A stretch of 32,000 nucleotides of DNA from Bifidobacterium longum subsp. longum JCM 1217 (GTDB lineage Bacteria; Actinomycetota; Actinomycetes; Actinomycetales; Bifidobacteriaceae). The stretch spans positions 660,001-692,000 of the forward strand of contig NC_015067.1 in NCBI RefSeq assembly GCF_000196555.1, read 5' to 3'. The position numbers and the translations under genes were made by a program. The notes below the pieces were generated by a model. The model was given only the letters and a program-made list of their open reading frames with translations. It was not told the DNA's origin and did not search any database. Below are positions 1 to 32,000 of this stretch, one piece after another; position 1 is the stretch's first letter; each line of letters opens with the position of its first letter.

Positions 1-1010
1 AGTTGATCGACCTCTTCAGGCGTGGTGGCCCAGCTGGTGCAGATGCGCATCACGGTGTGCGTGTCGTCGGCCTTTTCGGTAAAGCCGAGCTTGATCTCGC
101 GCTCCAGACGGTCGATGGTCGGCTGATCCATCGTCACGAAAATCTGGTTGGTGGGCGCTTCGAAAGTGAGCGTGTAGCCCTTGGCGCGCAGGGCCTCGCG
201 AATACGATCGGCCGCCTCATTGGCGTTGCGGGCGATCTTGAAATACAGGTTGTCGGTGAACAAAGCGTCAAACTGCGCGCCCAGCACAAAGCCCTTGGCC
301 AGCAAGGCACCGTGCTGCTTGATGAGGGTCAAGAAGTGCTTCGGCGTGTTGTGCTTGGTAAACACCACGGCCTCGCCGAACAGGGCACCCACCTTGGTAC
401 CGCCGATGTAGAACACGTCGGCGATGGTCGCCAGATCCGCGAGCGTCATGTCTGAACCGGTGGCGGTCAGCGCGTAGCCGAGTCGCGCGCCATCCACGAA
501 CAGCGGCATGTCGTACTTGTGCGCCACATCGGCGATGGCCTGCAACTCGGCCTTGGAGTAGATGGTGCCATATTCGGTGCTTTGCGAGACGTACACGGAG
601 CCCGGGAACACCATGTGCTCGTAGTTGCCGTCCGCATAGAAGGTCTTGCAGAACTCGTCCAGTTCGGTCGGGTCCATTTTGCCGTTGTGCTGGGGAATCG
701 TGAGCACCTTGTGCCCGGAGAACTCGATGGCGCCGGCCTCGTGCACGTTCGGATGGCCGGAGGCGACCGCGACCACGCCTGCATACGCCGGGGTGATGGT
801 GTCGATGACGACCTGGTTGGTCTGCGTGCCGCCGACGAGGAACCACACATCCGCGTCCGGCTGGCCGCAGGCCTCGCGGATCTTGGCCTTGGCCTGATCG
901 CTCAGTTCGTCGGACCCGTAGCCCGAATACAGATGGTTGTTGGCTTCAGCCACGGCTTCAAGCACCGCGGGATGGGCGGCGCGGGAGTAATCGTTCTCAA
1001 AAGACAGCAT
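1..1010 (-). CDS. threonine aldolase family protein (PLP-dependent, beta-eliminating lyase fold); C-terminus runs off the window start
   Basis: Not in the ORF track because no stop lies inside the window. The reverse strand from ATG (complement of cat 1008-1010) is open to base 1. It reads MLSFENDYSRAAHPAVLEAVAEANN...FLVGGTQTNQ...STEYGTIYSK...FVDGARLGYALTATG...FYIGGTKVGALFGEAVVF...LLAKGFVLGAQFDALF...RICTSWATTPEEVDQ. This motif series matches the threonine aldolase family as I remember it. Confidence 0.8.
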   Translation of the reverse strand, partial: MLSFENDYSRAAHPAVLEAVAEANNHLYSGYGSDELSDQAKAKIREACGQPDADVWFLVGGTQTNQVVIDTITPAYAGVVAVASGHPNVHEAGAIEFSGHKVLTIPQHNGKMDPTELDEFCKTFYADGNYEHMVFPGSVYVSQSTEYGTIYSKAELQAIADVAHKYDMPLFVDGARLGYALTATGSDMTLADLATIADVFYIGGTKVGALFGEAVVFTKHNTPKHFLTLIKQHGALLAKGFVLGAQFDALFTDNLYFKIARNANEAADRIREALRAKGYTLTFEAPTNQIFVTMDQPTIDRLEREIKLGFTEKADDTHTVMRICTSWATTPEEVDQ

Positions 1011-1120
1011 GACGGACCTTTTGTCCTTATGTTCGGTGAATTGGATATGCCCTGAGTGTACAACGCGGTGGTTCCCGGCATGCCTATTTGGCCTATAACC
1101 CAGGAGCGGGGAATTCAGGG

Positions 1121-1157
1121 AGAAAAAACAAAACCCTTCCGCGAACGGAAGGGTTTT
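1121..1157 (-). terminator. intrinsic terminator downstream of tRNA-His
   Basis: Perfect 12-bp stem aaaacccttccg / cggaagggtttt (1130-1141 / 1146-1157) with loop cgaa. On the minus strand it is followed by GTTTTTTTCT (complement of 1121-1130). Confidence 0.8.
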
Positions 1158-1159
1158 AC

Positions 1160-1236
1160 TGGGGTGGCCAACGCGGCTCGAACGCGCGACCTTCTGAACC
1201 ACAATCAGATGCTCTACCAACTGAGCTATGGCCACC
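1160..1236 (-). tRNA. tRNA-His (anticodon GTG)
   Basis: Reverse complement is GGTGGCCATAGCTCAGTTGGTAGAGCATCTGATTGTGGTTCAGAAGGTCGCGCGTTCGAGCCGCGTTGGCCACCCCA. Cloverleaf: acceptor GTGGCCA/TGGCCAC, D stem GCTC/GAGC, anticodon stem TCTGA/TCAGA with loop TTGTGGT (GTG), T stem GCGCG/CGCGT with a TTCGAGC loop. The extra 5' G(-1) opposite C73 is the tRNA-His hallmark, and the CCA is encoded. Confidence 0.93.
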
Positions 1237-1571
1237 ATAGTGCCGTATTCAGCAAGCTGAATTCGCGCAACAGGTGAATACTATACACAACTTTGCGGAT
1301 GTGTGCTCATCGGTGTGTCGCGATGGAATCAAGTGGTCGGTTTCATTCTTGGGGCCAGGCTGCGGGCTGTCTCAGATGGCGGGATGTGGATGAGTGGGTC
1401 TTGTGCGGCGATTGATGAAAAGTCAAGGCACACGACGGTGTGATGGTACGACCGGGGATTGCAGAAATGATTACGTGAGTGTTCGCAATGTGAGCATTAT
1501 GTTTCATATCAACCGCGACCCGCCTAGTTTCATGCGATGTTACCTACACCAAACAAGGGAAGAGAAACACC

Positions 1572-2633
1572 ATGGAAAAGGTTAAAGCCTTTGCAGATTG
1601 GCTGACCAAGTGGTTTACGGTCATCGTCATCGTCTGGGCCGTCTTCAACTACTTCGTGCCGGCCGCCAGCTTGTGGGGCAAGGCGTACACCGGCTACATG
1701 CTGGGCATCGTGCTGTTCGGCATGGGCCTGACCCTGACGCTGGACGACTTCAAGCGCATCCTGACCCAGCCGCTGATGGTCATCGTCGGCACCGTAGCTC
1801 ACTTCATCATCATGCCGCTCATCGCCGTGGCCCTGTGCGCGATCTTCCACCTGTCCGGCCCGCTGGCCGTGGGCGTGATTCTCGTCGGCTGCTGCCCGTC
1901 TGGCACCTCCTCCAACGTGATGAGCTACCTGTCCCGTGGTGACGTGGCCCTCGATGTCTCCATCGGCATCCTCTCCACCCTGTGCGCCCCGTTCATGATT
2001 CCGCTGCTGATGCAGCTGCTCGCTTCTCAGTACGTGTCCGTGCCGACTCAGTCCCTGTTCCTCAACGCCGTCAAGGTGGTGCTCTTCCCGATCGCCCTCG
2101 GTGTGATCTGCCACATGATCTTCGGCAAGAAGATCGAGAAGGTTACGGTCGCCCTGCCTATCGTTTCTCAGGTGGCTATTCTGCTTATCATCGGCGTGGT
2201 CGTTGCCGCCAACGGTCCGAAGCTGTTCGTGGCCAGCTCCCTGGTGGCCATCCCGGTGGTCATCCTGCACAACCTGTGCGGCTACTCGCTGGGCTTCGGC
2301 TTCTCCAAGCTGATGTACAAGATCTACCCGAAGGGCTTCCGCTACGCACAGCAGAAGGCCATCACCTTCGAAGTCGGCATGCAGGACTCCGCTCTGGGCG
2401 CAACCCTGGCCCTGACCTCCTTCGCAACCAACCCACTCGCTGCCGTGCCGTCCACCTTCTTCTCCGTGTGGCACAACATCTCCGGCTCTATCCTGTCCAG
2501 CTGGTGGCGCAACCACGATGACAAGCACGAGATCCACTGGGATTCCGACAATGGCGAGAAGGGCTCTGCCAAGAGCACCGTTTCAGCGGCCCACCCGTTC
2601 GACGCCGATAAGGCCGCCAAGGTCGCTGCCTGA
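1572..2633 (+). CDS. bile acid:sodium symporter (BASS / SBF-like) family transporter
   Basis: 353-aa polytopic membrane protein. It carries family-typical stretches (LGIVLFGMGLTLTLDDFK, GVILVGCCPSGTSSNVMSYL, GMQDSALGATLA). An SD-like AAGGGAAGAG lies upstream of the ATG at 1572. Confidence 0.8.
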   Translation: MEKVKAFADWLTKWFTVIVIVWAVFNYFVPAASLWGKAYTGYMLGIVLFGMGLTLTLDDFKRILTQPLMVIVGTVAHFIIMPLIAVALCAIFHLSGPLAVGVILVGCCPSGTSSNVMSYLSRGDVALDVSIGILSTLCAPFMIPLLMQLLASQYVSVPTQSLFLNAVKVVLFPIALGVICHMIFGKKIEKVTVALPIVSQVAILLIIGVVVAANGPKLFVASSLVAIPVVILHNLCGYSLGFGFSKLMYKIYPKGFRYAQQKAITFEVGMQDSALGATLALTSFATNPLAAVPSTFFSVWHNISGSILSSWWRNHDDKHEIHWDSDNGEKGSAKSTVSAAHPFDADKAAKVAA

Positions 2634-2823
2634 AATCCTGAAATGGTGAGAAAGGTCGGGTAAGGCACGACTCCAGTCAGTCGGTCATCCACCTTTCCTA
2701 CCTCGCATAACATAGCCGCTCCCGCTTACTCCCGATTGAGGTATCGGGCGTTTCGCGAGGGCGGTTTTGCTATAATTGGTAATGCAGAAAGCGGCAAGGT
2801 AATACGGCAAAGAGGCCGGGTCG

Positions 2824-2907
2824 CTAGAGGTTCCCATCGGATATGGAAGAGCACGAGGATGTGCTGGAAACAGATAACACAGAAGCGGATGTGGTGAAAA
2901 GAAACAT
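2824..2907 (-). CDS. possible 27-aa Ser/Thr-rich small ORF (MFLFTTSASVLSVSSTSSCSSISDGNL)
   Basis: A perfect AAGGAGG (complement of 2915-2921) sits 7 nt upstream of the ATG (complement of 2905-2907). The only support is the SD geometry; there is no homology call. Confidence 0.2.
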   Translation of the reverse strand: MFLFTTSASVLSVSSTSSCSSISDGNL

Positions 2908-2924
2908 AATGTAACCTCCTTGGC

Positions 2925-2960
2925 GGTGCCCCCGTGTGACATAGTCTCCGCGGGGGCACC
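2925..2960. other. GC-rich perfect 10-bp hairpin
   Basis: ggtgcccccg (2925-2934) pairs with cgggggcacc (2951-2960) around a 16-nt loop. No adjacent U-tract on either strand. On the minus strand it ends 3 nt before the AAGGAGG of the small ORF. Confidence 0.6.
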
Positions 2961-2977
2961 TGCTGTGTGGCGTTCCC

Positions 2978-3062
2978 TTTTTGCGACGCATTCCCGGGAA
3001 TATTGCGTTGGGAGAATAGTTGGGTGTGTGTTTTGCGACGCATTGGAATATTGCGTTGGGAG
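2978..3062 (+). repeat. two direct copies of a 32-37-nt motif TTTTGCGACGCATT(CCCG)GGAATATTGCGTTGGGAG
   Basis: Copy 1 is 2978-3014 and copy 2 is 3031-3062. They are identical except for a 4-nt CCCG insertion in copy 1. Each copy has internal dyad symmetry (ACGCA..TTCC / GGAA..TGCGT). Confidence 0.85.
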
Positions 3063-3398
3063 GAGAGGAAAAGTACGGGGGCGCAGGAGGTCCCCAAACC
3101 AGTGAGTTGTGGCTCGGCGCGTCGTTGTCCGGAGGAATCGTAATATAGATATTCGTGTGTGCCAACAGCACGCCTTATGTAACAGGCGAGCATGCTGGGA
3201 TATCCTTCAAACCGCTGATCGCACGCAGTAATGCGCCGACGGGAGGGGCGAAGGCCATCGGGCCGGTGGACTGGGCTATCTTTTCCGATTCGTCGGGTGC
3301 CGCCAACAGGCGGATACCAAGCGAGTGTGCTGAAAAGTGTGGGTGCAGTGCGGCGGTCACACAAAAGCAAGAGAAACCACTGAATCGGAGAATTCAAG

Positions 3399-3770
3399 TT
3401 GCCTACTATTGAACAGCTCGTCCGTAAGGGACGTCAGGCAAAGCCGAAGAAGTCCAAGACTTTGGCCCTGAAGGGCAGCCCGCTGCGTCGCGGCGTGTGC
3501 ACCCGTGTCTACACCACCACCCCGAAGAAGCCGAACTCGGCTCTGCGTAAGGTCGCTCGTGTGCGCCTGTCCTCGGGCATCGAAGTCACCGCCTACATTC
3601 CGGGCGAAGGCCACAATCTGCAGGAGCACTCCATCGTGCTCGTGCGCGGCGGCCGTGTGAAGGATCTCCCGGGTGTGCGTTACCACATCGTGCGTGGCGC
3701 GCTCGATACCCAGGGTGTCAAGGACCGTAAGCAGGGTCGTTCCCTGTATGGAGCAAAGAAGGCGAAGTAA
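3399..3770 (+). CDS. rpsL: 30S ribosomal protein S12
   Basis: The 123-aa sequence (M)[12 protein letters not shown]...[18 protein letters not shown]...[10 protein letters not shown] is unmistakably S12. TTG start at 3399, with GGAG 8 nt upstream. Confidence 0.97.
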
Positions 3771-3775
3771 GAGAT

Positions 3776-4246
3776 ATGTCACGTAAGGGACCTTCCAAGA
3801 AGCACGTCGTGCTGCCCGATCCGATCTACGGTTCCACCGTGGTGGCGCAGCTCATCAACAAGATTCTGCTTGACGGCAAGAAGTCGATCGCCGAAGACAT
3901 CGTCTACTCCGCGCTCGATATGGTCAAGGAGAAGTCCGACCAGGAGCCGGTGGCTGTGCTCAAGCGCGCCCTGGACAACATCCGTCCGTCCCTCGAGGTT
4001 CGCTCCCGCCGTGTCGGTGGCGCCACCTACCAGGTGCCGGTCGAGGTCAAGCCGAACCGCGCCAACACCCTGTCGCTGCGCTGGCTGACCGACTTCTCCC
4101 GCGCCCGTCGTGAGAAGACCATGGCTGAGCGTCTCGCCAATGAGATCCTGGATGCCTCCAACGGCCTCGGTGCTTCTGTCAAGCGCCGCGAGGATACTCA
4201 TAAGATGGCAGAGGCTAACAAGGCCTTCGCTCATTACCGCTGGTAA
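3776..4246 (+). CDS. rpsG: 30S ribosomal protein S7
   Basis: The 156-aa sequence [20 protein letters not shown]...[14 protein letters not shown]...[14 protein letters not shown] is canonical S7. It starts 5 nt after the rpsL stop. Confidence 0.97.
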
Positions 4247-4277
4247 TCACTCGCCCTGAGTAAAACTAAGGAAAAAG

Positions 4278-6401
4278 ATGGCTGAAGAGATTTCGGACCT
4301 CCACGACGTCCGCAATATCGGCATCATGGCCCACATTGATGCCGGCAAGACCACCACTACCGAGCGTATTCTGTTCTACACCGGTAAGAACTACAAGATC
4401 GGCGAGACCCACGACGGCGCCTCCACCATGGACTTCATGGCGCAGGAGCAGGAACGTGGTATCACCATCCAGTCCGCTGCTACCACCTGCTTCTGGAGCC
4501 GTCAGTCCCACGACACCAAGGACAAGTTCCAGATCAACATCATCGATACCCCTGGCCACGTGGACTTCACGGCCGAGGTGGAGCGCTCCCTGCGTGTGCT
4601 CGATGGTGCCGTTGCCGTGTTCGACGGCAAGGAAGGCGTGGAGCCTCAGTCCGAGACCGTGTGGCGTCAGGCTGACAAGTACGGCGTTCCGCGTATCTGC
4701 TTCATCAACAAGATGGACAAGCTGGGCGCGAACTTCTACTACTCCGTCGACACCATCAAGGAGAAGCTGGGCGCTACTCCGATCGTGATGCAGTTGCCGA
4801 TCGGTTCCGAGAACGACTTCACTGGCGTTGTCGACCTGGTTGAGATGCAGGCTTACGTGTGGAACGGCACCGAGGAGCTCGGCGCCAAGTACGACACCAC
4901 TGAGATCCCGGACGACCTCAAGGACAAGGCTCAGGAGTACCACGAGAAGCTCGTGGAAGCCGCTGCCGAAGCCGACGACGACCTCATGAACAAGTTCTTC
5001 GAGGACGGCGACCTGTCCAAGGAAGACATCCGCGCTGGCGTGCGTAAGCTCACCATCGCCAAGGAAGCCTTCCCGATCTTCTGCGGTTCCGCCTTCAAGG
5101 ACAAGGGCGTTCAGCCGATGCTGGACGGCGTTGTCGATTACCTGCCGTCTCCTGAAGACGTGCCGGCCATCAAGGGCTACAAGCCTGGCGATGAGTCCGT
5201 CGAGATCGACCGTCACCCGGTCAAGTCCGATCCGTTCGCGGCTCTGGTCTTCAAGATCTCCACCCACCCGTTCTACGGCAAGCTCGTGTTCGTGCGCGTC
5301 TACTCCGGCTCCGTTGTGCCGGGCGACTCCGTGCTCGACTCCACCCGCGAGAAGAAGGAACGTATCGGCAAGATCTTCCAGATGCACGCCGATAAGGAAA
5401 ACCCGATGGACCGCGCTGACGCCGGTAACATCTACACCTTCGTGGGCCTGAAGAACGTGACCACCGGTGACACCCTGTGCGCCATCGACGATCCGATCAC
5501 CCTCGACTCCATGACCTTCCCGGATCCTGTGATCCAGGTGGCCGTCGAACCGAAGACCAAGGCCGACCAGGAGAAGATGGGCATCGCCCTGTCCAAGCTG
5601 GCCGAAGAGGATCCGACCTTCCAGGTCACGACCGACGAAGAGTCCGGCCAGACCCTGATCGCCGGCATGGGCGAGCTCCAGCTCGACATCATCGTCGACC
5701 GTATGCGCCGCGAGTTCAAGGTTGAGTGCAACCAGGGCAAGCCGCAGGTCGCCTACCGCGAGACCATCCGCAAGGCCGTCATGGACCAGGGCTACACCCA
5801 CAAGAAGCAGACCGGTGGTTCCGGCCAGTTCGCAAAGGTCCTGATGAACTTCGAGCCGCTCGACACCACCGAGGGCAAGACCTTCGAGTTCGAGAATAAG
5901 GTCACCGGCGGCCACATCTCCGCCGAATTCATCGGCCCCATCGAGGCCGGTGTCAAGGAGGCCATGGAGTCCGGTGTTCTCGCCGGCTTCCCGGTCGTGG
6001 GCGTCAAGGCCACCGTCACTGACGGCCAGATGCACCCGGTCGATTCCTCCGAAATGGCCTTCAAGCTCGCAGGTTCCATGTGCTTCAAGGAAGCTGCCCC
6101 GAAGGCCAAGCCGGTCATTCTCGAACCGATCATGAAGGTCGAAGTCCGTACGCCGGAAGAGTACATGGGCGAAGTCATCGGCGATCTGAACCAGCGCCGT
6201 GGCAACATCCAGTCCATGACCGACGGTGTCGGCGTCAAGGTCATCGACGCCAAGGTCCCGCTGTCCGAGATGTTCGGCTACATCGGCGACCTGCGTTCCA
6301 AGACCCAGGGTCGTGCCATGTTCACCATGGAGATGGACTCCTACGACGAGGTGCCGAAGAGCGTCTCCGAGGAGATCATCAAGGCCCAGCGCGGCGAGTG
6401 A
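4278..6401 (+). CDS. fusA: elongation factor G
   Basis: 707 aa with G motifs [17 protein letters not shown] and NKMD, and full EF-G domain order. AAGGA SD before the ATG at 4278. Confidence 0.98.
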
Positions 6402-6433
6402 CACGCGCCACTGCATGAAGTAGCCAGTGTCTT

Positions 6434-6465
6434 CAGTCAGCGGTAATATCGTATACCGCTGACTG
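6434..6465 (+). terminator. fusA-tuf intergenic hairpin (partial terminator or processing structure)
   Basis: 12-bp perfect stem cagtcagcggta / taccgctgactg with an 8-nt loop, followed by ggttctggctcttc (weak U-tract). Confidence 0.4.
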
Positions 6466-6573
6466 GGTTCTGGCTCTTCAAAGTGGCACATAACCCAGAA
6501 ACCCAGTAGAATAAGCGAGTTCCTGTGCGAAAGGGTGCAGGAAACTCACGAGACGTCCAGGAGGACAAAAGTA

Positions 6574-7773
<1,200 letters not shown>

Positions 7774-7814
7774 TTTTCATCAGACAAGAATCTTCGCTTG
7801 AACTAGCGTTATAG

Positions 7815-7850
7815 GAAATCCCCTTCGAGGAAACTCGGAGGGGATTTTCT
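7815..7850 (+). terminator. intrinsic terminator after tuf
   Basis: gaaatccccttcgag / ctcggaggggatttt stem with a short loop, followed by TTTTCT. Confidence 0.8.
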
Positions 7851-7947
7851 ATAACCGCAGCAGGATATGGATATGTACCACGACTTCCGGCCTGGATGCG
7901 CTAGTGTTGCTTTTCAATAGATAAACGGACTGCTGCACTGCGAGGAT

Positions 7948-8712
7948 ATGACACTGATGGCAGGCCGGGAAAGAAGGTCGATGATGACTGGTGCACAGGC
8001 CGCTCACTGTGGTTCTGTATCCGCAATTTCGCTGGGACTGCCCGTTTCCACGGCGATTCCCGAAGCCAAAGGCACACTGCCGAAAGCCTTGTTCGTAGGC
8101 AAAGCGCCGATTTCCGGCAAACTCAAGCAGCGATTGGTGAACGAGATCGAATCCATCACCATGCTGGCGTTGGCCCGGTCGGCCAACACGGGGCTTGCGG
8201 ACGGCAAACTGATCCCGGAAGTGCTGGTCATCGGACTGAAGCTTACGGCCAAAGCCACCGGCATACCGAACGAAGTCATCGACCTGATCGCCGGACAGCG
8301 CAAATCGGGCATCGTGTTCGTGTGCGTACGCGACGTGCCGTTCGAGGGCAGCACGCGTGAGGAATGCGCGTTCGCCGTGCGCCGCGCCATACCGGGGCGT
8401 GCCGGGCACACGCCGATCTATCAGGTATATGCCGGCGACTGGCAGCCGGCGGGGGAGGCCCAGCTGGAGCTGGCCGGCTCTACTATTGATGAGCTGTGGG
8501 CATCGCTGTGCTCACAGACCATTTTGGGTACGCCGGAGGTCGAGAATCTGGATGCGCGCATCATTCGCCATACTGAAATTGCTCGGCTCGAATCCGAAGT
8601 GGACAAGCTCACTCGTGACCATCAGCGCGTCAAGAACCCGGCCCAGCGCAACGAGATCTATGCCAAACTCCACAAGGCCAAGGCGCAGCTCGCAAAACTG
8701 CGCGAGGCATAG
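7948..8712 (+). CDS. DUF4391-like protein (start codon uncertain)
   Basis: The architecture matches my memory of DUF4391. N-terminal part: LPKALF...KLKQRLVNEIESITMLA...IPEVLVIGLKL...EVIDLIAGQRKSGIVFVCV. Then ELAGSTIDELWASLCSQ. The tail is a coiled coil (IARLESEVDKLTRDHQRV...AKLHKAKAQLAKLREA). No search was run. Confidence 0.55.
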   Translation: MTLMAGRERRSMMTGAQAAHCGSVSAISLGLPVSTAIPEAKGTLPKALFVGKAPISGKLKQRLVNEIESITMLALARSANTGLADGKLIPEVLVIGLKLTAKATGIPNEVIDLIAGQRKSGIVFVCVRDVPFEGSTREECAFAVRRAIPGRAGHTPIYQVYAGDWQPAGEAQLELAGSTIDELWASLCSQTILGTPEVENLDARIIRHTEIARLESEVDKLTRDHQRVKNPAQRNEIYAKLHKAKAQLAKLREA

Positions 8713-8848
8713 TGATGTGAAAGCCATTGGGCTTCCGCTGGCGGGAGCTGGCTCGCGAAGCGAGACTGAGGGTGGTCCAGGTCCGTGGCCTAGGGCTACG
8801 CCCAAGCTAATTGAAATATTCGTGCATCATACAGCGTACAGTTAAACC

Positions 8849-9667
8849 ATGTTCCCTCTGCTCGAAACCCTGGTCGCCGTATACGAGGTGGGTCAGTTCA
8901 CGCTGGCCGCCGATGAGCTGAAGGTATCGCAGTCGACGGTGTCGTCGCGTATCGCCCAATTGGAGCAGATGGTCGGCGCGCCGCTGTTCGTGCGCAATGC
9001 GAAAAGTGACGTGACGCCCACACAGGCCGGGCGGATGCTGTACCAGACTGCCATCGGCATCGACGGATTATGGCGGGATACGCGTGAGCAGATCGCCCGC
9101 GTGCAGGAGGCGCGTGAGCCGCTGGCCGTGTCGTTCTCGCACACGACCGCGGCGATTCTGCTGCCGAAGGCGTTGCCGGTGATGGCTCGGGACATGGACG
9201 GTTTCGACTTCGCTGTACACGTGATGAACTCGGATGCGATTCTCGAACAGGCCAGCATGAAGGCCGTGCAGCTCGGCGTGGTGGAAAAGCCGATCGTGAA
9301 CGATTCGGTGGACCGCGTCACCCTGTGCGAGGACCGGCTGGTGTTGGCGGGGGAGCCTGACGGCGTGTGGATGGTGCGCGAACACGGTTCCGGCGTGCGG
9401 TATTACACGGATCTGTATTTCAAGACCGCTCAGGTTGTGCCTGCACGCACGATGGAAGTGTCCAGTAATGCGGCGATTGTGGCGGCGCTGTCCGCCGGGT
9501 TCGGGCAGTCGTTGATTTCGGAAGCCGCCGTGCCGGCGGGCGTGCCGGTGCAGCGGGAGCTTGGCGATGAGTTTGTGCGGCGGTTCTATGCGCTGGTGCC
9601 GAGATCCGGTCTGACGCACGATCAGCGGGAGTTGGCGGAGACGATTATTGCTGCGCTGCGCGGGTAG
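8849..9667 (+). CDS. LysR-family transcriptional regulator
   Basis: N-terminal wHTH LLETLVAVYEVGQFTLAADELKVSQSTVSSRIAQLEQMVGAPLFVR, plus a substrate-binding-domain-sized C-terminal part. 272 aa. Confidence 0.9.
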   Translation: MFPLLETLVAVYEVGQFTLAADELKVSQSTVSSRIAQLEQMVGAPLFVRNAKSDVTPTQAGRMLYQTAIGIDGLWRDTREQIARVQEAREPLAVSFSHTTAAILLPKALPVMARDMDGFDFAVHVMNSDAILEQASMKAVQLGVVEKPIVNDSVDRVTLCEDRLVLAGEPDGVWMVREHGSGVRYYTDLYFKTAQVVPARTMEVSSNAAIVAALSAGFGQSLISEAAVPAGVPVQRELGDEFVRRFYALVPRSGLTHDQRELAETIIAALRG

Positions 9668-9763
9668 TCAGATAGTCGACTGAGGGGAGGTTGCGAACGT
9701 TGTTTCTCTCCCTCCGTCCGCCTGCGGCGGCCACCTCTCTCATCAGAGGGAGATCAATTAGGT

Positions 9764-9778
9764 ATCGACAAAATCGAT
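9764..9778. promoter_or_regulatory. palindrome ATCGA-N5-TCGAT, candidate LysR-type operator upstream of the YeiH-family gene
   Basis: atcgacaaaatcgat lies 59 nt upstream of the 9837 start. It fits the T-N11-A dyad style of LysR boxes. The functional assignment is inference only. Confidence 0.3.
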
Positions 9779-9836
9779 GATATGTATTGGTTGCAATGAT
9801 TTGACCGATGTAAACGCTTGAGCTTCAATAGACATC

Positions 9837-10901
9837 ATGAGAGAGTTCTGTACAAAATGGTGGAAGCGCATTGCCACCGTTGACATGCTGTTCATTGGTG
9901 TTCTGACTCTGCTGGCCTCGCTGTTCGCCTCCTGGCTCAAGCAGTTCCCCGGATTCAGCCTGTTCGGCGCGCTCATCATCGCGCTGCTCATCGGTATGAT
10001 CATCCAGTTCCCGATCCGCAGTGCCTACGTCGGTTCCAATGATGGCCGCAAGGCAGGCGTCAAGGACGCCGCTGGCCTGATTTCCAACAAGCTGCTGCGC
10101 CTCGGCATCATCCTGCTCGGTTTCAAGCTCAACCTCGCCGTGCTGTTCACGCAGGGCATCAAGTGTCTGCCGATCGCCGCTGTGGTCGTTACGCTGACCA
10201 TCATCGTGTGCTATGCCATCGCCCGCAAACTCGGTGTCGACCCGATGCTCGCCATCCTGACCGCCGGTGGCACCGGCATCTGCGGTGCGGCCGCCGTCAT
10301 GGGCCTGGCCGGTTCCATCAAGGTGCCTGAGGACAAGCAGGACGAGAAGGACAACGACGTGACCATGGCCGTGGCCATCGTAGCCATTATGGGTACTGTG
10401 TTCGCGTTGCTGGAGATCGCGCTCGGCCCGCTGACCGGCATGACCAAGGACCAGCTGGGCATCACCGCCGGTGCTTCCCTGCACGAAATCGCCCACGCGG
10501 TCGCGGGCGGCGACGCGTTCGGCGCGGTGGACATCGCCACCATCATGAAGCTTTCCCGCGTGCTCATGCTTGTGTTCGCGGCCATCATCATCGCCATCTG
10601 GTGGGAGAAGAAGCATTCCGAGGTTCAGAGCACCGGCAAGAAGACCGTGGCCTTCCCGTGGTTCATGCTCGGCTTCATCGGCGCTTCGATTATCGGCACC
10701 TTCGTACCGTTCGTCACCTCCATCACCCCGCAGCTCGTGGACTTTGCGTACATCGTGCTCGGCATGGCCATGGCCGCGCTCGGCATCAACGTGAACTTCA
10801 AGGCCATCGCTTCCAAGGGCAAGAAGCCGATGCTCGCCAGCTTCCTGACATCGATTCTGCTCATGTGCTTCGCTGCAGGTGTTGCGATGCTGTTCTTCTG
10901 A
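9837..10901 (+). CDS. YeiH/UPF0324 family membrane protein (putative sulfate exporter family)
   Basis: 354-aa polytopic protein with GICGAAAV and ASLHEIAHAVA motifs typical of the family. The adjacent LysR gene mirrors the E. coli yeiE-yeiH pairing. The start may be an internal Met. Confidence 0.75.
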   Translation: MREFCTKWWKRIATVDMLFIGVLTLLASLFASWLKQFPGFSLFGALIIALLIGMIIQFPIRSAYVGSNDGRKAGVKDAAGLISNKLLRLGIILLGFKLNLAVLFTQGIKCLPIAAVVVTLTIIVCYAIARKLGVDPMLAILTAGGTGICGAAAVMGLAGSIKVPEDKQDEKDNDVTMAVAIVAIMGTVFALLEIALGPLTGMTKDQLGITAGASLHEIAHAVAGGDAFGAVDIATIMKLSRVLMLVFAAIIIAIWWEKKHSEVQSTGKKTVAFPWFMLGFIGASIIGTFVPFVTSITPQLVDFAYIVLGMAMAALGINVNFKAIASKGKKPMLASFLTSILLMCFAAGVAMLFF

Positions 10902-10957
10902 TAAGCGCTCCAAATACAAATAGGCGAAGGCGAACGACAGTGAGCAATTGGAATGTG

Positions 10958-11443
10958 TCACCTAAAAATCACGTACTTGCACAACGGATAACCCCAGCCG
11001 AACTGGCAGGCCATCGCAATGAACTTCACCACATATGGACTCAGCCCGGTCGCACCCGGCATCCAGCCGATCAGCAGCGTGCTGAACGTGAAGTTCCAGA
11101 TCCACAGCAGCACGAACAGCGCCACGGAACGGGTGAAGTTGCTGGACGATTTGAATGTCACGTTGCGGTTCATCACGAAGTTGTAGGTCGCCGAACACAC
11201 CACGGCGATGCCGTTGGCGATCTGTGAGGGTACGCCGATCAAGTGCAGAATGGCGAACGTCGCATACTCCACAATGGTCTGCGTGGCGGAAACACCCACA
11301 TACTTGCCCAGCACGGCGAGTCCATTTTGCTTCGGGGTTGCCGTGCCCACGGTATTTTCCGCAGTATTCGTTGTGGTCGAGGTATTTGCGGCGCCCACAC
11401 CTTGATTCGGCTTCACATCCGCTCCATTGTTCGCCATGCCCAT
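10958..11443 (-). CDS. GtrA-like membrane protein with a low-complexity N-terminus
   Basis: The C-terminal 120 aa (KYVGVSATQTIVEYATFAILH...ATYNFVMNRNVTFKSS...KFIAMACQFGWGYPLCKYVIFR) fit the GtrA family. The start is placed at ATG 11443 or 11437, downstream of GGGAGG. The upstream part of the 243-aa track ORF overlaps crcB and is rejected. Confidence 0.7.
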   Translation of the reverse strand: MGMANNGADVKPNQGVGAANTSTTTNTAENTVGTATPKQNGLAVLGKYVGVSATQTIVEYATFAILHLIGVPSQIANGIAVVCSATYNFVMNRNVTFKSSSNFTRSVALFVLLWIWNFTFSTLLIGWMPGATGLSPYVVKFIAMACQFGWGYPLCKYVIFR

Positions 11444-11517
11444 ATACCTCCCGGATGTACCTGTGACGTTCGACCTCGCAATGATACCGCTGACCGCGTC
11501 GGGAATCGGCGTGGCGG

Positions 11518-11886
11518 TCAGACGAGAAAACCGCAGGCCGCAGCAACGACCGGCACACCCAGCGACAGCACCAGATAGGCCGCTGCGGTGGGGTAGCGGT
11601 GTTTGCGGAAGAGCGTCACCATTTCGTTGATTGCGGTCGAGAACGTGGAGAAGCCGCCGAGGAAACCGGTGGCCAGCACTAGCCGCCATGGTTCATCAAG
11701 TGTCCCGCCGAGTGCCAGCGCCGCGACCAAACCGGCTAGGAATCCGGCGATGAGATTGATGGTGAACGTGGAAAGTGGGAATGCGCGCTGCCAGTACGTT
11801 TTGATGGTCACGTCAAGCAGATAGCGGCAGGAGGCGCCTACGCCGCCGCACAGGCAGACCAAGATTGGTAGGAATACGGTCATCAC
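11518..11886 (-). CDS. crcB: fluoride channel CrcB/Fluc, second paralog
   Basis: 122 aa, four-TM pattern with GGVGASCRY...TFTINLIAGFLAG...GFLGGFSTFST. Its start overlaps the upstream crcB stop (ATGA at 11883-11886). Confidence 0.9.
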   Translation of the reverse strand: MMTVFLPILVCLCGGVGASCRYLLDVTIKTYWQRAFPLSTFTINLIAGFLAGLVAALALGGTLDEPWRLVLATGFLGGFSTFSTAINEMVTLFRKHRYPTAAAYLVLSLGVPVVAAACGFLV

Positions 11887-12419
11887 GCCTTACCTCCCTT
11901 GCTGGTCGTAGCGGCATTCGTATCAGCGGACGCTTCGGCGGATACGTTCGAGGAGCCGGCCAGATGCGTTCCTGCCCACACGCCGGCAGACGCACAAACC
12001 AGACCCAGCGCGAACGTCACCAGTAGATAGGCAATGCCGGCCGCCACCTGACCGTCGCGGATTGCGGTAAAACCTTCCAGCGCGAGTGTCGACATCGTAG
12101 ACAAACCACCGCATACGCCCATGCCGAGTCCGCGACTGGCAAGTTCTTTGGAACGTGCGCCGAACCGGGAAGCGCCGGCCAAGTAAGCGGTCAACCCTGC
12201 ATAGCAGAAGCAAGCCAGCATGTTGGCCACAAACGTGCCGGTATGGAAGCTGCCAGCCGCGGGAATCTGTGCGAACGCATAGCGGATAGCGGTGCCGATC
12301 GCACCGCCGCAGAAGACGACCAACACAATATCAAGATGAATATCGGGGAGCTTGCGCGCCGGGGGAGTGGTCGTGTGCGTAATCGGCCGGGCACCTGCGG
12401 ATGGGGATTGCGAATCCAT
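11883..12419 (-). CDS. crcB: fluoride channel CrcB/Fluc, first paralog, with N- and C-terminal extensions
   Basis: Core FCGGAIGTAIRY...GTFVANMLACF...GVCGGLSTMST. The start is taken at ATG 12419 (MDSQSP...), preceded by GGAAAGG. The track start at 12470 lies inside the riboswitch expression platform. Confidence 0.85.
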   Translation of the reverse strand: MDSQSPSAGARPITHTTTPPARKLPDIHLDIVLVVFCGGAIGTAIRYAFAQIPAAGSFHTGTFVANMLACFCYAGLTAYLAGASRFGARSKELASRGLGMGVCGGLSTMSTLALEGFTAIRDGQVAAGIAYLLVTFALGLVCASAGVWAGTHLAGSSNVSAEASADTNAATTSKGGKA

Positions 12420-12455
12420 AATAGCCTTTCCTGAAACCGCTGAATCCTGCTGAAG

Positions 12456-12489
12456 ACACAACGATTTCATGCAATATCAAATCGTGTGT
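12456..12489 (-). promoter_or_regulatory. expression-platform hairpin of the fluoride riboswitch
   Basis: On the minus strand ACACACGAUUU pairs with AAAUCGUUGUGU (one bulged U). Its 5' arm overlaps the 3' end (CCUACACAC) of the aptamer. Confidence 0.5.
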
Positions 12490-12546
12490 AGGAACTATCA
12501 GCAGTGTGCGGTTCGAAACGAGTTCAGGCGGGTTCCATCGCCGGTT
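12486..12546 (-). promoter_or_regulatory. fluoride riboswitch (crcB RNA motif) aptamer
   Basis: The minus strand reads GGCGAUGGAACCCGCCUGAACUCGUUUCGAACCGCACACUGCUGAUAGUUCCUAC. This gives P1 GGCG/CGCC, pseudoknot GGAAC/GUUCC, conserved GAUGG, AAC, CUGAU and CCUAC. It lies directly upstream of two crcB genes. Compare the T. petrophila aptamer GGGCGAUGAGGCCCGCCCAAACUGCCCUGAAAAGGGCUGAUGGCCUCUAC. Confidence 0.8.
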
Positions 12547-12822
12547 CCTTAGCCTACTCGTGGCGGCGACAACAAACGGCAGCAGTATCTCGGATATTGG
12601 CCTATCGCGGTGGATTTCGGCAAGAGACTTCTGCAATGCCGATGAACTTGGTTGCCGTGAGGCGATAAAGCACGTAGATGAATTGCTTGGTTGCTTCCAT
12701 ACCTCGTGGGTATGGCTCAACATGGTTTATGGCTATTGGCTAATACAGATCGATTGTCGTTTAATGGAACATGAGGATAACGGGCCCTAATCGCTCGGTG
12801 CCGGAAACAAGGAGTTGTGAAT

Positions 12823-13866
12823 ATGTCTGAAACCATGAAAGCCGCGATTTTCGTTGAGCCTGGCAAGATGACCGTGGAAGAAGTGCCAAAGGCGGCACTT
12901 CAGCAGGATGATGACATCGTGATTCGCATGGTGCGCACCTGTGTATGCGGCTCTGATTTGTGGTTCTTCCGTGGGCTGAGCGGACAGGCCGCACACAGTC
13001 AGGTGGGCCACGAAGCCATTGGCGTGGTCGAGGAGACTGGCGCGGCGGTCGAATCCGTTAAGCCAGGTGATTTCGTGGTCGTGCCATTCCCGTACAGCTG
13101 CGGCAAGTGCCCGGTATGCAAGGCCGGCTTCGAATCCGTGTGCCCGCACGGGGGCTACTTCTCCGCTTGTCAGGCCGAATACCTGCGTGTGCCCGAGGCG
13201 GACGGCACCGTGGTCAAGGTGCCCGGTTCACCGGAAGATTATTCCGATGAACAGCTCGCATCGCTGCTGACCATTTCCGATGTGATGTCCACCGGTTATC
13301 ACGCGGCGGTTTCTGCCGAGGTCAAGCCCGGTGACACAGCCGTGGTCATGGGCGATGGTGCAGTCGGCCTGTGCGGTGTGATTGCCGCCAAGATGCGTGG
13401 TGCCACGCGCATTATTGCCATGAGCCGTCACGAGGATCGCGCGGCGCTCGCCCGCGAATTCGGTGCGACTGATATCGTGCCCGAGCGTGGCCAAGAGGCT
13501 ATTGACAAGGTGCTGGAGATGACCGGTGGCTATGGTGCGGACGCGGTGCTCGAATGCGTGGGCTCCAAGCAGTCCTTCGACACGGCGATTGGCCTGATTC
13601 GCCGCGGTGGCGTGATTGGTCGTGTGGGTCTGCCGCACGACGTGGAGATCAGCGCCGAAGGCACGTTCTACGGCAACATCGGCATCAAGGGCGGCCCGGC
13701 TCCCGTGCGCCACTACGATATTGACGGTGGTCTGCTGGATGCGGTGCTTAAAGGCGAGATTAACCCTGGCCGCGTGTTCACCGCCGAATATGACCTCGAC
13801 CATATTCAGGACGCTTATGAGGCCATGGACCAGCGCAAAGTTATTAAGGCGTTGATCCGGTTCTAA
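12823..13866 (+). CDS. zinc-dependent alcohol dehydrogenase family (MDR) oxidoreductase
   Basis: CGSDLW, GHEAIGVVEETG, a CGKCPVCKAG structural-Zn loop and a GDGAVGL Rossmann motif. ATG 12823 lies 8 nt after AAGGAG and is preferred over the track GTG at 12817. Confidence 0.88.
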   Translation: MSETMKAAIFVEPGKMTVEEVPKAALQQDDDIVIRMVRTCVCGSDLWFFRGLSGQAAHSQVGHEAIGVVEETGAAVESVKPGDFVVVPFPYSCGKCPVCKAGFESVCPHGGYFSACQAEYLRVPEADGTVVKVPGSPEDYSDEQLASLLTISDVMSTGYHAAVSAEVKPGDTAVVMGDGAVGLCGVIAAKMRGATRIIAMSRHEDRAALAREFGATDIVPERGQEAIDKVLEMTGGYGADAVLECVGSKQSFDTAIGLIRRGGVIGRVGLPHDVEISAEGTFYGNIGIKGGPAPVRHYDIDGGLLDAVLKGEINPGRVFTAEYDLDHIQDAYEAMDQRKVIKALIRF

Positions 13867-13907
13867 TCGCGTGGTGTGACGGGGTTTACCGCAGTGGTAT
13901 TTAACGC

Positions 13908-13948
13908 CCGTATGTATGCGTCCCCTTTGTAGGGCCGCATACATACGG
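13908..13948. other. 13-bp perfect hairpin downstream of the dehydrogenase gene
   Basis: ccgtatgtatgcg / cgcatacatacgg with a 15-nt loop that can pair further (cccc..ggg). No U-tract. It is flanked by an imperfect direct repeat, GTGACGGGGTTTACCGC (13876-13892) and CTGACGCGGTTTACGC (13963-13978). Confidence 0.6.
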
Positions 13949-14104
13949 ACGTTGTGATGTGTCTGACGCGGTTTACGCTGAACGATTGTGGTGACGCAAA
14001 CCGGTCACCTGTTACTCGGCGAGCAGTGCCTTGTACTGTGCAGCGGACTGGGCGAGGGCCTCGTCGGTGATGCCGAAAGCGCCGCACGTGGCGAACGGCT
14101 TGAG

Positions 14105-14428
14105 TCAGGTCGCGCCGATGTATAAGCCGTGCCCTCGATCGGAATAAGCAGCTGCTCGATGGGGTAGTGGCCGGGGTGCCGGTCTGGTAGGCCGATTCCG
14201 GCGAACCGGTGGACACTGCGCATCGCGTCGGGAACCGTGGCCAAGGCGTACACCGAACTCGCCGACTGCGGCATCATCGACACCGGTGCCGGCCGCGCGG
14301 CGCGTGTAAAACGGGTCAAGCCGATTCCCGAACCGCTGGTGCGCGCGGCCAAGACCTATGCCGACGAGGCCCGCCGGCTTGGCGCGAGCCTCGATGACGC
14401 CTTCAACGCCCTGTGCGCGCAGTGGTAA
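14105..14428 (+). pseudogene. GntR-family regulator remnant with at least two frameshifts
   Basis: The intact 3' part (track ORF 14237-14428) reads (TV)AKAYTELADCGIIDTGAGRAARV...AAKTYADEARRLGASLDDAFNAL. Upstream, HTH-like pieces sit in two other frames (PMYKP; LDRNKQLLDGVVAG; RPIPANRWTLRIASGTV). Together they follow the GntR wHTH order. Confidence 0.45.
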
Positions 14429-14448
14429 AGCGCGCACCGATGCGAAGC

Positions 14449-15828
14449 CTACACGGGGTGCACCGTCAGCGAAAAGTCGCCGATGGTGCTGACGGTCGAG
14501 GGTGAGGCCAGATTGCAGACATCTCGCAAGCAGTACGTGGCATACAGCGGAAGATAGGTTGTTCCGCCGTCCTGCGCAATATTGGAGCGGGACAGCACCA
14601 CGCCCTGCGAGATGCGATATTCGGCATTGGCCAATACGGCGTCGATGGCGGCGTGCGTGCGGTAGCTGCGCCCCGACTTGACCTCGAACGGCATCACAGA
14701 ATCGGCGTTCGTGTCAGCGATGAAATCGACTTCACCATGTTTCTTTGCCATGTAGTAATACAGCGGAATGCCTTGCGCCGTCAGCTCCTGAGCAATCACG
14801 TTCTCGTAGATGGCACCCAGATTCGGTGAGGAATCATCAAGGTATGCGGCTTGCGCGGTCGGTTGCGGGTATCGTGCCATGAGCATACCGGTATCAGACT
14901 GGTACAGTTTGAACTTCGGTGATTGCGCCGTGCGTTTCAATGGTGTTTTCGGCTCGGTGACGCAGTTGGTTTTCAATGCCACACCCGCATCGACAAGCCA
15001 AAGAAAATCCTTCTGATTGCGGTCGTACCGAGCACCGGGGCTGATGGAGGAGACGGCGAATCTGCCGTTACCGTCAATCAGCTGAGTGGGGAGCTGGTCG
15101 AAGATCTCCTGCACCTGCAATGCGCGATTGCCTGCGTACTGCGAAATATCGTGGCGATATTGCCGGTTCAACTCGTTCTGTACCGCGCGCACAGCCGCCA
15201 AATCACCCTTGGTGTCCAGAAAACGTTGCACGACTTCCGGCATGCCGCCGACTACCAGATAGGTGCGGAAGTTCGTCATCATTGCATCGTGAATGTACCG
15301 GTCGATTGGCGTGACCGACCGGCAGGATTCTCGGATGTTTTCAAGTGTCGACTTCTGTACGCCGATGGCCCAACAGAATTCCTCAAAATCCATGGGACGC
15401 ATGGTTTTTTCGATGACCGAGCCAACGGGGTAGGAGCGTACGCCCTTGAACTCAGTGCCGAGCATGGAACCGGAGAACACATAATCGAAACGGCCATCGG
15501 CCACCAGAAACTTGACCATGGTCATCACATCCGGTGCCTCTTGCACCTCGTCGATGAAAATCAACGTATCACCGGGAATGAGCGTTGAAGGTGAGAACAA
15601 GGTAAGGCGGCTGATGAACTCCTGCACGTCGTTCGCCGATGCGAGCGCTCGGGCCGCCTGCTTGTTCTCGTACAGGTTGATTTCAAGGTAATGGGCGTAT
15701 TCGTGCTTGGCGAACTCGCGTACCGCGTAGCTCTTGCCGATCTGGCGAGCGCCGGTCAGCAGCAGTGCTTTGCCGGTACCGCTCCGCTTCCATTCCAGCA
15801 GATCGTCCGAGATTTTGCGCTCAAGCAT
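14449..15828 (-). CDS. AAA-family ATPase with a DUF4143-type C-terminal domain
   Basis: 459 aa with Walker A LLLTGARQIGKS and Walker B LIFIDEVQ, then the DUF4143-like region (GGMPEVV...YRHDISQYA...KFKLYQSDTGML...GEVDFI). AAGGAG lies 5 nt before ATG 15828. Confidence 0.85.
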   Translation of the reverse strand: MLERKISDDLLEWKRSGTGKALLLTGARQIGKSYAVREFAKHEYAHYLEINLYENKQAARALASANDVQEFISRLTLFSPSTLIPGDTLIFIDEVQEAPDVMTMVKFLVADGRFDYVFSGSMLGTEFKGVRSYPVGSVIEKTMRPMDFEEFCWAIGVQKSTLENIRESCRSVTPIDRYIHDAMMTNFRTYLVVGGMPEVVQRFLDTKGDLAAVRAVQNELNRQYRHDISQYAGNRALQVQEIFDQLPTQLIDGNGRFAVSSISPGARYDRNQKDFLWLVDAGVALKTNCVTEPKTPLKRTAQSPKFKLYQSDTGMLMARYPQPTAQAAYLDDSSPNLGAIYENVIAQELTAQGIPLYYYMAKKHGEVDFIADTNADSVMPFEVKSGRSYRTHAAIDAVLANAEYRISQGVVLSRSNIAQDGGTTYLPLYATYCLRDVCNLASPSTVSTIGDFSLTVHPV

Positions 15829-15854
15829 GGCAGCTCCTTTCCGAATCCCTTATG

Positions 15855-15884
15855 AGGGTAGCATTTTCTGCCTTGTATGTGCAA
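15855..15884 (-). promoter_or_regulatory. putative promoter of the ATPase gene (-35 TTGCAC, 18-nt spacer, -10 TACCCT)
   Basis: On the minus strand TTGCAC is the complement of 15879-15884 and lies inside repeat unit 1. TACCCT is the complement of 15855-15860 and fits the actinobacterial TAnnnT form. By-eye call only. Confidence 0.3.
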
Positions 15885-15972
15885 AATGCCGCATTTCAAA
15901 ATGGGGCTTTGGTGCAAAATGCCGCATTTTAAAGTAGGGTTTTGGTGCAAAATGCCGTGTAAATGGTGAATT
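15878..15972. repeat. three tandem 33-bp repeats, each with the palindromic core AAAATGC-C-GCATTTT (third unit degenerate)
   Basis: Unit 1 (15878-15910) is tgtgcaaaatgccgcatttcaaaatggggcttt. Unit 2 (15911-15943) is ggtgcaaaatgccgcattttaaagtagggtttt; I counted 28/33 identical. Unit 3 (15944-15972) is ggtgcaaaatgccgtgtaaatggtgaatt. Confidence 0.9.
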
Positions 15973-16091
15973 GGACGTGCTTGTAAGGGGAGCTGGATGA
16001 TCGTGCGGCTGGATGACCTTGTAACTAAATGATTGAACGATTGCGCGGCCGTCGTTTGCGTGGCCGCAAAGTTGTGTGGGCTGTTCGCGAA

Positions 16092-16560
16092 TTATGCGCG
16101 GTCGGCCGTCATGTGCCTGCGCTTGGGGTGCTCGATAAGTAGCGCTCGCTTCTTGGCGTCCTCGGCGGTCGAAGCCGGTACGCCGTCGGAGGAGGCGTCG
16201 ATGATGCGCTGCAGGTAGCCGTATAGGGTGTGCAGCTCGTCGTCATTCAGACAGTCCAGCATAGAGGGGCCTGATCAAAACCAGTTCACGAGGTCCTTTT
16301 TGCTTTAATCCCCGCTGAGAGCGCGTAGCGCCGGAGGATGATCGGATGCCGCGACGCCGAATCAAGATTCAGCCGCTCGCCGACCAGCCCGACCAGCAAG
16401 GAACCGGATTCGCGCATCGGCGGCATGCGCGCTGCTATTCGCGCTGAAACAGCATGGCATGGGTGCGCTGACACCGCGCCGGCGCAAAGGCCATCAGTGA
16501 AACTGGGGAATCGGATTGCAGGTGGCGGACGGTGCCCAAGACGAAAGATTCTCGTCCGGC
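16092..16560 (-). pseudogene. MarR-like regulator remnant split over three frames
   Basis: Three minus-strand pieces follow MarR order. First ...SLMAFAPARCQRTHAMLFQRE* (frame c). Then ARIAARMPPMRESGSLLVGLVGERLNLDSASRHPIILRRYALSAG (track ORF 16286-16474). Then MLDCLNDDELHTLYGYLQRIIDASSDG...* (16092-16262). The similarity is weak and judged by eye. Confidence 0.3.
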
Positions 16561-16651
16561 GTTCAGCCGCTGTCGTTGGCCGTGATGATACTGGAGACCA
16601 TGAAACTCAGGCGGCGGCAGCCAAGGGCGAAGTCGAGAAAGAGGTGACGGC

Positions 16652-17029
16652 GTGACACTTGAACAGAGGTCAGATAGCGCGGCGGCAGGCCACGAGGCAT
16701 GTGACCAGCCGATCAGGAGCCTGGAAATCCTCAACCAATGCGTTCCGCTGTTCGAGACGCTGAAGGATCCGAACCGGCAGCAGTTGCTGGTGCAATTGGT
16801 GTGCCATGGGCCGCAGACGGTGGGGGAGCTGGCCGAATCGTCGGCACTGTCCCGCACGGCCGTGTCCCATCACATCAAACTGCTGGAACAAGCCGGATTC
16901 ATCGAAATCAGCAAAGACGCCACCCGCCGCATTTGCTCGGTGCGTGCGGATCGATGGCTGCCGCTGCTCGATGAACTGTCTTCCGCCCTGAAAGCCGACC
17001 TTGCGGCGGCGGAGCAGTGCCGAGCATGA
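16652..17029 (+). CDS. ArsR/SmtB-family transcriptional regulator
   Basis: LFETLKDPNRQQLLVQLVCHGPQTVGELAESSALSRTAVSHHIKLLEQAGFI is a classic ArsR wHTH. GTG start with AGAGG upstream. The stop overlaps the next gene's start (ATGA at 17026-17029). Confidence 0.88.
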   Translation: MTLEQRSDSAAAGHEACDQPIRSLEILNQCVPLFETLKDPNRQQLLVQLVCHGPQTVGELAESSALSRTAVSHHIKLLEQAGFIEISKDATRRICSVRADRWLPLLDELSSALKADLAAAEQCRA

Positions 17030-19530
17030 GCGACGATCAACGGCCGCAGGCGATTGAGGTGCGCGGTGCGCGCGTGCATAACCTCAAGAACATCGACATC
17101 GACATTCCGCTGGGCGAACTGGTGGGCGTGGCCGGCGTCTCCGGTTCGGGCAAAAGCTCTCTGGCGCTCGGCGTGCTGTATGCGGAAGGTTCGCGGCGCT
17201 ACTTGGAAGCGCTGTCCACGTACACGCGCCGTCGACTGACTCAAGCCAGCCGCGCCCAGGTGGACGAAGTGCTGCATGTGCCGGCCGCGCTGGCCCTGCA
17301 CCAGCGGCCCACTGTGCCCGGCATCCGTTCGACGTTCGGCACGATGACCGAATTGCTCAACAGCCTGCGACTCCTGTTTTCCCGCGTCGCCTCGCACGTG
17401 TGCCCGCATTGCGGGGCGCGCAATGAACCGACGCTGAACGTGGCGGCCGGCCTGCCCATCACCTGTGCTGGCTGCGGCAAGGAATTCCACGCGCCCGGCG
17501 CCGAATTGCTCGCCTTCAACTCGGCCGGCGCCTGCCCGACCTGCTCCGGCACCGGCATCGTGCGCGAAGTAAACCGCGCGGCCCTGGTCCCGGACGAGTC
17601 GAAAAGCATCGACGACGGCGCGGTGCTGCCATGGGGTTCGCTCATGTGGGACCTCATGAAACAGGTGTGCGGCGCGATGGGCGTGCGCACCAACGTGCCG
17701 TTCAACGAACTCACACCCGAAGAACGCGACATCGTATTCAACGGGCCGGCCGTCAAAAAGCATATTCTTTACAAGCCGAAGAAAGGCGACGATTTCGCCG
17801 AACTCGACTTCACCTACTTCAACGCCGTGTACACGGTGGAGAACGCGCTCGCCAAAGCCAAGGACGAGAAGGGCCTGAAGCGTGTGGTCCGGTTCCTCAA
17901 GGAAGGCCCATGCGCCGACTGCGGCGGCACACGACTGAGCGTCGCCGCCCGGGCCCCGCATGTGCGCGGGCTGAACTTGGCCGAAGCCGGCGCGATGACC
18001 TTGGACGCGGCGGCGGATTGGGTGCGCGGAGTGCCGGAATCCCTGCCCGCCGACATGCGGCCGATGGCCGCCAACATCTGCGAATCGTTCTTGGATGTGG
18101 CCCGACGGCTGCTCGATCTGGGCCTCGGCTATCTGGCGCTTGACCGCGCCGGCGCCACGCTTTCGACCGGCGAACGCCAGCGTGTGCAGCTCGCCCGGGC
18201 CGTGCGCAACCGCACCATCGGCGTGCTGTATGTGCTCGACGAGCCATCCATCGGTCTTCATCCCTCGAACGTGGACGGGCTGCTCGGCGTGATGCACGAC
18301 TTGGTGGCGGACGGCAATTCCGTGGTGGTCGTGGACCATGATGTGCGTGTACTCAAAGCGTGTGACCATCTTATCGAAATGGGGCCGGTTGCCGGTGCCG
18401 AAGGCGGGCATGTGATCGCGCAAGGCACGGTCGGCGAGGTGGCGGCGAACCCCAGTAGTCGCATTGCGCCGTTCCTATCCGACCAGGTGAGTGCGCGTAT
18501 ACGTGAGCGTGTGGCCGAATCGCAAGTGTTCAGCCTTGGCCACATCCGCATGACAACCAGTCAGCTGCATACGGTCAAACCGTTGGACGTTGATATCCCG
18601 CGCGGCCGGCTCGTGGCGGTGACCGGCGTCTCCGGCTCCGGCAAAACCACGATGGTACTCGAATCGCTGATTCCCGCACTCAAAGCGCAGGCGGCGGGGG
18701 AGCTGTTGCCGGAACACGTGCGCGAGCTTGAGACCGAGGGCATCCGTCGTGCGAATCTCATCGATGCCACGCCGATCGGCGCGAACGTGCGTTCTACCGT
18801 GGCCACTTATGCCGATATTCACGACGAATTGCGGCGCGCCTTTGCCCGATGTGAGGCGGCTAAGACGGGCGGCTGGAAGGCCGGCGATTTCTCATACAAT
18901 ACCGGCCGACTGCGTTGCCCTACGTGCGACGGCACCGGTTCGATCTCGCTCGACGTGCAGTTCCTGCCGGATGTGACCATCGAATGCCCGGATTGCTGCG
19001 GCTCCCGGTACGCGCCCGAAGCTGATGCGATTCGGCGTGCGGTTAAGGGAGAATCTCGCCTTTCGTTGAGTTTGCCCCAACTCATGGCAATGAGTGTGGA
19101 CCAGGCTCTGGCCGTGACCAGCGACCTCAAGAAGGTTCACGCACGTCTGACCATCCTGCACGATCTGGGTCTCGGCTACCTGACGCTCGGCGAACCGACC
19201 CCGGCGCTTTCGGGCGGCGAAGCCCAGCGGCTGAAACTCGCCAGCGAAATGGGCAAGGCCCAGTTGAACGCGGTATTCGTGTTCGACGAGCCGACCATCG
19301 GCCTCCATCCGCTCGACGTTCGCGTGCTGCTGGGCGTGTTCGACCGGCTCGTGGTGAGCGGCGCGACCGTCGTGGTCATCGAACATGACCTCGACGTGAT
19401 CGCCAATGCGGATTGGATTATCGATATGGGTCCGGGCGGCGGCGAAAGCGGCGGACGCATCGTCGCCACCGGAACGCCGGAACAGGTCGCGGCCAATCCG
19501 AACAGCATCACCGGGCGGTATCTGCGCTGA
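17026..19530 (+). CDS. UvrA paralog (class II, UvrA2-like ABC ATPase lacking the UvrB-binding insert)
   Basis: Two ABC modules: GVSGSGKSS ... LSTGERQRVQLA ... LYVLDEPSIGLH, and GVSGSGKTT ... LSGGEAQRLKLA ... VFVFDEPTIGLH. Zn modules: CPTCSGTG, CADCGG, CPTCDGTG, CPDCCG. The first Zn module is CPHC-17aa-CAGC, so there is no room for the roughly 130-aa UvrB-binding domain of canonical UvrA. About 834 aa. Confidence 0.85.
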   Translation: MSDDQRPQAIEVRGARVHNLKNIDIDIPLGELVGVAGVSGSGKSSLALGVLYAEGSRRYLEALSTYTRRRLTQASRAQVDEVLHVPAALALHQRPTVPGIRSTFGTMTELLNSLRLLFSRVASHVCPHCGARNEPTLNVAAGLPITCAGCGKEFHAPGAELLAFNSAGACPTCSGTGIVREVNRAALVPDESKSIDDGAVLPWGSLMWDLMKQVCGAMGVRTNVPFNELTPEERDIVFNGPAVKKHILYKPKKGDDFAELDFTYFNAVYTVENALAKAKDEKGLKRVVRFLKEGPCADCGGTRLSVAARAPHVRGLNLAEAGAMTLDAAADWVRGVPESLPADMRPMAANICESFLDVARRLLDLGLGYLALDRAGATLSTGERQRVQLARAVRNRTIGVLYVLDEPSIGLHPSNVDGLLGVMHDLVADGNSVVVVDHDVRVLKACDHLIEMGPVAGAEGGHVIAQGTVGEVAANPSSRIAPFLSDQVSARIRERVAESQVFSLGHIRMTTSQLHTVKPLDVDIPRGRLVAVTGVSGSGKTTMVLESLIPALKAQAAGELLPEHVRELETEGIRRANLIDATPIGANVRSTVATYADIHDELRRAFARCEAAKTGGWKAGDFSYNTGRLRCPTCDGTGSISLDVQFLPDVTIECPDCCGSRYAPEADAIRRAVKGESRLSLSLPQLMAMSVDQALAVTSDLKKVHARLTILHDLGLGYLTLGEPTPALSGGEAQRLKLASEMGKAQLNAVFVFDEPTIGLHPLDVRVLLGVFDRLVVSGATVVVIEHDLDVIANADWIIDMGPGGGESGGRIVATGTPEQVAANPNSITGRYLR

Positions 19531-19641
19531 CTTGTATGGCGGTCACGCGCCTTTGCATAGGACCCTGCGCGAGTAGGATAGCCGTCCATGGTGCAGATTC
19601 ATGGCATTAGACGCGCAAGCGCGGACGCGAAATATCGGCAG

Positions 19642-20946
19642 ATGACCGGGCAGCCGGTCAAACCGCTGATCCTCAAACTATGCCTGCCGGCCGTCATTTC
19701 CAATCTGGTGACTACTGCATACAACCTGACTGATACCTTTTTCATCGGCCAGCTCGGCACCGCGCAGTCCGGTGCTATCGGCATCGCGTTCTCCATCATG
19801 ACCGTGATGCAGGCGCTCGGCTTCTTCTTCGGCAACGGCGCGGGCAACTCGATGAGCCGCGAACTCGGCAAGCAGAACAATGATCGCGCCTCCCGACTAC
19901 TGGCCGTGGGCTTTGCGGGCGCGGTGATCTCCGGTCTGGTGATTGCCACAATCGGACTGCTGACCCTGCGGCCACTTGTCGTCATGCTGGGCTCGACCTC
20001 GACGATTGCCCCATACGCCGTGCAATATCTGACGCCGTTGCTGGTCGCCGCACCCTGCGTGTGCGGTTCGTTCGCACTCAACGGATTGTTGAGATACCAA
20101 GGTCAATCGGCGTTCGGCATGATTGGTCTGGTGTCCGGCGCGCTGTTGAATTTCCTGCTTGCGCCATTGTTCATTTTCGTGGCCGGTCTGGGGATTTTCG
20201 GTGCCGGCCTCGCCACCGCCATCTGCCAGACGGTGAGCTTCACGATTCTGACCACGATGAGCCGCAAATTCGGCGTGATGAAACTGTCCCTGCGCAATTG
20301 CAGGCCGGATGTGCTGCTCATGCGCGAAGTGGCCGGCGGTGGCCTGCCCTCGCTGATCCGCCAAGGCGCCGGTTCGATTTCCGTGACCTGCGTGAACATT
20401 GCCGCCAATCCGTTCGGCGATGCGGCCATCGCCGGCATGGCCATTGTGATGCGCATTATGTTGGGCGCCAACTCGGTGATCGTCGGCCTCGGCCAAGGTT
20501 TCCAACCGGTGTGCGGCTACAACTACGGTGCCGGCCTGTTCGCGCGCGTCAAAGAAGGGTACTGGTTCTGCGTGCGGCTCGCCACCTGCGTGCTCGTGGT
20601 GTTGGCGGTGTTGCTGTGGGTGTTCGCACCGCAACTGGTCGAGATCTTCCGCTCCGACCCGGCCGTGGTGGCGGTGGGCGTGGCCGCGCTGCACATCCAA
20701 TGCTGCACGGTGATTCTCAACGGCTTCAACATGATGGGCAATATGATGACCCAGACCATGGGCCGCACCGGCATCGCCTCATTCCTGGCCCTGTGCCGAC
20801 AAGGTCTGTTTTTGGCACCGATCGTACTGATTCTGCCGATGATGTTCGGCGTGCTCGGCGTGGAAATGGCGCAATCGGTGTCCGACGTGCTGACATTCCT
20901 AGTCACTATCCCGTTCATGCGGCGAATCCTGCATGAATTGCGGTGA
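19642..20946 (+). CDS. MATE-family efflux transporter
   Basis: 12-TM-type protein. The N-terminal MATE signature is PVKPLILKLCLPAVISNLVTTAYNLTDTFFIGQLGT. The start is taken at ATG 19642; the track ORF begins at 19588. Confidence 0.88.
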   Translation: MTGQPVKPLILKLCLPAVISNLVTTAYNLTDTFFIGQLGTAQSGAIGIAFSIMTVMQALGFFFGNGAGNSMSRELGKQNNDRASRLLAVGFAGAVISGLVIATIGLLTLRPLVVMLGSTSTIAPYAVQYLTPLLVAAPCVCGSFALNGLLRYQGQSAFGMIGLVSGALLNFLLAPLFIFVAGLGIFGAGLATAICQTVSFTILTTMSRKFGVMKLSLRNCRPDVLLMREVAGGGLPSLIRQGAGSISVTCVNIAANPFGDAAIAGMAIVMRIMLGANSVIVGLGQGFQPVCGYNYGAGLFARVKEGYWFCVRLATCVLVVLAVLLWVFAPQLVEIFRSDPAVVAVGVAALHIQCCTVILNGFNMMGNMMTQTMGRTGIASFLALCRQGLFLAPIVLILPMMFGVLGVEMAQSVSDVLTFLVTIPFMRRILHELR

Positions 20947-20953
20947 ATGGTAG

Positions 20954-21646
20954 ATGGCAACTATGAATAATCGAAGTGCAAAGCGGGTGCCGGGCGTTCC
21001 TTCTCCCGCGTATATCGAATCGCTGTACCGCACCATGGCTGCCGCCCTTGGCCCGACCGGATGGTGGCCGGCTGAAACCACATTCGAGATTATGGTGGGC
21101 GCGGTGCTGACGCAGAATACGGCGTGGGGCAATGTGAATCGTTCGCTTGCGGCGTTGAACGCGGAGGGTGTGCTCGAACCCCATAAGCTGGCGATTATGG
21201 GGCCAGCGCATCTGCAGGAACTTATTCGCCCGTCCGGCTTTTATGTCAACAAATCCAAGACGGTACAGTCACTGAGCCGATGGTATGTGGAGCGTTGCGG
21301 AGCCTCGCCTGAGGGCGCGGCAGATATTCCCGACGCCGAATTGCGGACCGAATTGCTCGGATTATTCGGTATCGGGGGCGAAACGGCCGACGACCTGATG
21401 CTATATGTGTTTTCGCGCCGCACATTCGTGGCCGATACTTATGCTCGCCGACTATTCGCCTTCCTTGGATTTGATGTGCCAACCGGCTATCTGGCATTCC
21501 ACAAGGCCTATTCGCCCGTGGTGCTGGATGCGAGCCTCAGCGTCAAGGATTTGCAGGAATTCCATGGGCTTATTGACGAGTTCGGCAAGGCCTACCGCGA
21601 CGACGCGGCCAAAAGCGAGTCCTTTTTGGGTGGATGGAGGGCTTGA
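20954..21646 (+). CDS. endonuclease III-related HhH-GPD family protein
   Basis: GPTGWWPAETTFEIMVGAVLTQNTAW...IRPSGFYVNKSKTVQSL...LLGLFGIGGETADDLMLYVF...VADTYARRL matches the EndoIII-related (COG2231-type) family. It starts 7 nt after the MATE stop. Confidence 0.8.
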   Translation: MATMNNRSAKRVPGVPSPAYIESLYRTMAAALGPTGWWPAETTFEIMVGAVLTQNTAWGNVNRSLAALNAEGVLEPHKLAIMGPAHLQELIRPSGFYVNKSKTVQSLSRWYVERCGASPEGAADIPDAELRTELLGLFGIGGETADDLMLYVFSRRTFVADTYARRLFAFLGFDVPTGYLAFHKAYSPVVLDASLSVKDLQEFHGLIDEFGKAYRDDAAKSESFLGGWRA

Positions 21647-21653
21647 CTGCACG

Positions 21654-21806
21654 GCGAATCGTTCTCAATAAGAAAAGTGTGAGGCCCGCACGGTGCCAAT
21701 CGCACATCTGAATCCAAGAAATGGCTGTTTGATGCTATTCCCGCGAATGCGCGATTGAGTGATATTGTGCGTTTGCCTCACACTTTTCTTATTGAGAATG
21801 ATTCGC
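21654..21806. repeat. 153-bp long inverted repeat (32-bp arms, 31/32 complementary, 89-bp partly self-complementary spacer)
   Basis: Left arm gcgaatcgttctcaataagaaaagtgtgaggc (21654-21685); right arm gcctcacacttttcttattgagaatgattcgc (21775-21806). Inner segments caatcgcacat / atgcgcgattg also pair. Confidence 0.9.
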
Positions 21807-21819
21807 TGCGATATGCCGC

Positions 21820-22020
21820 TTACTTGACAACCTTAAAACCGCTGGTCCATGGGGTCTGATTGGTGACGCCTTCAGCCGCTGCTGCTGCGGCCTTGTCCGG
21901 GTTGCGGTCGATGACCTGCACGGTGGCGCCAGCCTTGACGGTGATGCCTGTGACGCCGGCAATCCGCTCTCCACCGAGCAGATCGACGACCCCTATCGCC
22001 GTGGCATCATCGCCGTGCAT
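21820..22020 (-). CDS. possible small hypothetical protein (66 aa, MHGDDATAIGVVDLLGGERIAGVTGITVKAGATVQVIDRNPDKAAAAAAEGVTNQTPWTSGFKVVK)
   Basis: This is the 3' end of track ORF 21820-22776, the only part not antisense to the acetyltransferase gene. The stop lies 14 nt from the long inverted repeat. No convincing SD. The mirror plus-strand frame is equally open, with similar GC at codon positions 1 and 3. Confidence 0.25.
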   Translation of the reverse strand: MHGDDATAIGVVDLLGGERIAGVTGITVKAGATVQVIDRNPDKAAAAAAEGVTNQTPWTSGFKVVK

Positions 22021-22134
22021 GACGCCGAGATTGCCGCCGAACTTGACTGGCTGCGCTCGATGCTGGGTGTCGAAAACGAGTCTGTGACAGAATAGTTCGA
22101 CCGACACAATCGCCAAAACGCCGAACAGGAGCCA

Positions 22135-22809
22135 ATGATGACCGAAGACAAGCCGATCGCCAAGCCGATTATCGATGATGCGACGCGCGAGAAAATGGCG
22201 CTTATGTTCTCTGGCGAGGTCTACCTGCCGGATGATGTGGACGGCTTTTTTGATCTGCAGGGCGCCCAGCGTGATCTCCAGCTCGAACTCAACGCCACGC
22301 CGCTGACCAACCCGAAGCGCCGTACCGAACTCATGCAGGCGTTCTTCGGCGCGGCGGGGGAGGGTCTGTACCTCGAATGCCCGGTGTATGCGAACTGGGG
22401 CTGCAATACTTATTGGGGCGAGCGCTGTTACGCCAACTTCAACCTGACGCTGGTGGACGATGGTGAGATCTTCATCGGATCCCACACCATGATCGGCCCC
22501 AACGTCACGCTTGTAGCCACCGGCCATCCCGTGCGTCCGGACCTGCGCTATCAGGGTGCCCAGTATTCGTTGCCAGTCCACATCGGCGAGAACGTCTGGA
22601 TCGGCGCGAATGTCACCGTGCTGCCCGGGGGCACCATCGGGGACAACGCGGTCATTGGCGCCAACTCGCTGGTCACCAAGGACATCCCCGCCAACACGGT
22701 CGCCTATGGCAGCCCGTGCAAGGTAATTCGCGAAATCAACGAACGCGACGACGTCTACTACTGGCGCGACCGCCAATTCAGTGAGCGTTTTAAGCTCAAA
22801 GAGCAGTAG
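22135..22809 (+). CDS. maltose/galactoside O-acetyltransferase family (left-handed beta-helix) protein
   Basis: N-terminal Maa-type helix (REKMALMFSGEVYLP). Hexapeptide repeats and THP-like motif: IGSHTMIGPNVTLVATGHPV...IGENVWIGANVTVLPGGTIGDNAVIGANSLVTKDIPANTVAYGSPCKVIREI. AGGAG upstream. Confidence 0.88.
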   Translation: MMTEDKPIAKPIIDDATREKMALMFSGEVYLPDDVDGFFDLQGAQRDLQLELNATPLTNPKRRTELMQAFFGAAGEGLYLECPVYANWGCNTYWGERCYANFNLTLVDDGEIFIGSHTMIGPNVTLVATGHPVRPDLRYQGAQYSLPVHIGENVWIGANVTVLPGGTIGDNAVIGANSLVTKDIPANTVAYGSPCKVIREINERDDVYYWRDRQFSERFKLKEQ

Positions 22810-22818
22810 CGCGAAAGC

Positions 22819-23172
22819 TCACTCCCACACGTCGAGCTTGCGATTTTTGTAGAAATACTCGCGGTCCTTGTCGCCGATTTCACGCACGACCTCGCAGGGC
22901 GCGCCGTAGGTGACGGAGTTGGCGGGGATGGAATGTGTCACGACCGAACCGGCGCCAATCACGCAATTGTCGCCGATGGTCACTCCCGGCAGAATCGACA
23001 CGTTCGCGCCGACCCACACGTTGCGCCCGCTGATCACCGGAATGCAATACGTGTAATGGTGCTCGCGCAGCACCGGCAACACGGGGTGGCCGGCGGCGCA
23101 TTAGCACGGGGAACGGTTGAACGAGAAGTGGATTGGCATGTGGTGGTATCGAACATACTGATGCGTGTGCCG
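22819..23172 (-). pseudogene. decayed paralog of the O-acetyltransferase (N-terminus lost, in-frame stop)
   Basis: Track ORF 22819-23082 encodes only the C-terminal half (GRNVWVGANVSILPGVTIGDNCVIGAGSVVTHSIPANSVTYGAPCEVVREI). Reading upstream in frame gives ...PIHFSFNRSPC*CAAGHPV, with TAA at 23101-23103 just before the conserved HP motif. Confidence 0.7.
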
Positions 23173-23246
23173 CCGAGCCTGTCCAGATGGCTGCCTATAT
23201 GAACCAGTGACAGAAAAGCACGGGAACGCGAGCGAGAGGAGTGTGC

Positions 23247-24335
23247 ATGGGGCAGTTCGGCGTCATGATTGGCCAGTTAGTCGGATTTCTGATCATGCTG
23301 ATGGTCGGGTATGGATGTGTGAGGCTTCGATTCTACGGTCAGACGGCGTTGGACGGCATGTGCTCGTTGCTGCTCAACGTGCTCATCCCCGTGCTTGTGT
23401 TTTCGAACGCCGTCGATGGTGCGGACCGCGCGCAGCTTGCCGCTAACTGGGGCGTGATGCTGCTGACCGCCGTGATGTACGCGCTGCTCATCCTGGTGTT
23501 CTGGCTGGTCGCCAAACTGTTGCGGCTCAAAGGTTCGCGTAGCCATGTATTTCAGGCGTCGCTTATTTTCGGCAACGCCGGATTCATCGGCATTCCGTTG
23601 ATTATGGCACTTTGGCCGCAGAACGGCGCGATTTACGTGGCGCTGATGTCGATCATCGACCAAACGCTGCTCTGGACGTACGGCGTATGGCTGTGCGAGC
23701 CGGTCGACGAAACGACTGGCGGCAACGCGATTGGCGCGCGAGGTGCGGTCGTGAACGGTTCGGTGAACGGCGCCGGTTCGGTGGGCAATGCTGGTTCGGC
23801 GAGCAATGCCGCAAACGGTGGTTCTCCGGCCATCGTCCGCCCCTCGCCAGGCACCCGCGTCCTCGGCCTGCTTAAACGATTCGTCAATCCCGCCTTCGTC
23901 GGCGTGATGCTCGCCCTGATTCTGATTCTGCTCGGCGTCAAGGTGCCGGACATCATCCTGAAGCCGCTGCACACCATCGGCAATATGGCCACGCCGATGT
24001 CGCTAATCTACTTGGGCGGCCTGTTCGCGCTGACCAAGTGGTGGGGCGTCCTCAAACGCTACGAACTCTATGCTGGCCTAGTCGCCAAGATGATCGCATT
24101 CCCGCTCGCCTTCTACGCGCTACTGACCGCGCTGACCGGCGCATTGCCGCAACTGCCGATCACCCATGACATGGTGCTGATGATCACGGTCATCGCCGGA
24201 CTGCCGACCATGACCACCATCGCCATGTTCACCGGTCGCAAGAACAACATGCCCGAGTATGCGGTCGGCTTCGTGCTCGTAAGCACGCTGTTCTCGCTGG
24301 CCTCCCTGACGATTGTGTCGGCAGTTGTGTTCTGA
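23247..24335 (+). CDS. AEC (auxin efflux carrier / Mem_trans) family transporter
   Basis: Two 5-TM halves separated by a Gly/Ser/Asn-rich loop. Family-like stretches: LIFGNAGFIGIPL, NMATPMSLIYLGG, LPTMTTIAMF. ATG 23247 lies 5 nt after GAGGAG. Confidence 0.8.
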   Translation: MGQFGVMIGQLVGFLIMLMVGYGCVRLRFYGQTALDGMCSLLLNVLIPVLVFSNAVDGADRAQLAANWGVMLLTAVMYALLILVFWLVAKLLRLKGSRSHVFQASLIFGNAGFIGIPLIMALWPQNGAIYVALMSIIDQTLLWTYGVWLCEPVDETTGGNAIGARGAVVNGSVNGAGSVGNAGSASNAANGGSPAIVRPSPGTRVLGLLKRFVNPAFVGVMLALILILLGVKVPDIILKPLHTIGNMATPMSLIYLGGLFALTKWWGVLKRYELYAGLVAKMIAFPLAFYALLTALTGALPQLPITHDMVLMITVIAGLPTMTTIAMFTGRKNNMPEYAVGFVLVSTLFSLASLTIVSAVVF

Positions 24336-24338
24336 ATT

Positions 24339-24943
24339 GTCCCCTTCGACGAAAAGAATGCCGGGGCCTCCGGCGCTTGGAATTTCATCGACGCCGCCAA
24401 CGACTCCAATCCGAGGCGGCCGTGCCGTATTTCAAGGAGATATTCGATTACGCGCGCACGCTCGATCCGCAGCATCGCCCGCTGACCTACACCAATCTGC
24501 TGATGGCCGCCGGAGGCAAAGACAAGTGCCATCAGTTCGCGGATGTCATCTGCCTGAACCGGTATTACGGCTGGTATGTGCAAGATGGGTATCAGCTCAT
24601 CGGAGCCAAGAAGGCCTTCATCAACGAGATGAACCAATGGATGAACACCGAACCCAACAAGCCGTTTCTGTTCACCGAATACGGTGCGGACACCGATGCC
24701 GGTGTGCACAAGCTGCCGAGCATGCAATGGAGTGAAGAGTACCAATGCGAGTACCTCACCATGCAACACGAAGTGTTCGACATGTTCGAGGCAGTGGTGG
24801 GCGAGCAGGTATGGAACCTCTGCGACTTCCAAACCGGTGAAGGTATCATGCGCGTCGACGGCAACAAGAAGGACGTCTTCACTCGCGACCGTCAGCCCAA
24901 AGCCGCCGCCTATGTACTCAAGGAGCGTTGGGAGACTAAGTAG
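24339..24943 (+). pseudogene. beta-glucuronidase (GH2, GusA/UidA-type) C-terminal remnant
   Basis: DVICLNRYYGWYVQDGY...FTEYGADTDAGVH...MWSEEYQCEYL...AVVGEQVWNLCDFQTGEGIMRVDGNKKDVFTRDRQPKAAAYVLKERW aligns by eye almost residue-for-residue with the last 190 aa or so of E. coli GUS. About 400 N-terminal residues are absent. There is a 1-nt frameshift near 24411-24413 (frame change between ...WNFIDAANDSNP and EAAVPYF...). It begins 3 nt after the AEC stop. Confidence 0.85.
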
Positions 24944-25010
24944 CGGCCCGCCCCTGGAATATTCCAGGAGCAACACACATCGCATAACACACAACGCAAC
25001 ATACAAAAAA

Positions 25011-25045
25011 GAACCTCGTGAAACGAATTTCACGAGGTTCTTTCT
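25011..25045 (+). terminator. intrinsic terminator after the gusA remnant
   Basis: 13-bp perfect stem gaacctcgtgaaa / tttcacgaggttc with loop cgaa, then TTTCT. An A6 run precedes it, so it could act in both directions. Confidence 0.8.
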
Positions 25046-25295
25046 AGTTACGCTGAATGACTCCCATTAGACTCCCACGAGGGAAGAGCAATGGGAATTC
25101 CAACGTGGCTAAGCTCTCAAACTCAGATGTGGAATCTGATTTCTATGGTTTGAGGCAATTATTGATATAATGCAGAAAATGGCTTGATAATGCCAATTAT
25201 GTGGTGTATCGAAGGTGGGTATAGACGGCTTTAGATTTCTTTAGATTGCCATTGTTGGCTACCCTTTTGGCTACCCTATGGAATATCCTGGTCGT

Positions 25296-26546
25296 ATGGC
25301 ACGAAGAACACACGGAAGCGGCAGCGTTTACCCGGAACGCACCGGAGGGTTTCGGGCGACGTGCGAGTTGCCTCCGGATCCGGCGACGGGGAAGCGGCGG
25401 CGTCTGGTGGCGCGTGGACGCACCAAGGCCATAGCGTTGAAACGTTTGAAGGACAAGAAGCTGGAGTATGAGCGCTCCGGTCGTATGCCGAGCCAGACGA
25501 CTCCATATTTGAAAGATTGGCTGGATAGGTGGTTGGATGAGATTGTCAAACCTCGTCTGCGTCCTTCGACGTTGGCGACATACAGAAGCACCGTCGAGGC
25601 GTTGATCAAGCCCGCGATAGGGGGCGTTCGGTTGGGCAGGCTGGAGCCGAAGCATTTTCGGTTGATGGAAGAGTACATCACCAAAGGCGATGACACATGC
25701 GATCCGCCGAGGAAGCCGCGAAGCAGCGCAACGGCGGGCAGTGCATGGCGGACGTTGCACAAGGCGCTCGACGATGCCGTGAAGGAGGGGATCATTGAGT
25801 CGAACCCGAGCGACCGTGCCGAAGCTCCGCGGGTTGTTTATACGGAGCGTAAGATTTTGACGCCGGTGCAGGCGGGGCAACTCATTAATGCCGAGAACGA
25901 TGTCATGTGGCATCTGATGTGGCGGCTCGCCTATGAGACGGGCATGAGGCAGGGGGAGCGTCTTGGTTTGACGAACTCCGAGATCCAGCTGATCGACAAC
26001 GCGGTATGCATCGTGGTCGAATGGCAGCTGAAGGTCTACAACAACGTGAAGGGCGTGCGGGACATTCCCAGTTCACTCGGCGCTCGACATGTGACGGGCA
26101 AGGCTTATCTGGTGCCTCCCAAGACGAATGCCGGAAGACGTGTGATCCCATTGCCCGAATCGCTAGCGGTTGAGTTGGGGCGGTACATCAAAGGTACCGG
26201 GCGAACAAATTCGGACGATCTGGTTTTCGTTCAGGCGGATGGAACGCCGCTGAACCGTATGATTGAGACCCGGGCGTGGAAGAAGGCGCTGAATCGAGTC
26301 GGACTGCCGGATGATTATGTGCCGCATTCCGCCCGGCACACGGCGGCGACGGCGATGGCCCAGTTGGGCATGAGCGACAAGGTGCGTGAATCCATCATGG
26401 GACATAGCGATATAAGCGTCACCAACCGCGTGTACACACATGTCGGTACGGCCGACGCATCCAAAGCCATCAACGGAGTCGAAACGCTGCTGGCGTTGGA
26501 ACCCGCGAATCCGCGGGTTCTAGATAGAAGTGCAACACCTGCCTAG
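25296..26546 (+). CDS. tyrosine recombinase / phage-type integrase (last 11 codons or so supplied by the inserted IS)
   Basis: N-terminal MARRTHGSGSVYPERTGGFRA...GKRRRL arm-binding-type start and a SAM-like core-binding region. The catalytic region has ETGMRQGE (R), HSARHTAAT (H-x-x-R) and MGHSDISVTNRVYTHV (H...Y). Confidence 0.9.
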   Translation: MARRTHGSGSVYPERTGGFRATCELPPDPATGKRRRLVARGRTKAIALKRLKDKKLEYERSGRMPSQTTPYLKDWLDRWLDEIVKPRLRPSTLATYRSTVEALIKPAIGGVRLGRLEPKHFRLMEEYITKGDDTCDPPRKPRSSATAGSAWRTLHKALDDAVKEGIIESNPSDRAEAPRVVYTERKILTPVQAGQLINAENDVMWHLMWRLAYETGMRQGERLGLTNSEIQLIDNAVCIVVEWQLKVYNNVKGVRDIPSSLGARHVTGKAYLVPPKTNAGRRVIPLPESLAVELGRYIKGTGRTNSDDLVFVQADGTPLNRMIETRAWKKALNRVGLPDDYVPHSARHTAATAMAQLGMSDKVRESIMGHSDISVTNRVYTHVGTADASKAINGVETLLALEPANPRVLDRSATPA

Positions 26547-27699
26547 GGTTGGAAGTGTCTAGGTTCCAGCTGGAGGTGTTGCACTCGTGGGTACATGTTA
26601 TTCGCACCTGTCCCCGGACGAGCGGATCAGGATCGAGAGGCTGCATTGCGAGCAGGGTCTGAGCGTCAGGGAAACGGCCAGGCTGGTCGGCCGGGACAAG
26701 GCCACCGTCAGCCGCGAGCTGAAACGGGGACTGTGGTTCGCGTCCAACGAGAACGAATCGTACCGCCCGTACCGGCCGCGGCGGCTGAAGACCGGCCCGT
26801 GGACGTCCATGCCGTTCTGCTCCGCCCTCGCGGCGCAGCGGAGGGCCGACCTGAGGCGCCACGGGTCCCGCAAACCGCGGCGCATGGACTCGGACCGGCT
26901 GCGCTCGTGGGTGATGGACGCGCTGCGCCGTGGATGGAGCCCCGGGCTGATCGAGGGCAGGCCGAAGCTGGAGTACCCCGGCGACCCCGTGATGCGGGTC
27001 AGCCACGAATGCCTCCACCAATGGATCCACGCCAAACCCCAGCGCGACCTGGACCTGCGCCAATACCTGCCGCGGGGCAGGAAGCGCCGCGCCAGACGGA
27101 AGGGACGCAAGGTCAGGGGGCCGCGCATCCCCATGCGCGTGGACATCGGCCAACGGCCCAGGGCTGTGGACTCGCGCGGGCAGTTCGGCCACCGGGAGTC
27201 CGACACCGTGATAGGCGCGGCCCCTCGCGCGTGTGCATCGACACGCAGGTCGAACGCAAAAGCCGCAGACCGTTCGCCCGCCTGATCCCCGACAAGAGCG
27301 CCATGGCCACCGCGCGCGCCGAATACGAGATCTACAGGGACCTGCCGCCCCGGGCGCGCATCGACCGGACCTGGGACAACGGCAGCGAGGCCTCCTGCCA
27401 CCAGCTGGTCGACGAGGCCCTGGGCATGCCCGCCTACTTCGCCGACCCCTACTCCAGCTGGCAGCGCGGAAGCAACGAGAACAGGAACGGCAGGATCCGC
27501 CGCTACCTGCCCAAGAAAACCCCGTTCGACGACCTGACCCAGGCCGAGCTCGACGACATCGTCAAGGAGACCGACGACACCCCCATGAAACAGCTCGAAT
27601 ACAAAACACCCAACGAGGCATGGGACGAGGAGATAACCCGACTACAATCGCAAAACACCAACCCAAGCACAAGCGTTGCACTTACAAGTTGAATCCGGG
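26512..27699 (+). mobile_element. IS30-family insertion sequence (about 1.16-1.19 kb)
   Basis: Imperfect terminal inverted repeats share the core AAGTGCAAC (26528-26536; complement of 27675-27683) and ...GGGTTGG. A 7-nt direct repeat GAATCCG lies at 26507-26513 and 27691-27697. It encodes an IS30-type DDE transposase. The ends are uncertain by about 15 bp. Confidence 0.75.
26587..27692 (+). pseudogene. IS30-family transposase, split by a frameshift near 27213-27226
   Basis: Frame 1 (26587-27285): YSHLSPDERIRIERLHCEQGLSVRETARLVGRDKATVSRELKRG...WSPGLIEGR...GHRESDTVIG. Frame 2 continues RVCIDTQVERKSRR...WDNGSEASCH...YFADPYSSWQRGSNENRNGRIRRYLPK. The switch falls in the ggcgcggcccctcgcgcg run. 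Confidence 0.8.
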
Positions 27700-27752
27700 T
27701 TTGACGAACCGTGTTTTCATGTAGGATAATTCCATGGGAGGTGGCATCGGCG

Positions 27753-28622
27753 ATGGGGTTGGTGGATAAGGTGAGACGGCTGTTGGGGCGTGATTGGGAG
27801 ATCGCCAACACGCGGCTTATGGAGGAACAATATTCGGCGTGCGACACGCTGCTTGCCGCGACGACGACGGATTATGCGGATGGGGCCCGCGCCCTTGCCC
27901 GCAAGTACGGACAGGATGGGCACGGGTATATGGAAGCGCATGGCGTCATCCTCCGTTCCGATCCCGATGACGAGGGGAACGCGGGCACCGTCCTCGTCGA
28001 GGGAAACCGCATCGGTCGGATTCCCCGCTATGTGGCCAGGCAGCTTGAATTCGGGCCTTCCGGCGAGGAGCCCGTCGTCATACGCATGTTCACCGAACGG
28101 ACGGCCAGGGGATTGCGCTGCGAGGCGTGGTACTGGTTCGGCCGTTCCGAACCACGCTGGTTCTATTCTCGGGACCATCGCCCTCCCATGACGCCCGAAG
28201 CCAAAGCCGAGGCCGCGCAACGGGACACGGAGCGTATGGTGGAGGAAGCTCTCGAAGAAGGCGGGCCACGCGCAGATTCCTTCCGGCTGGGCATGGTTGA
28301 TGGGACGCATTACCTGGAGACGGTCGAGCCGATCAAACAGCTCAAACGCGAAGACCGCCTCGAAGAGGCGCTTGACTTGTGCATGACAGCCATCCAAGGA
28401 GCCGAGAACGAGGCGCGGGCCGAAGGACATCAACCCGCTCCCTGGTATACGGAACAGGCCGCCATCATCCTCCGCAAACTCAAACGCCCCGATGAGGAGA
28501 AAGCCATCATCCAGCGCTGGATTGACGCCTGCCCAGAAGGATACATCAAAGCCAATCCCGACGAAACGCTTGTCGTCCGCCTCCGCCGCATACGGGAAAA
28601 GGAAAACGCCAAAAGATCCTAA
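27753..28622 (+). CDS. hypothetical protein with a weak HIRAN-like N-terminal segment and a helical C-terminal domain
   Basis: Protein-like composition and codon pattern; the opposite-strand 327-aa ORF is compositional junk. VILRSDPDDEGNAGTVLVEGNRIGRIPRYVARQLEF resembles the HIRAN core (weak, by eye). The start is taken at ATG 27753, after GGGAGG. Confidence 0.6.
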   Translation: MGLVDKVRRLLGRDWEIANTRLMEEQYSACDTLLAATTTDYADGARALARKYGQDGHGYMEAHGVILRSDPDDEGNAGTVLVEGNRIGRIPRYVARQLEFGPSGEEPVVIRMFTERTARGLRCEAWYWFGRSEPRWFYSRDHRPPMTPEAKAEAAQRDTERMVEEALEEGGPRADSFRLGMVDGTHYLETVEPIKQLKREDRLEEALDLCMTAIQGAENEARAEGHQPAPWYTEQAAIILRKLKRPDEEKAIIQRWIDACPEGYIKANPDETLVVRLRRIREKENAKRS

Positions 28623-28638
28623 TGCCGAGAAGACGCGC

Positions 28639-28681
28639 CTGTCATATGCGTGCCGTGCTGCCGGCGTCGTGCATATGACAG
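28639..28681. other. 11-bp perfect hairpin after the hypothetical gene
   Basis: ctgtcatatgc / gcatatgacag with a GC-rich 21-nt loop. No U-tract. Confidence 0.5.
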
Positions 28682-28722
28682 ACTCCCGCGGATCACGCAA
28701 CCATTCTCACGCCCGGCTTTAG

Positions 28723-29355
28723 CTGGCGTTCAGTGCTAGCGAATCGTCCGATTGGAATACCGCTTCTCTACTCGACATCGCAAGCTATAAGAACGGACTT
28801 GCCATGCAGCGGTTCAGGTCTGTAGAAGATGATCCCGGCCTCCCCGTACTAAAGATTCGTGAGCTTAGCCAGGGCTATTGCGGCAGTGACGCCGAGCGAT
28901 GCCGCAGCGACATTGACGAGTCGGTCACCATCCATGATGGAGACCTCGTGTTCTCCTGGTCTGGAACTCTTCTTCTCGACTTCTGGTCTGGAGGCAATGC
29001 TGGGTTGAACCAGCACCTCTTTAAGGTTACATCCGATGCTTATCCAAGCTGGTTCTATTACATGTGGACCAAGAAACACATGCGCCGCTTCATCATGCTG
29101 GCGAAGGACCGCGCAACCACCATGGGCCATATCAAGCGCAGTGCATTGCAGGAATCCAAGGTGCTCATACCCCCAGCAGACGTGATGGCTGAACTATCCG
29201 CAAAAATGCAGCCCATAGTGGACGAAATAATCGGCTTGAAGGTTCAATCTCGTAAGCTAGGCGAGCTTAGGGATGCGTTGCTTCCGAAGCTTATGTCAGG
29301 TGAAATTGACATCTCACAAGTCGAGTTACCTACAAAGTCAAATGAGATTGGTTAA
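28723..29355 (+). pseudogene. type I R-M specificity subunit (HsdS) fragment: one target-recognition domain plus a conserved C-terminal helix
   Basis: The frame is open from 28723 with no start codon. It reads ...SDWNTASLLDIASYKNGLAMQRF...GLPVLKIRELSQG...GDLVFSWSGTLLLDFWSGGNAGLNQHLFKV...TTMGHIKRSAL...IPPADVMAEL...LGELRDALLPKLMSGEIDIS. No hsdM or hsdR is present in the window. Confidence 0.75.
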
Positions 29356-29360
29356 TTGGC

Positions 29361-29877
29361 ATGAACATTGCAAAACTTTACAAGAAAGGTTCACACATGG
29401 ATATCAGGACCCTAATGAAGAGGCAATACAACGTCGAGCTTCGGATAGAAAGAGATGGCGAAAGCCATATTGAGCATGGCGTAGTGGGTGATGGAATTAT
29501 CTCTATGCCAGTTGATGCTGATATCCAGGAGCGTGACAAGATATTTCGTCAAAACAGTTGCGGGACGAATCAAAAGTGATTACCGTTACTCGCCGTATGT
29601 CTATAACTCTTTCGTGTTCCCCTCGAACAATCTAGAGAGTATTAAAGAAGCCGCATTAGCGGTTGTTAAATCTCGTGCGATATACACCGGCAAAAACCTT
29701 GCCGATATGTATGCAATAAAGAACAGATTCTTTTACCCGGAACTTATGCAAGCTCACCGAGAACTTGACGAACAAGTGATGGCGGGATACGGGCTACGTA
29801 GCGACAGCAATGAAGGACAGATTGTCGATATGTTGTTCGACTTGTATTTGCGGGTGACTGGCAAACGCGGTTATTAG
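29361..29877 (+). pseudogene. C-terminal fragment of an MmeI-family (type IIL/IIG) R-M enzyme or BREX-PglX-like methyltransferase, frameshifted
   Basis: GRIKSDYRYSPYVYNSFVFP...NLADMYA...PELMQAHRELDEQVMAGYGL...EGQIVDMLFDLY matches the conserved MmeI C-terminal region (GRLKSDYRYS..VYNNFPWP...LADLYDP...L.KAH..LD..V..AYG...ER...LF..Y). The upstream piece (29361-29579) is in another frame. Only about 170 of roughly 900 aa remain. Confidence 0.65.
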
Positions 29878-29903
29878 CCGGTATGGTCACCGATATGTTA
29901 GGA

Positions 29904-29942
29904 CGGCAGGAGTGACTGTTGTTGTTCCTGCCGCCTTTCTTA
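29904..29942 (+). terminator. intrinsic terminator after the MmeI-like fragment
   Basis: cggcagga / tcctgccg stem with a 14-nt loop, followed by CCTTTCTT. Confidence 0.55.
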
Positions 29943-29950
29943 TGTGGCTC

Positions 29951-30820
29951 TCAGTTGTCGTTCATGCCGAATTCAATTGTCCGAAGCACGCCCTTCCAGT
30001 AGGATTCCCGGTCAAGCACTGTATCACGGGACGCCTTCTTGTCGAATATTTCCAGAATCGAATATGAGAAGTTTCGGATGATGTGCTCTGCCCCGTACTG
30101 GTTCTTCAACTCGATCATCTCCTTGTTGCCGCCGGTCGGGTCGGAGAGGTTCGCGTAGGATGACCATCGTGTCCATAGGCCATCGGCGTCACTGGATGCG
30201 CTCCCCACGTATAGCCGTCCTGTGCTCCGGTCTGTAATCACATATACCGCCTTTACGCTGGATAGAGCGTCATGCCATTCCGGTTCGTTGTGGTTGATGA
30301 TGTCCTGTAACTCGCCGTGCGTGAGACACACGTGATCGTATCCGTTGAATGCTCCGAGCTTCGTCCGTGGCGAGATCTCATACACTTCAGGATCCAGTTG
30401 CGCCTGTATATTCGCGTATTTGCGTAGATACAAATCACGCCCAATGGGTTTGTTGAGACGAATTACAAGTCTTTTCCGATATTCGGAATACTCATCCATT
30501 AGAGTTAGCTCATATCCATATATGTTCCATTGTCCCGGGGCTGCATCTCGTACATGGTATAGACCGCCAAAGATGAAGTACTCTGGCCCATATCGATAGT
30601 ATTGGGCGAACGCGAACAAGTACTTCCTGCCTCCCATATTGCCGTTTGGTTGCTTGGTTTTCCAGGCGTTCATGATCAGCCAATCCGGGTCGTCATGTAG
30701 CAATAGATTCCATGCTGGTCGTGACCGGTCGTTCGGGTTCATGTTGAACTTAATCTTTGCCTGATCTGGTTTGTCGAAGTGGAACAGATCAGTGAGTTTT
30801 ATTGGCATTTGCTCTGTCAT
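29951..30820 (-). CDS. GIY-YIG nuclease domain protein with a 190-aa N-terminal domain of unknown function
   Basis: The C-terminal part reads KAVYVITDRSTGRLYVGSASSDADGLWTRWSSYA...GGNKEMI...FSYSILEIF...LDRESYWKGVL...FGMNDN. This gives GIY(VYV)-11aa-YIG(YVG) plus the conserved R, E and N. The start is taken at the second ATG (30820), 6 nt after AGGAG. Confidence 0.8.
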   Translation of the reverse strand: MTEQMPIKLTDLFHFDKPDQAKIKFNMNPNDRSRPAWNLLLHDDPDWLIMNAWKTKQPNGNMGGRKYLFAFAQYYRYGPEYFIFGGLYHVRDAAPGQWNIYGYELTLMDEYSEYRKRLVIRLNKPIGRDLYLRKYANIQAQLDPEVYEISPRTKLGAFNGYDHVCLTHGELQDIINHNEPEWHDALSSVKAVYVITDRSTGRLYVGSASSDADGLWTRWSSYANLSDPTGGNKEMIELKNQYGAEHIIRNFSYSILEIFDKKASRDTVLDRESYWKGVLRTIEFGMNDN

Positions 30821-30905
30821 TTTCATCTCCTAAGGTAACGTTTGAACTTTTCGTTTGTTGCAGAGTGCGCTACCGCGCCAGTTATAAAAGAAAACGTGAG
30901 TCTCT

Positions 30906-31439
30906 CTACCTGAGTATTTCGTAAATGAATCCGTCGTGTAGCTTGACGGCGATCTTGTCGTAGCGGGAGTCATCGGGGTGCTCTTCCATCGCATCGTGGG
31001 CGGCGCACAGTCGTTGGATGTCGCCACCGATCAGGTTCCGTTTGCTGAAGAGGTCACTGGCGTGCTTATGCATTGCCTTGGCGACGCTGTTCTTGCTGTC
31101 TCCTTGGTGGATTGCCCATGCGGCGACTACCGCCAGTTCATGGTCGAGGGCTTTCTTGAGTTCCGATATCAGCAGCACTTGGGCGACGTGATGGCATAGT
31201 CCGTTGTCGTACTCCGGAGACAGGGGCATCACTATGCGGCCGTTCTCTCGTTGTATTGGCATGACAGCCGTCTCTGCTTCCAGCTGTTTGGCTAAATCAG
31301 TGGACGCTTCATCGACTTGGTCGAGAAGATCGAGAACCATGTTGTGCATGAGTTTGCTGTAATAGGCGCTGTTCTCGATTTCCTTGAGAACTCGCATGTT
31401 ATCTCGCGTGTGTTTCTGCGGTGATTCCAGCCGTGCCAT
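30906..31439 (-). CDS. hypothetical 177-aa protein, first gene of the GIY-YIG module
   Basis: GAAGGGA lies 5 nt before ATG 31439. Helical, acidic composition. No domain I can name. There is a possible HTH-like stretch, GDSKNSVAKAMHKHASDLFSKR. Confidence 0.55.
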   Translation of the reverse strand: MARLESPQKHTRDNMRVLKEIENSAYYSKLMHNMVLDLLDQVDEASTDLAKQLEAETAVMPIQRENGRIVMPLSPEYDNGLCHHVAQVLLISELKKALDHELAVVAAWAIHQGDSKNSVAKAMHKHASDLFSKRNLIGGDIQRLCAAHDAMEEHPDDSRYDKIAVKLHDGFIYEILR

Positions 31440-31577
31440 AGGAGTCCCTTCTCCAGAACAATTCTATATGAATATGGTACCCAGAAAAACTTTGGGGAAT
31501 TAGCTGATTGACGAAAGGATGGACATCGTCAAGGGAGCGCACAGAGCGATCCCGAAAACCAGAAAGGCGGCGGTCAT

Positions 31578-31976
31578 ATGCCACGCAGGAAAAGCTATAC
31601 AACTGTCGAAGGATTTCAGAGCCTTGATCAGCATCTCATTGCCCAGCAGATGATTCCCCTGAGGGTTGATGCGAAGCAGGGCGATTGGGATGCCGAGACC
31701 AAAACCAATGCGCAGAAGACCAATGCGGACGGCGTACCCCAGTGGCTGATCCAGACCTTGTTCCAGCCAATCGACGGTGATGCAGAGCATGTGCCCGAGG
31801 TCGTGCCCGTTACCGTGACGGCCAAGGTGAAACCCGTCATCCGTGTGGGGGCTCCGGTGGAATTTGTTGGATTCGGCGCATGGGTTTACGTCTCCCACGA
31901 CAAGACTACGAAGCAGGTCACGTCGGTGAGGCGCAGCTTCATGGCCGCCGGGTTCAAACAGAACGGTGGTGAATGA
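31578..31976 (+). CDS. Pra / SCO3933-like protein (family annotated as plasmid replication, integration and excision activator in actinomycete integrative elements)
   Basis: The pattern ...DAETKTNAQKTNADGVPQWLIQTLF...VVPVTVTAKVKPV...GAPVEFVGFGAWVY...SFMAAG resembles remembered Pra/SCO3933 sequences (..D..TG.PLWQV.V......V.V.I.AK..P....PVEF.GL...Y....S..A.G). The start could be 31578 or 31650. Confidence 0.4.
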   Translation: MPRRKSYTTVEGFQSLDQHLIAQQMIPLRVDAKQGDWDAETKTNAQKTNADGVPQWLIQTLFQPIDGDAEHVPEVVPVTVTAKVKPVIRVGAPVEFVGFGAWVYVSHDKTTKQVTSVRRSFMAAGFKQNGGE

Positions 31977-32000
31977 TGATGGGGCGTAAGACCAGTATCA
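31973..32000 (+). CDS. start of the next island ORF (MMMGRKTSI...), truncated by the window end
   Basis: An ATG triplet run at 31973-31981 overlaps the previous stop (ATGA). Only 9 codons are visible. Confidence 0.2.

What the first reader, a model, noticed from the sequence alone, without database searches (positions are those of the whole stretch)
29951..31439. Unknown 177-aa protein + GIY-YIG nuclease with a large unassigned N-domain: candidate uncharacterised two-gene defence or restriction module
Seen in sequence:
- Two co-directional minus-strand genes are separated by 85 nt, with no convincing terminator hairpin between them.
- Each has a good SD (GAAGGGA-5nt-ATG at 31439; AGGAG-6nt-ATG at 30820).
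- They occupy the lowest-GC part of the window (roughly 45-50% by eye, against about 60% elsewhere).
- They sit between R-M gene debris and a Pra-like element gene, inside an integrase-bounded island. That is a classic defence-cargo position.
- A short dyad, ATTC-TATAT-GAAT (31461-31473), lies in their promoter region.

The nuclease: the downstream protein has a complete GIY-YIG catalytic signature in its last 100 aa. Residues 1-190 (e.g. YLFAFAQYYRYGPEYFIFGGLYHV, GYELTLMDEYSEYRKRLVIRL) match nothing I can name. A reader or sensor N-domain fused to a nuclease is the layout of modification-dependent and sensor-coupled effectors.

The partner: the upstream protein has no recognisable catalytic motif. 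I cannot place the pair in any named defence system from memory.
Basis: partly seen in the sequence, partly recalled or inferred. Interest (0 to 1): 0.7.

Follow-up and report, generated by a model that had tools for sequence, protein, structure and literature searches.

The report
Known Uzume nuclease on mobile element
The nuclease gene belongs to Uzume, an already named single-gene anti-phage system, and rides as cargo on a small integrative element of Bifidobacterium longum; the 177-aa "partner" is a backbone gene of that element, not a second defence component.

Summary
Both ORFs, their spacing, their ribosome-binding sites, the low GC and the island context are real.

- The 289/291-aa protein matches PADLOC's UzuA model over its full length (E 1.6e-51). 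Uzume is a named single-gene GIY-YIG defence system, already reported in Bifidobacterium.
- The exact protein is deposited as B. longum JCM 1217 BAJ66211.1.
- In 80 UzuA loci from 80 species, no homolog of the 177-aa protein is present and no other conserved neighbour exists.

The 177-aa family is tiny: 19 representative clusters among 1.84 billion proteins.
- It always sits at the edge of a pSAM2/AICE-like backbone (xis–rep–ftsK–57aa–132aa, divergent to the 177-aa gene).
- Variable cargo and an integrase follow it: MmeI alone, XhoI R-M plus UzuA, or an unknown gene.
- One sister element keeps UzuA intact behind a 5'-truncated 177-aa gene.
- Backbone DNA homology stops exactly at the 177-aa stop codon.

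The element is about 9.6 kb, sits in the 3' end of glnA, and is flanked by the 12-bp repeat TCAGATGTGGAA.

What stays open is Uzume's mechanism. Its ~150-aa N-domain matches no Pfam family and no PDB or BFVD fold.

The finding is ordinary and its interest is low.

The parts
29951..30826 (-). uzuA (Uzume single-gene defence nuclease). The ORF is 291 aa; the probable start is the ATG at 30820, giving 289 aa.
   Evidence: PADLOC PDLC03973 UzuA E 1.6e-51, residues 9-291 against profile 3-278 of 278. PHROG 26160 E 1.3e-89. The exact 289-aa sequence equals B. longum JCM 1217 BAJ66211.1 and is seen on 580 contigs.
30377..30826 (-). UzuA N-terminal alpha/beta domain (residues ~1-150). Fold unassigned; putative target-recognition or sensor domain.
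   Evidence: AlphaFold pLDDT is about 82-94 across this stretch. No PDB or BFVD match outside the nuclease domain. No Pfam hit. Many invariant residues across 19 homologs.
29954..30334 (-). UzuA C-terminal GIY-YIG nuclease domain (residues ~165-291).
   Evidence: Family profile against I-TevI catalytic domain 1ln0/1mk0, E 1.5e-5. Foldseek 1mk0 TM 0.73, rmsd 3.1. Y195, Y206, G208, E259 and N289 are invariant and R220 nearly invariant.
30821..30905 (-). 85-nt spacer between the 177-aa gene and uzuA, with the SD AGGAG. No terminator or promoter consensus was found.
   Evidence: The spacer is not conserved with the sister element L001.
29904..29933 (.). 13-bp-stem hairpin between the convergent uzuA and the MmeI fragment. 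Probable transcription stop.
   Evidence: The T-run is on the + strand only.
30906..31439 (-). 177-aa backbone gene of the integrative element. Small helical protein with a conserved GDSKxSVAKAMxKxxSNL motif. Function unknown; proposed element regulator (inference).
   Evidence: Only 11 clusters and 19 representative clusters, with no Pfam/NCBIfam/PADLOC hit. Always divergent from the 132aa-57aa-FtsK-Rep operon, with variable genes downstream. DNA homology to L001-3 ends at its stop codon.
31440..31577 (.). Divergent intergenic region between the 177-aa and 132-aa genes. Contains the 4-bp dyad (31461-31473), which overlaps a partly conserved GTAC-N-AnAnAGnA, -10-like stretch.
   Evidence: Alignment of four elements. 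The dyad itself is not conserved.
31578..31976 (+). 132-aa backbone gene (BLLJ_0545), first gene of the transfer/replication operon that continues beyond the window.
   Evidence: 100% identical in L010 and 95% in L001-3 and L091. Followed by the 57-aa gene, FtsK/SpoIIIE and Rep in L010.
29488..29877 (+). C-terminal remnant of an MmeI-type IIG restriction-modification gene (cargo debris).
   Evidence: Pfam MmeI_C and MmeI_TRD. PADLOC REase_MTase_IIG profile positions 787-910 of 912. A full-length MmeI gene occupies the same convergent position in L004.
28804..29355 (+). C-terminal half of a type I R-M specificity subunit (cargo debris).
   Evidence: PADLOC Specificity_I E 2.4e-45, profile positions 199-361 of 369.
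25278..26546 (+). Tyrosine integrase of the element.
   Evidence: Pfam Phage_integrase E 2.3e-24. 93-96% identical in L001-3 and L091.
25123..25134 (+). att direct repeat TCAGATGTGGAA, the left end of the element. The other copy is the 3' end of glnA, beyond the window.
   Evidence: Present exactly twice, at the glnA stop and past int, in L001-L004. Unique in the window, 0.12 expected by chance. Composite with L010.

Best explanation
The window is Bifidobacterium longum.

The element:
- Positions 25123 to beyond 32000 are a ~9.6-kb pSAM2/AICE-like integrative element inserted in the 3' end of glnA.
- Its backbone is int at one end and, at the other, xis/HTH_17-rep-ftsK(tra)-57aa-132aa, divergently paired with the 177-aa gene.
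- The stretch between the 177-aa gene and int is a cargo slot that turns over defence genes.
- In this copy the slot holds uzuA plus remnants of an MmeI-type and a type I R-M system.

UzuA (shown):
- UzuA is the whole Uzume system: one polypeptide with a conserved ~150-aa N-terminal domain of unassigned fold and a C-terminal I-TevI-type GIY-YIG nuclease.

Mechanism (inferred):
- The N-domain recognises a feature of invading DNA and the GIY-YIG domain cuts that DNA.
- There is no cognate methyltransferase. Self-DNA is therefore probably spared because the recognised feature (a modification, a structure or a phage-specific cue) is absent from the host, as in type IV enzymes such as CMoRE.
- I put about 0.45 on this direct-restriction reading and about 0.3 on an infection-triggered, abortive nuclease.

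The 177-aa protein (inferred):
- It is an element backbone protein, most likely a small DNA-binding regulator acting at the divergent promoter region.
- uzuA may simply be read through from its promoter.

The confidence given (0.85) applies to the identity claims: UzuA is single-gene Uzume carried as cargo, and the 177-aa gene is element backbone. It does not apply to the inferred mechanism.
For: Identity of UzuA:
- Full-length PADLOC UzuA hit, E 1.6e-51.
- The same hit is found for the sister alleles.
- More than 1,100 homolog clusters, at 55-60% identity over 97% of the length, in Staphylococcus, Clostridia and Microbacterium.
- Uzume is listed as a single-gene GIY-YIG system (bioRxiv 10.1101/2024.10.26.620412).
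- Uzume is found in ~80% of B. adolescentis genomes and under 10% of B. longum genomes (bioRxiv 10.1101/2025.01.20.633837).

Stand-alone nature:
- tblastn with five 177-aa family members against 80 UzuA loci gives a best E of 0.17.
- No flanking ORF family is shared by more than 5 of 59 non-Collinsella loci.
- UzuA lies next to dnaE or thrS in L092 and L093.

Backbone nature of the 177-aa gene:
- Same position in three element lineages, with different downstream cargo.
- Full-length MmeI directly follows it in L004.
- Homology to L001-3 ends at window position 30909, which is the stop codon.
- L091 has a remote paralog (hhalign 92%, E 6e-7) in the backbone slot. It also has a 5'-truncated 177-aa remnant (aa 66-177) in front of an intact UzuA.

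Element ends:
- The 12-bp repeat occurs twice in each of L001-L004, at the glnA stop and past int.
- L010 overlaps the window at 99.94% identity and supplies FtsK and Rep.

Species:
- Exact protein matches to B. longum JCM 1217.

Nuclease fold:
-.
Against: - No experiment here shows protection, and Uzume's mechanism is unpublished in the literature I could search.
- The proposed role of the N-domain is inference from architecture only.
- The 177-aa gene and uzuA are adjacent and co-directional without a terminator in two diverged element variants (window/L010 and L001-3). A lineage-specific functional link cannot be excluded.
- In L091 a remote paralog of the 177-aa protein is present upstream and could substitute for the truncated copy.
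- The 177-aa structure model is poor (pLDDT 63), so its HTH/regulator assignment rests on a sequence motif alone.
- Rep, FtsK and xis lie outside the window and are known only through the overlapping contig L010.
Confidence: 0.85

Rival explanations
1. The 177-aa protein and UzuA form a functional two-gene defence module in this element lineage. The 177-aa protein would act as a regulator, antitoxin-like inhibitor or sensor for the nuclease.
For: - The two genes are adjacent and co-directional, with an 85-nt (window) or 61-nt (L001-3) gap and no terminator.
- The pairing is kept in two variants whose backbone is ~86% identical at the DNA level.
Against: - No 177-aa homolog in any of 80 UzuA loci from other species.
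- UzuA has no conserved neighbour at all.
- 177-aa homologs occur with MmeI or an unknown gene instead of UzuA.
- An intact UzuA sits behind a truncated 177-aa gene in L091.
- Backbone homology ends at the 177-aa stop codon, and the spacer is not conserved.
- Uzume is defined as a single-gene system.
Confidence: 0.08
2. The 291-aa protein is a free-standing GIY-YIG homing endonuclease, a selfish mobile gene rather than a defence gene.
For: - The catalytic domain is I-TevI-like.
- Weak hits to homing-endonuclease models: PADLOC HEase E 0.006, PHROG 314 E 1.2e-5, TIGR01453 E 4e-5.
- It is scattered in unrelated genomic contexts.
Against: - The domain order is the reverse of I-TevI-type enzymes: here the nuclease is C-terminal.
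- No NUMOD or IENR DNA-binding module is present.
- TIGR01453 scores 23.7 bits against a cut-off of 56.
- The full-length match is to UzuA, at an E-value about 45 orders of magnitude better.
- The gene is not inside an intron or another gene.
- The N-domain is conserved across phyla at ~60% identity, which is unlike fast-decaying homing endonuclease genes.
Confidence: 0.04
3. UzuA acts by abortive infection. The N-domain senses a phage protein or an infection state and releases the nuclease on host as well as phage nucleic acid, stopping the infected cell. It would not selectively restrict phage DNA.
For: - No methyltransferase or immunity partner is conserved beside it.
- Many single-protein sensor-nuclease systems work this way (general knowledge).
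- Among the Bifidobacterium element alleles the N-domain diverges faster than the nuclease domain: 55% against 87%, and 72% against 90%. This would be expected for a sensor in an arms race.
Against: - The best-studied single-protein GIY-YIG defence enzyme, CMoRE/PD-T4-3, is a direct type IV restriction enzyme (PMC12923530).
- Family-wide, the N- and C-domains are about equally conserved, 0.60 against 0.63.
- No data here discriminate between the two readings.
Confidence: 0.3

Closest known systems
Uzume (UzuA), single-gene anti-phage system
   Same: - Full-length HMM match (PDLC03973, E 1.6e-51, profile 3-278 of 278).
- Same length class (~285 aa) and same architecture: an unassigned N-domain plus a C-terminal GIY-YIG domain.
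- Stand-alone gene with no conserved partner.
- From my own knowledge, the system was described by Millman et al. 2022 (Cell Host Microbe). That paper is not held in the library. It is cited for Uzume in PMC12926258 and PMC13223576.
   Different: Nothing defining differs. This copy is carried on a Bifidobacterium integrative element at 49% GC in a ~60% GC genome, directly downstream of a backbone gene. Its anti-phage activity has not been tested.
CMoRE / PD-T4-3 (GIY-YIG type IV restriction endonuclease, PDB 9u75; PMC12923530)
   Same: A single-polypeptide defence enzyme that joins a GIY-YIG nuclease to a separate recognition domain, with no methyltransferase partner. It is the best mechanistic analogy for how UzuA may work.
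   Different: - The domain order is reversed: in CMoRE the nuclease is N-terminal and the sensor C-terminal.
- There is only a weak structural hit, through the nuclease domain (Foldseek probability 0.2, E 1.5).
- UzuA's N-domain shows no detectable similarity to CMoRE's sensing domain.
I-TevI catalytic domain (GIY-YIG homing endonuclease, PDB 1ln0/1mk0)
   Same: Same catalytic fold and residues: profile E 1.5e-5 and TM 0.73.
   Different: I-TevI has its nuclease at the N-terminus, a linker and a C-terminal DNA-binding domain, and it is intron-encoded. UzuA has the opposite order and an unrelated partner domain, and falls below the TIGR01453 cut-off.
pSAM2-type actinomycete integrative and conjugative elements (AICEs; PMC3218068)
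   Same: - A small (~9-10 kb) element with a tyrosine integrase, an HTH_17 excisionase-like gene, a Rep, a single FtsK/SpoIIIE-type transfer protein and small regulatory or unknown genes.
- Integrated with short direct repeats.
   Different: - The target is the 3' end of glnA rather than a tRNA gene.
- The 177-aa and 132-aa proteins have no detectable similarity to named pSAM2 regulators (no Pfam or NCBIfam hits).
- Excision and transfer are untested.

Membership tests
Uzume (UzuA) | Full-length match to the UzuA profile used by PADLOC | tested here: met
   PDLC03973 E 1.6e-51, 173.5 bits, residues 9-291 against profile 3-278 of 278; PDLC03974 E 1.4e-39.
Uzume (UzuA) | Single-gene system with no obligatory partner gene | tested here: met
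   Across 80 loci from 80 species there is no 177-aa homolog (best E 0.17). No flanking ORF family is present in more than 5 of 59 non-Collinsella loci.
Uzume (UzuA) | Intact GIY-YIG catalytic residues | tested here: met
   Y195, Y206, G208, E259 and N289 are invariant and R220 nearly invariant across 19 homologs. They align to I-TevI Y6, Y17, R27, E75 and N90; the alignment is and the I-TevI residue roles are from my own knowledge.
Uzume (UzuA) | Protects against phage when expressed | not testable with these tools
   Requires an experiment.
GIY-YIG nuclease superfamily | Pfam PF01541 gathering score | tested here: not met
   19.8 bits against a cut-off of 22.6 for this single sequence. Most homologs carry a precomputed PF01541 hit.
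GIY-YIG nuclease superfamily | Profile-level and fold-level similarity to a solved GIY-YIG domain | tested here: met
   hmmsearch against 1ln0_A E 1.5e-5. Foldseek against 1mk0 gives probability 1.00, TM 0.73. More than 50 BFVD GIY-YIG hits.
I-TevI-type homing endonuclease | N-terminal catalytic domain plus C-terminal DNA-binding modules; TIGR01453 cut-off | tested here: not met
   The nuclease is C-terminal (residues 193-283). TIGR01453 scores 23.7 bits against a cut-off of 56.05. No NUMOD-type Pfam hit.
   Searches show the 177-aa gene without UzuA. Searches show UzuA without the 177-aa gene. One search shows a truncated 177-aa gene beside an intact UzuA.
CMoRE / PD-T4-3 | N-terminal GIYxY-YIG nuclease plus a C-terminal modified-cytosine sensing domain | tested here: not met
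   The domain order is reversed. Foldseek against 9u75 gives probability 0.2. The architecture is taken from PMC12923530.
AICE / pSAM2-like integrative element | Tyrosine integrase and flanking direct repeats | tested here: met
   Integrase Pfam E 2.3e-24. The 12-bp repeat is present at both ends in L001-L004 and at window 25123.
AICE / pSAM2-like integrative element | Rep, a single FtsK/SpoIIIE-like Tra, and an excisionase | tested here: met
   These lie outside the window and are seen in the 99.94%-identical contig L010 and in L001-L004. Pfam hits are REP_ORF2-G2P (weak), FtsK_SpoIIIE and HTH_17.
AICE / pSAM2-like integrative element | Excision, replication and conjugative transfer | not testable with these tools
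   Requires an experiment.

The most novel reading that the evidence does not exclude
Two readings remain that my evidence does not exclude.

First, UzuA's conserved ~150-aa N-terminal domain is a new fold that reads a phage-specific DNA feature or trigger. Its faster divergence among Bifidobacterium element alleles (55-72% identity, against 87-90% in the nuclease domain) would then reflect specificity switching.

Second, the 177-aa backbone protein may define an undescribed family of regulators of actinobacterial integrative elements, whose promoter also drives whichever defence cargo sits downstream.
Probability: 0.2. Interest if true: 0.45.

Novelty: already known. Interest (0 to 1): 0.13.

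Why it matters
There is little new here. Standard defence-finder tools call this gene Uzume, and the exact protein is already deposited for B. longum JCM 1217.

The modest value is in the context:
- It documents a small glnA-targeting integrative element in bifidobacteria whose cargo slot, between a backbone gene and the integrase, swaps defence genes. The cargoes seen are MmeI, XhoI R-M plus Uzume, and Uzume plus R-M debris.
- It shows that adjacency to a backbone gene can mimic a two-gene operon.
- Uzume's mechanism and the fold of its N-domain remain open, so this allele could serve as one test case among many.

Tried and rejected
- **177-aa protein, family searches.** Pfam, NCBIfam, PADLOC and PHROGs gave nothing usable. 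The only hit was PHROG 14279 at E 0.002, a family of unknown function. A Pfam scan of 14 family members gave only scattered single-member hits.
- **177-aa protein, structure.** A PDB profile search gave nothing below E 0.65. The AlphaFold model is poor (pLDDT 63) and its Foldseek hits are meaningless (best E 2.9). No fold assignment is claimed.
- **UzuA N-domain.** Foldseek against PDB and BFVD returned only nuclease-domain matches.
- **Promoter for uzuA.** The consensus scan found nothing in the 85-nt spacer.
- **The 4-bp dyad as an operator.** It is not conserved as a dyad in L001, L004 or L006, and the repeat finder did not report it.
- **Literature.** The original Uzume paper is not held. 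A search for 'UzuA' returned only unrelated papers. No mechanistic study of Uzume was found.
- **The 132-aa neighbour.** The weak PADLOC 'orphan methyltransferase' hit (E 1.6e-4, 64 residues) was treated as noise, because Pfam and NCBIfam show nothing.
Full report
**1. The observation**

The two minus-strand ORFs exist as described: 29951..30826 (291 aa) and 30906..31439 (177 aa). The sequence shows GGAGAAGGGA, then five bases, then the ATG at 31439. It also shows AGGAG followed by six bases and the ATG at 30820. The nuclease therefore most likely starts at the third codon of the ORF. That gives 289 aa, which is exactly the deposited protein.

The gap between the genes is 85 nt. The consensus scan found no terminator-like or promoter-like site in it. 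The only strong hairpin lies after the nuclease gene, at 29904-29933.

GC is 0.47-0.50 across 29001-31500, against 0.59 for the whole window. By gene it is 49.4% for the nuclease, 54.1% for the 177-aa gene and 44.4% for the MmeI fragment.

The ATTC-N5-GAAT dyad at 31461-31473 is present. Four-base arms are expected by chance, and the dyad is not kept in related elements.

**2. What the nuclease is**

PADLOC's UzuA model matches the whole protein: PDLC03973, E 1.6e-51, residues 9-291 against profile positions 3-278 of 278. A second UzuA model gives E 1.4e-39.

Uzume is a named single-gene defence system with a GIY-YIG domain (bioRxiv 10.1101/2024.10.26.620412). Its mechanism is listed as unknown (PMC12926258). 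From my own knowledge the system was described by Millman et al. 2022. That paper is not held here.

A survey of 1,086 Bifidobacterium genomes already reports Uzume in ~80% of B. adolescentis and under 10% of B. longum genomes (bioRxiv 10.1101/2025.01.20.633837).

The window itself is B. longum. Several of its proteins are exact matches to B. longum subsp. longum JCM 1217 entries, including the nuclease (BAJ66211.1, 'conserved hypothetical' / 'GIY-YIG domain-containing protein', seen on 580 contigs).

The family is large. More than 1,100 clusters share 55-60% identity over 97% of the length, in Staphylococcus, Macrococcus, Enterococcus and Clostridia. It is also found in Microbacterium, Nocardia and Collinsella. 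A full-length PHROG family match (E 1.3e-89) shows that relatives also occur in phage or prophage genomes.

**3. Anatomy of UzuA**

A 19-sequence alignment is conserved end to end. The AlphaFold model has a mean pLDDT of 81. It shows two domains joined by a low-confidence linker at residues 151-164.

The C-terminal domain is a GIY-YIG nuclease of the I-TevI type.
- A family profile matches 1ln0 at E 1.5e-5.
- Foldseek gives TM 0.73 to 1mk0.
- Y195, Y206, E259 and N289 are invariant and R220 is nearly invariant.
- The single sequence falls just short of Pfam's gathering score, 19.8 against 22.6 bits.

The N-terminal ~150 residues are confidently modelled. They match nothing in PDB or BFVD beyond noise and have no Pfam family.

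**4. Is the 177-aa protein a partner?**

It is not. Five lines of evidence point the same way.

(a) The family is tiny. There are 11 clusters in the 5.8-billion-protein set and 19 representative clusters among 1.84 billion proteins with a profile search. The only named member in the first set is from B. bohemicum. UzuA, by contrast, has more than 1,100 clusters.

(b) I fetched 80 UzuA loci from 80 species with 6-kb flanks. A tblastn search with five 177-aa family members found nothing better than E 0.17. Clustering of all flanking ORFs found no family in more than 5 of the 59 non-Collinsella loci. UzuA sits next to dnaE and a WYL regulator in L092 and next to thrS in L093.

(c) The 177-aa homologs always occupy one position. 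They are divergent from a 132aa-57aa-FtsK/SpoIIIE-Rep-HTH_17 operon and are followed by variable genes and an integrase.
- In L001-3 (80% identity) a UzuA allele and an XhoI-type R-M system follow.
- In L004 (55%) a full-length MmeI-type enzyme follows directly, with no UzuA.
- In B. bohemicum (L006-9, 39%) an unrelated 195-aa gene follows.

(d) DNA homology between the window and L001-3 (86-87%) runs from the window's end to position 30909, which is the stop codon of the 177-aa gene. It then breaks. The spacer is not alignable. Homology resumes only in the nuclease-domain half of uzuA, at 83%.

(e) In the sister element L091 the promoter and first 65 codons of the 177-aa gene are replaced by another module. 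An intact UzuA (80% identity) lies behind the truncated remnant. The backbone slot is filled by a 190-aa protein that is a remote homolog of the 177-aa family (hhalign 92%, E 6e-7).

The 177-aa gene is therefore a backbone gene of the mobile element, and uzuA is cargo.

**5. The element**

The 12-bp sequence TCAGATGTGGAA occurs at window 25123-25134. It is unique in the window, with 0.12 matches expected by chance. It also occurs at the glnA stop codon in contig L010, which overlaps the window's last 4.8 kb at 99.94% identity.

The same 12-mer occurs exactly twice in each of L001-L004, once at the glnA stop and once just past the integrase. The element is therefore about 9.6 kb here and 8-9 kb in relatives, integrated in the 3' end of glnA.

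It has the gene set of a small pSAM2/AICE-like element (compare PMC3218068).

The cargo slot in this copy contains:
- a 365-aa ORF that is an insertion relative to L091;
- a 303-aa unknown gene;
- the C-terminal half of a type I S subunit;
- the C-terminal ~125 residues of an MmeI-type enzyme, in the same convergent orientation as the intact MmeI of L004;
- uzuA.

This looks like repeated replacement of defence cargo.

**6. How it most likely works**

Shown: UzuA is a stand-alone protein with an intact GIY-YIG active site and a conserved second domain.

Inferred: the N-domain supplies target or trigger recognition and the GIY-YIG domain cleaves DNA.

No methyltransferase or immunity gene accompanies it. 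Self-protection must therefore come from what is recognised. The best-studied analogue is CMoRE/PD-T4-3, a single-protein GIY-YIG type IV enzyme that cuts 5hmC/5ghmC DNA, although its domain order is the reverse (PMC12923530). I favour direct restriction of foreign DNA (about 0.45) over an infection-triggered abortive nuclease (about 0.3). Nothing here discriminates between them.

Among the Bifidobacterium element alleles the N-domain diverges faster than the nuclease domain: 72% against 90%, and 55% against 87%. Family-wide the two are similar, 0.60 against 0.63. This fits either specificity switching or recombination between alleles, and I do not lean on it.

The 177-aa protein is helical in a weak model (pLDDT 63). 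It carries a conserved GDSKxSVAKAMxKxxSNL stretch that resembles a helix-turn-helix. With low confidence I propose that it is a DNA-binding regulator acting in the divergent intergenic region. uzuA may be read through from its promoter.

**7. Comparison and verdict**

The nuclease meets every testable defining feature of Uzume. It fails the tests for an I-TevI-type homing endonuclease and for CMoRE membership.

The two-gene hypothesis fails its co-occurrence test. The finding is a correct spotting of defence cargo on a mobile element, but the system is already named, already reported in this genus, and single-gene. Novelty is 'already known' and interest is low. The open points are Uzume's mechanism and the fold of its N-domain, and they apply to the whole family rather than to this locus.

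Noticed in passing
window 26514-27690 (ORF 26595-27692, +): A 365-aa ORF with 67% GC is an insertion relative to sister element L091, where the integrase abuts the 303-aa gene directly. Its C-terminal part hits PHROG families 4410 (unknown) and 4646 ('transposase'). It has no Pfam or PADLOC hit. It may be a small mobile insertion inside the element.
   Followed up: partly
window 27711-28622 (+): A 303-aa cargo gene is conserved at 100% in L010 and L091, between the integrase and the R-M debris. It has no hit in Pfam, NCBIfam or PADLOC, so it is unknown cargo in a defence-rich slot.
   Followed up: partly
window 25255-25277, and near the xis end of the element in L010: Tandem TTGGCTACC(C/G)TT repeats lie immediately upstream of the integrase start. 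They appear again between the Rep/xis end and glnA at the other end of the element. They are candidate arm-type integrase binding sites.
   Followed up: no
window 24336-25100: Directly left of the att repeat there is coding-looking sequence. By eye it resembles the C-terminal part of a glycoside hydrolase (beta-glucuronidase-like), apparently without its N-terminus. It may be a gene remnant.
   Followed up: no
window 29951-30826 compared with L001 6629-7501 and L091 2785-3657: Among alleles carried by closely related elements, UzuA's N-domain is much more diverged (55-72% identity) than its GIY-YIG domain (87-90%). The least conserved stretch is residues 91-120 (37%). Family-wide, the two domains are about equally conserved.
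   Followed up: partly
L091 652-2319: In a sister element, a module of three genes (190 aa, 104 aa, 234 aa) replaces the promoter and 5' third of the 177-aa gene. The 190-aa protein is a remote paralog of the 177-aa family. This suggests recombination between related elements at this backbone gene.
   Followed up: partly
L092 3024-4061: In another actinobacterial contig, the UzuA homolog (60% identity) is followed by a WYL-domain regulator (PADLOC WYL E 1.2e-19) and preceded by dnaE. This is a chromosomal context unrelated to the integrative element.
   Followed up: no
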